This document shows, piece by piece, positions 1 to 64,000 of a stretch of DNA of 64,000 bases. A model generated the notes under the pieces. The model did no database searches and had not been told where the DNA came from. It saw only the letters and a program-made list of their open reading frames with translations. The DNA comes from an uncultured Candidatus Poseidoniales archaeon. Lineage in GTDB: Archaea; Thermoplasmatota; Poseidoniia; Poseidoniales; CAYMED01. The position numbers and the translations under genes were made by a program. Each line of letters starts with the position of its first letter. Position 1 is the first letter of the stretch. The stretch covers positions 64,001-128,000 of the forward strand of contig CAYMED010000002.1 in the NCBI GenBank assembly GCA_964389655.1, written 5' to 3'.

Positions 1-233
1 CACTCGAAGAACGCCTTACTTCCTTGGTGGATGCCCGAGCAGCTGAAATGACAATTGAAGAAGCTGAAAAAGCTCTATCTGATGAAAATGATGATGTAAT
101 TCCCAAGGCAGATGAGGAATCAGAATCACAAGATAGCGAGACTAATGAGGATGACAAAGAAGACGGGTCCTTAGATGACATCAAATCCACCGAAGAAGCT
201 GAAGAAACAGATGAGGTTGACGAGACGTCGTAA
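1..233 (+). CDS. 5'-truncated CDS, very acidic C-terminal tail; product unknown
   Basis: Frame is open from the window edge (LEERLTSLVDARAAEM...) to TAA at 231-233; D/E-rich tail. Confidence 0.6.
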   Translation, partial: LEERLTSLVDARAAEMTIEEAEKALSDENDDVIPKADEESESQDSETNEDDKEDGSLDDIKSTEEAEETDEVDETS

Positions 234-253
234 GACCCCAGATCGGGTTTGCT

Positions 254-1102
254 ATGTCTCTAATCGCCATCGAAGGCCGCGCGCCGGCGCTCTCTTTTCT
301 TCTTAGCGGCTTTGCTGTATTTCTCATCGGCCGGATATTAGTCCAACCTTGGTCCGACCTTGCTATTGTGTGTGGGATTTTTCATTTTAGCATTGCAGCG
401 TTTATCGTTGCCTTTTTCCGCGACCCCGACCGCAAGACCCCTCTTGATCCCTCCACAATTATTGCTCCAGCAGATGGGCGCTTACTCTGCTTTAATTATA
501 TAGAAGCAATTGGCAGACGCCCCACTTCCCTGGAACTTGAAGAAGAAGAATTTGAACTAGATCCAATAAGTGGCCCTTGGTCTCCATTGGTTGAAAAAGA
601 TCCCCTCTGTTTTAAAAACGAGCAACGGTGGCGGAATCATGATCCTGAAATACCAGTTCCCAATTCAGTCATTCACATTGTTACGCACATGAGCCCCCTT
701 GATGTGCATGTTAATAGGGCCCCAATTTCAGGTAGAATCCGTATTTTAGAACACCGGACCGGATCTGGAAGGAAAAGGGGCCCATTTCGTATAGCAAAAC
801 ACAAGGAAGCAGAATACAATGAGCGCGTTCGGATTGTGATTGAAGGGGATAATGGATTTTTTGTTGAAGTAACTCAGATTGCAGGCGCTCTTGCTCGATC
901 CATATCTCCCGCCGTGCATATTGGTGAGCATGTGAAAAGAGGGCAGAGGATAGGGATGATTCGCTTAGGATCTAGAGTGGATGTTCGTATCCCGGCTGAT
1001 GCCTGTAAGATAAATCAAAACAACCTCATACCCAATGAATCTCTTCTACTAGCGGGTAGTAGCATTCTTGGGTGGGTCGTAAATAGAGATGAATCCGAAT
1101 AA
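254..1102 (+). CDS. psd: Phosphatidylserine/archaetidylserine decarboxylase proenzyme
   Basis: N-terminal TM helices, FFRDPDR, APADG, MSPLDVHVNRAP, NER, QIAG, and GSRVD pyruvoyl self-cleavage motif. Confidence 0.92.
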   Translation: MSLIAIEGRAPALSFLLSGFAVFLIGRILVQPWSDLAIVCGIFHFSIAAFIVAFFRDPDRKTPLDPSTIIAPADGRLLCFNYIEAIGRRPTSLELEEEEFELDPISGPWSPLVEKDPLCFKNEQRWRNHDPEIPVPNSVIHIVTHMSPLDVHVNRAPISGRIRILEHRTGSGRKRGPFRIAKHKEAEYNERVRIVIEGDNGFFVEVTQIAGALARSISPAVHIGEHVKRGQRIGMIRLGSRVDVRIPADACKINQNNLIPNESLLLAGSSILGWVVNRDESE

Positions 1103-1143
1103 ATGACCGGTACAATCGAGAAGGAGAGGCCTTTCGTCACTTC

Positions 1144-2280
1144 GTGCAGAAACGAAACACTCTCCTCAAAAAGAGTTCATCTCTCCGTCTACACGACCTC
1201 ATTAAAGCCCCTGAAAATTCAGAATCATCAATTGCTGCTCGGGCCACAATGAATCCTCGGCAACCAGTCACTGTATACAGATCTCCGGAGCGCCTTCCAA
1301 ACGGTCACTTTACAGAAGCATTAACAATTGTACTTCATACAAAGGGATGCCATTGGTGGTGGTCATCTGGCTGTACTTTTTGTGGATACTATAATGATAC
1401 GAGGGATGATATTGGTGCGGATGAACTTGAAGCTCAATGGGCGGCAGCATTTGACGAGGTTGATATGAGTGAGATTGGAATGCTTAAGGTCTATACATCT
1501 GGTTCATTGTTTGAGGACCGTGAGATCCCCCCTTCATTCCAAGATAAAGTTCTGAAAACAGCATCTGAAAATGATTTACACCTTATTGTTGAATCGCGTA
1601 CTGAGCAACTTACTGATGAAAAAATATTTCATGCCACTTCCATCCATTCAGATCTTTGTGTTGCAATTGGGCTTGAGGCACACGATGATGAAGTATTGCA
1701 ATTCCACATTAACAAAGGGTTCACCGTAAAATCTTGGAAGGACGCAGCAGTAAGGCTTCGCACCGCAGGCGTACGCGTAAAGACGTACCTCATGTTCAAA
1801 CCCCCATTTATGTCAGAATATGATTCACTTTCTCACTGCATTAAATGGGTAGGACAAGTGTCACAATATTCTGATGAGATTTCAGTCAATCCGATGAACA
1901 TTCAACGAGGAACCATCATTGATCGAATCCACAGGTCGAAGAGTTACCGCCCCCCTTGGTTGTGGAGTCTCGTGAGATTGATTAAAGAGAGTCATCCTAA
2001 ACTCAACCATTCTGGTAATTTCTCTTCCCGACTCATCGTCCACCCAACGGCGGCAGGAAAAACACGTGGCGCACACAATTGTGGGTCTTGTGATTTTCAA
2101 GTTGCCTCGGCAATTGAAACATACAGCATCGATGGCTGTTTAGATATTTTTGAAGAGCTTGATTGTAATTGTCGTCAAAGATGGATGGAAGAACTCGCAA
2201 TAGAATCCTCTTTACCCATCCCCCTCGGTTTTTCCCTCACACGCCGAGGAGGCTTTCGATACAGAAATCCCCTTACTTGA
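1144..2280 (+). CDS. Archaeosine biosynthesis radical SAM protein RaSEA-like (TIGR01210 type)
   Basis: Non-canonical CX7CX2C (GCHWWWSSGCTFCGY), KVYTSGS, VESR, AIGLE, KPPF, YRPPWLWS, C-terminal GAHNCGSCD and CNC; start codon uncertain. Confidence 0.85.
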   Translation: MQKRNTLLKKSSSLRLHDLIKAPENSESSIAARATMNPRQPVTVYRSPERLPNGHFTEALTIVLHTKGCHWWWSSGCTFCGYYNDTRDDIGADELEAQWAAAFDEVDMSEIGMLKVYTSGSLFEDREIPPSFQDKVLKTASENDLHLIVESRTEQLTDEKIFHATSIHSDLCVAIGLEAHDDEVLQFHINKGFTVKSWKDAAVRLRTAGVRVKTYLMFKPPFMSEYDSLSHCIKWVGQVSQYSDEISVNPMNIQRGTIIDRIHRSKSYRPPWLWSLVRLIKESHPKLNHSGNFSSRLIVHPTAAGKTRGAHNCGSCDFQVASAIETYSIDGCLDIFEELDCNCRQRWMEELAIESSLPIPLGFSLTRRGGFRYRNPLT

Positions 2281-2374
2281 GCATAAAAAATTCTGTTAAA
2301 CCTCCGGCAATGTTTATCGGAGCAACATGGGTCGTCATGACCGTCCTATAGGGGCCCACCATTGAGGACTGATC

Positions 2375-2668
2375 TTGAGCGACGGCAAGGAACAGACAAA
2401 CTTCGTTGCTGATGTTTACGTGGGCAGTGATGAGCCACCGATGGCATCAGTTGCAATGGCATTTAGCGTAATTTGCGCCTTTATCTCCCTTATGTTCATC
2501 TCTTTGGTGCTCGGGTGGGATCGCTTACCTGCCCTTGGCTCATTGATTTCGGTATTTTCTAATTTAACCACATCTGGCATATGGTGGTATCTGATTGGGA
2601 TTATTGGGGGTGCAGCTTTGCTGGTGGCAACTTGGCTGGGCGAAGTTGTTGGGAGGGGTGTAGAATGA
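2375..2668 (+). CDS. Small two-TM membrane protein, coupled to the downstream gene
   Basis: TTG start with GAGG upstream; two hydrophobic segments; stop overlaps next start (ATGA at 2665-2668). Confidence 0.7.
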   Translation: MSDGKEQTNFVADVYVGSDEPPMASVAMAFSVICAFISLMFISLVLGWDRLPALGSLISVFSNLTTSGIWWYLIGIIGGAALLVATWLGEVVGRGVE

Positions 2669-4806
2669 ACCTTCTTCTCCTATATGCTTGCTATCTTGTT
2701 TGGATGGGAATTGTAGCATTAGTTTGCTCAAGAGGTCTTGGTGCAGCCACAGCCGGGCTCAAAGACTTTGGTAATTTCATGCTTGAAAAAGCACCAGGGC
2801 CCTTGGTTGATTTGATTGAAAACCGGGAAGGCGCGGCTTCTCGCATCTGGATGATGCATGGAGCATTTTGGATGTTTATCGCTTCATCAATAACTTTTGT
2901 ATCAATGTGGTTAGAGCAGGACCCCAAGGCCCTAGACGCTTTCAAATCGTGGGGTTGGGTATATGATTCATCGGGAATGATGGCGGCGTCGCAGGTTTCG
3001 TTTGTATCCGGTGCAGCTTCGATGCTGCTTTTGGGCAGTGCATTCCATGTAACCGAGCGAATGGGTGGAACACGCTTAGTCGGTCAACGCCTTATTGCTT
3101 TGATATCGATTGCCTGGTCACTGCTCACAGTCATAGAGATCATTGCAGCTTTTACTCAATGGACCCACACTTCCATATTATTTCCCGGCCCATGGCAATT
3201 ACAAGTTGTTCATTTATTGTTATCAATACCAATTCTAGTATCATTTGGGTTAACCGGATCTGAGTCTGAACAAGGATCCCGTGACATTTCCACATGGTTT
3301 TTCACGATGGCATCTGCAGCATTAGTATGGGTTTATTGCATATCATCGGCACGTCCATTATTCAATACATCAGAGATTGATTGGCTCTTAGCGAAAGGAC
3401 TTGAGGGTTGGTGGCTATGTGGGCTAGCATTTGGCTTGTTGTCATACATTGTTCCACACAGTGGAACTGGAAGGTTGTGGTCTCGATCGTTAGCTAGCGC
3501 TGGTTTAATCGGTTTAATGGTCTGCATTGTTCCATTTGGATCCTCTATTGAAGTAGCCACCCCCGGTGGTCTTCTCAGGGCAGTTATGCTTTGTCTCATG
3601 GCTCTTTCCTTGCTTCCAATCACCGCAACATCACTGAATATCATTGCAAGTGGCCGTGCATCATTCGGGAAAGGCGGTGGGCCCGGTGTTGTGATTGGCG
3701 TCAGTGCCGCTCTTCTCTTTTTGCTCTGTTCTTTCGGAAGTATTTTCACAAGTGGTGATGCATTTGGTGGTAATGAAGGCTTGGAAGTCTTTAGTGTAGT
3801 TAGCGATCGTGCTTTCCATTATGGGGCCCTTGGAATTACAGCATTGGCAGCATGTTCTGTCATTTGGCCACAAGTAAATGGGCGTCACCTCTTACTCCCG
3901 GGACGCGCCCGAACTGCTTGGCTCATCACTCTTGGTAGCATCATATCTGCTACAGCAGTGGGTGTGGGGGTTGGCATTGCTTCTAAGGCCTTGATTGAAG
4001 GGGGGATTACAGAAAATATACTGCAGAACCCCTCGATTGCAAGTGCGATCCGTGTTGAATCATTTTTGTTCTATGGGGTGATTATTGGATCCTTGGCAAT
4101 GACTGTACAGATGATTACCACGGCCCACCGCGGACCAATCGCAGTTCCACGTGGCTTAGTCATTGAATCTGATGTTTCAGTACCAAGACAAATTGTACCT
4201 GCTGGTGAACACAGCATGCGCAGTTTTCTTTCAATGGGCTTAACTCTTGACACAATTTTAGATTTCAATCCAACCTCTCCGGTTCCAGATATAGGGACAA
4301 CAACCGTTAATCTCGAAGACGAGGAAGATGATGATGATAAGGAAGCGGATGAGGATTGGGATGAAGAAATCGTTCTACTCGCACATCATGTAAAGAGAAG
4401 TTCAATGTCTGTGTTTGAGATATTTCAGCGATTTGATATCAATGGGGATGGTGTCCTTTCTCCATATGAATTTAGGGAGGGTTTAGCTGCATTAGAGATT
4501 GCAAATTTAGATCCATGGGATATGGACCGCATAATTCGAGCAATTGATATCAACCGAGATGGTTCGATAGACCTTCCAGAACTTGATATATTGGTTGCTC
4601 GGATAAATAGGGCAGTTCCAATAAGCCAGCCCACTTCCACCAAAGAGAACCATGCAGTTCCTGTAAAGTCAGAAAACGAATCCCCACATACAGAATCTTC
4701 CTTGAAAAAGAAGACAAAGAACGAACTTGTTGAGATTGCAAACACCCTAGGTGTCTCTCCCAAAGGAACAAAAAGTGACCTAATATCTAATATCCTTTCA
4801 GTCTGA
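2665..4806 (+). CDS. Degenerate cbb3-type oxidase subunit I (CcoN)-like multi-TM protein with C-terminal EF-hand pair and SAP/HeH-like domain
   Basis: About 12-13 TM segments colinear with CcoN landmarks (FHVTERMGGTRL, ISTWFF, SYIVPHSGTGRLWSRSL, IWPQVNGR); DINGDGVLSPYE and DINRDGSIDLPE EF-hands; LKKKTKNELVEIANTLGVSPKGTKSDLI tail. Start placed at the ATGA overlap (ORF track 2581). Confidence 0.65.
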   Translation: MNLLLLYACYLVWMGIVALVCSRGLGAATAGLKDFGNFMLEKAPGPLVDLIENREGAASRIWMMHGAFWMFIASSITFVSMWLEQDPKALDAFKSWGWVYDSSGMMAASQVSFVSGAASMLLLGSAFHVTERMGGTRLVGQRLIALISIAWSLLTVIEIIAAFTQWTHTSILFPGPWQLQVVHLLLSIPILVSFGLTGSESEQGSRDISTWFFTMASAALVWVYCISSARPLFNTSEIDWLLAKGLEGWWLCGLAFGLLSYIVPHSGTGRLWSRSLASAGLIGLMVCIVPFGSSIEVATPGGLLRAVMLCLMALSLLPITATSLNIIASGRASFGKGGGPGVVIGVSAALLFLLCSFGSIFTSGDAFGGNEGLEVFSVVSDRAFHYGALGITALAACSVIWPQVNGRHLLLPGRARTAWLITLGSIISATAVGVGVGIASKALIEGGITENILQNPSIASAIRVESFLFYGVIIGSLAMTVQMITTAHRGPIAVPRGLVIESDVSVPRQIVPAGEHSMRSFLSMGLTLDTILDFNPTSPVPDIGTTTVNLEDEEDDDDKEADEDWDEEIVLLAHHVKRSSMSVFEIFQRFDINGDGVLSPYEFREGLAALEIANLDPWDMDRIIRAIDINRDGSIDLPELDILVARINRAVPISQPTSTKENHAVPVKSENESPHTESSLKKKTKNELVEIANTLGVSPKGTKSDLISNILSV

Positions 4807-4815
4807 TGATGTTCA

Positions 4816-6093
4816 ATGAGAATTGGTTTGGTTGGAAAACCAAATGTTGGAAAGTCAACATTATTCAGTGCACTAACTGAAACTCCCGTTGAAATAGCGA
4901 ATTATCCTTTCACAACAATTGATCCAAATGTGGGCGTATCATTTGTCAAATCATCTCAACCATGCCCATGCAAAATACGTAGGATCGGTCTTCAAGAAGA
5001 TGGCAGACTAGATTCTTCATCGCTAGATGATCCAAGGCAGGGAAGCCTTTGTAATCCCCGCACAGGAAGCTGTGTCAACTATCATCGTCGTGTTCCTGTA
5101 CACTTGATTGATGTTGCTGGTTTAGTCCCTGGAGCTTCAGAAGGCCGCGGAAGAGGGAATCAATTCCTCTCTGATTTAACACGTGCAGATTTATTGATTC
5201 AGGTGATTGATATTTCGGGCCGCACGAATCTTGAGGGGCAACCAATTGAAAATAACCCACCCGATCCCTTTTCCGAGCATCAATTCCTAGTTGATGAATT
5301 GGATGCGTGGATTTCCAGCCTGATTTCAGATGGTTGGGCTCGAATTGCTAGAAAGGCCCAGGGCGATGGAATTCGGGGAATTGAAAACGCCCTTATTGAA
5401 AAATTATCGGGGTTAGGTGCTAATCGCGCTAATATTCACTTTTCATTATCGAATGCTAAAGACACTCTAAATATGAATGAACCTTGGAATTGGAGCCAAG
5501 TTGAACTTAATTTCCTAGCCAAATTAATACGCCCTTCAATTTATCCAATCGTAATTGCCGCAAATAAAGCAGACGCAGCAGAAAGTGGTGCTGCTGAATC
5601 CCTTTCCTCAAAATTATTGGATCAGAGTATTCCAGTTATTTCAACGAGTGCAGACACAGAACTTGCAATATCCCGGGCACGTTCATCGGGGCTATTGTCC
5701 CTCTCCAATGAATCCCCCCGGCCCCAAATATCTCCTGATGCCGAACCGACTTCAGCCCAAGCAGCAGCCCTGACTCAACTAATTGACCGATGGGAGAAAC
5801 TTGGTGGAACTGGTGTTGATCAATTAATGTCATATGTGGTGTTTGACCATTTGGAACAAATAACGGTCTACCCTGTATCTGATGAAACACATTGGACAGA
5901 TGCAGATGGGAAAATATTGCCTGATGCGCATTTAATGATCAAGGGGAGCACAGCTCGTGATCTTGCTTATTCCGTCCATTCAGACTTTGGTGAGGGCTTT
6001 ATCCGAGCGATTGATGGACGAACAGGGCGCACATTGGGTGCCGAACACGAATTACTAGATGGTGATGTGATACGCATTCATGCCCGAACATAG
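4816..6093 (+). CDS. ychF: Archaeal YchF/Ola1-family OBG GTPase with TGS domain
   Basis: GKPNVGKST, NYPFTTIDPN, DVAGLV, GRGNQFL, NKAD, C-terminal TGS domain (STARDLAYSVHSD). Confidence 0.93.
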   Translation: MRIGLVGKPNVGKSTLFSALTETPVEIANYPFTTIDPNVGVSFVKSSQPCPCKIRRIGLQEDGRLDSSSLDDPRQGSLCNPRTGSCVNYHRRVPVHLIDVAGLVPGASEGRGRGNQFLSDLTRADLLIQVIDISGRTNLEGQPIENNPPDPFSEHQFLVDELDAWISSLISDGWARIARKAQGDGIRGIENALIEKLSGLGANRANIHFSLSNAKDTLNMNEPWNWSQVELNFLAKLIRPSIYPIVIAANKADAAESGAAESLSSKLLDQSIPVISTSADTELAISRARSSGLLSLSNESPRPQISPDAEPTSAQAAALTQLIDRWEKLGGTGVDQLMSYVVFDHLEQITVYPVSDETHWTDADGKILPDAHLMIKGSTARDLAYSVHSDFGEGFIRAIDGRTGRTLGAEHELLDGDVIRIHART

Positions 6094-6145
6094 ACTTTGC
6101 AATTTCAAGGATTTGATTAGAATTGATTATGGAGTGGAATAGAAC

Positions 6146-7573
6146 ATGACGAACCTTTCAGACGCAGCGAATTCTGTATTCAAGGCCTATGATATACGCG
6201 GCATAGCAGGCGAACCCCTAAATGCACACCTAGCTAAGCAGATTGGGGCTGCATTAGCCGTTCAAATTAGTCCTAAATCGATTGCCGTTGGGCGAGATAT
6301 TAGGGTGAGCAGTCCCGAATTAGCAAATTCCCTTATCGATGGGCTTGTGCATTCAGGTGTCAATGTGATTGACCTTGGTGTCGTCCCCACTGGTGCCATG
6401 TACCATGCAACTCATCATTTAGATGTGGACGGTGGGGTAATGGTAACTGCTTCACACAACCCACCAGAATATAATGGGTTCAAGATTAACAGAGGAACAT
6501 CTTCTATGGCGGGTGATGCGATTATTGAATTACGAGACATTGTTTCTTCAGGAAAAAAAAGTACAGGAAAGGGGCAAGTGGAAAAATATGACATTATTGA
6601 GGACATGCTCAATGCTATCGTTGCATCTTCAGGAATTCCAATGCGCCCAATGTCAATCGTTGTTGATGCTGGCAATGCGGTTCCAGGCCCAGCAGTTGCT
6701 AGGTTGATGGATTTATTGAATGTCAATGCTACATTGCTGTATTGTGACCCTGACCCCACATTCCCTAACCACCCTCCTGATCCTACGCGACCATCAAATA
6801 TGGTTGACCTTGCCCAAGCCGTGATTTCAGAATGTGCTGAATTTGGAATTGGCATTGACGGAGATGGCGATCGAATTGGAATTGTGGATGAAAGAGGCCA
6901 GTTCATTTCTCCAGATCGTTTACTTACCTTGTTTGCAATAGATACAATAGAGGTGGCACGCGCTAACGAACCAAATTCAGAACCTCCAATCATATTCGAT
7001 GTTAAATGTTCAATGAGCCTAGAAGAATCGATAATTGCAGCAGGGGGAAAACCCATCATGATGCGCACTGGCCATTCATTCCTCAAACAAGCACTCAAAG
7101 ATCTTCCATCTTGTCCCTTTGCGGGAGAAATGAGCGGTCACTTTTTCTTCAACGATAATTGGCCAGGATATGATGATGCACTCTATGCTAGTGCGCGTCT
7201 TTTAGAACTCGTGTCTCGAGATCCGTCTCCTGAAAATGGTGGCCCTACAATGTCCCAACGGCTTTCAATATATCCAAACTACCCCGCAACAGGTGAGGTG
7301 AAAATTCCCCTCAAAGGATTACGTAATGAATTGATGAATTCAATCATTGATCGACTTGATACATCCGGCGCTCGTCTCAATACAAGTGATGGCGTTCGTG
7401 CTCGATGGGCAGATGGGTGGTTTTTGTGCCGACCTTCAAACACGGAACCCATTCTTGTAATGCGGGCAGAAGGGAGAAGCAAAAAAATCCTGTTAGGTAT
7501 TGCGAAAGAGATTGAAGAAAAAATAGGTGATTTGGTGGATTTGTCCACATTTCTCTCAGATATCCCTGCTTAA
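6146..7573 (+). CDS. Phosphomannomutase/phosphoglucomutase
   Basis: FKAYDIRG, TASHNP phosphoserine motif, DGDGDR metal loop, GEMSGH, RPSNTEP. Confidence 0.95.
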   Translation: MTNLSDAANSVFKAYDIRGIAGEPLNAHLAKQIGAALAVQISPKSIAVGRDIRVSSPELANSLIDGLVHSGVNVIDLGVVPTGAMYHATHHLDVDGGVMVTASHNPPEYNGFKINRGTSSMAGDAIIELRDIVSSGKKSTGKGQVEKYDIIEDMLNAIVASSGIPMRPMSIVVDAGNAVPGPAVARLMDLLNVNATLLYCDPDPTFPNHPPDPTRPSNMVDLAQAVISECAEFGIGIDGDGDRIGIVDERGQFISPDRLLTLFAIDTIEVARANEPNSEPPIIFDVKCSMSLEESIIAAGGKPIMMRTGHSFLKQALKDLPSCPFAGEMSGHFFFNDNWPGYDDALYASARLLELVSRDPSPENGGPTMSQRLSIYPNYPATGEVKIPLKGLRNELMNSIIDRLDTSGARLNTSDGVRARWADGWFLCRPSNTEPILVMRAEGRSKKILLGIAKEIEEKIGDLVDLSTFLSDIPA

Positions 7574-7589
7574 ATGGACTTATTCGGTA

Positions 7590-10500
7590 TTATTCTTCGT
7601 GCTGTAACCAATCATGCACGCCAGGTCTTCTATACCAAAGGTTTCCACTACCTGCGGGGTGCTCCATCCATTCAATCCCACTTTCATCGACAATGACTGA
7701 ATCGTAAGCCTCTTCACCATATTCTTCTGCCTCTTCAAACGCATCCATGTCTATCCGGCCAGTTCGAAGTATTAGCACAAAGAGAACAGCCATACCAATT
7801 AACACAAAACCAGCAAGTGCGACAATAACGATGGCTCCACCCCCATTATTTTCTTCGGTCTGTGCCTGAGATGCTCGGCTTAGGCTTGCCTTTTCTCCAC
7901 TATTGGTGGTTGTATTTTCAGTACCTATATTACTCGATTCTGGCGTGGTCGAAGCACTATTGTCTTCTAACCCAGTAATGTCAGGGTTACTCGGGTCAGC
8001 ATCATTCTCATCAGATACTCCATCCCCATCTCTATCGGGACAACCGTACCGGTCGATCCAAGATGTCCCCTTGAATGCGGGACAGGCATCGGGTTCTATT
8101 CCATCCGGATTATCTCCGTAGTCATCCTCATCTCGATTTTCCCATTGTGTCTTTTCATTTGGAAATGCATCAGCTCCATCGGCCCAATGATCTCCATCCC
8201 CATCTAGGCACCCCAACAACCCTTTCGTTGATGTTCCAGCAACTTTTGGACAATCATCGAAAGGTGCAACCGCACTTGCAGCGAACTCAGGGTCGTCCCA
8301 ACCATCATTATCCCAATCTAATGGCCATTGGTCCGCATTATTTGCACCAGGGAGCCATTCACCAGGATAACTTTCAACTCTTTCTTGATGCCACATAGGA
8401 CTTCCATAATTATCTCCGAGCCCATCTCGATCGGTGTCATTCCACTGGGTTGGATCGTCGAAAAATGCATCTGCGCCATTATCTATCGTCCAATCTGCTG
8501 TTGGATTAGATGCCCCGTCCCCGTCCTGGTCTGGACATCCAAAGCGATCAATATACGATGTGCCATGCTCATTCACGCAGCCATCCGGCTCAAACCCATC
8601 TGCCTCATCTCCAAAGCCATCTCCATCCCTATCTTCCCATTGTGTGGGTTCAGATGGAAATGCGTCTATTTTGTTTGCACCAATTGATTGATTATCACCC
8701 CATCCATCCCCATCGAGGTCTGACCACTGAGTTGGTTCATTTGGTAGTGCATCAGATTGCGACGCTCCTTTTGTTTGATTATCACCCCACCCATCTCCGT
8801 CACTATCTGAGTGTTGGGTTGGGTTCATCGGAAATGCATCACCGAATGGATGATCCGACCACCCATCGAGATCAGTATCTGGGCAACCATATCCATCTAG
8901 TGCAATTCCTCCGGCTTCAAATGGGCATCCATCAGGTTGGTGGGCCCCAATATGGAATTGACCAATGACGGGAGTTTCTGATTCCCGCATGTCCGTCCAA
9001 GACGAATCAGCCCAATTATCTCCATATCCATCCTCATCCATATCAGCCCATTGTGTCTTTTCGTTTGGAAACGCATCGCCCCCATCATCCTTTGTCCACC
9101 CGCTATCAGTATTGGAATATCCATCCTCATCTGAGTCAAGACAACCTAGTCGGTCGGCCGAAGAAGTTCCCGCAATTGTCGGGCACGCGTCCCCATTATG
9201 TCCACCCGATTCATCGCCCCATCCATCCCCATCTGAGTCGGCCCATTGGGTGCCGTCCCCTGGAAATTCATCATTTGTATCAGCCCATCCGTCGCCATCT
9301 GAATCTACACATCCTAGAACATTACCTTTTGAGGAGGTTCCCGCAATTGTTGGACAGCTGTCAACATTATCCCCAAACCCATCCCCATCAGAATCAGCAA
9401 CCATGCGCCAAATAAATCCGTCAGACCCTCCGTTGTTTGTAAGAGTAAGATCACCAATTGTTGTTGGTGATGTTCCATTTCCGCCAAATAATCCCACAGC
9501 ATAAATAGTTCCAGAAGAATCAATTGTGATATCGACCCCTTGATCATCATTGGTGCTTCCAGTTGCAATAACTTCTGTCCACGCACCCGTGGTATCAAAT
9601 GATAGAATTAGGATGTCAGATCCGCCTTGAGGTGAAATTGTTTTTGTTCCAGAACCTGAAATTGGGATCGATATGGACGTACTATCAAAAGAGGCGGCAA
9701 ACCACACATCACCTGACGATTCTGCCTCAATACCATATCCGTATTCATCCCCTCCTCCCCCCAAACTCATAATCCAAGATGGATTTCCTGAAGTGGCAGT
9801 TATGGAAGCAACAAACAAGTCACTTCCTCCAGCATTTGATGCACTTTTTGATCCCAAATTTATTGACCCTCCATCATAGGAACCAGATGCAAATACATTA
9901 CCGGACGAATCAACTTCTAATCCTTCAATAGATTCATCCCCTGTCCCTGATATTTGGGATGTCCAACTAACCACTTGGTTGGATGGATTAATACGGACAA
10001 GAAGGGAGTCTTGTCCCCCAGTACTTGTATGTGATTTACCCCATATGTTGGCAGTTTCTTCAAAAAGAATTGAAATAACAGTTTCCTGCGAACCTATTTC
10101 TTCCATTTCAACACCCAAATCACCTCCCGCACCCCCTGCTGTTGAGATCCAAGTCCATGATCCAGATGTGGTAAGGCCCCCAAAAAACACATCAAGTGTT
10201 GTTTGTCCCGTAGCATCCGTATTCGATGTAATGGATTTTGATCCCACAGTCATGGTTTCAGCATACGTTCCTAGAACGACTACCTCGTTACCGATTAATT
10301 CCACATCAAATAATGCGCCAGCACCACCATTTCCGAAGGATGAAGTATCATATGGAATACTTTCTGCCCACGACCAAACACCGTTTGAATTAATTTTGGC
10401 AACCCACCCATTCAAGATCCAATCAGAGTGTCCTTGAATTGTTGTTGAACCAAATGTAGTGGATGGTGAGGTGTAGGTGGTGATGTCTTGACTATATCCA

Positions 10501-10991
10501 GCAACATATGCATTACCCTGTGCATCGACTGTAATTCCGAATGCGCGGTCATTGGTTGAACCTCCTGCTTTTGCGGCCCACACCCATTGCCCAGTCGCAG
10601 TCATCCTAGCAATGAATACATCATAATCTCCAGAACTTGAAAGGGTGGTGGAGCCAAAAGATGCAGTGTCACTGAATAACCCTATGAGCCAAATATCCCC
10701 ATTAGGGCCAGTAACTGATTTTAGGATCAAATCTTCACCAGAACCTCCCATTCCTTCTGCCCAACTCGCCGCAGTTCCACTGGCGCGTGCGCTAACTTGG
10801 CTAAATACGAGATCTCTCCTCTCTAAATCAATCGATTCAAAGTCTTGGATTGCATCTTTAATCACAGCATCCGGTCCCGTAATAGCTGTTTCAGCGGCAG
10901 CAAGGATTGAAAGAGAAAGAAATCCTATGATTACCGCGAAAGAACGGCGCGCTGCGTAGCATCTAGTGGACATAGCCAAGCCCCTGATCAT
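7590..10991 (-). CDS. Membrane-anchored surface protein: SBBP-like beta-propeller, thrombospondin type-3 Ca-binding repeats, TM, small Trp-rich cytoplasmic domain
   Basis: Signal peptide; propeller repeats (GGSTNDRAFGITVDAQGNAYVAG); many DAFPxxxTQWxDxDGDGxGD units; TM GAIVIVALAGFVLIGMAVLFVLIL; tail DESGIEWMEHPAGSGNLWYR. Confidence 0.85.
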   Translation of the reverse strand: MIRGLAMSTRCYAARRSFAVIIGFLSLSILAAAETAITGPDAVIKDAIQDFESIDLERRDLVFSQVSARASGTAASWAEGMGGSGEDLILKSVTGPNGDIWLIGLFSDTASFGSTTLSSSGDYDVFIARMTATGQWVWAAKAGGSTNDRAFGITVDAQGNAYVAGYSQDITTYTSPSTTFGSTTIQGHSDWILNGWVAKINSNGVWSWAESIPYDTSSFGNGGAGALFDVELIGNEVVVLGTYAETMTVGSKSITSNTDATGQTTLDVFFGGLTTSGSWTWISTAGGAGGDLGVEMEEIGSQETVISILFEETANIWGKSHTSTGGQDSLLVRINPSNQVVSWTSQISGTGDESIEGLEVDSSGNVFASGSYDGGSINLGSKSASNAGGSDLFVASITATSGNPSWIMSLGGGGDEYGYGIEAESSGDVWFAASFDSTSISIPISGSGTKTISPQGGSDILILSFDTTGAWTEVIATGSTNDDQGVDITIDSSGTIYAVGLFGGNGTSPTTIGDLTLTNNGGSDGFIWRMVADSDGDGFGDNVDSCPTIAGTSSKGNVLGCVDSDGDGWADTNDEFPGDGTQWADSDGDGWGDESGGHNGDACPTIAGTSSADRLGCLDSDEDGYSNTDSGWTKDDGGDAFPNEKTQWADMDEDGYGDNWADSSWTDMRESETPVIGQFHIGAHQPDGCPFEAGGIALDGYGCPDTDLDGWSDHPFGDAFPMNPTQHSDSDGDGWGDNQTKGASQSDALPNEPTQWSDLDGDGWGDNQSIGANKIDAFPSEPTQWEDRDGDGFGDEADGFEPDGCVNEHGTSYIDRFGCPDQDGDGASNPTADWTIDNGADAFFDDPTQWNDTDRDGLGDNYGSPMWHQERVESYPGEWLPGANNADQWPLDWDNDGWDDPEFAASAVAPFDDCPKVAGTSTKGLLGCLDGDGDHWADGADAFPNEKTQWENRDEDDYGDNPDGIEPDACPAFKGTSWIDRYGCPDRDGDGVSDENDADPSNPDITGLEDNSASTTPESSNIGTENTTTNSGEKASLSRASQAQTEENNGGGAIVIVALAGFVLIGMAVLFVLILRTGRIDMDAFEEAEEYGEEAYDSVIVDESGIEWMEHPAGSGNLWYRRPGVHDWLQHEE

Positions 10992-11033
10992 TAAGCAACT
11001 GCCCCACTCCCCATTATGACTTTTGATTGCAAG

Positions 11034-12578
11034 TCACATTCGTTCTAGGTTTATGTTCCCGCTTAACTTTCGCTGGCTTTTCCGATATTTTGGCGTTAGC
11101 CATGTATCATACAATGATTCAATGGCCAAATTTACTGTGGCTTCAGCAAAAGATGGGTGTACGGACATGCTGTCAAGTAGTTGTTGTAATGTGGCCCCTG
11201 TTCGTGTTGCTAGAGCAAACATTTGTATCAAATCAGCAGCATTTGGTGCAATCAAATCAGCACCAACCACCACATCTTTTACACAAATTACTTTGACAAA
11301 TCCCGTGGGTTGATCATCAATGATTGCACGATCGATATTTCCCGAATCCCATTTGTATACGTTAACCTTCTTTCCGAACAATCGTCTTGCATCTGATTCA
11401 GTATATCCACAATGTGCTATTTCAGGATCAATCATAGTTGCCCATGTTACTCGATCAGGCTCAAATCGAAATCTTGCTTTGCTGCGTGATGCGCCAGTAA
11501 AGGCATGTTCGGCAGCAACCCGTGCCTGCCAAGCTGCTAGATGTGTAAAGGGATGCGTCCCAAGAACTTCACCTGCAGCATATACATCTGGGTTTGATGT
11601 TTTCATCACGTCGTCGACTGCTATGTGGCCTGATCTCTGGTCGAAATTGATTTCCCCAGCTTCAAGGCCAAGATCTTCAGGCGTTGGTATTCTCCCTATT
11701 GCAATCAGTAAATGAGACCCATTTCGTTCTGTACCGTCTGGGAGAGTGACCGTAACATCCCCTTGTGCTCGACCTGCCCCTGAGCCTCCCGCAACCTCTA
11801 ATTTTCTTGTACGTCCAGCAAGGACTTCCACACCCTCTGATTGAAGGATGTTTTTGCATAGATCTCCCACTTCAGGGTCATCTCGAGGCAAGACTTGTCC
11901 ACTTTGCCCACAAATAATTGATACTGCAGAACCAAACCGGCGCCAAATTTGTGCCCATTCAACGGCCTCTCTTCCAGCACCTATGATTATCATATATTCT
12001 GGCAATTCTGTAATGTTCCAAATAGTGTGGAGCGTAAGGGGCGCTGCTTTTCGATATTCTTTTGGAGTTTCAATTGACGAACCCGTAGCAATCATTGCTT
12101 TCTTGAAACCCACTGGTAAGCCATTAACCACCATTTCGCTTGTGCTAATGAATTTCGCTTCAGAACCGAGTAGCACTTCAATACCCCTGTCTGCGAGATA
12201 TCTTTGGGAAAACCGTTCCATTACCAAATCCCTAACTTTTCCCGTATGGTGGTAAGCCTTCCGGAGGGACATTTCAGGGAATGGCTCTATCCGCGACAAT
12301 CCAAACCGCCCCTGGGAGTATGCCTTTGATCGCGCTCGAGCAGTTGAGAGAAGGGTGGAACGAGGCAATGTTCCCCGATGCATTGAATTCCCTCCCAATT
12401 CCTCATTCTTCTCAACAATGAGTGTTTTCGCACCTAATTGTGCTGCCAATAATGCTCCTGCAACCCCTGCAGCACCACCGCCAATAACAACGAAATCATA
12501 ATCCCCTCCTGCAAAATCAGAAGGAGGAACATCTGCGTGGATAGGGGGCCATTCCTCGTCATCCATACTTGACACCAA
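11034..12578 (-). CDS. Class-I pyridine nucleotide-disulfide oxidoreductase homologue (LpdA/MerA-like) lacking redox cysteines
   Basis: VIGGGAAG FAD motif, ATGS, second Rossmann IIGAG, DPEIA, DRA, HPSFAE; GGNSMHRGTLP in place of GGxCxxxGCxP. Start may be ATG 12566. Confidence 0.88.
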   Translation of the reverse strand: MVSSMDDEEWPPIHADVPPSDFAGGDYDFVVIGGGAAGVAGALLAAQLGAKTLIVEKNEELGGNSMHRGTLPRSTLLSTARARSKAYSQGRFGLSRIEPFPEMSLRKAYHHTGKVRDLVMERFSQRYLADRGIEVLLGSEAKFISTSEMVVNGLPVGFKKAMIATGSSIETPKEYRKAAPLTLHTIWNITELPEYMIIIGAGREAVEWAQIWRRFGSAVSIICGQSGQVLPRDDPEVGDLCKNILQSEGVEVLAGRTRKLEVAGGSGAGRAQGDVTVTLPDGTERNGSHLLIAIGRIPTPEDLGLEAGEINFDQRSGHIAVDDVMKTSNPDVYAAGEVLGTHPFTHLAAWQARVAAEHAFTGASRSKARFRFEPDRVTWATMIDPEIAHCGYTESDARRLFGKKVNVYKWDSGNIDRAIIDDQPTGFVKVICVKDVVVGADLIAPNAADLIQMFALATRTGATLQQLLDSMSVHPSFAEATVNLAIESLYDTWLTPKYRKSQRKLSGNINLERM

Positions 12579-12717
12579 TGGGCGAATAGGCCGCTTTATT
12601 TACAAAGTAATGCATATATCTTCTCTTTTTTGTTTGATCTCCCGCCCACCCACATTTTTCGACTTATCATATTTCCATCTGTGGTTAGCATATTTTTCCT
12701 AGGGAGCAGATTTCATG

Positions 12718-12728
12718 CCCCCCCCCCC
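12718..12728 (+). repeat. C11 homopolymer tract upstream of the PRC-barrel gene
   Basis: 11 consecutive C read directly from the sequence. Confidence 0.9.
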
Positions 12729-12740
12729 TCTCCCAACACC

Positions 12741-12992
12741 ATGCCCCGCCTAAGTGACTTGCGCGGCCGTGCAGTTATTCTCCCCGATGGACGGAAACTT
12801 GGAACCGTTCATGATGCGGTTATTACTCGTGACGATTTGGAATGCACCCATCTTTTTGTCTCAGATGTGGATGAAAATTTAGTTGAGGGCGCAGTCCCTC
12901 TTGCGATTCCTTGGCGATGGGTTCGTGGCGTCGCCGAAGTGGTGGTTTTGCGGTGGTTTCCAGAAACACCAATCCCCTTTGAAAGACAATGA
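12741..12992 (+). CDS. PRC-barrel domain protein
   Basis: LSDLRGRAVILPDGRKLGTVHD...IPWRWVRGVAEVVVL matches the PRC-barrel pattern; start placed at ATG 12741 (ORF track 12630). Confidence 0.85.
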   Translation: MPRLSDLRGRAVILPDGRKLGTVHDAVITRDDLECTHLFVSDVDENLVEGAVPLAIPWRWVRGVAEVVVLRWFPETPIPFERQ

Positions 12993-13001
12993 GGGCACTA
13001 C

Positions 13002-14093
13002 ATGGCAATACATTTGCACATGTTGGGAACGGCCTCAGCACGACCAGCACATGGGCGCGACGTTAGTGGGTCAATCCTTCGAGGAGATGGATGGATAATT
13101 GGTATTGACCCAGGCGAAGGCTTTCAGCAGCGTATTAGAAAGCACGATATGCTGCTAAAGAAATTTCAACCTAGGTGGCGCATCCGTTCCAACCGTATTG
13201 ATCTAGTTCTTATCACACATGGTCACCTTGATCATACATGGGGCCTGTTACCTTGGCTTCATTCTCAGTCATTAGATGGCAGAAAGAAACCATTACGCAT
13301 TATTGCTCCAACTTCCTCTGCAGGTAAGTTGTCATCAAATAATGGTACTTCACTCAATAACTTGTCTTTGTCAGGCCAAGACATGGCAGTTCAATTTGCA
13401 GCAATTCACCGCATAGGTGGGGCAGCATATTCATTTGATATAAAATGGGATTTAATTGATATTGAAAAGGAAATCAGTCAGGTAGTTGAAGTTGACATTA
13501 ATGGCCTAGATGTCCGTGCTTTGAGGACTCATCATCGAATTCCATCGTGCGGGTGGAAAATCTCTGAAACAGACCATGTTGGCTCATTCGACCGTGCAGC
13601 TGCAGAAGCAGACGGATTAGATGAGATGACAATCCGGGAATTGGCAAAAAATCCCTCTTTATCGCCAAATTATAGAGGGGGAATGCGACACGGAAGTCGC
13701 GTCATTATCAGCGGTGATACAACGGCACAAGCACCGGGATTTCGTATTTGTGAAGGTCCGGTTGATTTGCTCGTACACGAAGCAACTTACGATGAATCAA
13801 ACCGGGAAAAAGCAGAAAAAAATTTACATTCCACTGGTCTTGATGCCGCGAAAGCAGCTCAAAAAATAACAGCTAAACACCTTTTGATTACTCATTATAG
13901 CCAACGATACTCATCTCCAAACAAAATGTTGTTTGAAGCACGAACAATCCATCCTAGAACTGCCGCAGCCCATGATGGTTGTATCGTTGAAATAAGATCT
14001 GGAGAAACTCCCATTTACTATTGCATCGATGCCGATGGAATTCACCGAATTGATACGGCATTTAGTGAAAACGACCTGCACGCAATGGACTAA
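13002..14093 (+). CDS. rnz: Ribonuclease Z (metallo-beta-lactamase fold)
   Basis: LGTASARP, DPGEG, THGHLDH, SGDT, LVHEAT, HST, THYSQRY. Confidence 0.9.
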   Translation: MAIHLHMLGTASARPAHGRDVSGSILRGDGWIIGIDPGEGFQQRIRKHDMLLKKFQPRWRIRSNRIDLVLITHGHLDHTWGLLPWLHSQSLDGRKKPLRIIAPTSSAGKLSSNNGTSLNNLSLSGQDMAVQFAAIHRIGGAAYSFDIKWDLIDIEKEISQVVEVDINGLDVRALRTHHRIPSCGWKISETDHVGSFDRAAAEADGLDEMTIRELAKNPSLSPNYRGGMRHGSRVIISGDTTAQAPGFRICEGPVDLLVHEATYDESNREKAEKNLHSTGLDAAKAAQKITAKHLLITHYSQRYSSPNKMLFEARTIHPRTAAAHDGCIVEIRSGETPIYYCIDADGIHRIDTAFSENDLHAMD

Positions 14094-14111
14094 TCTTCAT
14101 GACTATGAAGA
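14094..14111. promoter_or_regulatory. 7-bp inverted repeat (TCTTCAT-GACT-ATGAAGA) between rnz and the next gene
   Basis: Perfect IR immediately after the rnz stop, abutting a purine-rich RBS-like stretch. Confidence 0.3.
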
Positions 14112-14125
14112 GGATGGGAGTTTAG

Positions 14126-16657
14126 ATGCATCTCCAAAGGCGAGTGGTATTTGCCGCCTTTGTGCTCGTCATGACATTAGGAATTCCACCATCAGCCGCA
14201 GACGAAAACACACATGCAAGAGCAAATTTGGGACTTTGCTCTCTGCACACAACGTTCACCAACGTAGTTGTGGCGGATGGGTCTTGTGCAGTCTTTCAAA
14301 CCGCACCTTTACCCCCCGGTGCAATATTATCTATCCAATTAGATGTTCAAGCAACCCTGCCCTGGGATTTATTTGTGCTCGATCAAGTAACTTGGGACCA
14401 ATATAATGGTAGTCAAGATTTTTCTTCCGTTCTTGTAGATGGTCCTTCATTGATCAACGTTCAACCCACCTCTTTGTCATTCAATTGGACAACCCCCACA
14501 TCATGCACTGGCCAAAGCACTTGCATTTGGCACCTCATTCTTGACAACCGAAATGATGCTAAAGTTCCAGGTGCTCCCGGGGGGGCCCCTATTACTGCAT
14601 CTTTATCCGTAATTGAACGTACAAATTCCCCAAATATTATTTATGATTCTGTGGGACATTATGGAGCCGATAAACCCCACCCCATTGTCACTCAAATTGG
14701 CCTTGATTCAGGGTCTACGATCCAAGTTGAAGCCAAGGCGCTGGTCGGCACAGCAGACATTTACCTCCTTACTGATGAAGAGATTTGCTCCCGCACAGCA
14801 GTCAATTATCCTGAAAAAAGCTGTTGGTGGATTTATCAAAACATCAATGATCAGGGAGACCTTTGGATACCGGGTGCAAGTGCCCCCGACCGAACATACC
14901 TATGGCGCCTGACCCCTCAATTATCATCACTAACTTGGACTGTTGATTCAACGCATGATGGGATGTCCATACTTGTTGTTGTCAATACACAAGCGAGGGG
15001 CGATTCGGGCTTAGCCACAGCAGCATCAGGAACCCTATACATCCGCGTATCTATCAACCCGGTCATAAATGCAGAAGGTTTGGTGGGACCAAACGGTGCA
15101 TCTTCTGAAGTGGGCGGTGTCATGACACTAGATTCAAGCACGACCCCTAATGCAAGTGCACAGATCATCGATCGTTGGTGGGACCTCGATATTAACTTTG
15201 AAAATGATGGTTTTGGGGGCCCAGCAAATGATCGAGACTGTGATGCAAATTCCCCATCCACTACGTGGGAAGTCATAGGAAGCGGCGCATCCCTAATTGG
15301 GGAATGCCGGCGCGATGGCAATGAGATGTCTAATGAGGTACGATGGCTATCTCCCGGTTCACGAACGATTGCCTTGTGGGTCAAAGGAAGTGACGGGACA
15401 TTAGATAGCCATACGATTCCAGTGACAATTACAGATCAAACAGATCCAATTTTAATTGGGTCGATTAATGGTATCACCCAACCAAGTGTTGGCGACAGAA
15501 AGGAGTATTCGGCAACTGTTGATGATAACCATCAGCCAGATGAATATCGCTGGCTTATCAATGGCAATATTCGAGCAAATGGAAGCCTAGGTGCTGCAAA
15601 CATGGATGAATTTGGCCGTTGGTCGATACCTCAATTTTCAGAAACATGGAATTCACGCGGTATCCACTCACTACGGCTTGAAGTCTCAGATCCATCGGGA
15701 AATTTACTTATTGAAGAACTCAAAATAACTGTGATTGATACAACGATTCCTGAAATACGCAGTTTGGAAGCAAGCGCTACTAAAGTAGAAGTTGGCGCCA
15801 CCATCACACTTGAAGCAAGTGCATCCGAAATTGAAAGCCCATCAGGGGATATAGTGTATTGCTGGGACCTTAACACGGGCATTGATAGTAGCAACGATTC
15901 TGATCCAAGCAATGATTGTGATGTGATGGGCCAAACCGTCGAAGTATCTTGGTCAACACCAGGTTCTAGGGACGTTGTTCTGATCGCTAGAAATGTGGAT
16001 GGATATTCTGCCTACGAAGTTCTTGCAATTGAGATATTACCTCTCCCTGAATCTGACTTCCCTATATTTTCAGTTATTCTTCTTGTAAGCACTCTTGCAG
16101 CCGTAGGCGGCTGGCTTGGTTGGCGTAGGTATAATGATGTGAACACCCTCAAAGAGATGATGGCCCAACAAGTTGCAGAATCATCTGCACAACAAACCCA
16201 AGAGCTAGATTCAGCATCACAAGTCTCCATGTTTGCACCCACTTCGAATGAGGGCGAAATGCGTCGTTTGGCGGGAATTGGCGGAGGCTCCTTTTCTCGC
16301 GATGCAGCAGAAGCAGAGATGGCCCGTTTAGCAGGAATGCCAGTATATTCCCATTCCATAGTTGAACCAGTTCAAAATCCGGTAGATATTGAAGATATCA
16401 AGGGAATCAAGGAAATGGATGAGCTGTCTTTCCTAGATGCAACTTCACCTAAGAACACCTCACCAACCCTTATCGATGATTTTGACCCATATGGGTCCCC
16501 CGATCAAATTGATCCACTTGCCGTTGAAGCATATTCATCCCACCGTGCTGAATGTGCAAATTGCTCGCGGACATTTGCACTTGATCTTCCCCCAAACACC
16601 AAAGAAGCAGTGGTTGAATGTCCCCATTGTAACACAAGACAACGGTTCAGACCATAA
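14126..16657 (+). CDS. Surface protein with PKD-like domains, TM and C-terminal zinc ribbon
   Basis: Signal peptide; WDLD..ND.D PKD/Ca-loop units followed by W.sPG.r.i.L; TM near residue 650; CANC...CPHC at the C-terminus. Confidence 0.8.
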   Translation: MHLQRRVVFAAFVLVMTLGIPPSAADENTHARANLGLCSLHTTFTNVVVADGSCAVFQTAPLPPGAILSIQLDVQATLPWDLFVLDQVTWDQYNGSQDFSSVLVDGPSLINVQPTSLSFNWTTPTSCTGQSTCIWHLILDNRNDAKVPGAPGGAPITASLSVIERTNSPNIIYDSVGHYGADKPHPIVTQIGLDSGSTIQVEAKALVGTADIYLLTDEEICSRTAVNYPEKSCWWIYQNINDQGDLWIPGASAPDRTYLWRLTPQLSSLTWTVDSTHDGMSILVVVNTQARGDSGLATAASGTLYIRVSINPVINAEGLVGPNGASSEVGGVMTLDSSTTPNASAQIIDRWWDLDINFENDGFGGPANDRDCDANSPSTTWEVIGSGASLIGECRRDGNEMSNEVRWLSPGSRTIALWVKGSDGTLDSHTIPVTITDQTDPILIGSINGITQPSVGDRKEYSATVDDNHQPDEYRWLINGNIRANGSLGAANMDEFGRWSIPQFSETWNSRGIHSLRLEVSDPSGNLLIEELKITVIDTTIPEIRSLEASATKVEVGATITLEASASEIESPSGDIVYCWDLNTGIDSSNDSDPSNDCDVMGQTVEVSWSTPGSRDVVLIARNVDGYSAYEVLAIEILPLPESDFPIFSVILLVSTLAAVGGWLGWRRYNDVNTLKEMMAQQVAESSAQQTQELDSASQVSMFAPTSNEGEMRRLAGIGGGSFSRDAAEAEMARLAGMPVYSHSIVEPVQNPVDIEDIKGIKEMDELSFLDATSPKNTSPTLIDDFDPYGSPDQIDPLAVEAYSSHRAECANCSRTFALDLPPNTKEAVVECPHCNTRQRFRP

Positions 16658-16704
16658 CATATCGAGCGAACCCATATCAGTACGGTCGTCGAGCACAGAA
16701 CGTT

Positions 16705-19700
16705 ATGGGCGAAGAAGCGTCGCGGCGCGCTGTCCTTTTTTTCCTCATTCTAGCATGTTCAACATTAACTCCTGCAGTTACTTTGGTGGGGGGCCAAGAC
16801 CTTTCAGTAGCAGTAGATGATTTTGGAATTATCGCCTCATTGCATGATGTGCTTTCATCTAGAAAAACAGATTTTAATGATCCTATTCTTTCATCGTCAG
16901 CGAATGCAGCAATTGAAGATGTACGTTCATCAATGCATGATGTCTCCCCGCAAGATTCGTTTAATTTGAACAATAATGTCCTTTCAGACGTAAACTTCAC
17001 AACAACAAACCTCTCTCAAATTGATCATCCATACCCATACCGTCTTCTTTCAGAACCAGATGCCCGCCCGCCTTATTTACCAGCGTCTTTGATTGAAACA
17101 TTGCTACCTACCGAATTAAATGAACTTGTGGTTTTTTCAGATTACACATCGCGTAATGGCGCAATAAACTGCCAAAATTATAGCTCAGAGGGCTTACTGA
17201 ATTTTGATATTTTTCCTTTAGATCAATACAACCCTACTGTCAATACAGTTGACATTGATTGCGACGGTATTGATGATGTAAATGTAGGGCTTGGGCTTGG
17301 GATTGCCAATTCACCAGGCCAAACCTGGGACATCGATATTCTTGAAGCAAAGATGTGGGTGAAACCCGATATTCGAGTGACTATAGACCCCATTAATTCC
17401 AGCAGAAATGTCTGGTCGCAAATGGGACGGCTGGAAATTTCAGTGATGAAAGGTTTCACGTATAGCGACCAAACTTGGGTTTGGGTTATTGACACTCGCT
17501 TCACTCAAATTCCTGAAGATGCAGCAGTTACTGTAGGCCTTGAACGAGTCGATTTCGATCTTAATCCAACTTCCATTCTTGGCATGCTCATACCTTCAAC
17601 AACGGGCTTAAATGATGCCGATCTTACAATTACTGGAATCCGTGCCCCATATGCGATTACAGTGGAGAATCCCGTGAGTACGAGTTGTGATGACCGCTGG
17701 TTAGCGGACCCAGATACACAAAGACACCTCCCTTCTCCCGAGATTGATTGTGGTATTGCTGCGGGATTGGGTTATGTGCATTATCGAATAGGCTCGGGAA
17801 ATTCACATCCAATTGCTGAGATGGCATATGTGGATGCATCATTCCACCCAGCCAAAGGAACCAATGAACTCGCTTCTGTGTATAATTTAACCATTAGAAA
17901 CGATGATTATACGCTTGATACGACACCTACTGACGGTTCTTGGGATTCAATAGAATATTACGCCAATCAAAAAGCAGACCTTTATCTCCATTATCACGAG
18001 GATCGGTCCGGTCTCACGCGCACAGATGGCAGTGGAGAGTTTGGCAATACCACTGAGGCACGGGGATGGCTGAGAGGTCTACCAGGGGACTCGTTTAATG
18101 AACAAGAAATCGATCGTCTTTTCCGACAGATTGGGGCATCGCCAGATGGACCAACTCCTTTGCCAGGAAGCCTTCCAAAAAATCTTGGAATGTTCATTGG
18201 TGTCAAAAACTGGACTGCGGATCCGACCCGTCACGACAGCGATCCATCTCTACCAATTGATCCAGCCAACCCTCCAGATTCATTGATCATGATTGCAACA
18301 ACGGAGTCTATTGAATCAATCAATTATTCATCTTGGCTGTTGCGCTCAGGGGATGCATCAGACCATTTACGAGTAACTATATCGATAGAGGATTTACCAA
18401 AAGTCGTCATTGTCAGTGGCTCATTAGAATTTGAAGATTCAGATGAGGATGATGTACTCGGCTTTGGTGACTCATTGAATATAGCACAATCGATGATTGA
18501 TACTGTGGTTGTAACCGTTGTTGATGTCATATTAAAAGTAGGTGAGGTCGTAAATAGCCTTCCTGCAATTGCCATTGATTTATCAGGTGATGCATCAGGT
18601 GGGGAATTACAAATTTTAACCATGGAGTCTCTTGCATCTAACCGCCCACCCGACCCAATAGGGTCTATCTCCTTGCAAATAGGCTCATCTCCCCATCCAA
18701 CAATTGGTGATGAACATCTCCTCATTTCTCGTGATTTGGGACTTTTTGACAGTTTAATGGCACTCAATCGCACTCCAATTCTTTCTGTAGCAGCCAGTTT
18801 AAAGTTACGCGGCTTTCATTCAATGAATAATCTCGTTGAATCAAATGGTGATCGCGCATTTAACTTGTCATTAAGCGGGAGTTCGAAAATGGTCGCAGGG
18901 CACATTCAGCACATGGGGAAGACCCTAAATGGGTCTGTTCGTCAAGAAGTGATATTACAACCACTTCCCAGTGAAATTGGCCTCAAAATGATTGGTAATC
19001 AGACAATAATTGAATTAGAAGACGGTATTGACGCCGTTGCATATGCGTCTGTAGAAGGGGATGAACGCGTTTCAGTTCAATTACTTGGAGTTCCTTCGGG
19101 GATCAATTTAGATTTTTCAAATGGTACGGAATTATCTCTTTCGTCTCCCTTAACAACATTTGAGGTGATGGCAACGAATTTGAGCACCCCAAGAACATTT
19201 TCCGGTGACCATGTTCTCATTGAACGGAATGGTTCGAAAGCGGGTTCTTCTGCTAGATTAAGTGGAATTGAATCTATAGCGTGGGTACCAGCTGAAATAC
19301 CAGATGCTCCAGGCCCTTCAGGAAGAGAACTCGCCTCTATTCATCTTGCGGGAAACCGTGCATTAAAAGCAGCAATCATCGATGACGGAACGTCACAATC
19401 GAGCCAGAAAGCAGAGGCATTTCTCCGAATAAATCCACTACCGACACGCCTAGATGTGCGTATGCCTCGCTCATCAGAGGGTAGTTCAGTCACTACCCCT
19501 GACTTTGGAAATGGCGTGGGTTTAGTTGGAATATCAAATGGGCTGCTAGATTTAGCTAGGTTTGGGCGTTCAATAAATGATGTATTGGGTGAATTCACCC
19601 ATTCAATTTCAACCACCACCACCGAAAGCGACCATTTTGGCTTAGATGTCGAAATAGATACTGATGCACCATTTGACCTCGCAGCAGAATTTGTAATTGG

Positions 19701-21000
19701 CGATCTTGAAGTTGAAGAACCACCCTGGGTACAAGGAATTTCTATTGAAGCTAAAGAAAATAGTACATTACGTTCAATGCATGGGCGTGTTTGGCTTCCG
19801 TCTCTTTCTCCAAACACAACAATTGAAATTGTCTATGATAATACCACCGGCATTTCGACATGGTCTGTTGATCTTTCAATGGCCTCATGGATCCCAACAC
19901 ATGATAATTTGGCATTGATTAGCAGAGGAATTGAAGGGATGGACCTAGAACTTGTGGTTGATGGCCTTGATACAAATACATCAGGGGACCTTCGCCTTGA
20001 AATGCTTCTTGAGCAAGATGCCTCCCCTTCAGTACCGGTTTTGTCCGTGGTCCTTGATGCTGAATTGCCATCCGATGCCGAAACGATCCATCTATTGAAT
20101 TTGAATCGAGCAATTGGTCAGCGCTTGGAATCCCTCATTGTAGGCGCACCACAAAAAGCGGCACTTACGATGACAATAGGCTCAGCAATCGAACTCGATG
20201 TTGATGTTCCCCCCGAAGCACGTACAGACGGCCGGGCAGCCGAAGCAATGCTGTTACAGACCCATCGCTTTGCTGAAGAACGGTGGTGGCCCGCTACAAT
20301 TATGATGCGGGACATTCCGGGAGAAATAACCCTCTCAACAGTTCCATTGAGGGAATTTGATATTTCTCAAGACTTGAGTTTTCAAGGCATGGCAACCCTC
20401 GATTATCGCAGTTGTTGGACGGGTGTTGGTGATTGTAGGGGTGACGATCTAGACCTCTATATCGAAGCAACTGGCAGGGCCATCGATCAGCGCGGAGACA
20501 TTCTCCTCATTGGAGAAAACCTTGCAAGACTGACGCGCTTATCTTCCACAACAGATTGGGGTATGAGTTTAGTAACTTCAGAGAAAGGAGTTGAACGCAT
20601 TTACATACGGTCAACAGATCTGCCTTTGAGGCCAGGAATGTGGTTGAATAGCGCAGAGATTGTGGGGGAAAATATCCGTTCAGCAACCGTGCACATCGAT
20701 AACATTGGTAACACATATCCAATTATACGTTTAACAGATGTTTCAGCAGGGAGGATTGTAGCTATTTCAAGTGTTGATGTCGATATAGCTGGGCGTACAT
20801 TCAATGGAAAAGCAGTGCTAGTAGATGCTCAAATTGCAGGGATCATGCCAATTGGGACCACATTGGGGCTGAATGGGTTGGCGGCCGATTTATCCGTTAT
20901 TGGAACTGCAAGTGGAGACCGTATACAATCAACTCATTTCATGTTTGTAGAACCCCTTTCGAGTTTAATTGCTACATTAGTAGCCACGGCGGTGGGCTGA
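16705..21000 (+). CDS. Large secreted beta-rich protein of unknown function (1431 aa)
   Basis: Long ORF, signal peptide RRAVLFFLILAC, many N-x-S/T sequons, recurring beta-Pro-beta motifs. Confidence 0.8.
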   Translation: MGEEASRRAVLFFLILACSTLTPAVTLVGGQDLSVAVDDFGIIASLHDVLSSRKTDFNDPILSSSANAAIEDVRSSMHDVSPQDSFNLNNNVLSDVNFTTTNLSQIDHPYPYRLLSEPDARPPYLPASLIETLLPTELNELVVFSDYTSRNGAINCQNYSSEGLLNFDIFPLDQYNPTVNTVDIDCDGIDDVNVGLGLGIANSPGQTWDIDILEAKMWVKPDIRVTIDPINSSRNVWSQMGRLEISVMKGFTYSDQTWVWVIDTRFTQIPEDAAVTVGLERVDFDLNPTSILGMLIPSTTGLNDADLTITGIRAPYAITVENPVSTSCDDRWLADPDTQRHLPSPEIDCGIAAGLGYVHYRIGSGNSHPIAEMAYVDASFHPAKGTNELASVYNLTIRNDDYTLDTTPTDGSWDSIEYYANQKADLYLHYHEDRSGLTRTDGSGEFGNTTEARGWLRGLPGDSFNEQEIDRLFRQIGASPDGPTPLPGSLPKNLGMFIGVKNWTADPTRHDSDPSLPIDPANPPDSLIMIATTESIESINYSSWLLRSGDASDHLRVTISIEDLPKVVIVSGSLEFEDSDEDDVLGFGDSLNIAQSMIDTVVVTVVDVILKVGEVVNSLPAIAIDLSGDASGGELQILTMESLASNRPPDPIGSISLQIGSSPHPTIGDEHLLISRDLGLFDSLMALNRTPILSVAASLKLRGFHSMNNLVESNGDRAFNLSLSGSSKMVAGHIQHMGKTLNGSVRQEVILQPLPSEIGLKMIGNQTIIELEDGIDAVAYASVEGDERVSVQLLGVPSGINLDFSNGTELSLSSPLTTFEVMATNLSTPRTFSGDHVLIERNGSKAGSSARLSGIESIAWVPAEIPDAPGPSGRELASIHLAGNRALKAAIIDDGTSQSSQKAEAFLRINPLPTRLDVRMPRSSEGSSVTTPDFGNGVGLVGISNGLLDLARFGRSINDVLGEFTHSISTTTTESDHFGLDVEIDTDAPFDLAAEFVIGDLEVEEPPWVQGISIEAKENSTLRSMHGRVWLPSLSPNTTIEIVYDNTTGISTWSVDLSMASWIPTHDNLALISRGIEGMDLELVVDGLDTNTSGDLRLEMLLEQDASPSVPVLSVVLDAELPSDAETIHLLNLNRAIGQRLESLIVGAPQKAALTMTIGSAIELDVDVPPEARTDGRAAEAMLLQTHRFAEERWWPATIMMRDIPGEITLSTVPLREFDISQDLSFQGMATLDYRSCWTGVGDCRGDDLDLYIEATGRAIDQRGDILLIGENLARLTRLSSTTDWGMSLVTSEKGVERIYIRSTDLPLRPGMWLNSAEIVGENIRSATVHIDNIGNTYPIIRLTDVSAGRIVAISSVDVDIAGRTFNGKAVLVDAQIAGIMPIGTTLGLNGLAADLSVIGTASGDRIQSTHFMFVEPLSSLIATLVATAVG

Positions 21001-21001
21001 T

Positions 21002-21601
21002 ATGGTCGCCGATATAGACGAAGACGTCGAAGATGTGTTGTCGCAAGACGATGTGATGGTGGAAGTCGGACGAAGGGGCGTTCACAAACGTGACCTCACT
21101 GCTGCCAGCCGAGCAGCAGAGCAGGTTGCAGCAATTGTAACTCCTGCACGATTATTTGTGGCAAGCATAACTCTCTTGCTCTTAGTAGCAATATTTGGAG
21201 CATTCATTTACTACATTGTGCCCCAGGACCGGACAGAAGTCCGCGTTGTTTTCATGCAGTCTTCGGCAGGCCATGTGGTTTTAACAGAAATTCTCAACAA
21301 AGGGAGCCGGGAGATTTCCGATGTCAGCTTATTTGTGGAGGTAACTAAGCTCGATGGTAGTGCCTTAAACTCGACTCAATTTGACCGTAGTTCTCTTCAA
21401 TCTCACACATCACTCACACACGATGACCTTGAACTAATTGTGGAGGGCGCTAGTGGGTGGGAAGAATACCTAGTCCACATCGAATTGTCCTATACTGATG
21501 CAACGGGAGACCCACAAGAAGCCGCCCAAATCAAGCGTGTTGGTGAGTGGATTACGGAAGAGTGGCGTGTAGGTCAAGGATACAGGCTTATTCTATGGTG
21601 A
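21002..21601 (+). CDS. Single-TM protein with a small Ig-like beta domain
   Basis: TM LFVASITLLLLVAIFGAFIYYIV; EILNKGSREISDVSL Ig-like strand pattern; starts 1 nt after the upstream stop. Confidence 0.75.
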   Translation: MVADIDEDVEDVLSQDDVMVEVGRRGVHKRDLTAASRAAEQVAAIVTPARLFVASITLLLLVAIFGAFIYYIVPQDRTEVRVVFMQSSAGHVVLTEILNKGSREISDVSLFVEVTKLDGSALNSTQFDRSSLQSHTSLTHDDLELIVEGASGWEEYLVHIELSYTDATGDPQEAAQIKRVGEWITEEWRVGQGYRLILW

Positions 21602-24600
21602 TAAATAACCACCAAACCCCAACCGACAAAAGGTGTGCGGACGCACGCAAGCACATCGAAGGGGGTATCATAGTTCGGAGCGCACTGCTAATTCTTGCGC
21701 TGATGCTAATTGCACCGGCTTCTGTCTACGACTCTTCATCAAAGTCATCACAAACCCCAATGATGGAATCCAGCCCACATTCAGAATCCATCAAAATCAC
21801 TCCAAACGGCTCAATGCTTCAGAATTTATTGGGCCTTGGGATTGAAAATGGGTTTGCAGATGTGCGCACTTCTGAAGCATGGACTCATATTGGCAAATTC
21901 ACAGTCGAAGGCCTTGAAAGAATTCATACACCCCCTGTCCCATTACAAAAAGCAAGATCTGATTTAGTTCTCTTAATTGTTGATGGAAATATTCCCCTCC
22001 CTCAAGTTCGCGCAGAAATTCAGAAGACAACCTCTGCCACGATTCATGACTTCATAGCCCCCAGCGGTTTTACTGTTCAAGGTTCGAGTCACGATTTAGT
22101 AAAATTAAGAGGTATATACGGGGTTGCGGCCGTTCATTCCGTCCCACTAGATTTTCTCCTAGATCCAAGTATCTGGGAATCAGTAAATCAAGGGGAGTCA
22201 TTCGATGCAAGAGTTGATGGATGGCGCGATGCCGAGGGGCACCGTCAGCCATTGGTGCGCATTGGTGAAATAAATCATCGCTTATCTAATGCAGTTCCAT
22301 CATCAGCAAGCGCTCCCGCGGGTGCTTCAGAAGGACGTTTTGATGTTCTTCTCAATCCCCGTGAATTAACCACGGCTTTGATGAACCCAGCAGTGGCATG
22401 GGTGGGTCCCACCCCGCATTTCGGCCTTCATAATTCCAAGGCAGTTCTTCATATGGATGTGGGCTCAATGCGAAGTAAATATGCTACAACCCTAGATGGT
22501 GCGGGTGAACTAATTGCAATAGCAGATTCAGGTCTTGATTCAGATCACGGGGATTTTGGAACCCGTGTACATGCTGTAAAGGACGTCATAAATGATGGTG
22601 ATACTTCTGATTCGCAAGGTGGTCATGGAACTCATGTTGCATGTTCTGCACTAGGTGATGGGTCCCGTGGGGGCTATGCCGGAACTGCGCCAGGAGCGGA
22701 TGTTTATTTCCAAGCGATGATGCGAAACTGGGATGGTGCTTTCATGTCTCCTTCCCTTGACTCACTTCTTCGTACAGCCTACAATGATGGTGCACGGATT
22801 CACACAAATAGTTGGGGAAGTCAAACAATTCGTGGCAGCTATACCACTGAGGCTCAAGATCTAGATTCACGTTCATACACATATGATCGTGTCACAAGTG
22901 GTTATTCCGGATTTACGATATTATTTGCTAATGGAAATGATGGAGATGAGGGTTCCGGGTCTGTAGGTGCCCCCGCGACTGCGAAAAACTCAATTTCAAT
23001 TGGAAATCATCACAACCGGGGTGGCTCATCTCCGAACAAAGTGTCAGATTCGTCAAGTAGGGGGCCAACAGACGATGGGCGCATCAAACCAGACGTTGTT
23101 GCTCCCGGGACTTGGGTAAGGTCTTGCAAGGCTCAAGAGATGACAGATTCTTCTTCAGCCTCTTGGGAAGATTCTTCAGGATGGTATATTGAATTCAGTG
23201 GGACTAGCATGGCCGCCCCGCACGCAGCGGGCTTATCTGCGATTTTACGCCAATATTTGATGGATGAAGGAGGGCGCCCTTCCCCTCAAGGATCCCTCAT
23301 CAAAGCCATGATGATTTTGGGCGCAGTGGATATTGGGACGCGAGACATTCCAAATAATGTAGAGGGGTGGGGCCGCGTCAACCTCAAAGAAACCTTAGAT
23401 CCTGGCGACGGACGCACTGTTTGGGTTGACGACCGAACGAGCCTTTCGAGTGGGCAATGGCAGGATTATCCCATACAAGTGGACATCCAAAACCGGGCGT
23501 TCAAAGCAGTACTTACATGGTCTGATTACCGCGGCTCAACGAGTGCTTCAAAAGCCCTAGTAAACAATCTTGATTTAGAAGTAATAGATCCATCGGGTGT
23601 GGTATATCGCGGAAATGATTTCCAAAACGGCAAATCCCTTGCAAATGGAAATGGTGACAACACGAACAATGTTGAAGTTGTTTTAGTTGATTATGCAAAA
23701 CAAGGAACATGGACCGTTCGCGTGCGAGATTCAGCCCACGGTGGCCCAAAAGCCCAAATGTTCTCTATTGCAATTGCAGCTCAGGGCGCCGATCGCGTGT
23801 TACCTGATGTTGTCCTCGTTCCAAATTCACTTACTGCCCTCGATGAACTCCCAGAGCGAGGAAAACAAACACAGATTGCTGCTGAAGTTCGGAATACTGG
23901 AAACGGCGAACTAACCGATGTGCGCGTTAGTTTGCTTGCGGGTTCACAAACTTTTGTTGACAAAGTTTTCGATATGGGCCCAGGAACCCGTGAAAGAATG
24001 ATTTGGGATTGGACTCCATCAACAGCAGGCCCCATTCTTCTTCGCTTAAACATAGACCCGTCAAATCAACTTGAAGAGGGGAATGAATCCAATAATATCT
24101 TAGAAAATAGCATCACAGTGGCAGATGCTGGTGTGCGGGTCGAATCTGATAAAAAAACGATTCAACTAACTAATTCTTCCACAGTAACTTCTTCTTGGGA
24201 CACCCGCATTCGAAATTCTGCAATGCGAGCAACCAACGGATCTGTGTTGGTGGATGAACAAGTATTCCGGTCAGAGGATGGCGCGTTTATGCCTTGGAGT
24301 GTTTCCTTAAGCAAAGCAAACTTCACCCTCAGTTCATTGGAAGAGGACACATTTACCGTCTATCTATCTCATGCGGCAGCGCCCAGCCCCGGGACGTATG
24401 TTGTTAGAGTCAAAGCTTTGGATTTAGACGCGGGTTTATCCCAAACAACGAGCCTATACATGATGGTGGGAATTATACCAGCCGTTCGAATAGACCTCCC
24501 ACCAGGTGAATTGCCAGTTCACCCCGTTAATTCAACAACATTCGAGTTTAAATTAACCAATTTGGGCAATGCCGAACAGGGATATGACATGATACTTGAA

Positions 24601-26040
24601 CCACCACTGGGGTGGTCGGTTGGATTTGATGAAATTGGTTCTCATCCCAACGTCCCTCAAGCAACATCTGGTGCATTGAACCCTGGAGGGAGCATCCAAG
24701 CAGATGTATCCATACAACCCCCCCATGTCATGCCGTCTTCAGGGTCAAAAGCAAGACTTGACGTCCGCATTATTTCCCAAATGGTAGAAGGAAACGAGTG
24801 GACGTTTTCCCTCGATTTAGTGACTGAACGGCATGATAATATTACTTTGGACTTAAAGAATGGAAATCTTCCTCGCGTGGCGGAAGTAGGTAAACAAGTT
24901 CGTTTGGTATGGACAATTGAAAATATTGGAAATTCGGAGATAGACTCTATTATAGAAACAGAAGCTCCCCTTGGCTGGGAAATAACAGGACCTTCTACTT
25001 TAATCATTGACCGGAATGGCAATCCTACAATTATCTTCGATGTCCTTGCGGTAGATCGCCCTCTTGATGGCGATTTCTCTTTACGAGTTGTATCCCGAGA
25101 TGGTTCAGAACTTGCCTCAGGAACAGTCCCTCTGCTTGTTTCAGGTACAGCATCAATTGAATTCAAGCGCTTAATTCATGCGGATGACACATATGATGAA
25201 AATGCGGCCGACCTTCGACCAATAGGGCGTGGTGAATTTGCAATAATAAGAGCTGAAGTATATTATGATGGGTCCGCCGCTTGGCACCCTCAAGTTACTA
25301 CAGTAAGCCCACCAGGGTGGTCTGTTGATTGCGATCCCTTGGGGTCTGTAGATTCAGGAACAAGTGCAACACTGGATTGTGGTTTGTTAATTTCAGATCA
25401 AGTGTCTGCTGGTGATTCTGGCGAAATTATAATCGAACTTTCAAGCGGGGGTACAAGTGCAAATTTCACGTTCACAATTGCATCAGCAATACGACATTCA
25501 GTAATTTGGAGGGTGATTGATGCTCCCCAAATGACGTTGGATGAAACAGCAGAATTTGCGATACAACTTGAAAACACCGGTGAGGGTGCTGTAATTGGCC
25601 CAGTGTTACTCCAACCACCATCTGGTTGGATTATTTCACCAAATCGACTGATATTTGATCCAATAAACCCAGGTGATAGTGCGTTACTTGAATTCACCCT
25701 CAAACCCACAACTCGATTATCCACGCCTTCTCTTTTCCTTTCGCTATCTGTTTCAGGAGTAGAAGGGGGGGAGCAAGAACTTTCATTGCGCCTTTCACCC
25801 ACCGCACCAAATCAAGCAGAATCTAGCGTTAGCGCTTCTGAAGATGATGGTGAATGGCCCCTTGGAATCATCATTTTTCTCATCCTCGTTCTCTTGGGCA
25901 TTGCTTCAGCAATAGCATATGTTTTGGTACAACAAAAAAGCAACCACGAACCGCCTCAAACCAGCATTACATTCCCCCATAAAACACCTTGGGATGAGTC
26001 AACAGATGTGTCTAATCCCCTTCCCGAGGAATTAGACTAA
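21595..26040 (+). CDS. Membrane-anchored S8 (subtilisin, KP-43-like) serine protease with CARDB and NEW3/Ig-like domains
   Basis: Triad motifs ADSGLD, GHGTHV, GTSMA; PATAKN, SSRGPTDDGRIKPD, GWGRVNL, VNNLDL jelly-roll; CARDB IDPSNQLEEGNESNN; C-terminal TM. Start uncertain (21547, 21595 or 21703). Confidence 0.93.
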   Translation: MVINNHQTPTDKRCADARKHIEGGIIVRSALLILALMLIAPASVYDSSSKSSQTPMMESSPHSESIKITPNGSMLQNLLGLGIENGFADVRTSEAWTHIGKFTVEGLERIHTPPVPLQKARSDLVLLIVDGNIPLPQVRAEIQKTTSATIHDFIAPSGFTVQGSSHDLVKLRGIYGVAAVHSVPLDFLLDPSIWESVNQGESFDARVDGWRDAEGHRQPLVRIGEINHRLSNAVPSSASAPAGASEGRFDVLLNPRELTTALMNPAVAWVGPTPHFGLHNSKAVLHMDVGSMRSKYATTLDGAGELIAIADSGLDSDHGDFGTRVHAVKDVINDGDTSDSQGGHGTHVACSALGDGSRGGYAGTAPGADVYFQAMMRNWDGAFMSPSLDSLLRTAYNDGARIHTNSWGSQTIRGSYTTEAQDLDSRSYTYDRVTSGYSGFTILFANGNDGDEGSGSVGAPATAKNSISIGNHHNRGGSSPNKVSDSSSRGPTDDGRIKPDVVAPGTWVRSCKAQEMTDSSSASWEDSSGWYIEFSGTSMAAPHAAGLSAILRQYLMDEGGRPSPQGSLIKAMMILGAVDIGTRDIPNNVEGWGRVNLKETLDPGDGRTVWVDDRTSLSSGQWQDYPIQVDIQNRAFKAVLTWSDYRGSTSASKALVNNLDLEVIDPSGVVYRGNDFQNGKSLANGNGDNTNNVEVVLVDYAKQGTWTVRVRDSAHGGPKAQMFSIAIAAQGADRVLPDVVLVPNSLTALDELPERGKQTQIAAEVRNTGNGELTDVRVSLLAGSQTFVDKVFDMGPGTRERMIWDWTPSTAGPILLRLNIDPSNQLEEGNESNNILENSITVADAGVRVESDKKTIQLTNSSTVTSSWDTRIRNSAMRATNGSVLVDEQVFRSEDGAFMPWSVSLSKANFTLSSLEEDTFTVYLSHAAAPSPGTYVVRVKALDLDAGLSQTTSLYMMVGIIPAVRIDLPPGELPVHPVNSTTFEFKLTNLGNAEQGYDMILEPPLGWSVGFDEIGSHPNVPQATSGALNPGGSIQADVSIQPPHVMPSSGSKARLDVRIISQMVEGNEWTFSLDLVTERHDNITLDLKNGNLPRVAEVGKQVRLVWTIENIGNSEIDSIIETEAPLGWEITGPSTLIIDRNGNPTIIFDVLAVDRPLDGDFSLRVVSRDGSELASGTVPLLVSGTASIEFKRLIHADDTYDENAADLRPIGRGEFAIIRAEVYYDGSAAWHPQVTTVSPPGWSVDCDPLGSVDSGTSATLDCGLLISDQVSAGDSGEIIIELSSGGTSANFTFTIASAIRHSVIWRVIDAPQMTLDETAEFAIQLENTGEGAVIGPVLLQPPSGWIISPNRLIFDPINPGDSALLEFTLKPTTRLSTPSLFLSLSVSGVEGGEQELSLRLSPTAPNQAESSVSASEDDGEWPLGIIIFLILVLLGIASAIAYVLVQQKSNHEPPQTSITFPHKTPWDESTDVSNPLPEELD

Positions 26041-26060
26041 ACAATCAATATAAAGTCAAG

Positions 26061-26069
26061 TTTTTTCTT
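26061..26069 (+). terminator. Possible archaeal oligo-T terminator after the S8 gene
   Basis: TTTTTTCTT about 20 nt after the stop, flanked by a TCAAG/CTTGA inverted repeat. Confidence 0.3.
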
Positions 26070-26076
26070 ACTTGAT

Positions 26077-29000
26077 ATGGCTTGTAAGAGTTCCATGAAA
26101 GCAGCAATGTGCTCTGTGATGATATTGGTTCTTAGTCAAACATATTTTATTCAAAACCAAATCCCCCAACCCTCTGTCCTTGATGAATTCACCAGAAACA
26201 GTGGTTCGGGAAATGTTTTCACCGGTAATGGAACCCAATGGCGGACTGCAGGTTCCAGTTCGTTCGATATGGGGGCCGCACCTACGTTTTACCCTCTCTC
26301 CAATGAGTCATTCTTGTTCGAGCATAGGGAGGAGTCAGGTAAATGCGTCAAACGTTATCATCACTCAAATATTTCAACGTCGAATGTTTCCGTGGACAGC
26401 GATTTCTACTGTGGTGCAATCGGATCTGGATTACACTTTGGCCCTATTATTGATTCTATAGTTTACTTGAGTGCAAACTCAATTGAACATGGGACGGAAT
26501 TGTTCGCTTATGATTTGAGCAATGACTCCCTCTATATGGTTGATAATATCAACACCGAAGACAATGGTTTTGGAACAGAATATGGGTCCCTCCCATACCA
26601 TTTCGCTGCCATCGACTCAACGCTGTATTTCAAAGCCGAAGGATCCAGCTCTACTGGTATGGAATTATGGGCATTTGAGACAACCAACAGTACCTCTTGG
26701 ATGGTCGCAGATATCAAACCTGGAGCCGGCGATTCAACTCCCAAGAATCTCCTCCCAATAGGTACCAGTATCTTATTCACTGCTGACGATGGAACTAATG
26801 GTCATGAATTGTGGGTACATGAAACCACCAACGACTCAACTTGGAGAGTCACAGATATGAATCCAAATGGCGCCTCATTATCTTCATATGGTGGTTTGCG
26901 ACCATATGATTCCGCTGTGCTAGGAAGCCGTCTGATGTTCTGGGCTGACGATGATGGGGCGACCGGAAGGGAATTATGGGCATATGAAACCACCAACAGC
27001 ACTCATTGGCAGGTTGCTGACATCAATTCAGGATCTGGAGATTCGAAGTCCGGTCAAGCACTCATCACCCGAGATGGCTCTCGCATGTATTTCGCTGCTG
27101 ATGATGGTATCAATGGAGAGGAATTGTGGGCCTATGAAGCGACGAACGACTCAACATGGCTTCTTGCTGACATATGTAGCCCCTCTTGCTCTTCAGAACC
27201 AAACCAGATAGCAGTGGTGGGAGGTCAATTGATATTCGCTGCAGAAGCAGCAACTGAAGGGAGAGAGTTATACATTTACAATTTTTCAAACAATACCGCA
27301 TGGATGCGTGCTAATCTTTACCAATTCACTTCCACCATCGCCGATTCTAATCCTGACATCATTGCAGTTACGGGTACGCAGTTGTTGATAGTTGCAAAAG
27401 AACGAAAATTCGTATCCACCGGTTCCTATGCTGGCACCTCTCTCTTCGTCTATGAGACTGCGAATGATACCATCTGGTGGAATGATAATTTAGGTTTGGT
27501 CAGCGCTGGCCAATCTTCTGCTAAAACATATGGCGGAACCCTCAATATGGGTTCAGAGGTAATATTCTCTCTTGGTTGTACTTCTTCAGCCGCAGTCAAC
27601 TGTCCCGAGGGAATGTCAGGTCGTCAACTCTGGGTTTACACACCTTCGAACGTCACAATCCCAGATGATTTCACCCCCAGTGGTGGGGATGCGAATAATT
27701 GGGAGCCACCTACTGGTGGTTTTGAGGGCGTTTGGGTTGGTGGGGGTTCCGGGGGCTCCGGGGGCTCTGGTGGCGGTTCTGGCGGCGGTTCAGGTGATGG
27801 AGCGACAATTATCCCGGCTTCAAATTCGTTAGTGCTGACGAATGGCACAGCGATGAATCCACTCACTTACAGGTGGGCTAACGATGGCCCAGTGGCCGAT
27901 GCCATCTGTGAAATCTCACCTGCTCTTCCTGCTGGACTCACCCTTGCCCAAGGAACTTGTACCATCGGCGGAACCCCTACTGTGGTTCAGGAGGCTACAA
28001 CCTATACTCTCTGGGTCAATGGCTCAGGCCTCTCGGATTCGGCGGAAATAAACATCACCATTGAAGAGAGGATCTTCCATCCACCAGTGATCACGCCTTC
28101 GACTACAGAAGCAGTATTGATGCGCACTGTTGAGATGATACCTATCACATTCAGCAACAGCGGTGGTGCAGTAGTTGACTGGGAGGTGGACCCTGCACTT
28201 CCGAATGGCTTGTCCATGGCCTTTGATGGAACGATAAGTGGAACGCCCACCACTGTGCAGGATGCTGCTGCTTACACCATCAGGGCCAACAACAGCGACG
28301 GGGCTAATTCAACGATAGTGACCATAACAGTAGGAGAGTATGTTCCAGACCCTCCACAGATCGATTATGATGAATCATCGCTGAGTCTGACTCAATACAT
28401 CCAGATGACAACGCAGACCCCTTCGAACTCAGGAGGAGAGGTTGTAGACTGGACGATATCTCCTGAATTATCTCCTGGATTGATATTCGACAACACCACT
28501 GGTTCAATCAGCGGAATTCCCACCACCAATGAAAGTGCAATCATTTACACCATCTGGGCCAACAACACCGGAGGCTCGAGTTCTGATACACTGCAGATAA
28601 CGATTGAAGAACCTCCAGAAGGACTCATTGCATCGAATTCCGATGTCTTGCTTGTCAGAGGAGTTGAGATGACACAGATTCTCTTCACATATTCAGGAGG
28701 CGATGTGACAACATGGGAGATTTCACCCGAACTTCCATCAGGTCTGTTCTTTGATGCCGCCAACAATTCGATCATAGGTACTGCAACGGGAAGCACGAAT
28801 GCGGTGGTATTCACCATCTGGGCGAATGGAACTGGATTTTCTGAAAACCTCAACATCACGATTGAGATTCTAGAAGACACAGATGGTGATGGTTTGCCAG
28901 ATGACTTGGGCAATCATGTCGATTCAGAATTTGAAGAGGATCTTGATGATGATAACGACGGCATTGCTGATGTGGCAGAAGGCGCTTCCGTCCCCGAAAC

Positions 29001-30375
29001 AAACTCCTTGCTGCCTGATACCGATGGTGATGGAGTCTGTGATGGTCCCGTCAATGTGACCATTCGCGATGCGGATTTCTGTACAGGGGGTCCAGATGCC
29101 TTTCCATTAGATGCAAATGAGTGGTTGGATACTGACGATGATGGAATTGGCAACAATGCAGATGCTGATGATGATAATGATGGTCTGAGTGATGAGAATG
29201 AAAGCATCTTTGGATCCGACCCCCAAATGTCGGATACCGATGGTGATGGGGTGTGTGATGGTTTGATCAATGTCTCCTCTAACGGCCAGTTAGAATGCAC
29301 TGGTGGTCCAGATGCTTTCCCCTCAGATGCAAATGAGTGGTTAGATGCTGACGGTGATGGAATCGGCAACAATGCAGATGCTGATGATGATAATGATGGT
29401 GCAGCAGACGATATAGAAGTGAAATGCAAGACCGACCCATTTGATAAAGAATCGATTCCAATAATCGATGATGTTGGAAACTGTGTAGGGGAGGGAGATG
29501 AAGTAGCAAGTGATGGGGGGGAGGTGGCAGCAAACGATGGCTTCACTTTTATGTGGTGTTTCCTAATTTTCCTTGTTCTCATTCTCTTGTTGGTGCTACT
29601 AATATTTACTCGTGACAGAACTATAACATTGATGATTATGGGTCCTGAGCCCGAAAATACCACAGCGGAACCCGATTTCTTGTCGGGTTTTGGAACACAA
29701 GACGATCCGTTCGTTCTTTCTCCATTGATGGATGTAAAAGCAGGCAGCAAGGCTAGCGCCAAAGAGGTCATCAGAATCACTAATTTGGGTGATATTGACG
29801 TGCACTTGACAGATCTCAATCAAGCGAATAACGGCACTAGATTCTCTATTTATGAGGCCAAATCAAAGAAAAGAAGCACTCGAGTAGTCAAGGTTGGAGG
29901 TGATGGAGAAATCAACATTCACATCCAGTTCGATGATGCCGAAGACCCAACGTATGGCGGTGGGGAATACAAAGGCTTACTCAAACTAGGCCACGATTCG
30001 GTTTACATCTATTGCAGTGTTACTGTGAAACCAGACGCGAAAAAACTTAGAAAAGCCAAGAACGAGAATGCCACCAACTCCTCTAAGGAAGGGAAAAAGA
30101 AAGAGGCGCTTGAACGTGTCAAGAAAAGAGCATCAGACATTGATTTCAAGGCCTTAGGGACTGCAAAGGCTTCAGACAAAGATGACCTGCAAGAAATCAG
30201 AGGAATCGGCCCATTCATTGAAGAGAAACTCAATGCCTTGGGTATCTACACCTTCAAACAGATTTCAAAGATGGATTCCAAAACCGAAGATCAAGTCAAC
30301 GAGGCGATCGAATTTTTCCCTGGAAGGGTGAAGAGGGACCAATGGGTTGTTCAAGCCAAGATGCTTCTTGATTAG
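26077..30375 (+). CDS. Surface protein: ELWxxDGT-like beta-propeller, Gly/Ser linker, putative Ig (He_PIG) repeats, TSP3 repeats, TM, C-terminal helix-hairpin-helix domain
   Basis: Eight GxELW-type repeats; four ISPxLPxGL..GxIxGxPT Ig units; DTDGDG repeats; TM FMWCFLIFLVLILLLVLLIF; DDLQEIRGIGPFIEEKLNALGIYTFKQI HhH. Confidence 0.88.
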   Translation: MACKSSMKAAMCSVMILVLSQTYFIQNQIPQPSVLDEFTRNSGSGNVFTGNGTQWRTAGSSSFDMGAAPTFYPLSNESFLFEHREESGKCVKRYHHSNISTSNVSVDSDFYCGAIGSGLHFGPIIDSIVYLSANSIEHGTELFAYDLSNDSLYMVDNINTEDNGFGTEYGSLPYHFAAIDSTLYFKAEGSSSTGMELWAFETTNSTSWMVADIKPGAGDSTPKNLLPIGTSILFTADDGTNGHELWVHETTNDSTWRVTDMNPNGASLSSYGGLRPYDSAVLGSRLMFWADDDGATGRELWAYETTNSTHWQVADINSGSGDSKSGQALITRDGSRMYFAADDGINGEELWAYEATNDSTWLLADICSPSCSSEPNQIAVVGGQLIFAAEAATEGRELYIYNFSNNTAWMRANLYQFTSTIADSNPDIIAVTGTQLLIVAKERKFVSTGSYAGTSLFVYETANDTIWWNDNLGLVSAGQSSAKTYGGTLNMGSEVIFSLGCTSSAAVNCPEGMSGRQLWVYTPSNVTIPDDFTPSGGDANNWEPPTGGFEGVWVGGGSGGSGGSGGGSGGGSGDGATIIPASNSLVLTNGTAMNPLTYRWANDGPVADAICEISPALPAGLTLAQGTCTIGGTPTVVQEATTYTLWVNGSGLSDSAEINITIEERIFHPPVITPSTTEAVLMRTVEMIPITFSNSGGAVVDWEVDPALPNGLSMAFDGTISGTPTTVQDAAAYTIRANNSDGANSTIVTITVGEYVPDPPQIDYDESSLSLTQYIQMTTQTPSNSGGEVVDWTISPELSPGLIFDNTTGSISGIPTTNESAIIYTIWANNTGGSSSDTLQITIEEPPEGLIASNSDVLLVRGVEMTQILFTYSGGDVTTWEISPELPSGLFFDAANNSIIGTATGSTNAVVFTIWANGTGFSENLNITIEILEDTDGDGLPDDLGNHVDSEFEEDLDDDNDGIADVAEGASVPETNSLLPDTDGDGVCDGPVNVTIRDADFCTGGPDAFPLDANEWLDTDDDGIGNNADADDDNDGLSDENESIFGSDPQMSDTDGDGVCDGLINVSSNGQLECTGGPDAFPSDANEWLDADGDGIGNNADADDDNDGAADDIEVKCKTDPFDKESIPIIDDVGNCVGEGDEVASDGGEVAANDGFTFMWCFLIFLVLILLLVLLIFTRDRTITLMIMGPEPENTTAEPDFLSGFGTQDDPFVLSPLMDVKAGSKASAKEVIRITNLGDIDVHLTDLNQANNGTRFSIYEAKSKKRSTRVVKVGGDGEINIHIQFDDAEDPTYGGGEYKGLLKLGHDSVYIYCSVTVKPDAKKLRKAKNENATNSSKEGKKKEALERVKKRASDIDFKALGTAKASDKDDLQEIRGIGPFIEEKLNALGIYTFKQISKMDSKTEDQVNEAIEFFPGRVKRDQWVVQAKMLLD
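27736..27800 (+). repeat. Gly/Ser low-complexity linker (GGGSGGSGGSGGGSGGGSG)
   Basis: GGN-rich microrepeats in the coding sequence. Confidence 0.8.
29017..29400 (+). repeat. Imperfect intragenic duplication, 216-nt period (29017-29184 and 29233-29400)
   Basis: Both copies encode DTDGDGVCDG...CTGGPDAFPxDANEWLDxDxDGIGNNADADDDNDG with high nucleotide similarity. Confidence 0.85.
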
Positions 30376-30523
30376 GCTACTAAATGCGACATTTCTATAA
30401 AATTATGCGTTTTAATAGCCTTCAAGCTGATGAAATTTCATGGAAAACCCCCTGAAATGAGCATTATTCAAATGGCGCGGGGACCCGAAGCCCCCATAGG
30501 GGAGCGGTGCGCGTGCATCACTT

Positions 30524-33175
30524 ATGCGCCGGCAGCGGCTAGTCCCTACATTGCTGGTGCTGGTGCTAATCGCACCCACTGTATTTGCAGCAACAAGTGG
30601 TCGAGATCCTTTTGCAGTTGAAGTATACCCTGCCGGTGCCTCGGAGAAGGTAGTCGACCCTGGTGAGACTGCTGAATATACCATTACTGTGGAGAATACA
30701 GGTGATCAAACCACAACCGTCTCCTTGACAACTTCAAATGATCAGGGCCCAAATGTCTGTTCAAGTACAATTGAACCATTACCTGGCCCTCTTGAATCTG
30801 GGGCTTCAGATGACGTTACATTATCGGTAAACATCTCTGCTACAGCCGAAAAAGACGCCACTTGTGTAACAACAGTAACGGCAACAGTAACTGGAGCCCA
30901 GCCCGCTCAAACAGAAGTAACAACCACTGTTGGGGATGGTGATGCGACCCCCCCGTCCGCTCTTGGTGTGGAAGTTACCGCACAAATTGATGAGAAACAA
31001 TACCAGGGTACAAGCCCTGTTAAGTATACATTTGAAATTAAAAATACAGGACAAGTGAATGAGAACATCAGTTTATCCTTTGAGGATATTGCTTCGGAAA
31101 ATCCAGACCGCTGTGATAGTTCTGGCCTTGGTGCCACACTTTCAGAAACATTGGTTGCAGTTGAACGTGATAAAACCGAGACAGTAACTCTAGATGTCGA
31201 CATTCCAGAAGGGAGTGATGCTGGAAGGCACTGTTTCGAAGTTACTGGCTCAGTTACGGGAGACGTTACCAATAATGCAACAGATTCTGATGACGTGACT
31301 CTTATTATCCCCCCAATTCATGATTGTGAAGTCTCAATCAATCCTTCCTCAATTGAGATCAAACCAGGTGAATCAAAGTCGGCATCAGTACAGATTCAAA
31401 ATCGAGGAAATGAGGATTGGACCGTTTCCCTAACGGGTACGCCCACTTCCCATTTTTCTCTAGCCGCAGGTGAAGATGGGTCTAAGAAAATCTCTCGAGA
31501 TGGTTCTGTATCGTTTAATATTGAACTAACAGTTCCAGAAGATACCAATGCAGATGCTGGGGCAAAAGAGACGGTAAGAATTCAAGGAAAGGACGGCAAG
31601 CAATTGATTTGCGATGTTACTGCCCAGATTACCGTTGGGCGATTGAGATCTGCTACGATTTCAGCATCGAGTAGCGTGTTGAGGGGCGCCACGCCTGGTG
31701 AGATCGCAGAACTCGAATTGACGGTAAGAAATACTGGAAATGGTGGTGATACATTCAACTTGGCAGTTCAGCACTCTAATTCACGTCCAGCGGGTTGGGG
31801 TGACCCAAATATTTCAACAGATAAAGTCACTCTTTCAGCTAAAATGACTGGAACGGTTAGTATTTCAATTGATGTTCCATCCAATGCTCTAGGTTTAGAA
31901 AGCGTGCTTTTGAGAGCAACAATCTCATCAATAGATGGAACACTTTTCTCAGAAGTTACTGTTTCAATTGAAGTTAAAGAAGTATTGGATTTATCCATAA
32001 AACCAAGTTATGAGGGTGCAGAAAAACAAATTGGTCGAACCGATACCGAAGCGCGCTTCCCAATTATTATTCAAAACGATGGAAATGTCGAAGACACATT
32101 TTCTCTTGCAGTCTCGGATAGAGGAGGGGAAGATCGCTGGGCGACTCGATTTTCTGATGAGAATGGGGGCAGTATTGAAGGTGATAAAGTCACACTTTCT
32201 CCTTTTTCAGAATCAACCATTTATGCACTTGTAACCATCGAGGGAAAGAGCCGCGGGGAAGAACAAACAATTGAGGTGCGCATACAAAGTGAGCGAAGCA
32301 TCAATTCAGTTGCTCTGATGGAGATCACTGCGAAAGTCGATAACTCAAATTATGGGATGGGCATTGTTCTTGTAGGGCATAGTGGGGATGCTACAAGAGA
32401 GAGCCTTACTCTTTCACCGGGCGGAAACTCAACCCAATTTCTCCTTCTAACAAATATCGGTGACCGAGATGATACTGCCCGCATTGACGTCGTCGGCGAG
32501 GACTCAATGGTTCGGGTCAAAATAATGGATGAAAATGGAACTGAACTCAGTATTAGTAATGCTTCTATGAAAATCACCATGGGCGAATCCGAGTCCCTAT
32601 CAATACGAATTGATGTAGATGTGGATGCTCCATCGGGGACCATGCGCCTCATAAAAATCAGAACATGGTCCACGAAGAATAGTGGGGATATTGCAGAAGT
32701 TCATTTCCCAGTTGAAGTTCGCATCATCCAAGATCTTGTATTTTCATCCAATGCTTCACTCGAGCGTGTGGTCTCTCCAAACGGCAAAGCTGAATTCGTG
32801 TTTTCTATTGAGAATCGAGGAAACATGGACGAGCAAATTCGCTTATCTGTTACTGATCCTGTTAGGGGGTGGAGCCTACTCGTTTATGATCAAGAATTCA
32901 ACTTAATCGATGAAGAAGCTCTTATCGATATCAAAGCTGGAGGGGCCCGAACATTCACGGCACGCGCGAGTCCCCCTGTTTCAGCGTCTGTCGAAGAAAC
33001 ACTTGACTTTACGGTCTCCCTTCACAAGGCAGATTCATCAAAAATAGGTTCGCAGCACCTTGAGTTCTCCGCCACATTCCGTCCCTTAGATGAGGGTTTA
33101 CCGGGTTTTTCGTTGTTTTTAGCCATCAATTCAATCATATTTTCAGCCATCCTAATCGATCGAAAACGCCACTAA
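30524..33175 (+). CDS. Cell-surface protein of tandem NEW3/CARDB-like Ig domains with PGF-CTERM archaeosortase signal
   Basis: Signal peptide; about 7 repeats of I/VxNxGNxxD; C-terminal LPGF + hydrophobic segment + DRKRH. Confidence 0.85.
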   Translation: MRRQRLVPTLLVLVLIAPTVFAATSGRDPFAVEVYPAGASEKVVDPGETAEYTITVENTGDQTTTVSLTTSNDQGPNVCSSTIEPLPGPLESGASDDVTLSVNISATAEKDATCVTTVTATVTGAQPAQTEVTTTVGDGDATPPSALGVEVTAQIDEKQYQGTSPVKYTFEIKNTGQVNENISLSFEDIASENPDRCDSSGLGATLSETLVAVERDKTETVTLDVDIPEGSDAGRHCFEVTGSVTGDVTNNATDSDDVTLIIPPIHDCEVSINPSSIEIKPGESKSASVQIQNRGNEDWTVSLTGTPTSHFSLAAGEDGSKKISRDGSVSFNIELTVPEDTNADAGAKETVRIQGKDGKQLICDVTAQITVGRLRSATISASSSVLRGATPGEIAELELTVRNTGNGGDTFNLAVQHSNSRPAGWGDPNISTDKVTLSAKMTGTVSISIDVPSNALGLESVLLRATISSIDGTLFSEVTVSIEVKEVLDLSIKPSYEGAEKQIGRTDTEARFPIIIQNDGNVEDTFSLAVSDRGGEDRWATRFSDENGGSIEGDKVTLSPFSESTIYALVTIEGKSRGEEQTIEVRIQSERSINSVALMEITAKVDNSNYGMGIVLVGHSGDATRESLTLSPGGNSTQFLLLTNIGDRDDTARIDVVGEDSMVRVKIMDENGTELSISNASMKITMGESESLSIRIDVDVDAPSGTMRLIKIRTWSTKNSGDIAEVHFPVEVRIIQDLVFSSNASLERVVSPNGKAEFVFSIENRGNMDEQIRLSVTDPVRGWSLLVYDQEFNLIDEEALIDIKAGGARTFTARASPPVSASVEETLDFTVSLHKADSSKIGSQHLEFSATFRPLDEGLPGFSLFLAINSIIFSAILIDRKRH

Positions 33176-33183
33176 ATCAGTGC

Positions 33184-33201
33184 AAAAAAGTGTATAACAC
33201 T
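33184..33201 (+). promoter_or_regulatory. Candidate BRE/TATA-like element with dyad AGTGT-ATA-ACACT upstream of the nuo operon
   Basis: AAAAAAGTGTATAACACT in the intergenic region before nuoA. Confidence 0.3.
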
Positions 33202-33281
33202 CTTGCCTCTTGAACGGCACGCTTATGGATGCCCTTCATCTCGATGAGATCACCCTGATAGAGAAGGCTTGGGTGGGTAAT

Positions 33282-33743
33282 ATGGCCGCTGAAATTAGTG
33301 TGGCTCAACAATACACGGGGCTTGGCCTCTTAATTTTCATTGGATTGGGTTTTCCTATCGCCGCATTTACTCTTTCTCGTTTCTTCCGTCCGATGCCCGA
33401 CCCAGACGACCCATCACGCACAAAATCGTATTTTATGGACGGTTACGAAGTAGACCATAGCAACTATCCTCGGCGACTTTCGACTTATGAATGTGGGTCT
33501 GACCCGATAGGCGATGCAATGATTCAATTCCACTTTCAATATTATTGGTATGCTCTGATATTCCTTGTTTTTGATATTGCATTTATGTTCTTGGCCTTTG
33601 GCGGCATTTCAACAGTACACAATAGCAAGATAGGTGCTCCGAAAGAAGCATTGGGCCCATTAGTGACCCTTTCTGTCTTCTTTTTTATTATGGTACTTGG
33701 AGTGTGGCATGTTTTCCGCAAGCGAGGCAGAATTTACATCTAA
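33282..33743 (+). CDS. nuoA: Complex I-like subunit A
   Basis: YECG, YYWYALIFLVFD, three TM; start ATG 33282 after GGGTGGGT (ORF track 33210). Confidence 0.92.
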   Translation: MAAEISVAQQYTGLGLLIFIGLGFPIAAFTLSRFFRPMPDPDDPSRTKSYFMDGYEVDHSNYPRRLSTYECGSDPIGDAMIQFHFQYYWYALIFLVFDIAFMFLAFGGISTVHNSKIGAPKEALGPLVTLSVFFFIMVLGVWHVFRKRGRIYI

Positions 33744-34345
33744 TGGGGCACGATACAATGGGACAAGAACCAAATTATACTGCTTTTAACAGTCGCTCAT
33801 TGGTCGATGTAGTCGGAAATATTACAGATGAAGCCCTCAAAGCGAGTCGGCTCAAGCAATTCATCGGCGTGCTAGGGGGCCGTTTGTTTAATTGGGGACA
33901 GCGAAAGTCGCTGATGCCCCTCCATCTTGGTATCAAATGCTGCGCCTTGGAGATGGCCGCTGCCGGTGGTTCTCGTTTCGATGCTGAGCGATTTGGTGTT
34001 GTATTTCGATCCAGTCCAAGGCAATCTGATGTTTTACTCGTAAATGGTCCGATTAGCCGTAAGTTTGCCGACCCCCTCGTCCGTTTATGGGAGCAAATGC
34101 CTGAACCGAAGTGGTGCATTGCTATGGGTGAATGCGCAATTAGTGGTGGCCCTTATTTCCAATCTTACAACATTCTTGAAGGAGTGGATACAATTGTCCC
34201 TGTTGATGTATACATTCCTGGCTGCCCCCCCCGGCCAGAGGCTCTCATTGATGGCTTTGGAAAACTCCGCCAAAAAATAATGAAAATAGGAACCCCCCCA
34301 AAAAAGGGGGATGAAAATTCAGCCATCACAATAGGGGGTGATTGA
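33743..34345 (+). CDS. nuoB: Complex I-like subunit B (N2 cluster)
   Basis: CCALEM, FDAERFG, SPRQSD, QMPEPKW, GEC, VDVYIPGCPPRPE; TAATG overlap start (ORF track 33704). Confidence 0.95.
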   Translation: MGHDTMGQEPNYTAFNSRSLVDVVGNITDEALKASRLKQFIGVLGGRLFNWGQRKSLMPLHLGIKCCALEMAAAGGSRFDAERFGVVFRSSPRQSDVLLVNGPISRKFADPLVRLWEQMPEPKWCIAMGECAISGGPYFQSYNILEGVDTIVPVDVYIPGCPPRPEALIDGFGKLRQKIMKIGTPPKKGDENSAITIGGD

Positions 34346-35014
34346 GTGGTGACTTGCGTTAGTTCCGAATCATCCGAATCAGCAGTACAAGCATTTGTGG
34401 ATGCTGCGAATAAAAGATTTGCAGGGACGGGGACCGAATCATTTCTCGAACATCACACGGGCGGGCACCATAAGCGACCATTTGCTCGACTTCACATACC
34501 CCCGCGCCATCTCCTCGCTGTTATGAAATGGATGAAATTTGATCAAAACATAGATCATTGCTCCATGATTACGGGAATACATTGGCCAGAGGGTGGCGAT
34601 AAAAAATGCTGGGAAGTTGTATATCATCTCCTCCGAACCCCAATCCGAAACCCTCCTCAAGTTACTAAGACTCATTGTGCTCCGATGAGGATTCAAATTG
34701 ATGCCTTAGCACCGGAACAAACCCCCCTTGAAATCGAAGTGGTTGTAATATTGCCCCCCGGTGATCCAAAAGTTGATTCAGTGCAACAATTATGGATAGG
34801 CGCTGATTGGAATGAGAAAGAGACTTGGGACTTGGTAGGGATTGAATTCCAAGGGCACAAGAATATGCATCGTGTCCTATTACCCAATGATTCTCCAAAA
34901 GGTTACCATCCACTGCAAAAACAGCATAAACTTCGGTATCACGAATTCAATGAGATGTATGACGATCCTCAGGGATTTGGACGGAAAACCATAGATGCAG
35001 ACCGGATAAAGTGA
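34346..35014 (+). CDS. nuoC: Complex I-like subunit C
   Basis: ADWNEKETWDLVGIEFQGH...HPLQK signature; position in the operon. Confidence 0.9.
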   Translation: MVTCVSSESSESAVQAFVDAANKRFAGTGTESFLEHHTGGHHKRPFARLHIPPRHLLAVMKWMKFDQNIDHCSMITGIHWPEGGDKKCWEVVYHLLRTPIRNPPQVTKTHCAPMRIQIDALAPEQTPLEIEVVVILPPGDPKVDSVQQLWIGADWNEKETWDLVGIEFQGHKNMHRVLLPNDSPKGYHPLQKQHKLRYHEFNEMYDDPQGFGRKTIDADRIK

Positions 35015-35025
35015 GGTGTTATACT

Positions 35026-36162
35026 ATGGCAGAAATGTGGATTACAATGGGGCCCCAACACCCCATGACACACGGGCTATGGACGTTGCGCGTCAAGGTG
35101 GATGGGGAAGTTGTAACTGACACTGAGCCCGAACTTGGTTATATCCACCGGGGTGTAGAAAAGATTTCGGAAAGTCGAGACTTCACACAAATCACACCCT
35201 ATTGTGATCGCTTGTGTTATGCTAGTGCCATGACGTGGGCGCAATCATACATTTATGCTGCTGAAGACCTTCTAGAAGTCGAAGTTCCCGAGCGAGCAGA
35301 ATATATTCGCCTTATTGCAGTTGAGATGCAGCGTATTGCAAGTCATTTGATGTGGCTGGGCGCCTATTGTCCCGATGTTGGGAATCTAACAGTATTCGTA
35401 TATTGTCTACGCGACCGCGAATTATTTCTTGATCTATTGCAAGAACTCGGTGGGAGCCGAATGCATTACAACTTTCCCCGAATTGGCGGTGTGAAGAGAG
35501 ACTTACCAATTGGATTCGCCCAACGGGCACGCGCTAAAATCAACATTTTCATTGACCGCATGAAAGAATATGAACAAATGCTCGATGAATCTACAATCTT
35601 TCTCGTCCGTACTCAAGATGTTGGTTACACAAAACCAGAAGAAATGATTCAATGGGGAGTAACAGGCCCTAACATCCGCGCTGGTGGTGTGGATTATGAC
35701 ATTAGAACCGCCCATCCATACAGTGTTTATGATGAACTTGACTGGGAACCCGCCGTTGAATCACCTTCGATCAAAGGTGCGGATTGTTATGACCGCTATC
35801 GCGTCCGAATGGAGGAAATGAGGCAATCCTGTGCGATGATCCTCGAAGCCCTTGATCGGTTACCAGGGGGTACCGACACCCACCACGAACCCTATGATCC
35901 AATGATTCTCTCAAAAGCTCCATCTCGAGCACCCGAAGGCTCTTCTGGGTTCCACCGATTTGAAGACAGTAGAGGAGAATCTCTATTTCACATTGTAGGC
36001 GGTGGAGAAGGGAGAGGGAAGATGCCATATCGCATGTCTATCCGCTCTCCAATGTTTATCACAATTCCATATGTGGCCAAAGTCATGATTGGTCACAAAG
36101 TTGCAGATATACCAGCTATCATGGGCTCATTTGACCCATGCATTGGGGAGACTGACCGGTAG
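35026..36162 (+). CDS. nuoD: Complex I-like subunit D (FpoD-like)
   Basis: MGPQHPMTHG, GYIHRGVEK, DRLCY, RIASHL, RIGGV, C-terminal DPCIGETDR; ATG 35026 after GAGGTG (ORF track 35011). Confidence 0.95.
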   Translation: MAEMWITMGPQHPMTHGLWTLRVKVDGEVVTDTEPELGYIHRGVEKISESRDFTQITPYCDRLCYASAMTWAQSYIYAAEDLLEVEVPERAEYIRLIAVEMQRIASHLMWLGAYCPDVGNLTVFVYCLRDRELFLDLLQELGGSRMHYNFPRIGGVKRDLPIGFAQRARAKINIFIDRMKEYEQMLDESTIFLVRTQDVGYTKPEEMIQWGVTGPNIRAGGVDYDIRTAHPYSVYDELDWEPAVESPSIKGADCYDRYRVRMEEMRQSCAMILEALDRLPGGTDTHHEPYDPMILSKAPSRAPEGSSGFHRFEDSRGESLFHIVGGGEGRGKMPYRMSIRSPMFITIPYVAKVMIGHKVADIPAIMGSFDPCIGETDR

Positions 36163-36171
36163 GGTGAAATC

Positions 36172-37689
36172 ATGGCAAGAGACGCTCGTGGAATTGAACT
36201 TGATTGGCTCAACCTTCGTTCACTTGTGGATTCATCAATGACCTTTGTCGCAGAGAACAGCATTGGAATGACACGCTTTCATTCATCGACAGTTGCAGTT
36301 GCCAATATCCTCAGAGAAGCAACGATGGCTTCGATTGTTTTTGGATTGATTATGGGCACCCTTCTCGCTCTTCTTTGGATTGAGCGCAAATTATTGGGTC
36401 GCCTGATGGATCGCCGCGGTGCAATGACCAGTTTGCGAAGTTTATGGGCTGGAGAGGGTGGTGTTGATGCTGGTGAATGGTGGCATAAAGTCCCTTATGG
36501 CCTTGGAAAACCAATTGGGTGGGGGATTCGCACACTTCAGAGAATTCATGGAAATAGGGCAGCATTGGAGACAGTTGATCGTGTGAATGATCGTTCATAC
36601 TTGGGCTGGCCAATATTCCCGGGCCTTTTCCAAAATGCAGCGGACGGGGCTAAATTGTTACAGAAAGAGTGGATGATTCCCGAAAAAGCCGATCGTATGA
36701 TGTTTGAAGTTGCTCCTTTCATAATCATTAGTTCAACGGTGATGATTCTTGGCATGCTTCCCCTAGGGCCTGCAATTTATGGGCCCGACCCAGATTACGG
36801 TGTTTTGATGGCAATGGCCATTTTCGGCGTGGCCCCACTAGGCGTTTTCTTTGCAGGATGGGCATCCAATAACAAATATACACTCATTGGTGGGATTCGT
36901 AGTGCCGCCCAATTAACAGCCTATGAGATCCCTCTTCTTCTTGTTGTGTTATCCGTGTGTGTACTCGCAGGGACATTCAATTTCCGAGAGATTGTTCAGG
37001 CACAAATTGATGCACACACGTGGAACCTTTTCTTGATGCCCCTTGGCTTTTTATTGTTCATCGTAGCCATGGTTGCAGAAGTAGAACGAATTCCATTTGA
37101 CATGCCTGAAGCAGAGGCGGAATTAGTTGAAGGATGGTGGACGGAATATGGTGGCATGCGCTGGGGCCTGATGTTTGCAGCAGAATATCTGCGCGTTTAT
37201 GCCGCTTGTATCCTTGCAACCATTTTCTTCCTAGGTGGCTGGCAAGCTCCGTTTGGAGCTGCTTTTGCAGCAATACCGGGCATCGGTAATGGGATTAATA
37301 GTGCACTTTACCTCATTCCAGGTGTTGTTTGGGTCTTACTCAAATCGTGGGCTGTTTTTTGCATATTCGTATGGATTCGTGCCGCCCTCCCTAGAGTAAG
37401 AACGGATCAAATTCTTGAATTTGGGTGGAGGTGGCTATTGCCAATCAGTTTCGTTAATTTGGTCATTTCGATAACTTTGCGCTTAGTGGCGACTTCATCA
37501 TCAGGGTGGTTCGGTTGGGACATTCTTTGGGCAATTCCATTGAGTGTCGGACCACTACTTATTCTCATATTGTATACGTTTGATGAGGGTGAAGATTTGA
37601 AGCGCCCTGAGCCGATTACTGTAAGCGATGTATCTGAAAAAGGAATTCAAATTGCTGCACGAAATGCCAACTCCAAAGGAGGGCAATGA
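36172..37689 (+). CDS. nuoH: Complex I-like subunit H
   Basis: ERKLLG, Q..ADGAKLLQKE, GWASNNKY, RSAAQ..YE, RIPFDMPEAEAELVEG, PRVRTDQ. Confidence 0.95.
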   Translation: MARDARGIELDWLNLRSLVDSSMTFVAENSIGMTRFHSSTVAVANILREATMASIVFGLIMGTLLALLWIERKLLGRLMDRRGAMTSLRSLWAGEGGVDAGEWWHKVPYGLGKPIGWGIRTLQRIHGNRAALETVDRVNDRSYLGWPIFPGLFQNAADGAKLLQKEWMIPEKADRMMFEVAPFIIISSTVMILGMLPLGPAIYGPDPDYGVLMAMAIFGVAPLGVFFAGWASNNKYTLIGGIRSAAQLTAYEIPLLLVVLSVCVLAGTFNFREIVQAQIDAHTWNLFLMPLGFLLFIVAMVAEVERIPFDMPEAEAELVEGWWTEYGGMRWGLMFAAEYLRVYAACILATIFFLGGWQAPFGAAFAAIPGIGNGINSALYLIPGVVWVLLKSWAVFCIFVWIRAALPRVRTDQILEFGWRWLLPISFVNLVISITLRLVATSSSGWFGWDILWAIPLSVGPLLILILYTFDEGEDLKRPEPITVSDVSEKGIQIAARNANSKGGQ

Positions 37690-38639
37690 ATATGCCTGTA
37701 CACCCCCGAGCCCGCCCTAATATTCGCAATCTCATTATAAGACCACTTTGGATGACACTGAAAGCTGCTTTACGCACGTTCCCAATTATTGGAAAACGAT
37801 TTGATCATGATCATGTTGGAAAGAAAGTTGAGATGATGGATTCATCTACAACAAAACGACTGGAAGATAATGCCCATCCCTCCGCAGGCCAAACATATAC
37901 GGCAGATCGAGAAACCAGTGCTCTTGTCCCCTCACTCTCACGCCCAGTTACGATATTATACCCCTATGAACGCCTAGAAGATACAGAACCATGGCTTTTC
38001 GTCCCGGGAAATTACAATGGCCGCATTGGAGTGATTTGGGAAACCTGTACTGCCTGCAAGGCATGTGTTCGAATCTGCCCCAATGATTGCTTACACATGA
38101 CGACAGAATATCGTGTTGATATTCTTGATGATGCCGAGGGTGAATGGGCCGGTTTAGGGGGGGAGATCGAAGAGGGCGGATGGGTTGCTACCCCTATTGA
38201 ATCAGCTAGGGAACATAATGAAAATCGAAATCCCATCTTATCCCATGATACCCCATCTCAGGATTGGAAATTTGGTTCTGTCCTAGACTTAACTGGTTCA
38301 AGTGCGCGTGTCGCTTGGAATGACACAGGAGATGAAGAGGCAATGGACCTTAGTCTTCTGACTCGGGCAGAAGAAGAGATTGTTAGTGGCCGCATTGACC
38401 TTGGCCGTTGCATGTTTTGTGGACTTTGTATGGAATCCTGCAATTTCACATCATTTTTCATGACAAATGAATATGATGGGATGTCTGGTTTTACCCGTGA
38501 TGACTTGTGGTTTGATGCGTCACGCACTAGAGTTTTGCCATCAGAACATCAAGAAGCCGTTGACTCTGAACTTGCAAAGCGAGCAACACGTGAGCGATCA
38601 AAACGTGAGAGGAAAGCTGGCAAAGGAGGGGCTAAATGA
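37686..38639 (+). CDS. nuoI: Complex I-like subunit I (2x[4Fe-4S]) with a large internal insertion
   Basis: VTILYPYE, CTACKACVRICP and RCMFCGLCMESC separated by about 110 aa. Confidence 0.9.
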   Translation: MNMPVHPRARPNIRNLIIRPLWMTLKAALRTFPIIGKRFDHDHVGKKVEMMDSSTTKRLEDNAHPSAGQTYTADRETSALVPSLSRPVTILYPYERLEDTEPWLFVPGNYNGRIGVIWETCTACKACVRICPNDCLHMTTEYRVDILDDAEGEWAGLGGEIEEGGWVATPIESAREHNENRNPILSHDTPSQDWKFGSVLDLTGSSARVAWNDTGDEEAMDLSLLTRAEEEIVSGRIDLGRCMFCGLCMESCNFTSFFMTNEYDGMSGFTRDDLWFDASRTRVLPSEHQEAVDSELAKRATRERSKRERKAGKGGAK

Positions 38640-38914
38640 TGTCCGTGTCTCCAATTGAAACTTTTTCTTTCTTGGCCCTCTCTGCAGTTGCCATTGTTGG
38701 ATCTTTGGGTTTAGTACATGCGAAACGTGTGGCACATTCTATGTTTTATCTGATCCTTGCCTTCCTTGCCGTTGCAGGAATTTTCTTGATGCAGGGGGCA
38801 GAAATATTGGCAGCAGTCCAAATTCTTGTTTATCTTGGGAGTGTTATGCTCGTTGTTCTTTTTGGCATCATGCTGACGCGGCGTCGAATAATGGATGAGG
38901 GGGGCACTCAATGA
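38636..38914 (+). CDS. nuoJ: Complex I-like subunit J, N-terminal part (J1)
   Basis: HS..YL, GAEILAAVQILVYLGSVMLVVLFGIML. Confidence 0.9.
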   Translation: MMSVSPIETFSFLALSAVAIVGSLGLVHAKRVAHSMFYLILAFLAVAGIFLMQGAEILAAVQILVYLGSVMLVVLFGIMLTRRRIMDEGGTQ

Positions 38915-39186
38915 ATCTCTTCAACCTCGTGGTTCGTGCGGCAGTTATTTTGTTGACAGCGATATTGATTGTGTCCATTGCGAGTGATGAAACCTTGTCA
39001 AATGCATCTCCATCATCTGATGTTGATTCTGTAGACCTTGCTTCTTCAGTACTTACTGATTGGTCTTTCCCACTGGTAGTATTGGGGCTTATATTGTCAA
39101 TGGCAATGATTGGAGCGGCTTATCTTGTGCGGGATGAGAGGCTCATTAATCTCGAAGAAGAATCCTTCAGGGGTGATGATCCGTGA
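38911..39186 (+). CDS. nuoJ: Complex I-like subunit J, C-terminal part (J2)
   Basis: DWSFPLVVLGLILSMAMIGAAYL resembles the last NuoJ helix; ATGA coupling and own RBS. Confidence 0.8.
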   Translation: MNLFNLVVRAAVILLTAILIVSIASDETLSNASPSSDVDSVDLASSVLTDWSFPLVVLGLILSMAMIGAAYLVRDERLINLEEESFRGDDP

Positions 39187-39485
39187 TTCCCCCTATTTGG
39201 GTTGCAACACTAGGTGCCGCATTATTTGGTATTGGCCTATATGGCGCCATTACTCGTCGGAATGCAATCATCGTATTGATGTGTGTTGAAGTGATTTTAA
39301 ATGCAGTTAATCTCAATTTTGTTGCTGCCACTCAGGTCCATGGAAATGTGGATGGATGGGTATTGGCAATTTTTGCCATAGCAATTGCTGCAGCGGAAGT
39401 TGCTATTGGTCTTGCGATTTTCCTTGCGCTATATGCACAACACGAGACAATCAACCTCGATGAAGTGGTTACCCTAAATGGATGA
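39183..39485 (+). CDS. nuoK: Complex I-like subunit K
   Basis: RRNAI..LMCVEVILNAVNLNF, AAAEVAIGLA. Confidence 0.95.
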   Translation: MIPPIWVATLGAALFGIGLYGAITRRNAIIVLMCVEVILNAVNLNFVAATQVHGNVDGWVLAIFAIAIAAAEVAIGLAIFLALYAQHETINLDEVVTLNG

Positions 39486-41688
39486 GGTGAGTATCATGTC
39501 AGTGCCAGAGTTCGCAGTTTTCATTCCAATCATTCCTATGGTTGCCTTTGGTCTTATCCTCATTTTAGGACAACTAGCCGGGGATTCAAAATGGTGGCGA
39601 GGCCCTTTCAAAGAAGGTGGCTCAATAGCAGTAATTTCTCTGGCAGCGTGTTTGATTCTCACGGTGATTGTTGGTCTGGACGTAACTAAAAATGATCATG
39701 GTGGTGAGCCAACTCACATTATCGAATGGTTACGTACTGATGAAATGAGTCAAGCAAGTGATGGGACATGGTCTGTGCATGAGGCTCCAGCGATTTCTTT
39801 TGGAATACAACTCGATCACACATCTCTAATGTTACTATTTGTTGCAACATTCCTTTGTTTTCTCATCAGTTGGTTTAGTCTTGGTTATATGAATTCAGAT
39901 TCGATCAACGAAGGCCGACTTCACAGATTCTATGCTGAATTTGTTCTTTTTGCATCAGGCATGTTTGGAATGGTCCTCGCTGACTCGTTTCTATGGTTAT
40001 TCATATTCTGGGAAATTATGGGCCTTTGCTCATATTTGCTCATAGGATTCTACTTTGATCGTCCATCTGCGGCTGCGGCTGCAAAGAAAGCCTTTCTAAC
40101 TACGAGAGTTGGGGACGTTTTCCTTCTCGTCGGTCTCTTGATATTGTATGGTATCTACGGTTCACTAGATTTCGCAGTCATTTTTGCAGATCCATCACTT
40201 GGTGGCCTAATTGATGTCAATTTATTACGCACTGCAATGATTTTGCTATTTGTAGGCGCCGTCGGGAAATCGGCACAATTCCCCCTTCACGTGTGGTTGC
40301 CAGATGCAATGGAAGGCCCCACCCCGGTTTCAGCTCTCATTCATGCAGCTACAATGGTCAATGCTGGGTTGTATCTTGTTGCCCGTATGTATCCTTTCTT
40401 TGATGTGGCACATGGCGGCGTGGAAGGCATTTCTGATGTGGGCCTTATCATCGCATGGATCGGAGCAATTACTGCGGTCATGGCCGCTCTTCTCGCCTTT
40501 GTTCAAATGGACCTCAAGCGTGTGTTAGCTTATTCCACGATGAGCCAATTGGCGTACATTTTCCTTGGCCTCGGGGTCTCACTTTGGGCGATCAACCGAG
40601 GGCATGAAGCATTAGCCGCGTTAGCCATTGGATCTGCCCTATTCCATTTATTCAATCATGCTATGGCCAAAGGGATGCTCTTCATGGCCTCAGGTTCAGT
40701 CATACATGAAATGCATCACGCACACCATGAGATTGAACACCATAGTGATGGAAATGGCCATTTTGATGCTCAGTCAATGGAGAATATGGGTGGCCTTGCC
40801 AGCCGCATGCCAGTAACTTCTCTCGCTATGGCAATTGGTTCTGCAAGCATCATTGGCCTTCCTCTTATTGGGGGATTTTGGTCTAAGGAGGGAATAATTG
40901 GTTCTGTTTGGCGGGCAGTCATTGAAGATGGTGGTTTTGCATTGCTGGTGCCCGCGATCTTAGCAATATTGACTGCTGCAATGACCGGATTTTACATGAC
41001 TCGTATGTGGGCTATGACCTTCTTAGGTGAGCCACGAACAGATGTGGCCAAAGGGGTCCATGAACAGACACCTTGGATACGCATGCCTCTTGTTGTGTTG
41101 AGCATTGTTTCACTCTTGGGCATTGCCTTGTTTGCACTTGGCAGCGAAGAGTGGATCACACATGGACTTGTATCTTCACATGAAAGTGGGAGCCATGGTG
41201 GGGCGGGAGATCGAATATTACATGCCTTTACAGGCGATGGTCTCTATACAGCAGGAGTTACTTGGGTGACAATTATTCTTGCGACCTTCTTTGGTCCGAT
41301 TTGGGCTTTGAGAATTCATGGTGGTGCTCTTGATTCAGGACAGAAAGCCTCCTTCCCTATACGATGGTTACCCGGTTTTAGTTCTGGCCTTCCCCCTTAT
41401 GATCCAACACATTTAGCAACAAGTTCGTTTGCAGATGCACTACGAAGACGCTTATATTTCGACGAAGTCTATGACGCACTCATTCGCAAATTTGTTGTTG
41501 GTTGTGCGGCAATTTGTGCAATTTTCGATAGAAGAGCAGTTGACGGGGTCGTCAAACAAGTGGAATCAAAATCGATTGCTGCAAGCCACTGGATTCGAAA
41601 ATTTACAACAGGTAGTGCACGGGATTACATCGCCATGGCTTCGATTGGAATTATTTCGATTTTCATAATAATTGGGGGCTCGACCTAA
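39478..41688 (+). CDS. nuoL: Complex I-like subunit L
   Basis: FWEIMGLCSYLLIGF, KKAF.TTRVGD, GKSAQFPLHVWLPDAMEGPTPVSALIHAATMV, YSTMSQL. Confidence 0.96.
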   Translation: MDEVSIMSVPEFAVFIPIIPMVAFGLILILGQLAGDSKWWRGPFKEGGSIAVISLAACLILTVIVGLDVTKNDHGGEPTHIIEWLRTDEMSQASDGTWSVHEAPAISFGIQLDHTSLMLLFVATFLCFLISWFSLGYMNSDSINEGRLHRFYAEFVLFASGMFGMVLADSFLWLFIFWEIMGLCSYLLIGFYFDRPSAAAAAKKAFLTTRVGDVFLLVGLLILYGIYGSLDFAVIFADPSLGGLIDVNLLRTAMILLFVGAVGKSAQFPLHVWLPDAMEGPTPVSALIHAATMVNAGLYLVARMYPFFDVAHGGVEGISDVGLIIAWIGAITAVMAALLAFVQMDLKRVLAYSTMSQLAYIFLGLGVSLWAINRGHEALAALAIGSALFHLFNHAMAKGMLFMASGSVIHEMHHAHHEIEHHSDGNGHFDAQSMENMGGLASRMPVTSLAMAIGSASIIGLPLIGGFWSKEGIIGSVWRAVIEDGGFALLVPAILAILTAAMTGFYMTRMWAMTFLGEPRTDVAKGVHEQTPWIRMPLVVLSIVSLLGIALFALGSEEWITHGLVSSHESGSHGGAGDRILHAFTGDGLYTAGVTWVTIILATFFGPIWALRIHGGALDSGQKASFPIRWLPGFSSGLPPYDPTHLATSSFADALRRRLYFDEVYDALIRKFVVGCAAICAIFDRRAVDGVVKQVESKSIAASHWIRKFTTGSARDYIAMASIGIISIFIIIGGST

Positions 41689-43277
41689 TGTCATCTATTC
41701 TAACTCCATTGATTTTGGGCCCTCTAGCCATTAGTATGATTGGAATTCTTATTGGCTGGGCATCTCCAAGGGACAAGCAAACTTCAGTTGATGAAGCAGT
41801 TAAGCGATTAATGCTGGCAATATCTCTTTTGATATTTGCAATTGTCACTTTCCTTTGGATTGACCTTTCAAAGGGCCTTTCAACCCTCGGATGGAATGAC
41901 TATTTGCTTTTTGATGCATCAAATTGGATACCATCAATTGGGGTTTCGTGGATCGTTGGTGTTGATGGCCTTTCATTCCCGATGGTCTGGCTCACTGCCT
42001 TCCTTGTTCCTGTATCCATGATCGTCTCTTGGAATGAACCGAGGGGAAGGTATTTCCATTCACTCCTTCTTTTTATGGAGTCTGCTCTACTCGGGGTTTT
42101 CGTTGCTTTAGACATGATGATGTTCTACATTTTCTATGAATTTACACTCATACCAATGTTCTTCCTCATCCTCAATTGGGGCGGAGATGACCGGCGCTAT
42201 GCTGCTCAAAAATTTATGATTTACACATTCACCGCATCGGTGATCATGTTAGCCGGACTATTGGCTACTTATTGGCTACAGGGGGATGTATGTGGAACCT
42301 CTTCGATTACTGGACGATGTTTTGATCTCACAATTTCAGCATCGGCAGCAAATGCTGCCGGTTCAAGCTTCCTCGGTGGCTTGGGCATGCAGCGTTTTGT
42401 TTTCCTTCTTTTCTTGATTGGCTTTTTGACAAAATTACCATCTGTGCCGGTCCATACCTGGCTTCCTGACGCGCACGTTCAAGCCCCCACTGCTGGATCC
42501 ATGCTATTGGCTGGTGTGATGTTGAAAATGGGCGGATATGGTTTACTCCGCTTTGGCCTTTTATTATTCCCAGGTGCCGTCATTGATTTCAGACTCGTCC
42601 TCATCATATTTGGCATGATTTCAGTAGTATATGGGGCATTTGTTTGCCTTGGCCAAACCAATCTCAAACGAATGATTGCTTACTCTTCAATATCTCATAT
42701 GGGTTTGATTCTCATAGGTCTAGCAACCTTGACTCCCTTGGGTATCACTGGAGCGATCTTCATGCTCTTTGCTCATGGCCTCATTTCCCCTTTATTATTC
42801 GGCGTATGTGGTGCTTTCAAACACCATTACCACACTATGGAGATTGGTTCTATGCGCGGTCTAGCCCGCCATGCTCCATGGCTTGCCGCATTCATGATGA
42901 TTGGATGGATGGCAAGTTTGGGCTTGCCCTTGCTTGCAGGATTTGTCGCAGAACTTACGATCCTCATCGCTTTTTGGCAGGCATATGGTTGGTGGGTAAT
43001 CCCCTTGGCCCTAACGCTCGTACTTACAGCAGGATATTACCTTTGGTCAATGCAACGCACGATATTTGAAGGAGGCTTAGATGGGGAACTCCCAGAAGGG
43101 ATCAAACCCCATCAAGCTAGGGATCTGTCGTATTCTGAGATTGCAGGCTTCTTTCTTCTAACGCTTCCAATCCTTCTATTCGGAATCCTTCCATTCCTAG
43201 TGTGGGAAATGATGGCAAACCATAGTGCAGAAGTACTTGATCTGACGGTTGCGAAAGCATTGGGTTGGGGGGGATGA
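41688..43277 (+). CDS. nuoM: Complex I-like subunit M
   Basis: GVDGLS, FYEFTLIPMF, HTWLPDAHVQAPT, LKMGGYG, AYSSISHMG. Confidence 0.96.
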   Translation: MSSILTPLILGPLAISMIGILIGWASPRDKQTSVDEAVKRLMLAISLLIFAIVTFLWIDLSKGLSTLGWNDYLLFDASNWIPSIGVSWIVGVDGLSFPMVWLTAFLVPVSMIVSWNEPRGRYFHSLLLFMESALLGVFVALDMMMFYIFYEFTLIPMFFLILNWGGDDRRYAAQKFMIYTFTASVIMLAGLLATYWLQGDVCGTSSITGRCFDLTISASAANAAGSSFLGGLGMQRFVFLLFLIGFLTKLPSVPVHTWLPDAHVQAPTAGSMLLAGVMLKMGGYGLLRFGLLLFPGAVIDFRLVLIIFGMISVVYGAFVCLGQTNLKRMIAYSSISHMGLILIGLATLTPLGITGAIFMLFAHGLISPLLFGVCGAFKHHYHTMEIGSMRGLARHAPWLAAFMMIGWMASLGLPLLAGFVAELTILIAFWQAYGWWVIPLALTLVLTAGYYLWSMQRTIFEGGLDGELPEGIKPHQARDLSYSEIAGFFLLTLPILLFGILPFLVWEMMANHSAEVLDLTVAKALGWGG

Positions 43278-43280
43278 TGT

Positions 43281-45044
43281 ATGTTTAATGTCGCATTATT
43301 CTCAATCAATCAAGCCACAGCGGCTTCGATGTTACCTGAATTAACAATCCTAGTTGGCATTATTCTCCTGATTGTAGTCCCTAATCTCGGAGATAGCACA
43401 TTTCGCCTTCCCTTTTCTCAAGCCCGTATCCCTTGGCTATTTGGGGGAAAAAGGCACGGATGGTCATCTCACCCAGCAGTTCCTGGAATGATTTCTAGCA
43501 TGATTCTTCTCTTTGCTCTTCTCTTTGCTTTAGGTTCACAAATGGGTGACGTAAATCCTCTCTTTGGTCCAGCATCTCACATCAGTGAAATAGGTAATGA
43601 GGATGGCAAACCTTTGCTTCGTATTGATGCGTTTAGCCGCATTATCGAATTGGTTGCCTATGGCGCTTTGCTGTTGGCGGCCATTGCGTCCATGCACAGG
43701 ATGCCGGCAACAGATCCTGAAAGCATCCCCCGCACCCCGCGCGCAGGCAGGAGTGCTGAAACAAGCCGCATTCAGTCAATGCTCGATAATCGCCGACAAG
43801 TTGATTTCCACTTGTTGCTATTATTTGCAGCATTTGGGATGTCCGTGGTTGCTCTTGCCCAGCACCTGTTTGTCTTCTTCTTGGGACTAGAGCTTGCAGC
43901 GATGTCCATGGGTGTCCTAATTGCCTTTCACAAGGAGGATAAAGCGAGTACAGAAGCCGGTGCCAAATATTTCATTGTTGGTGCGGTATCATCTGCTGTA
44001 GGTCTTTATGGAATTTCTCTTCTCCATTTGTGGTCTGGTGATTTAAGATTTGAATCTCTAGCATCTGCTTGGGCAGCAGAGCAACATAATCGTTCATTTT
44101 TAGCCATTCTAGGTGTTACTCTATTTATCTGCGCCATGGGTTTCAAAGTCAGTGCAGCACCGTTCCATTTTGCAGCCCCTGATGCTTATGCGGGCGCATC
44201 AAGTCCTGTTGCAGGAGTTCTAGCGACAGCATCTAAGGCACTTGGCATCGTTGGAATGCTTCGCATCCTTAGCATCGCTTTGCCAACAGGGGGTACAGAT
44301 ACTGCAATTTGGCTTCCGATGCTTGCATTGCTCAGCATAGTTACGATGACATGGGGGAATTTAGCCGCCCTTGATAGTCGTAACCCAAAACGAATGCTAG
44401 CCTATTCGAGCGTTGCCCATGCCGGATACATGCTTGCAGCAATTGCTGCAGTGGGTGCATGGAAAGGTGGGTTGGGTGGGGATGAGGCAAAAGGTGCTGC
44501 CGAATTGGTTTTGACTGCTGTGATCGTCCACCTTGTTGTCCTTGTAGCATTCAAAGTAGGCGCATTCCTTGTATTGACTATGCTCGAAACAGAGGGAACA
44601 TCCCATCGTCTTGATGACCTGAAGGGCCTTGCCCGTAGAGACCCAATATTAGCATGTTCAATGTTCATCTTCATGCTTGCTTTAGCAGGCATTCCTCCAT
44701 TGTCGGGCTTCCTTTCAAAGATGATGATGGTTCTTGGAGTTCTTGAGATTAGCACAGCAGACCCCGTGGCATCTTCCTCAATGTCAGGTGCGGCACTTGG
44801 GATCAACTGGTTGTTTTGGCTTGCCCTTGCCTTGCTCCTGAATAGTGCTCTTTCGTTGTTCTATTATCTTAGGATTGGTGTTGTCATGTTCTTCGAAGAC
44901 CCAGATAGAAACCGAAGCCTCCCTTCGGCACTAGGTGTCCGAGCAGCGATTATTATTTGCGCAATTGGTACAATTGGATTAGGGGTTTGGCCAGAGCCAT
45001 TGCTGAATTTTGCTCACAATGCAGCGGAGCAATTCCTGTCCTGA
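43281..45044 (+). CDS. nuoN: Complex I-like subunit N
   Basis: LEL, EAGAKYF, FKVSAAPFH..PDAY.G, KRMLAYSSVAHAGY, LAGIPP, FYYLR. Confidence 0.95.
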   Translation: MFNVALFSINQATAASMLPELTILVGIILLIVVPNLGDSTFRLPFSQARIPWLFGGKRHGWSSHPAVPGMISSMILLFALLFALGSQMGDVNPLFGPASHISEIGNEDGKPLLRIDAFSRIIELVAYGALLLAAIASMHRMPATDPESIPRTPRAGRSAETSRIQSMLDNRRQVDFHLLLLFAAFGMSVVALAQHLFVFFLGLELAAMSMGVLIAFHKEDKASTEAGAKYFIVGAVSSAVGLYGISLLHLWSGDLRFESLASAWAAEQHNRSFLAILGVTLFICAMGFKVSAAPFHFAAPDAYAGASSPVAGVLATASKALGIVGMLRILSIALPTGGTDTAIWLPMLALLSIVTMTWGNLAALDSRNPKRMLAYSSVAHAGYMLAAIAAVGAWKGGLGGDEAKGAAELVLTAVIVHLVVLVAFKVGAFLVLTMLETEGTSHRLDDLKGLARRDPILACSMFIFMLALAGIPPLSGFLSKMMMVLGVLEISTADPVASSSMSGAALGINWLFWLALALLLNSALSLFYYLRIGVVMFFEDPDRNRSLPSALGVRAAIIICAIGTIGLGVWPEPLLNFAHNAAEQFLS

Positions 45045-45092
45045 AGATGTAGCGGCGGATTCATCAACCCCACTCGCCCGCCATAATTTCAC

Positions 45093-45602
45093 ATGGGACG
45101 CCGCGAAGAGACGGTAGATGAGGAATACCTCGCCCAATTAGAGTCAGGAGATGGCCCATCAACTGGTCTCCGAGTGAAGATGCCGAATAAGAAAATCAAT
45201 GAAATGTTTGCAATTGCCGATCAGATTCTTGGCGGTCGTCGCGTGCGCGTTATTTGTGAAGATGGACAAACCCGGCTTGCCAGAATTCCGGGTAAAATGC
45301 GGCGACGAGAATGGGTTCGGGAAAATGACTTGATTGTCATTTTACCTTGGGACTTCCAAGATGCCAAATGTGATGTTCGCCATCGATATAACAAAACTCA
45401 GGCTCTCTATCTTTCTCGCAAAAAAGCCATCCCCGAGGTGGTTGATATCTTTGGAATGGGCGACATTAATACTGATGATGGTGATGACGAACTTTGGGGG
45501 GATGGTAATGTTGAGACCCCATCAGCAGATAACCAGGTTTCTGAAATAGATGGAGAAGTTCCCCCTGATGTGGATGATGACGGCTTGTGGAGTTCGGACT
45601 GA
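45093..45602 (+). CDS. eif1a: Translation initiation factor aIF-1A with acidic C-terminal extension
   Basis: LGG.RVRVICEDG.TRLARIPGKMRRREWVRENDLIV..PWDFQ..K.D..HRY. Confidence 0.93.
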   Translation: MGRREETVDEEYLAQLESGDGPSTGLRVKMPNKKINEMFAIADQILGGRRVRVICEDGQTRLARIPGKMRRREWVRENDLIVILPWDFQDAKCDVRHRYNKTQALYLSRKKAIPEVVDIFGMGDINTDDGDDELWGDGNVETPSADNQVSEIDGEVPPDVDDDGLWSSD

Positions 45603-45611
45603 GGGCCGGCA

Positions 45612-46529
45612 ATGGGTCGCCAAGGCCGCCGCAAGCGCCGCACTCTTTGGGAAAAGCAATCGAGAACAGATCATCAAGATGGGGATGGCCCAAATTTTGG
45701 AGGACATGAGGACAAATACGCGTGGATGGATGAGCCCAAATCGGCTCAAATGTTTGCGCGTATTGAAAGCCGCCTTCAGGGTGTGCTAGCATCAACGAGT
45801 GACAAATCAAGCCGTATTGTTCTTGATGAGGTCTTTGACCATCAAACACTTCTTGCTCTCTATAAACTGATGCAAGGCGGCCATATTGACACACTTGAAC
45901 ATGTAATTGCTAGGGGAAAAGAAGCTCATGTCTTCTGGGGGGAGAGTGATGATGGACCAGTAGCTGTCAAAATATTTCACACATCGAATGCGGTTTTCAA
46001 AAATTTAGTGCAATATATCGAAGGTGACCCTCGATTTGGTGGCCTGAAACGAAAAAGGCGGGATCTTGTCACAATTTGGGTTCGGAAGGAACATAGGAAT
46101 GCAATTCGCATGCGGAAAGCAGGCGTCCGCGTTCCAAAACCATTGGCTTGTCACCGCAATGTACTTGTTATGGAACATATCGGAGATCCGACATCATCAG
46201 CACCTAGACTTCAATCAGTAACTGTTCCAAACCCCCCTGATATATTAGATGAATTAGTTGAATCAGTGTCCAAAATATGGCACCACGCAAAATTAGTTCA
46301 TGCAGACCTCTCACCATATAATGTATTGATGCACAATGGTTTGCCTTGGATCATTGATGTTGGACAATCAGTTTCTATTCGCCACCCACGAGCCGAAGAG
46401 TGGTTAATCCGCGATGTCGAAAAATTAGTTCATTGGGCGAATAAATGTGGGCTTGTAACTTCTCTCGAGGAAATCCTCGCCCATGTACTAGAAGGTGTTG
46501 GACTTAAATCAGGGGATTCTGAAGAGTGA
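45612..46529 (+). CDS. rio1: RIO1-family Ser/Thr kinase
   Basis: GKEAHVF, AVKIF, YIEGDPRF, W..KE..N, LVHADLSPYN, IDVGQSV; conserved aIF1A-RIO1-KH gene order. Confidence 0.93.
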   Translation: MGRQGRRKRRTLWEKQSRTDHQDGDGPNFGGHEDKYAWMDEPKSAQMFARIESRLQGVLASTSDKSSRIVLDEVFDHQTLLALYKLMQGGHIDTLEHVIARGKEAHVFWGESDDGPVAVKIFHTSNAVFKNLVQYIEGDPRFGGLKRKRRDLVTIWVRKEHRNAIRMRKAGVRVPKPLACHRNVLVMEHIGDPTSSAPRLQSVTVPNPPDILDELVESVSKIWHHAKLVHADLSPYNVLMHNGLPWIIDVGQSVSIRHPRAEEWLIRDVEKLVHWANKCGLVTSLEEILAHVLEGVGLKSGDSEE

Positions 46530-46557
46530 ACATGTCAGGCGGAGTACTCAAAGCGAA

Positions 46558-47301
46558 ATGCTAGAGAGGAAGGTTGTGGAACAGCAGTTAACTCGCATCC
46601 CGCGTGATCGAATTGCAGTGCTAATTGGCCGCAAAGGGTCAACCCGGCGAGAACTTGAAAGCATCACGAAATCAAATATTGAAATTGATTCTGAAACGGG
46701 CGATGTTAGAGTAACTTGGTCTGAAGACTCAGATCCAATCCATGTACTGAAACTCCCTAATTTAATCCAAGCCATCGGAAGGGGAATGCCACCTTCGAAA
46801 GCAGTAGAATTACTTGGAGATGAAACAATGTTTGAATTATTGGATATTCGGCAGTGGGTGGGAAAAAGGTCGAACCAACAACGCCGCATGCGATCTCGTA
46901 TTATTGGTCGAAATGGAAGGATTCGTGCAACTATTGAGGATCATACTGGGTGTGAAATATGCGTTTATGGCCATACAATTGCCCTAATTGGTGATGTTAG
47001 TGGACTTTCTCTTGCTAGAAATTCACTTGAAATGCTGCTAAATGGATCTGAACATTCGAGTGTTTTACGCTTTTTAGAGAAGAGAGGGCGAGAGCGCCGT
47101 CAAAATGCGCGAAGTCTTGACACGATTTCAGAGCGAGATGATCCACTTGGCCGTTTTGATGCTCTTGTTCCTGGACTTTCCCTAGCCCGCAATCGCCATC
47201 GTCGTTTGAAAGCAACTCACGTTGATATCAGAAATCAAGAGGAAGTAGAAGCGGTCATGGAATTAGAGGGTGATGAATCAATAATTTATGCTGAAGAGTG
47301 A
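46558..47301 (+). CDS. KH-domain rRNA-processing protein (Dim2/Pno1-like)
   Basis: IPRDRIAVLIGRKG, AIGRG, RIIGRNG, VYGHTIALIG, G.EH..V..FLE; start uncertain (ORF track 46495). Confidence 0.9.
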   Translation: MLERKVVEQQLTRIPRDRIAVLIGRKGSTRRELESITKSNIEIDSETGDVRVTWSEDSDPIHVLKLPNLIQAIGRGMPPSKAVELLGDETMFELLDIRQWVGKRSNQQRRMRSRIIGRNGRIRATIEDHTGCEICVYGHTIALIGDVSGLSLARNSLEMLLNGSEHSSVLRFLEKRGRERRQNARSLDTISERDDPLGRFDALVPGLSLARNRHRRLKATHVDIRNQEEVEAVMELEGDESIIYAEE

Positions 47302-47729
47302 GTTTGTTCGACCTCAATCTCTTTTGCTAGTTCCCGAATTTTCTCAAACATATTGAGAAATCCATTTGATCGACTAGGTGTTAGTGTCTGAGCTAACCCA
47401 AGGTCATGAATGAATGAGGGACTCATTGTTACAACTTCGGAAGGCTCGAGACCCGTAACTGCTGCTGTTGTGATTGCAATTAATCCTTGAACAATTTGAG
47501 CATCAGCAGCACCTTGTAATTGCAATCCATTCTCAGTGTACTGTAAATGCACATGGGCTTCAGACTGGCATCCATGTACTCTCGTTGCTTCATTCCACAT
47601 TTCAACAGGCAAGATATTCACTTTTGTAGCCAAGTCAAATAACATCTCAAATCTCTCTAATGGATCATCGATGTAAGCGAATTCTTCAATGATTGCCTGT
47701 AATGACGCTGGCCAGTGGCTTGAACTCAT
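47286..47729 (-). CDS. sufE: SufE-family sulfur acceptor protein
   Basis: VHGCQS catalytic Cys, DAQIVQGL, LGL...LTPSRSNG. Confidence 0.9.
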   Translation of the reverse strand: MSSSHWPASLQAIIEEFAYIDDPLERFEMLFDLATKVNILPVEMWNEATRVHGCQSEAHVHLQYTENGLQLQGAADAQIVQGLIAITTAAVTGLEPSEVVTMSPSFIHDLGLAQTLTPSRSNGFLNMFEKIRELAKEIEVEQTHSSA

Positions 47730-49177
47730 CTTTCTTTCCGTCCATCCTTGAAATTAGAATGATTGACGAGACCAGTAAGAATTCCGATAACTAATATCAT
47801 AATCATAGATGGAAAGAAGCTAGGCACAACACCAACAATCTCTGTATTGATGCCAGTTACTGCTGTGTGAATTATGTTGTTCCCTTCGTCGCGTTCATCA
47901 ATTTCTTTTCCACTATCAATCACAAGCCGTATGTCATATCGCCCAGACGAAGGAATCAGTATTTCTACTAGGACATCTTCAATTCCATCTGACAAATTCC
48001 CAGGCTGTGAATAGAAATTTCCCCCTAGTGTCCAATTGGCGCTAGCATCGCGGTCCGCCGGCGCGGTTTCAACTCGAATAATAACAGAATCAAAGAATGC
48101 CTCACTTGTAACAAGGCGTGCATGTACTGATACTTTTGACCCCGGAATTACGGCAAGACGATCTACACTAGCATTTTCCCACGAGAGATCCAAGCCAGGT
48201 GGTACTGGCCAAAAGGATGGGGTTGTTTGAATTGAATTACCTGCTTTATCGAGAATTGTTGCCCGTAAAGCAAGATATTCCCCCACGTGCGTGCGCCAAA
48301 TAGTGGGTCCAATATTTCTTGTCAGCGTTTCCCCACTGACTGAAATCCATCCACTTTCTCCAGCGTCGATACCATCAGCATCAAACCGATATTCGATTGT
48401 CGAATTCATTTCATCGACTCCCGCACCATCATCTCTTGCAGAAAGCGAGACTTGAACTGGCCCAATTCTCGACCCATGAATTTCATCGATGATGCGCCAT
48501 AAACCCGAAATCGGGTCAGTTCGGTCTACAAGAAGGTCGACTTGATAAGTTGGTCCTACATTTCCAGCATGATCTGTAGCGCGAAAACCGACTTCCACCG
48601 CACTCTCGGGTAAAGGTGCATTTCCTGAAGTACCAATAACTTGCCAATTCTGATCTCCACCGACTTGAATTTCAAGTTGTTGTAGCCCACTTCCTACTTC
48701 AACAACACTGGCATCAAGTGATGTCCACGTGATCAAGGAGTTTGGTACCCACCCTTCATTTGGTGAAATAGCCGGGTTTTGGATTTGCGGCCCACTTCGA
48801 TCAATTCCAATCCGGCACACTGCAGTATCTATATTTCCATCCAAACTGCTTACTGTGAGTGTTAGGTCTGCAGTTGTTTCCTGTATATTTCCTGGTTGCC
48901 AAGTAAATTTCTTTTCAAGGGGCGTCACATCGTCTGAAACAGTTCCACCATTTGGAAGCCCTGATAGAGATGCGCGCACAATATTGATTCCATCATATGT
49001 GATGTTAATGGCACCGGATGCAGGAATGGAGATCCATGATCTTGTCGACGTACAATCTGCAGATCCATTTTCTAGATCGACTGCTGTGATGGATGGGCTT
49101 GCGCGAGCACCGTCTGCAGCTGCAAAAACAGGCAAGATGAGCAAGCAAACGGCAAGCGTCGCGATTGAAGTTCGCAC
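47726..49177 (-). CDS. Secreted Ig-like/CARDB protein with C-terminal anchor (VPSF, PGF-like)
   Basis: GTG 49177 start gives signal peptide MRTSIATLAVCLLIL; ATDHAGN and LDKAGN Ig motifs; IDERDEGNN CARDB; VPSF + TM + basic tail (ORF track start 49216). Confidence 0.8.
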   Translation of the reverse strand: MRTSIATLAVCLLILPVFAAADGARASPSITAVDLENGSADCTSTRSWISIPASGAINITYDGINIVRASLSGLPNGGTVSDDVTPLEKKFTWQPGNIQETTADLTLTVSSLDGNIDTAVCRIGIDRSGPQIQNPAISPNEGWVPNSLITWTSLDASVVEVGSGLQQLEIQVGGDQNWQVIGTSGNAPLPESAVEVGFRATDHAGNVGPTYQVDLLVDRTDPISGLWRIIDEIHGSRIGPVQVSLSARDDGAGVDEMNSTIEYRFDADGIDAGESGWISVSGETLTRNIGPTIWRTHVGEYLALRATILDKAGNSIQTTPSFWPVPPGLDLSWENASVDRLAVIPGSKVSVHARLVTSEAFFDSVIIRVETAPADRDASANWTLGGNFYSQPGNLSDGIEDVLVEILIPSSGRYDIRLVIDSGKEIDERDEGNNIIHTAVTGINTEIVGVVPSFFPSMIMILVIGILTGLVNHSNFKDGRKER

Positions 49178-49268
49178 GGTATCGGACCCTAGACTTCTTG
49201 CGTATGACTTGAACACTTCCCGGGTTTTGAGAGGAGAGGTTCAAGTCGGCGCCGTTCAGTCCGACGCC

Positions 49269-52079
49269 ATGGAGCGAAAGAGGCACGGCGCGCGGACCCT
49301 TCTCATTTTGGCATTTTTCCTCCTTTCGACCTTTCCAATTCCCGCCCAAGCATCTTCCGATCCCATCGTGTGGAGCGTATCAACAGATGCGATTGTCTAT
49401 GAAGGCACAGATGCGCGAATAAGCGTTAATATCGAGAATCAAATTGATTCTTCTCTATCTGGGATCGAAGTTCGCCTTTATCGTGAATCAAAATCACCTG
49501 AGAACCAAATGGGCGATCTTGAATTATTGAATTTAGATCAAGGCCAAAGCAAGAGTGTTGAGCAAGTATGGAACGCAATTCCTTGGGGTAATGATGGCAA
49601 ACCTTCAGTTTATGTTGATATCAAAGTGAATGGGTCTTTACCTTTCCAAGGCATTGAAACAATTTCACTTACAGCCGCTCCTAATTTGCATATTTTATCC
49701 GCAGAAATGGATAATTCAACTACCATTCGCCAAAGCAATTTGCTAGCATTCAATGCAACGGTTGAAAATTCTGGACATGCAAATGCTTCGAGTTCTGCCG
49801 TGGAACTCGTGATTGAAAATGCAATTTCTAGTGCAGAAATCAGTCGTGAACGTGTTTCCCTCCCAAGTATTGATTCTGGAAATAATACCACAGTCCGCAT
49901 TGCACCACTTGGACTATTTGCGCCACCCGCTGGAAATTATCGGGCAGTATTGGTGGTTGACCCAGACCTAACAGTTTCAGAGACCATTTTGTCGGACAAC
50001 TCACAGACCCTGCAATTTTCTGTAATCCCCCATGCCGATCACGCCTTGTCCTTGTCAAAATCCAAGATAACGGCAGTAGATCCAGTTGAAGGACCTTGGA
50101 TTGTGAATGGATCCATCCAACGCGATCACGACTCTGCCAGTTCAAATGTTACAGTTGCTCTGAGGAGCGATCAATTGGGGGTGCTCAAGACGGTTGTTGT
50201 CAATGTACCCCATGGTATTGGTGCCAATCAGCCATTTTCAATTGAATTTGACCATGATGATTTACTTGCTAGTGGTTCTCTAGGTGATGGCGAGCATGCA
50301 TTCTATGTGGAAATTATTGCAGGCGACCATCAAGGGCAAAATAACAATGATGTAGCAGAGACCCGTATTGATTTTCTTAACCGCCCAAATGTAAAAATTA
50401 GTGCTAGTTTGCTAACCACACAAACAGATTCTGTTCTTCCCAATACCGATGTCCGATGGCTGGTTGTAGTTGAGAATGAAGGGGGTGTTCCTGTTGATGG
50501 AATAATCACTGTTTCTTGGGAAGGATCCTCTAAATCTTTACCTGGTCGTTCTGTTTCGATCGAGCCATATTCTCCAGCAGTTGCTGAATTTGCAATACAA
50601 GCAGGATCTATCGAAATCGAAGATGCACAGTTTCAAGCAACTTGGACCCCTTCGGCTTCGAATCAAGATCGGATATCAACCGATAATCTAGCAGTAATCA
50701 CCCTTTCCATACGAGCGCCATTTGAAGTTTCTCTCGACCCAACCTCTGAGCGTATCTCCCCGGATCCTGATGGTTCTCTTGATCCAAGTCAAAGTTATAC
50801 AATCTATTTTCGAGCGCGCCTTTCGAAAGCAGGAACAACAGAAATTACTTGTCACCGCGATGGTGAGACAATTAAATCAACAACCATTACTGCAGCAGAA
50901 ATAAATGATGAATTTGAGATTGAATGCCCCTTGACATTAACTGATTCTGACGCAGGCTCGGTTATTTTGATCACGTATCACTCAAGTAGTGCCACTCTTG
51001 TTGGCGATTATCTCTCATTTGAGAAGAAAGTGAAGTCAATTTCAGGTACATTAGGAGTTGCAGCTCAGCAAGAGAAAAGCCGCACTCTTGCGATTGTTAT
51101 GCTTTCTATGATTACGGTTTTAGCCGGTGTGGTTCTTTATCTTGCCATCCGACTGACTAGTGATACTGATCGCGAGGTGGATCGTGATATCTACGAATAT
51201 TGTCCTTATTGTACTGGTGAGATTGAAGGGGATGAAGTTACATGCCCGCACTGTTATTCCGACCTTGGCGAAGCCATGAGTAATTTCCATACATGCGCTG
51301 GTTGCGATGAAGAAGTGCCTGATATTATGGAAATATGCCCTCATTGTGGAACTGATCAGCGTCGTATTGACCGATTTGAACACAGAGAGCGTCGCGCTCC
51401 TGAAGTAATAGATGAAGAGATTGCATCTGAGGAAGACAACTTTGAAGATGAAACAGAGCAAGAAATTGTAATCGGAACTGCCGACTTTAACCAAGCGACA
51501 AAATCATTTGGGGTCTCAGATGAAGACTTCGAATCCAAGTGGGATGACGAACTCGAATCTGCAGAGCAACAAATGGCTGAACTTGTGGCCGCAGCAGAAG
51601 CAGAGATTGATGATGATGAATTGGCTAGTGATGGAGAGATTATTTCTCCATTGTTGGAACAACACGAACAACAATCTGCAGCTGACTTAGATTCATTCCT
51701 TGGGGACAAAGATCAAAGGAAATCCTTGTCGGATAAAGATGTTGAATTTACGGCATCAGATGCCGCAATTCGTGGAAATTTGTATGATATAACGGGTGAA
51801 GAGGGTGTGATGCCAGGTGACAAAGTAGTCCTTGGATCTGCTATGACCGATCATGCGATTCCAGGAAACGAGGTTCTCGATGACAAGAGTTTAACCTCAT
51901 TTGCAGGACTAGATACAGAAACTTCGAAAGTAAGGAAAGAGAAAGCTAAGCCCAAACGCCGTGCAGCGCGCAAAAAGAAAGTTGTAGAGGAATCAGAGAA
52001 GGGAGCATGCCCATCCTGTAGTGCAATCGTCAGCCTTGATGCTGACAGTTGTCATGCATGTGGTGCTAAATTTGGATAA
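49269..52079 (+). CDS. CARDB-repeat membrane protein with cytoplasmic zinc ribbons and acidic region
   Basis: Start placed at ATG 49269 (signal peptide MERKRHGARTLLILAFF); VDPDLTVSETILSDN CARDB; TM; CPYC/CPHC, CAGC/CPHC, CPSC/CHAC. Confidence 0.85.
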   Translation: MERKRHGARTLLILAFFLLSTFPIPAQASSDPIVWSVSTDAIVYEGTDARISVNIENQIDSSLSGIEVRLYRESKSPENQMGDLELLNLDQGQSKSVEQVWNAIPWGNDGKPSVYVDIKVNGSLPFQGIETISLTAAPNLHILSAEMDNSTTIRQSNLLAFNATVENSGHANASSSAVELVIENAISSAEISRERVSLPSIDSGNNTTVRIAPLGLFAPPAGNYRAVLVVDPDLTVSETILSDNSQTLQFSVIPHADHALSLSKSKITAVDPVEGPWIVNGSIQRDHDSASSNVTVALRSDQLGVLKTVVVNVPHGIGANQPFSIEFDHDDLLASGSLGDGEHAFYVEIIAGDHQGQNNNDVAETRIDFLNRPNVKISASLLTTQTDSVLPNTDVRWLVVVENEGGVPVDGIITVSWEGSSKSLPGRSVSIEPYSPAVAEFAIQAGSIEIEDAQFQATWTPSASNQDRISTDNLAVITLSIRAPFEVSLDPTSERISPDPDGSLDPSQSYTIYFRARLSKAGTTEITCHRDGETIKSTTITAAEINDEFEIECPLTLTDSDAGSVILITYHSSSATLVGDYLSFEKKVKSISGTLGVAAQQEKSRTLAIVMLSMITVLAGVVLYLAIRLTSDTDREVDRDIYEYCPYCTGEIEGDEVTCPHCYSDLGEAMSNFHTCAGCDEEVPDIMEICPHCGTDQRRIDRFEHRERRAPEVIDEEIASEEDNFEDETEQEIVIGTADFNQATKSFGVSDEDFESKWDDELESAEQQMAELVAAAEAEIDDDELASDGEIISPLLEQHEQQSAADLDSFLGDKDQRKSLSDKDVEFTASDAAIRGNLYDITGEEGVMPGDKVVLGSAMTDHAIPGNEVLDDKSLTSFAGLDTETSKVRKEKAKPKRRAARKKKVVEESEKGACPSCSAIVSLDADSCHACGAKFG

Positions 52080-52081
52080 TC

Positions 52082-53878
52082 TCATGCATCATTCACAACT
52101 CTGCTGACATCTTCATCAACCAGTGCCGCATCCTTGATATCTCCATTAATTATCATTTCACCAAGATTGACCACGTCCGAATCAGAACCACCCGGGAGCG
52201 TATCAATACTAGCAGAAGCACCTTCTGGGACGTTTCTAGTCAGTGTTGTTTCTACAAGTTCCCAATCCCCCCAATTGAGCAATCCACTCCACCATCTCCC
52301 TTCTCCCTTGTATACTGGATGTCGAATGATAAATAGGCCATTGATCAGCATAAACCCAAATCCAATGACTCCCCAAAAGAATAGGATGATTGCGATGCCA
52401 TGGGGGTTGAATGGATTCCAAGGGTCGTGGGCAGTGGCATGAAGGTCGGTGAAGTATGAACCCATTAGAATCAGGAAAAGGAATGGGAAACAGACGTACA
52501 TGATGAAATCCCACCATTTTCCAATCCAAAGGTCGTTATCTCCAGTATTGACAAATTCATCTCTAAATGCCGGAACTCCATGAGTTAACCACCCTCGCAC
52601 AGAATCTTCTGCCTCCCCCGCAGCAACTCTTGAACGCCAAACAGCCCATCCATATCGCCAAATAGCAAATGCAATGAATAAACCACTGAACATTAAGCCA
52701 TAACCCCAAATGTGGTCTTGAACTTCTAGAAATTCTGGAAACGCAATTCCATCACTATCCATTTTGATTCCAAGAAGTGCGGAAGGAATACCGCATATGA
52801 ATATCGTAATACTGGTCAAAAGAACAGCACGATTTCGTTCCACGCCATGGTCGACAAGGTTGCGCACAGTGAGTTCTACAGTTGAAATCATAGATGTAAG
52901 GGCTGCAAATGTGAGTGCCAAGAAGAAGACTGTAATGAGAATTCTAGAACCAATTACGCCTCCAGGCGCTGCATTGAATACTTCTGGAAGAGCGAGGAAT
53001 GTGATTGCTGAAGAGCCCCCGGACACCGTAGATACTGGATCTAATGATGCTGCGAAGATTGCACTCATCACGGTAACTCCTGCTATAATTGAGATGCTAT
53101 TATTTGCCAAACCCATCGTAAAGGCATTGAGTGTAATATCTTCGTCTTTTCTCATATAAACAGCATATGTAATTGCCATTCCCATGCCGGCTGAACATGA
53201 CCAAGCAGATTGGGAAAGCCCATTGATCCAAGTTTCAGGCTTGGCTAAATATTCAGGTCGAACAGTGAACATGTATAGCATTCCATCTAGTGATCCATCT
53301 TTGCCATCCATCCACAATGAAAGGCCTAATGCCAGGAATAAAAGTACGAAGAGTGATGTCATCATTGCGATGTTTGTTTTTTCAATCGCCTTTGCCCCGC
53401 GCCAAATTGCAGCAAGCGTAATTCCAATAATTAGAAATTGAAACAGAACCACTTGGGTGCCTGACATTAAAAAATCGTTCCAAACACTACCTACGTCTGA
53501 TGCTGCTGAAAGTTCTCCGCTTGCCCCAAAGAAAAAGTAACGCAAACACCAGCCAGCCACAACCGCATAATAGAATCCAATCGCAGTTGAGATCCAAGCG
53601 GTCCAAAGCCCCATCCATGCAAACCTCTTTCCAAGAAATATTCGAAACGAGCCCACTGTGCCAGTTCTTGCGCGCTTACCAATAGCGAATTCAGCAATCA
53701 CAAGAGGTATGGACCAAACGAATAGGAATATCAGCCAAGGGACCAAAAATGAACCCCCCCCATTTGCTCCAACCATTCTAGGAAATCTCCAGATATTACC
53801 GGTACCAATTGCCGCCCCAATTGTGGCGAAAATTAGTCCCAACCTTCCACTAAATTGGTCCGAGGATGAGTTGGACAT
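52082..53878 (-). CDS. Sodium-dependent amino acid transporter (NSS/SNF, LeuT-like)
   Basis: GAAIGTGNIWRFP, NGGGSFL, FYYAVVAGW, AALTSMIS..E. Confidence 0.93.
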   Translation of the reverse strand: MSNSSSDQFSGRLGLIFATIGAAIGTGNIWRFPRMVGANGGGSFLVPWLIFLFVWSIPLVIAEFAIGKRARTGTVGSFRIFLGKRFAWMGLWTAWISTAIGFYYAVVAGWCLRYFFFGASGELSAASDVGSVWNDFLMSGTQVVLFQFLIIGITLAAIWRGAKAIEKTNIAMMTSLFVLLFLALGLSLWMDGKDGSLDGMLYMFTVRPEYLAKPETWINGLSQSAWSCSAGMGMAITYAVYMRKDEDITLNAFTMGLANNSISIIAGVTVMSAIFAASLDPVSTVSGGSSAITFLALPEVFNAAPGGVIGSRILITVFFLALTFAALTSMISTVELTVRNLVDHGVERNRAVLLTSITIFICGIPSALLGIKMDSDGIAFPEFLEVQDHIWGYGLMFSGLFIAFAIWRYGWAVWRSRVAAGEAEDSVRGWLTHGVPAFRDEFVNTGDNDLWIGKWWDFIMYVCFPFLFLILMGSYFTDLHATAHDPWNPFNPHGIAIILFFWGVIGFGFMLINGLFIIRHPVYKGEGRWWSGLLNWGDWELVETTLTRNVPEGASASIDTLPGGSDSDVVNLGEMIINGDIKDAALVDEDVSRVVNDA

Positions 53879-53887
53879 TCGATCGCC

Positions 53888-56329
53888 TCAAGCAGCCTCA
53901 TCAAGTGCAGCTTCTAGATCAGCATCATGCTTCCCCAATCTGATTTTCAGAGATTTCGCAGCAGCGGTCAATTCAGTCGCATTGAGATAACCATTTTCAT
54001 CGGTGTCAAATTCTTGCGCGTGATCGATTAATTCGCTGGCCTCTAACCCGTGTGTAGTTGCGATCCGCTCTAAGGTTCGCTCAGAATACCGAAGTGATAC
54101 TGGCTCCTTGTCTAATTCATCTGATTCTTCATCATGGATTTCTTCAGAAAGATCCTCCCTCCCTTCTGGTTCCTCTTCGTCAAGACTAAACATCGTTTTG
54201 AGTGATATGCCAAGCCCCCCCCAAACTAGGATGACAACTGCAAGGAACATAGCAAATGCAATGATGGTGTTTCCATAGGGTGCTCGATAAGGAATGACAA
54301 TTTCATAGTAATCAATTCCGTTGCCCTTCGCATCTTTTTCTCCCATTGGGTAGGTATATGGAAATGCTCCTGAAAGTGTTCCTAGCATTCCCTTGTAATG
54401 CAATTCACCAGATAGATCATCTTCAATCGGGATATTTCCACGGAGAATAGTCCCATTTTCTCCATTTAATAAGGTACATTTTTCCTTCTTCATTTCAATT
54501 TTTTCAACATGTTGGTGCGCCCATGGTGTTTCAAACCACTCATTTGGGCCATAATCCGATTGAGTTCGATTTGGCCGAACGAACCTCCACATCACGTGTG
54601 ATAGATTTCCATTTGAGGAATATGGAAATAGTGGGTGAATACAGATGTCAATGGGGATTGGACCTGGGTTTAATGGTACATGATCTGGTGACATGATCGT
54701 TTGATTTTTTGGCATACCTTGGATTTCATTCTGTGCTCTTCCTACTGGGTCGTCTGAGATTTCAATCATCCAAAATGGTACACCTAAATTGAGTACTGCC
54801 AAATGATCGATATCATCGGGGTGCTCATGAAATGCATTTCCAATTTCAATTGTATAGCAAAATGAATCATGGACTCCATAATGCCAGTCACAAAAATCTC
54901 CAGTAGTTGGGTAAAGCGCAGATGACTGCTTTGCTTCATATCCCGTGTATTGCGCCATGACGTTGCCATGATAGATCAATTCGGTTTCATCTTTTGCTGC
55001 ACAATCCGTGCAGTGACCCCAAGGCCAAAGCACGAGTCCACTGAAGGAATGCCAAGTGAGAGTTGCTTTGAAATCAGATGCCCCATCATCATTGTCGTCA
55101 TTCATTTCCGTCATATCTTGAATGAACATTGTTTCGGGCTCTGTATTCCCCCCTAACGGATCCTCATCAGTCTCATCATCACCATCATCGTTGTTATCAT
55201 CAACGTCGTCTTCATTGAACAACCCATCCCCATCTTCATCATCAAAAGGGCCATCTGGTGGTCCATTATAGACATCATTGTTGACTCCAGTTCCAGCATA
55301 ACAATCCCCAGGGAATAATGGCCCTGTAGCCCCCAATGGGGCACCCCATTCAAATTCGTAATTTCGGTTCAGGTCGACTCCGTCACAGCCAGAGTTTACC
55401 TCTTCATCAAGATCGGGCAAGGGCAAGCGCCCTTCTACTGTATTATCCCGCAGATTTTTCCTCCAACCTGGTTCATCACAGTTCCAAGCATCTTCTCCAC
55501 AGAACACTTCTCGGTCGTACCGGTTTCCATCTACATTTAGCATGGGTATGAGATATATTTCACGAGTATCGACCAAATCAGTGATCCATTGTTCCTTGAA
55601 ATCTTCATCGACTCCATGGTCACCTGGGCCGCATTCCTTCCCATCCCCATTGCTATCTCTGAATTCTTTTGAGAGGCTCAAACAATCTCCATCATCATCG
55701 AGTTCCCCATCATTATTTGTGTCCCCAAATGAGTCTTCACCTTCTCTCCCATCCCCATCATTATCGATTGGTGGCTTTCCATAATAATATGCCACAGTTT
55801 CAAGGAACAACATCGGAACTTCATATGACATCCATTCACGTGCGTGGTGATTTCCTACTAGCATGACATCGGGCCGGTCTGCATAATTTCCTCGATCTCC
55901 TACATAGGGGTTGTATTCTCCCCCCTCTACATTGGCAGTAATTTTCACCCATGGGCTTGCATGTTTGTAGAAATGGCCTTGAAAATCAGGTAACCCTCGC
56001 TCTTCTCCGCGAGCATTCGTTCCTCCGGGAAGTCCTTCATGAAATGAGATAAATCCGGGGTTATCCTCTGCCAATCTCATCATTCGCTCTTTCATCGTGA
56101 AATAGTCATGATATGCCTTGAATTGAAGCCGATCATCTCCCCTCTCAGCCCAAGGGAAGATATCTTCTTGATAATCCGTGGACCAAAGTTGATCCGGACT
56201 TTTCCCTTCTTCATCTTGGAGAACCCCTGTGCTCGTGTTACCTGAGGTTACTAGTGGCATAATAAGAAGGATTGTGATGAGTAATGCAATGCTTGACCGG
56301 GGGGTCGCCGTTGCTTTCTCACGTGACAT
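53888..56329 (-). CDS. Membrane-anchored M14 zinc carboxypeptidase (CpT-like) with Asp-rich inserts and a cytoplasmic EF-hand-like motif
   Basis: HHAREW, NVDG, WRKN, GVDLNRNY, TEPET, WHSF, LYPTTG, TIEI; TM; DTDENGYLNATE. Start likely ATG 56329 (ORF track 56431). Confidence 0.9.
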   Translation of the reverse strand: MSREKATATPRSSIALLITILLIMPLVTSGNTSTGVLQDEEGKSPDQLWSTDYQEDIFPWAERGDDRLQFKAYHDYFTMKERMMRLAEDNPGFISFHEGLPGGTNARGEERGLPDFQGHFYKHASPWVKITANVEGGEYNPYVGDRGNYADRPDVMLVGNHHAREWMSYEVPMLFLETVAYYYGKPPIDNDGDGREGEDSFGDTNNDGELDDDGDCLSLSKEFRDSNGDGKECGPGDHGVDEDFKEQWITDLVDTREIYLIPMLNVDGNRYDREVFCGEDAWNCDEPGWRKNLRDNTVEGRLPLPDLDEEVNSGCDGVDLNRNYEFEWGAPLGATGPLFPGDCYAGTGVNNDVYNGPPDGPFDDEDGDGLFNEDDVDDNNDDGDDETDEDPLGGNTEPETMFIQDMTEMNDDNDDGASDFKATLTWHSFSGLVLWPWGHCTDCAAKDETELIYHGNVMAQYTGYEAKQSSALYPTTGDFCDWHYGVHDSFCYTIEIGNAFHEHPDDIDHLAVLNLGVPFWMIEISDDPVGRAQNEIQGMPKNQTIMSPDHVPLNPGPIPIDICIHPLFPYSSNGNLSHVMWRFVRPNRTQSDYGPNEWFETPWAHQHVEKIEMKKEKCTLLNGENGTILRGNIPIEDDLSGELHYKGMLGTLSGAFPYTYPMGEKDAKGNGIDYYEIVIPYRAPYGNTIIAFAMFLAVVILVWGGLGISLKTMFSLDEEEPEGREDLSEEIHDEESDELDKEPVSLRYSERTLERIATTHGLEASELIDHAQEFDTDENGYLNATELTAAAKSLKIRLGKHDADLEAALDEAA

Positions 56330-56463
56330 ATGGTGGTCGGCTCCGTTATTCTTCTTCAATTCACATCCTATTTGCCCTTTGCCCTTTTGATCACTTTTAT
56401 CGATCTCAAATTTTGATTGCCCCCATGTCAATCGCTATGTGGGGATACCGTTCCCGGAGGCAT

Positions 56464-57246
56464 ATGGGGGGGATCAGTGAGCGGATTGGAGATGTGCTTG
56501 GAGCCGCCCTAGACAACAAACTTGAGCGCGAGGTGCGGAGTGAGAATCTACCCCAACATGTTGCGATTATTATGGACGGAAATCGCAGATTTGCTTGGTC
56601 AACCAGCATCCCCGAGAAAATTGGCCATCGAAAAGGGAGGGAGAAACTCGAAGAAGTAATGGATTGGGTCCTAGAATTCAATATCCCACACTTCACAGTC
56701 TATGCCCTTTCAACAGAGAATTTGAAGACCCGATCTGAGAAGGAACTTGAACAACTGTTTGATTTGTATGTGGAGGGATTTACAAGCCTCACCCATGATC
56801 CCCGAATCCACAATAATCAGGTAAAAATTCGATGTGTTGGCAATCTCGAACTTTTGCCTCAAAGGGTCTTGGATGCCGTTAGCCAAGCATGCGAATCAAC
56901 CAAGGAATACGAGCGTAATATCTTCACGACTTGCCTTGCATATGGGAGTCGAGAGGAAATCCTTTCAGCAATCAGATTGATTGCATCTTCACATGCGGCT
57001 GGAGAAATAACCCTTGAAGAAATCGATGAAGCGGCCGTAGCCTCAAACCTCTATACCAAAGGCCTTCCAGATCCTGATTTGATTATTCGAACCAGTGGTG
57101 AAGAGCGGATTTCAAATTTCCTTCTTTGGCAGGCTGCTTATGCTGAACTTTACTTCACAGATGTTTATTGGCCACGTTTTAGCCGTCGAGACTTCCTGAA
57201 AGCAATTCGAGACTTCCAACGCAGACAGCGCCGATTTGGTTCGTGA
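56464..57246 (+). CDS. uppS: cis-prenyltransferase (polyprenyl/undecaprenyl diphosphate synthase)
   Basis: PQHVAIIMDGNRRFA, YALSTEN, YGSREE, DPDLIIRTSGEERISNFLLWQ, RRFG; GGAGG before ATG 56464 (ORF track 56284). Confidence 0.96.
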   Translation: MGGISERIGDVLGAALDNKLEREVRSENLPQHVAIIMDGNRRFAWSTSIPEKIGHRKGREKLEEVMDWVLEFNIPHFTVYALSTENLKTRSEKELEQLFDLYVEGFTSLTHDPRIHNNQVKIRCVGNLELLPQRVLDAVSQACESTKEYERNIFTTCLAYGSREEILSAIRLIASSHAAGEITLEEIDEAAVASNLYTKGLPDPDLIIRTSGEERISNFLLWQAAYAELYFTDVYWPRFSRRDFLKAIRDFQRRQRRFGS

Positions 57247-57250
57247 TCAC

Positions 57251-57769
57251 ATGAGCAAAAGCGATGACTTATCGCGAAAATGCTCTTCCTGTGGGGGTGT
57301 GATCGATTCTCTAGGAAAATCGCTACCTTTCCCCCAATCAGACGGTTTTACTTCACCCACGCTTGCAGCAGATGCCCTTGTCATCGATGAATCAAGCGCT
57401 CAAACCCGCATTCTTCTCATTCGTCGTGGACACGATCCGGATCAGGGGAAATTAGCCCTTCCAGGCGGTTTTGTCGATTATGGGGAAGACCCACTAGATG
57501 CGGTCCTACGAGAATTGATGGAGGAGTGCGGAATCGAGGGTAGGAATCCAACTCCTGTCGTTGTTCGGGGCGCACCCGGGCGAGATACGAGAAAACACAT
57601 TGTCTCGATCATCCACCGCGTCGAAGTTGGTAAAAATCAGATTCCAAATCCGGGAGATGATGCTGCAGAAGCGGCATGGTGGAACCTTGACGACGTTCTC
57701 TCATTTGAGGACAGTGAGTGGGCATTTGATCACAAAAGCATCATCATTGAAGCCTTAGAACTCGATTGA
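57251..57769 (+). CDS. Nudix hydrolase (ADP-ribose pyrophosphatase-like)
   Basis: Nudix box GGFVDYGEDPLDAVLRELMEECG; RD.R.H, GDDA, AFDH. Confidence 0.9.
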   Translation: MSKSDDLSRKCSSCGGVIDSLGKSLPFPQSDGFTSPTLAADALVIDESSAQTRILLIRRGHDPDQGKLALPGGFVDYGEDPLDAVLRELMEECGIEGRNPTPVVVRGAPGRDTRKHIVSIIHRVEVGKNQIPNPGDDAAEAAWWNLDDVLSFEDSEWAFDHKSIIIEALELD

Positions 57770-57781
57770 ACAATTTGCGAT

Positions 57782-59311
57782 TCAACTTGAGCAAGATAGC
57801 ATGGAGCAGCCCACGCGATTTCTCGCCCACTCGGGTCTTTTCTGAAACCATTTTTCTTCCAGTTCGAATTGTTCATCATACGGATTCTTCAATAAAATGT
57901 GCAACTCTTCTGCAACTGAATAATCTCCTTTTTCGGCCGCATCGATAGCTAATTGCGCCATCCAATTTCGAAGTACATACTTTGGATTGGCACTACGCAT
58001 TTCATCTCGAATTGGCATCCCTTCAGTTCTAGACCACCATTTTTCCAACCAATTGTTCCAACTCTCAATCGGAATTGTTGATGAATCATAAAATGCCTCT
58101 TCCATGAACATGATGTCTGGAGATTCGATATGGCACAGTCGTCGGAAAAATATGGTCATATCGCTTTCAACTTCTTGTAACAATGTGACTAATTCGCTAA
58201 TGAGAGATTCATCGGGATCTGTAATTTGATCAATACCAAGTTTTGCGGCCCACATTATGTTGTTGTGTTGTTCGAATGTTCCATAATATGTTTCAAGAAC
58301 TTCATACAACATATCCTTGTTATCCATCAATGGCCCTATCGATTCGAGGAATCGCGCAAGATTCCAAGCCCCAATCTGTGGTTGTTGTCCATACTGATAT
58401 CGTCGGGTGGATGCATCGGTTGTATTGGGCGTCCATCTAGGGTTGAAATCTTCTAACCAACCGTATGGTCCATAATCTATGGTCAATCCATGAATGGACA
58501 TATTATCTGTATTCATGACGCCGTGGACAAAGCCTACGCGCATCCAATGTGCAATCATGATCGCAGTCTGTTCAGCGATGTCTTTCAACCACGATATTCT
58601 CCCATTATCGTCATTGATATAATGGTCTGGAAAATGGTGTTTGACCGTGTGTTCAACGAGAATTTTCAATGTTGAATCATCTCCTGAAATAGTGTGAATT
58701 TGATAACTACCGAATCTCAGAAAGCTTGGAGCGACTCGACATACTACCGCCCCGGGTTCTAGTTCTGGATTACCATCATACATGACATCTCGAATCACGG
58801 GTTCTCCCGTGGTCACCAAAGACAATGCGCGAGTGGTGGGTATACCCAAATGGTGCATCGCTTCACTACAGAGAAATTCTCGTATGGACGAACGGAGTAC
58901 CGCTTTACCATCTGCAAATCGTGAATAGGGGGTTTTTCCGGCCCCTTTGAGCTGCAATTCCAAGATTCCATTCTTTCCTTGCACCTCACCCAAAGTTATG
59001 GCCCTACCATCACCGAGTTGGTGTGCCCAATTTCCAAATTGGTGGCCACCGTATCTTTGCGCATAGGGATCCATGCCTTCTATGATTTTACCACCTCCAA
59101 GAATTTCTCCATCAGGGCGTTCAATATCCAATTCATCTGCCATTTCATCAGACCAAAGTTGAAGTTCAGGTGAAGGGGGGAGTGTTGGACTCACTCGTGA
59201 CCAGCAAGCATTCGGAATTTGGCGCGGTAGTCCGCCAATTTCCTTATCACCTGGAGTTTCATCTAAAAAACGACTGGACCATTGGAGTCCTTCAAGGGTA
59301 TTCTTGCTCAC
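57782..59311 (-). CDS. selO: Protein adenylyltransferase SelO/YdiU family
   Basis: [66 protein letters not shown]-terminal CSMLSCSS. Confidence 0.95.
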
Positions 59312-62300
59312 GCCTATAACTCCGATGCAAGATTGCAGTTACAAGTAAACTCATTATTGCTAGCAATCCCGCAAACCCTGGCACAAATCCACCAGTTGCT
59401 TGTCCCCCTGTGCTGCTTGCAAGGTCTCCTCCAAGTTGTACGTTGACTGTAATATTTCGGAATTCCTCGCCATCATCAAACAAAATTGAAATCGGAACGT
59501 CTGCATCCGTATCTTCTGATACTGCAATCAGCGCCCCGATGGCCACCGTTGTTCCTGAATCTGTATTCCCATTTACGGTAACATTGATTGTTCCCCCTTC
59601 AGGATCTGAACATTTTGCAATGATCCAGTATTTTCCTGGGGGAACTGGAATTGGTGGTAGATTAGATATATTCAATGCAGGAATTACGGCATCACCTTGC
59701 ACGACCATACCTTGGGATTCTAGTGCCGTATACACAGCACAGGTTGGCGGGAAATTTGCTGGACAACCAAGGCGTGCAGAAATTCCCTCAATGAGTGGGC
59801 ACAGGTCAACGGAGTCAACAAATCCATCTCCATCCGTGTCTCTTTCACTTGGACCACAGCCTGCTAAATTGACAGTGTCTCCGCTGGGCGTTGATGGGCA
59901 AAGGAGGTCAAATGAATCTTTGATACCATCATTGTCGCTATCCTTCTGTGATGGTGAACATCCGCGCATCAAACCAGTCAAGTCGACCGTTTCACCTGCT
60001 GGTGTACTTGTGCAATTATCACCTGTATTGAATACCCCGTCGCCGTCATCATCGAGTTCATTTTGGGCACATCCCAAGTCTGCTGATGATACATCTAGGA
60101 TGACTGCTGAACCAGCGGATGTGGAAGGACATTTTGTATCTGAGATGTCCTTGACGCCATCTAAGTCCGTGTCTTTTTGAGAGACCGAACATCCCCTCCA
60201 TATTCCACTTACGTCTGCGGTTTCTGTGGTGGGGGTTCCAGGACAATTGTCCTTGTCAACCCCACCATCCATAACCCCATCTCCATCTTCATCTGCTGTC
60301 GATGAGGCGCAACCCGTGGCGCTGGAAACAGGAGTTCCGATGACTGTCAACGGACACTGGTCTGCCGCATCTAAAACCCCATCATTATCATCATCAGAAT
60401 CACATCCGTCTGGTATCAAATCGGAATCATAATCTGCTTTATCATCAAATCCAGCACATGCATCGTCTCGGTTGATGACGCCATCTGCATCATCATCTTT
60501 CTGTGGTTGTGAACAACCAATCCAATCACCGGTCAAATCAGCGGTTTCTGTGGTGGGGGTTCCAGAACAATTGTCCATCTCATCCGAGACCCCATCACCA
60601 TCCGAATCTAGGATGATCAAATCAGAGCCGTCGCAATCTTGATCGATTCCATCGTTTGCAATCTCTATTGCCCCTGGGTGGATGTTCGGGCTACCGTCGT
60701 CACAATCATCCATATCTGCAAAATAACCATCGCCGTCATTATCGATTTGTGAAATTTCAAAGCACTTTTCTTTCTGTTCCAACTTATTATCATCAGCACC
60801 AACTCCTACGAAAAGTGTTGCATTTAAGCAATAGCCTGCTGGCGTTAGAAAATTTATCCATGAAGTATATTGATATCCCATTGTAAGGCTAATCCAAGAG
60901 AAATTTCCATAAGAAATCACAGTACGTTGAGTTTCATTCAGTAGGGTCCAATTAACACCGTACCACTCACCTAGGTCTTGTTCAAGCATCAAAAAGGTGA
61001 ATTTTGCAGACCCATTTGAGAATGGGTCGATTGTAACTTCCATCGTTGAATTATCAACAGCCCCCAATGTAATCACATCAAAAGTGATGCTTTTGGATCC
61101 ACGATCGCTGCTGATGTTATTGTTGTATAAGTTGACCGTTGCCGTATAGGTATCTTCAGCAACAGGTTTGAATGGATCAAGATACCAGTAATAGTTACCG
61201 CCGGATTTGAGCGGTGAATCGAATGAATCCGTTTGCGTATGGACGGTGGTTCCACTTGAATCCTTGACCACTAAACTGTGTGTATAATTTCGACCAGATG
61301 TTGTCAGATAGTAAGGCATCCCACCATATTGTGCCCACAAACTGATGTTGCTGCCCAATTGATACGATGGAGTGGATGGTTGGACAGATCTGATGTCTGA
61401 CTCGTCTCCGTATGTAAATTCTGAATCAGCCCACGTCCATCCCGTTGCATCCACACCTTTTGCCGTGATTTTGGCGACTATGATGTAAGTGCTATTGCTT
61501 CTGTTATAGGACCACCCGGGATTGCTTCCGTTTGCACCGACCATCATATTTTGCATGGGTAGGGTGATGGTTGATGAGTAGGAAGTTACTCCTGTAATTC
61601 CAGAAATATTTCCAGACCCGTTGTAGCCCCACACAGTAGATGGTGAAGATCCCCATGTATGCTGATATACATTTCCAAGTGACCAATTGATGTCATACGT
61701 AGCAGATGAATTTAGGCCATATAATCGCACAGGGATCGTGATCTCAATCTCACTTCCTAGATAATCAGTCTTAGACATATTGATGTGGATCAATTCCGTT
61801 CCAATAATTCCCGTATCTACAACATCAAAAGTGATGCTTTTGGATCCACGATCGCTGCTGATGTTATTGTTGTATAAGTTGACCGTTGCCGTATAGGTAT
61901 CTTCAGCAACAGGTTTGAATGGATCAAGATACCAGTAATAGTTACCGCCGGATTTGAGCGGTGAATCGAATGAATCCGTTTGCGTATGGACGGTGGTTCC
62001 ACTTGAATCCTTGACCACTAAACTGTGTGTATAATTTCGACCAGATGTTGTCAGATAGTAAGGCATCCCACCATATTGTGCCCACAAACTGATGTTGCTG
62101 CCCAATTGATACGATGGAGTGGATGGTTGGACAGATCTGATGTCTGACTCGTCTCCGTATGTAAATTCTGAATCAGCCCACGTCCATCCCGTTGCATCCA
62201 CACCTTTTGCCGTGATTTTGGCGACTATGATGTAAGTGCTATTGCTTCTGTTATAGGACCACCCGGGATTGCTTCCGTTTGCACCGACCATCATATTTTG

Positions 62301-62702
62301 CATGGGTAGGGTGATGGTTGATGAGTAGGAAGTTACTCCTGTAATTCCAGAAATATTTCCAGACCCGTTGTAGCCCCACACAGTAGATGGTGAAGATCCC
62401 CATGTATGCTGATATACATTTCCAAGTGACCAATTGATGTCATACGTTACTGATGCGTTCAAGCCAGTTGCTTGCACAGGAATTGTGATGGATAACTCAT
62501 CTCCTTGGTACGCGGTTTTGGTCATGTTGATGTTGATCGTCTCATTCCCTGTAAATGCACGACCAGACGTCGAAGCAATGGCTGGCGTGGCCAGTGTTGC
62601 TGAAATTGCTAACAACATCACTGCAACCATTGAGACGCTTTGAACACGAAGGGGCTTCATGCGTTGTTTTTCATAAGACATGATCCTACTCGTGAATTTC
62701 AT
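59292..62702 (-). CDS. Surface glycoprotein: duplicated N-terminal module, MopE-like Cys/Asp motif, TSP3 repeats, PGF-CTERM
   Basis: Signal peptide; 249-aa tandem module; [27 protein letters not shown]; DxDxDGVxDxxDxC repeats; VPGF + TM + RSYRRE. Start may be 62660. Confidence 0.87.
61075..62447. repeat. Direct repeat: 626-bp copies at 61075-61700 and 61822-62447 (747-nt period), identical by eye
   Basis: Side-by-side reading found no mismatch; shadow ORFs are also duplicated at a 747-nt offset (61504 vs 62251). Confidence 0.95.
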
Positions 62703-62714
62703 AGTTTTATACTT

Positions 62715-63686
62715 TTATTCAGCAATCCCTGAAAGAATAATTCTGATGCTATCGAGATCATTTGACTGAATGAATCCCTCCTGTTTTTGGGAATCAACAT
62801 TCACTTTTTCAAGCCACAAGTCGTACTCGTTGACGCGCCAAAGGGGCGCGCCCCGCAGAATTATTTCATCAATAAAACCGCGTTTCGCAGAACTGACAAG
62901 GAGAGTTGGGATTCCAAGTATTGCTGCCTCACAAGCAACAGTTGTCGATTGTGAAATGACGCCAGCATGTGCTAATGCGCGATATGGGCCATTCCACGGT
63001 CGATCGATCTTCTCACGTTCAATCCACTGAACAAGCGGCCGGTCCATTTTCGTTAATAGGTCTCCAATGTGTTCTATTTCGTTGTCATCATGTCCTCCAT
63101 CACCGTGCAGATGGCGAACAAGGATTGAATTTCTTTCCTGTTTGAATGATGGTGTCGTTTTCATGTGCAATTCAGGGTGCAATAAATCATGTCTCGTGAC
63201 TTTGATGTCTAGATGTTCAATCGACTTAAGCCATCCTCCATCGAGATCTTTTCGCCAATAGGATGGTACAATGACATGAGTGGCAGCCTTACGAATGAGT
63301 TGCAGGCTTTTTTCATCGATTTCTGTATCAACTAGCACCATTCGTTCTACGATGCCCGCCCGCATTCCAGCAACAAGATCAATTCCTGCATTGACAGCAA
63401 CCATGCGCTCGCCCCTTTCATGTGTCCGTATCCATCGTTTTACTTTCTGGAGTCTTTTCCCAGCAATCCAAATTTTTTGAAAGCGGTTCACCCCGGATCC
63501 AGCGGGTCTTGGAACCCATAACAGTGGCCGTAAAGGCAAGGGTGAATTTTCATCATCCAGCAGATTTCGCACTTCAGGGCGATCCACGGCGATGATTCGA
63601 TCACGGTCACTGCCCGAGCAAATTGATGCTGCAAGAATATGCACATGTGCGGGGTGATCAATCACCCAGAATGTGCTCGGTTGCAT
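62715..63686 (-). CDS. DUF354-like putative GT-B glycosyltransferase
   Basis: N-terminal IDHPAHVH, DTE, T.ACEAAILGIPT. Confidence 0.7.
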   Translation of the reverse strand: MQPSTFWVIDHPAHVHILAASICSGSDRDRIIAVDRPEVRNLLDDENSPLPLRPLLWVPRPAGSGVNRFQKIWIAGKRLQKVKRWIRTHERGERMVAVNAGIDLVAGMRAGIVERMVLVDTEIDEKSLQLIRKAATHVIVPSYWRKDLDGGWLKSIEHLDIKVTRHDLLHPELHMKTTPSFKQERNSILVRHLHGDGGHDDNEIEHIGDLLTKMDRPLVQWIEREKIDRPWNGPYRALAHAGVISQSTTVACEAAILGIPTLLVSSAKRGFIDEIILRGAPLWRVNEYDLWLEKVNVDSQKQEGFIQSNDLDSIRIILSGIAE

Positions 63687-63780
63687 GCCCGTGCGAAGGG
63701 TGCTGTATTGATCGGCTTTGGCCTAACCAGTCAATATGAATCATGCGAATAATCATCATATTAGTCGATCACCGGCTGGT

Positions 63781-64000
63781 ATGGCAAAAGAGCGAATCGA
63801 TACAGGCGCGCAGGTCTTTGGACCTTACAGCCCCGGGGTAAAAAGCGGTGGTGTCATTTGGTTAGCTGGACAAATTGCCCCGGACGCAGGGGGTGTTTCT
63901 GAGCAAACTCAAGCGTGTTTAGACAAAGTCGATGCCTTGTTGGCGTCAGCGGGGACTTCCAAACACGCTGCGACTTTCGTACAGGTTTTACTTAAGGATA
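63781..64000 (+). CDS. RidA/YjgF/UK114 family protein (3'-truncated; absent from the ORF track)
   Basis: Own translation: MAKERIDTGAQVFGPYSPGVKSGGVIWLAGQIAPDAGGVSEQTQACLDKVDALLASAG...; GPYS, AGQI and EQT motifs. Confidence 0.88.
   Translation, partial: MAKERIDTGAQVFGPYSPGVKSGGVIWLAGQIAPDAGGVSEQTQACLDKVDALLASAGTSKHAATFVQVLLKD

What the first reader, a model, noticed from the sequence alone, without database searches (positions are those of the whole stretch)
2375..4806. Metal-free heme-copper oxidase scaffold fused to EF-hands: candidate Ca2+-responsive pseudo-oxidase
Seen: a multi-TM body, an acidic linker, two canonical EF-hand loops (about 4435 and 4546) and a SAP/HeH-like tail, coupled by ATGA to a small two-TM gene. 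By-eye alignment to cbb3 CcoN is colinear, yet every ligand motif is altered: RLRPLHT reads GMMAASQ, WWYGHNAVG reads WLLAKGLEG, WAGPHHL reads PFGSSIE, WTIGHVHSGALG reads FSVVSDRAFHYG. Established: these six His bind the low-spin heme, high-spin heme and CuB. No ccoO/ccoP is nearby. Inference: a non-catalytic oxidase fold reused as a Ca2+-gated channel, sensor or scaffold, possibly binding nucleic acid through its tail. This is my best candidate for an undescribed system.
Basis: partly seen in the sequence, partly recalled or inferred. Interest (0 to 1): 0.85.

Follow-up and report, generated by a model that had tools for sequence, protein, structure and literature searches.

The report
Cofactor-less oxidase relic, core of Poseidoniales
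Every genome sampled from the abundant marine archaea Poseidoniales (Marine Group II) keeps, under strong selection, a membrane protein that has the fold of the oxygen-reducing subunit of a bacterial-type cbb3 oxidase but has lost all heme and copper ligands; in this genome it also carries calcium-binding EF-hands and a SAP-like tail, so it is a re-purposed "dead" oxidase whose function is unknown.

Summary

**What the gene is**
- Window 2665-4806 (+) encodes a 713-aa protein. Residues ~54-494 are a true homologue of CcoN, subunit I of C-family (cbb3) heme-copper oxidases.
- Support: profile vs PDB E about 1e-16; hhalign probability 99.9%; AlphaFold pLDDT 84; Foldseek top hit 3MK7 with TM 0.72/0.84.
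The cross-link Tyr251 is I288.
- No ligand column is kept as His across 58 family members.

**Conservation and context**
- The gene is single-copy in all 43 Poseidoniales genomes searched. No member was found in 165 other genomes of the phylum.
- dN/dS is about 0.05-0.13.
- It always follows a conserved ~90-aa two-TM gene, inside the block RaSEA, small gene, this gene, YchF-type GTPase.
- The genome has a real A-type oxidase but no CcoO or CcoP.

**The cytoplasmic tail**
- The canonical EF-hand pair and the SAP motif are accessory: most MGIIb orthologues lack them.

**Reading**
- This is a functional, non-redox relic. Its role (ion or proton conduit, or a scaffold) is inferred only.
- This scan earlier noted cofactor-less CcoN families in bacteria, on other DNA. 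This archaeal family differs: it has no cytochrome partners, it is core to an order, and it has an EF/SAP tail.

The parts
2375..2668 (+). Small partner gene: 97 aa, two TM helices, acidic N- and C-termini, near-invariant G-x-x-E-P before TM1 and G-I-W before TM2. TTG start with GAGGA 7 nt upstream.
   Evidence: An orthologue lies directly upstream of the large gene in essentially all 41 loci examined: 39 recognised, 35 aligned. No Pfam family.
2665..4806 (+). Large gene: 713-aa cofactor-less CcoN-like protein with a cytoplasmic tail. The ATG overlaps the small gene's stop as ATGA.
   Evidence: Exact sequence on record as P0003.
2665..2823 (+). N-terminal extension not present in CcoN: extra TM helix (aa 3-23), an amphipathic helix and a conserved K-A-P-G motif (aa 28-50).
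   Evidence: AF2 secondary structure. Invariant G24, F38 and K42. The hhalign match to COX1 starts at aa 54.
2824..4146 (+). Twelve-TM heme-copper-oxidase subunit I fold (aa 54-494), closest to cbb3 CcoN, with every heme and CuB ligand replaced.
   Evidence: Ligand columns.
3394..3396 (+). K244 at the CuB His207 position (TM VI). Across the family this column is R/H/K in 46 of 58 sequences.
3802..3810 (+). S380-D381-R382 on TM X. S380 and R382 replace His345 (heme b3) and His347 (heme b). D381 is D/E in 42 of 58 sequences and co-occurs with a basic residue at position 244 in 37 of 58.
4177..4299 (+). Short conserved cytoplasmic segment after TM XII (aa 505-545; R519, G525, D529, T530 near-invariant). 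It is present even in tail-less orthologues.
   Evidence: It is modelled with low confidence.
4321..4374 (+). Acidic linker (aa 553-570).
4414..4584 (+). EF-hand pair (aa 584-640). Canonical Ca2+ loops at nt 4435-4470 and nt 4546-4581.
4702..4797 (+). SAP/Rho_N-like helix-extended-helix tail (aa 680-711).
   Evidence: Rho_N E 0.0037, below cut-off, in this protein. SAP is above cut-off in orthologues whose tails align with it.
1144..2280 (+). Upstream neighbour: archaeosine radical-SAM enzyme RaSEA. Same strand in 41 of 41 loci.
4816..6093 (+). Downstream neighbour: YchF-related GTPase, 9 nt after the stop. Same strand and directly downstream in 41 of 41 loci.

Best explanation
**Shown**
- The 713-aa protein is a cofactor-less descendant of the catalytic subunit (CcoN) of a C-family (cbb3-type) heme-copper oxidase.
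- It keeps the 12-helix fold and the CcoN membrane orientation, with the tail in the cytoplasm.
- It has no residue able to ligate heme b, heme b3 or CuB in the canonical way, no cross-link Tyr, and no CcoO or CcoP partner. It therefore cannot be an oxygen or NO reductase.
- It is nevertheless a functional, vertically inherited, single-copy core gene of Candidatus Poseidoniales. It is always paired with a ~90-aa two-TM gene and is under strong purifying selection.

**Inferred (about 0.9)**
- The two products form a non-redox membrane complex whose essential part is the TM body plus the small subunit.
- The EF-hand pair and SAP motif are lineage-specific cytoplasmic add-ons. They probably give Ca2+ sensitivity and a nucleic-acid or protein tether in MGIIa and in this genome's family.

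**Mechanism I commit to (about 0.3, inferred only)**
- The relic uses what remains of the oxidase's cytoplasm-facing proton-uptake side as a proton or cation conduit or sensor.
- That remnant consists of the Asn/Thr stripe on TM VIII, the W-S motif in the VI-VII loop, Asn/Thr on TM IV, and a buried Arg/Lys/His (TM VI) with Asp/Glu (TM X) pair in place of the CuB-heme b3 centre.
- Where EF-hands are present they modulate it with cytoplasmic Ca2+.
For: **Homology and fold**
- A 5-sequence family profile searched against 1.8 billion proteins finds genuine PF00115 proteins colinearly at E 9e-9 to 9e-4.
- The 58-sequence profile hits five cbb3 CcoN chains in the PDB at E 1.5e-16 to 2.6e-13.
- hhalign against real COX1/CcoN sequences gives probability 99.9%, E 3.7e-33, 437 columns.
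- The AF2 model has pLDDT 84 and pTM 0.85. Foldseek ranks cbb3 CcoN first (TM 0.72/0.84, rmsd 3.0 A), then NorB, then ba3.
- ESM Atlas models of the family and of bacterial cbb3 subunit I agree.

**Ligand loss**
-.

**No partners, but a real oxidase elsewhere**
-.

**Distribution**
- 41 of 41 and 36 of 36 genomes of the order have it, 43 different genomes in all. Among 165 other genomes of the phylum there were only two marginal partial matches.
- The order is identified as Poseidoniales.
- The family tree mirrors the three taxonomic families.

**Selection**
- dN/dS is 0.05-0.13 in the TM body and 0.03-0.16 in the tail.

**Partner gene and gene block**
-.

**Topology**
- Mean K+R per sequence is 6.9 in the loops predicted cytoplasmic against 0.7 in the loops predicted external.

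**EF loops**
- They are canonical in all 23 orthologues that have them.

**Residues shared with true CcoN**
- T197, W211, P264, W272/S273, P318 and N325 correspond to invariant columns of the CcoN set.

**Buried basic-acidic pair**
-.
Against: - No experiment or transcript data bear on function.
- The residues I read as a channel remnant could be kept for helix packing alone. P0055, a bacterial ligand-less relative, keeps the Y-S loop motif and the TM VIII Pro/Asn too.
- No exit pathway was examined, because model coordinates could not be analysed.
- The basic-acidic pair is present in only 37 of 58 sequences.
- EF-hands are absent from all 18 MGIIb orthologues examined and SAP from 15 of them, so any Ca2+ gating is not universal.
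- Gene order is broadly conserved in this order: the PSD gene upstream is syntenic too. The neighbourhood is therefore weak evidence for functional coupling.
- That CcoN's TM VIII Asn/Thr belong to the proton-input channel rests on my recollection of the literature (Hemp et al. 2007; Buschmann et al. 2010). I could not verify it in the held papers.
Confidence: 0.6

Rival explanations
1. Inert structural platform in the respiratory membrane. The relic docks to the Rieske/cytochrome b complex or to the A-type oxidase of Poseidoniales and organises a supercomplex or electron-carrier docking. This would parallel the bacterial cofactor-less CcoN families that sit beside ACIII or bc-type complexes.
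For: - Ligand-less CcoN relatives exist in respiratory gene clusters. P0055 is a ligand-less CcoN-FixO fusion between ResB/CcsA, Rieske/cytochrome b, a di-heme cytochrome c and complex I genes.
- The scan's earlier, unchecked notes describe the same in Verrucomicrobiota, Actinomarina and Acidimicrobiia.
- All Poseidoniales are aerobes, and this genome has an A-type COX1.
- MGII is reported to have cytochrome b and Rieske genes but no canonical bc1 (PMC6336850).
Against: - No respiratory gene lies near the locus in any of 41 genomes. The conserved neighbours are RaSEA and a YchF-type GTPase.
- There are no c-type cytochrome domains of the cbb3 kind in the genome.
- In the tree the archaeal family is not nested in the sampled bacterial ligand-less clade, so a shared function is not implied.
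Confidence: 0.22
2. Membrane tether. The TM body is only an anchor, and the functional parts are cytoplasmic. The SAP motif binds the nucleoid or RNA, the EF-hands sense Ca2+, and the downstream YchF-type ribosome-binding GTPase is recruited to the membrane.
For: - SAP is above Pfam's cut-off in orthologues of all three families.
- The tail is cytoplasmic.
- The YchF gene starts 3-70 nt downstream in nearly all genomes, and the block is specific to the order.
Against: - 15 of the 18 MGIIb orthologues examined have no tail at all, yet keep the TM body at dN/dS about 0.05-0.13.
- Many invariant residues lie inside the membrane, which a mere anchor would not require.
Confidence: 0.1
3. It is still a redox enzyme that binds heme or metal through unconventional ligands (Lys, Met, Tyr, Asp).
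For: - A basic residue, His in 17 of 58 sequences, persists at the CuB His207 position.
- Relatives with partial ligand sets exist, for example P0084, which keeps the three CuB His but has Tyr/Gln at the heme positions.
Against: - Both axial positions of heme b and the axial position of heme b3 are hydrophobic or variable across the family. No His, Met or Cys column is conserved.
- There is no electron-donor subunit in the genome.
Confidence: 0.03
4. A decaying pseudogene or an annotation artefact.
For: None beyond the loss of catalytic residues.
Against: - The reading frame is intact in 43 genomes.
- dN/dS is about 0.05-0.13.
- The AF2 model is confident, and the partner gene is conserved.
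Confidence: 0.01

Closest known systems
CcoN (FixN), subunit I of cbb3-type (C-family) cytochrome c oxidase, e.g. Pseudomonas stutzeri 3MK7/5DJQ chain A
   Same: - Twelve-TM fold, colinear over about 440 residues, with the same membrane orientation.
- Shared non-ligand invariant residues: Thr at the end of TM IV, Trp at the start of TM V, the P..(Y/W)S loop, and Pro/Asn/Thr on TM VIII.
- Best sequence and structure match.
   Different: - All six His ligands and the cross-link Tyr are replaced.
- There is an extra N-terminal TM helix and a conserved C-terminal segment, and the tail carries EF-hands and a SAP motif.
- There are no CcoO, CcoP or CcoQ partners.
- The host is archaeal. From my own knowledge, not checked in a paper here, C-family oxidases are regarded as bacterial.
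NorB of cNOR (3O0R, 4XYD) and other NOR-type members of the heme-copper superfamily
   Same: Same superfamily fold; second-best group of structural matches.
   Different: NORs keep all six His and add a Glu for FeB (PMC11214002). The sequence-profile match to NorB is insignificant (E 0.7).
Bacterial cofactor-less CcoN relics (Verrucomicrobiota beside ACIII; Actinomarina and Acidimicrobiia beside bc-type complexes). These are known to me only from this scan's own unchecked notes and from P0055 seen here.
   Same: A CcoN fold that has lost its heme and Cu ligands yet is conserved.
   Different: - Those keep c-type cytochrome partners (CcoO/CcoP-like, with CxxCH intact) and lie in respiratory operons.
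- The Poseidoniales family has neither.
- The Poseidoniales family has a small two-TM partner and EF/SAP tails, is core to a whole archaeal order, and forms a separate clade in the tree.
Calmodulin-like EF-hand pairs and the SAP (PF02037) motif
   Same: Canonical 12-residue loops; best PDB matches are calmodulins and CaBP1. The tail motif matches SAP/Rho_N.
   Different: Here they are C-terminal appendages of a polytopic oxidase-fold protein. I found no description of that architecture in the papers searched.

Membership tests
Heme-copper oxidoreductase superfamily, subunit I (PF00115 COX1) | Twelve-TM subunit I fold | tested here: met
   AF2 pLDDT 84. Foldseek to 3MK7 gives TM 0.72/0.84 and rmsd 3.0 A over 466 columns. 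Atlas search agrees.
Heme-copper oxidoreductase superfamily, subunit I (PF00115 COX1) | Significant sequence homology to family members | tested here: met
   Family profile vs PDB CcoN E 1.5e-16. hhalign probability 99.9%, E 3.7e-33. Pfam's own COX1 model does not reach this protein but passes its cut-off on orthologue P0008 at 43.2 bits.
Heme-copper oxidoreductase superfamily, subunit I (PF00115 COX1) | Six invariant His: two for the low-spin heme, one for the high-spin heme, three for CuB/FeB | tested here: not met
   S109, K244, S294/I295, S380 and R382 occupy these positions. No ligand column is conserved as His in 58 sequences.
Heme-copper oxidoreductase superfamily, subunit I (PF00115 COX1) | Bound hemes and copper; O2 or NO reduction | not testable with these tools
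   Needs purified protein: hemochrome assay, ICP-MS and an activity assay.
C-family (cbb3) oxygen reductase CcoNOP | Active-site cross-linked Tyr on TM VII (Tyr251 in P. stutzeri) | tested here: not met
   I288 in this protein; I/V/L in 51 of 58 family members.
C-family (cbb3) oxygen reductase CcoNOP | CcoO (FixO) and CcoP c-type cytochrome subunits | tested here: not met
   No PF02433 and no PF13442 match in the 93%-complete genome. The conserved neighbours are RaSEA and a YchF-type GTPase.
EF-hand (PF00036 / PF13499) | Paired helix-loop-helix with 12-residue loops D-x-[DNS]-x-[DNSG]-G-x-[ILV]-x-x-x-E | tested here: met
   Pfam E 5e-11, above cut-off. Both loops are canonical here and in all 23 orthologues that have tails with EF-hands.
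EF-hand (PF00036 / PF13499) | Ca2+ binding | not testable with these tools
   Needs ITC or a 45Ca overlay on the expressed tail.
SAP / Rho_N helix-extended-helix motif (PF02037, PF07498) | Profile match above the curated cut-off | tested here: inconclusive
   In this protein Rho_N scores 17.6 bits against a cut-off of 24.9, and there is no SAP hit at E<=0.01. Orthologous tails that align with it pass SAP at 26-35 bits against 23.9.
Bacterial cofactor-less CcoN relics (scan notes) | Adjacent c-type cytochrome subunits and a complex III or ACIII operon | tested here: not met
   Compare P0055.

The most novel reading that the evidence does not exclude
A new kind of membrane ion-conducting or signalling module built from the proton-uptake half of a cbb3 oxidase.

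- The small two-TM subunit would be the relic of the CcoP membrane anchor. Its near-invariant Glu-Pro before TM1 would sit at the channel mouth. A weak FixP_N match over that very segment exists, in 2 of 35 members at E 1e-3 and below cut-off.
- A buried Lys/Arg/His with Asp pair would replace the CuB-heme b3 centre as the gating or binding site.
- Cytoplasmic EF-hands would gate the module with Ca2+, and the SAP motif would tie it to the nucleoid or to RNA.
- It would be an order-defining invention of Marine Group II archaea, acquired from a bacterial C-family oxidase.
Probability: 0.15. Interest if true: 0.85.

Novelty: new variant of a known kind. Interest (0 to 1): 0.66.

Why it matters
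- **Abundance.** Poseidoniales (Marine Group II) are among the most abundant archaea of the surface ocean and are uncultured. A gene present in every genome sampled, specific to the order and of unknown function, marks biology still missing from their metabolic reconstructions.
- **Annotation.** The orthologue in the reference MG-II genome is named 'putative cb-type cytochrome c oxidase subunit I', and some members pass Pfam's COX1 cut-off. Automatic pipelines can therefore credit these archaea with a high-affinity oxidase that they cannot have.
- **Bioenergetics.** This is a clear case of the heme-copper-oxidase fold surviving without any cofactor ligands, in an archaeon, derived from the family thought to be bacterial. 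It could test which parts of the fold (channels, packing) have a use independent of redox chemistry.

Tried and rejected
- **AlphaFold with 5 sequences.** The model was unusable (pLDDT 39). It was replaced by a run on a 58-sequence alignment.
- **Complex prediction, TM body with the small protein.** No verdict (score 0.22 against a mark of 0.32). This is not evidence either way.
- **The look-up of sequencing runs (RNA).** No RNA holder was listed. Expression and co-transcription were therefore not examined, and read laying was not used.
- **Small protein.** No Pfam family matched. The PDB profile search gave only chance-level hits to V-ATPase subunit e (E about 1). The ESM Atlas gave only the protein's own archaeal clusters. 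FixP_N matched 2 of 35 members at E 1e-3 and 19 bits against a cut-off of 24.9. I keep this as a lead, not a finding.
- **The search for related loci.** With A3 there was no conserved stretch. With A2 nothing was confirmed. It succeeded only with an MGIIa orthologue.
- **The search for homologous proteins.** The word index returned only 5 proteins each time.
- **The look-up of encoding contigs for P0062.** Not on record.
- **Literature.** Six searches and four papers gave no description of this family. They also gave no confirmation of the cbb3 proton-channel residue list that I recall.
- **Idea rejected: insertion between a pre-existing gene pair.** I considered that the cassette had been inserted between an already adjacent RaSEA-YchF pair. 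In five genomes of sister lineages the two genes are not adjacent.
- **Idea rejected: an alternative His set.** His is never above 47% in any column.
Full report
**1. What is in the sequence**

Window 2375-2668 (+) encodes a 97-aa protein. It has two hydrophobic helices and a TTG start preceded by GAGGA.

The large frame is open from ATG 2581, but the real start is ATG 2665. That codon overlaps the small gene's stop as ATGA and follows a GGGAGGGG stretch. All orthologues align from this Met. One public gene model uses 2581 and gives 741 aa; another uses 2665 and gives 713 aa.

Pfam finds only the following:
- an EF-hand pair at aa 584-640, E 5e-11;
- a sub-threshold Rho_N/SAP-like match at aa 680-711;
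- nothing for the TM body at E<=10 other than one chance-level match (E 2.2).

The two Ca2+ loops, DINGDGVLSPYE and DINRDGSIDLPE, are canonical. An acidic run fills aa 553-570.

The neighbours identify an archaeon: archaetidylserine decarboxylase, the archaeosine enzyme RaSEA, a YchF-related GTPase and a phosphomutase.

**2. The TM body is a homologue of cbb3 CcoN**

- A profile of five close orthologues, searched against 1.8 billion representative proteins, found 79 hits. Beyond the family itself these are colinear matches (query about 56-444) at E 9e-9 to 9e-4. Each of the ten remote hits I scanned matches Pfam COX1 (nine above its cut-off), and two of them are fused to FixO.
- I then collected orthologues from 41 genomes.
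- The 58-sequence profile hits five cbb3 CcoN chains in the PDB at E 1.5e-16 to 2.6e-13. NorB scores only E 0.7.
- hhalign against an alignment of the real COX1/CcoN hits gives probability 99.9%, E 3.7e-33 and 437 aligned columns, aa 54-494.
- AlphaFold failed with 5 sequences (pLDDT 39). With 58 sequences it gives pLDDT 84 and pTM 0.85.
- Foldseek ranks cbb3 CcoN first (3MK7: TM 0.72 by query, 0.84 by target; rmsd 3.0 A; 466 columns). cNOR NorB comes next, then ba3, aa3 and bo3.
- Independent ESM Atlas models of family clusters and of bacterial cbb3 subunit I match too.

**3. The ligands are gone**

The coordinates printed verify the 3MK7 numbering: His207, Tyr251, His257/258 and His345/347. 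The alignment starts at residue 61, just after His60.

The hhalign alignment maps the ligands as follows:

| P. stutzeri CcoN | This protein |
|---|---|
| His60 (heme b) | S109 |
| His207 (CuB) | K244 |
| Tyr251 (cross-link) | I288 |
| His257 / His258 (CuB) | S294 / I295 |
| His345 (heme b3) | S380 |
| His347 (heme b) | R382 |

HMMER shifts the HH loop by three residues, but there is no His anywhere in aa 286-301.

Across 58 members:
- the His60 column is G/V/F/Y;
- the His345 column is V/L/M/I;
- the His347 column is variable, with His in 6 sequences;
- the HH columns are variable;
- the Tyr column is I/V/L;
- no His column exceeds 47%, and no Cys or Met column is conserved.

So no alternative ligand set exists.

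One ligand position is not random. The His207 column is R, H or K in 46 of 58 sequences. The residue between the two TM X histidines (D381) is D or E in 42 of 58. The two co-occur in 37 of 58. A buried basic-acidic pair thus tends to replace the binuclear centre.

**4. It is functional and defines an order**

- The family is present, single-copy and with an open frame, in 41 of 41 genomes (relatives search) and 36 of 36 genomes (phylum sample) of the order. That is 43 different genomes, 3 families and at least 16 genera.
- In 165 genomes from the rest of the phylum, only two marginal partial matches appear.
- Record titles identify the order as Candidatus Poseidoniales (Marine Group II). G003 is the closed MG-II genome CM001443.1.
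- The family tree reproduces the three taxonomic families, which indicates vertical descent from the order's ancestor. The family is not nested within the sampled bacterial C-type sequences, ligand-less ones included. The sample is small and the branches are long.
- Pairwise dN/dS is 0.05-0.13 for the TM body and 0.03-0.16 for the tail where dS is not saturated.
- The genome also has a normal A-type COX1 (E 1.3e-146). It has no FixO and no cbb3-type cytochrome c domain.

**5. Partner gene and neighbourhood**

A small two-TM gene lies directly upstream in essentially every genome. In the few loci my script skipped, its motif filter or frame choice was the cause. The gene ends 5-15 nt before the large gene's start, or overlaps it.

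Its conserved residues are G17, P21, P52, I69, W70, G75 and G79 (invariant) and E20 (near-invariant).

It has no family. A FixP_N (CcoP N-terminal anchor) match covers the Glu-Pro/TM1 segment in 2 of 35 members, at E 1e-3 and below cut-off. This is only a lead.

The block RaSEA, small gene, large gene, YchF-type GTPase is on one strand in 41 of 41 loci. The GTPase gene starts 3-70 nt after the stop in almost all of them. In five genomes of sister lineages RaSEA and YchF are not adjacent.

Wider synteny is also conserved (the PSD gene), so I give this little weight for function.

**6. Anatomy and topology**

- The protein adds one TM helix and an amphipathic helix with a conserved K-A-P-G motif in front of the CcoN core. 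It also adds a short conserved segment (R519, G525, D529, T530) after TM XII.
- Mean K+R is 6.9 in the loops that homology places in the cytoplasm and 0.7 in the external loops. The CcoN orientation is therefore kept, and the tail is cytoplasmic.
- The tail is modular:
  - EF pair plus SAP, with a long coiled region in the sister genome, in this genome's family;
  - EF pair in all 21 MGIIa orthologues examined, plus SAP in two genera and part of a third;
  - SAP alone in two MGIIb genera;
  - no tail in the other MGIIb genomes.
- Ca2+ sensing is therefore an accessory, not the core function.

**7. How it most likely works**

Shown: the fold; the ligand loss; the lack of redox partners; conservation; the partner gene; the orientation.

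Inferred: the protein is a non-redox membrane complex with the small subunit.

Residues that stay invariant both here and in true CcoN are:
- Thr at the end of TM IV;
- Trp at the start of TM V;
- the P..(Y/W)S motif of the VI-VII loop;
- Pro, Asn and Thr on TM VIII.

From my own recollection of Hemp et al. 2007 and Buschmann et al. 2010, the TM VIII Asn/Thr and neighbouring residues line the single proton-input channel of cbb3 oxidases, and a CcoP Glu marks its mouth. I could not verify this in the held papers.

On that basis I commit, at about 0.3, to a proton or cation conduit or sensor that re-uses this side of the fold. It would end at the buried basic-acidic pair and be modulated by the EF-hands where they are present.

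Rival readings:
- a passive platform for respiratory complexes, about 0.22;
- a membrane tether for nucleoid, RNA or YchF, about 0.1;
- a cryptic redox enzyme, 0.03;
- a decaying gene, 0.01.

**8. Relation to what is known**

The protein works on the scaffold of CcoN but fails the defining features of the family (ligands, Tyr, partners). I therefore file it as a cofactor-less derivative, not as an oxidase.

The MG-II genome's orthologue EHR75896.1 is named 'putative cb-type cytochrome c oxidase subunit I'; other records say 'hypothetical protein'.

The papers searched do not describe the family:
- Meheust et al. 2022 mention only that Poseidoniales-specific modules contain calcium-binding domains (PMC9258230).
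- Tully 2019 lists only low-affinity cytochrome c oxidases and, in a few clades, cytochrome bd (PMC6336850).

This scan has earlier notes of cofactor-less CcoN families in bacteria beside ACIII or bc-type complexes. I saw one such protein myself: P0055, a ligand-less CcoN-FixO fusion with CxxCH intact, in a respiratory cluster.

The archaeal family differs in four ways. It lacks cytochrome partners and respiratory synteny. It has its own small partner. It has EF/SAP tails. It is a core gene of an order.

**9. Verdict**

Novelty: a new variant of a known kind. Interest: 0.66.

Noticed in passing
L097:6001-8001 (protein P0055), metagenome contig: A 666-aa ligand-less CcoN-like domain (F/Q/I-R/N/E at the His positions) fused to a FixO domain that keeps its CxxCH. 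It lies between ResB/CcsA cytochrome c biogenesis genes, Rieske/cytochrome b genes, a di-heme cytochrome c and complex I genes. It looks like the bacterial 'cofactor-less CcoN with cytochrome partners' type.
   Followed up: partly
protein P0084 (484 aa, metagenome): A CcoN-like protein above Pfam's COX1 cut-off. It keeps the three CuB His and the Tyr, but has Tyr, Tyr and Gln at the heme b / heme b3 axial positions (His60, His345, His347). It may be an unusual active-site variant.
   Followed up: no
protein P0062 (484 aa, metagenome): A ligand-less CcoN-like protein ending in a Cys-rich tail (CCRECCAGCC). Its contig is not on record.
   Followed up: no
window 2581-2664: One public gene model starts the large gene at ATG 2581 (741 aa), overlapping the small gene by 88 nt in another frame. 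Orthologue alignment supports ATG 2665 (713 aa).
   Followed up: yes
window 1144-6093 and 41 related loci: The block RaSEA, small TM gene, pseudo-CcoN, YchF-type GTPase is kept on one strand in all Poseidoniales genomes examined. RaSEA and YchF are not adjacent in five genomes of sister lineages.
   Followed up: partly
G066:C4:7511-8527: In a genome of the sister order the YchF-type GTPase match lies in a 628-aa open frame, about 200 aa longer than usual. This may be a fusion or a long N-terminal extension.
   Followed up: no
window 7590-10991 (-): A 1133-aa protein with a beta-propeller (SBBP) repeat and a weak thrombospondin type 3 match, otherwise without a family. Probably a secreted or surface protein.
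   Followed up: no
L001 (G000:C1:14994-16325, -): The genome's real A-type COX1 lies in a 776-aa open frame, so it carries a long extension or a fusion beyond the 436-position COX1 domain.
   Followed up: no
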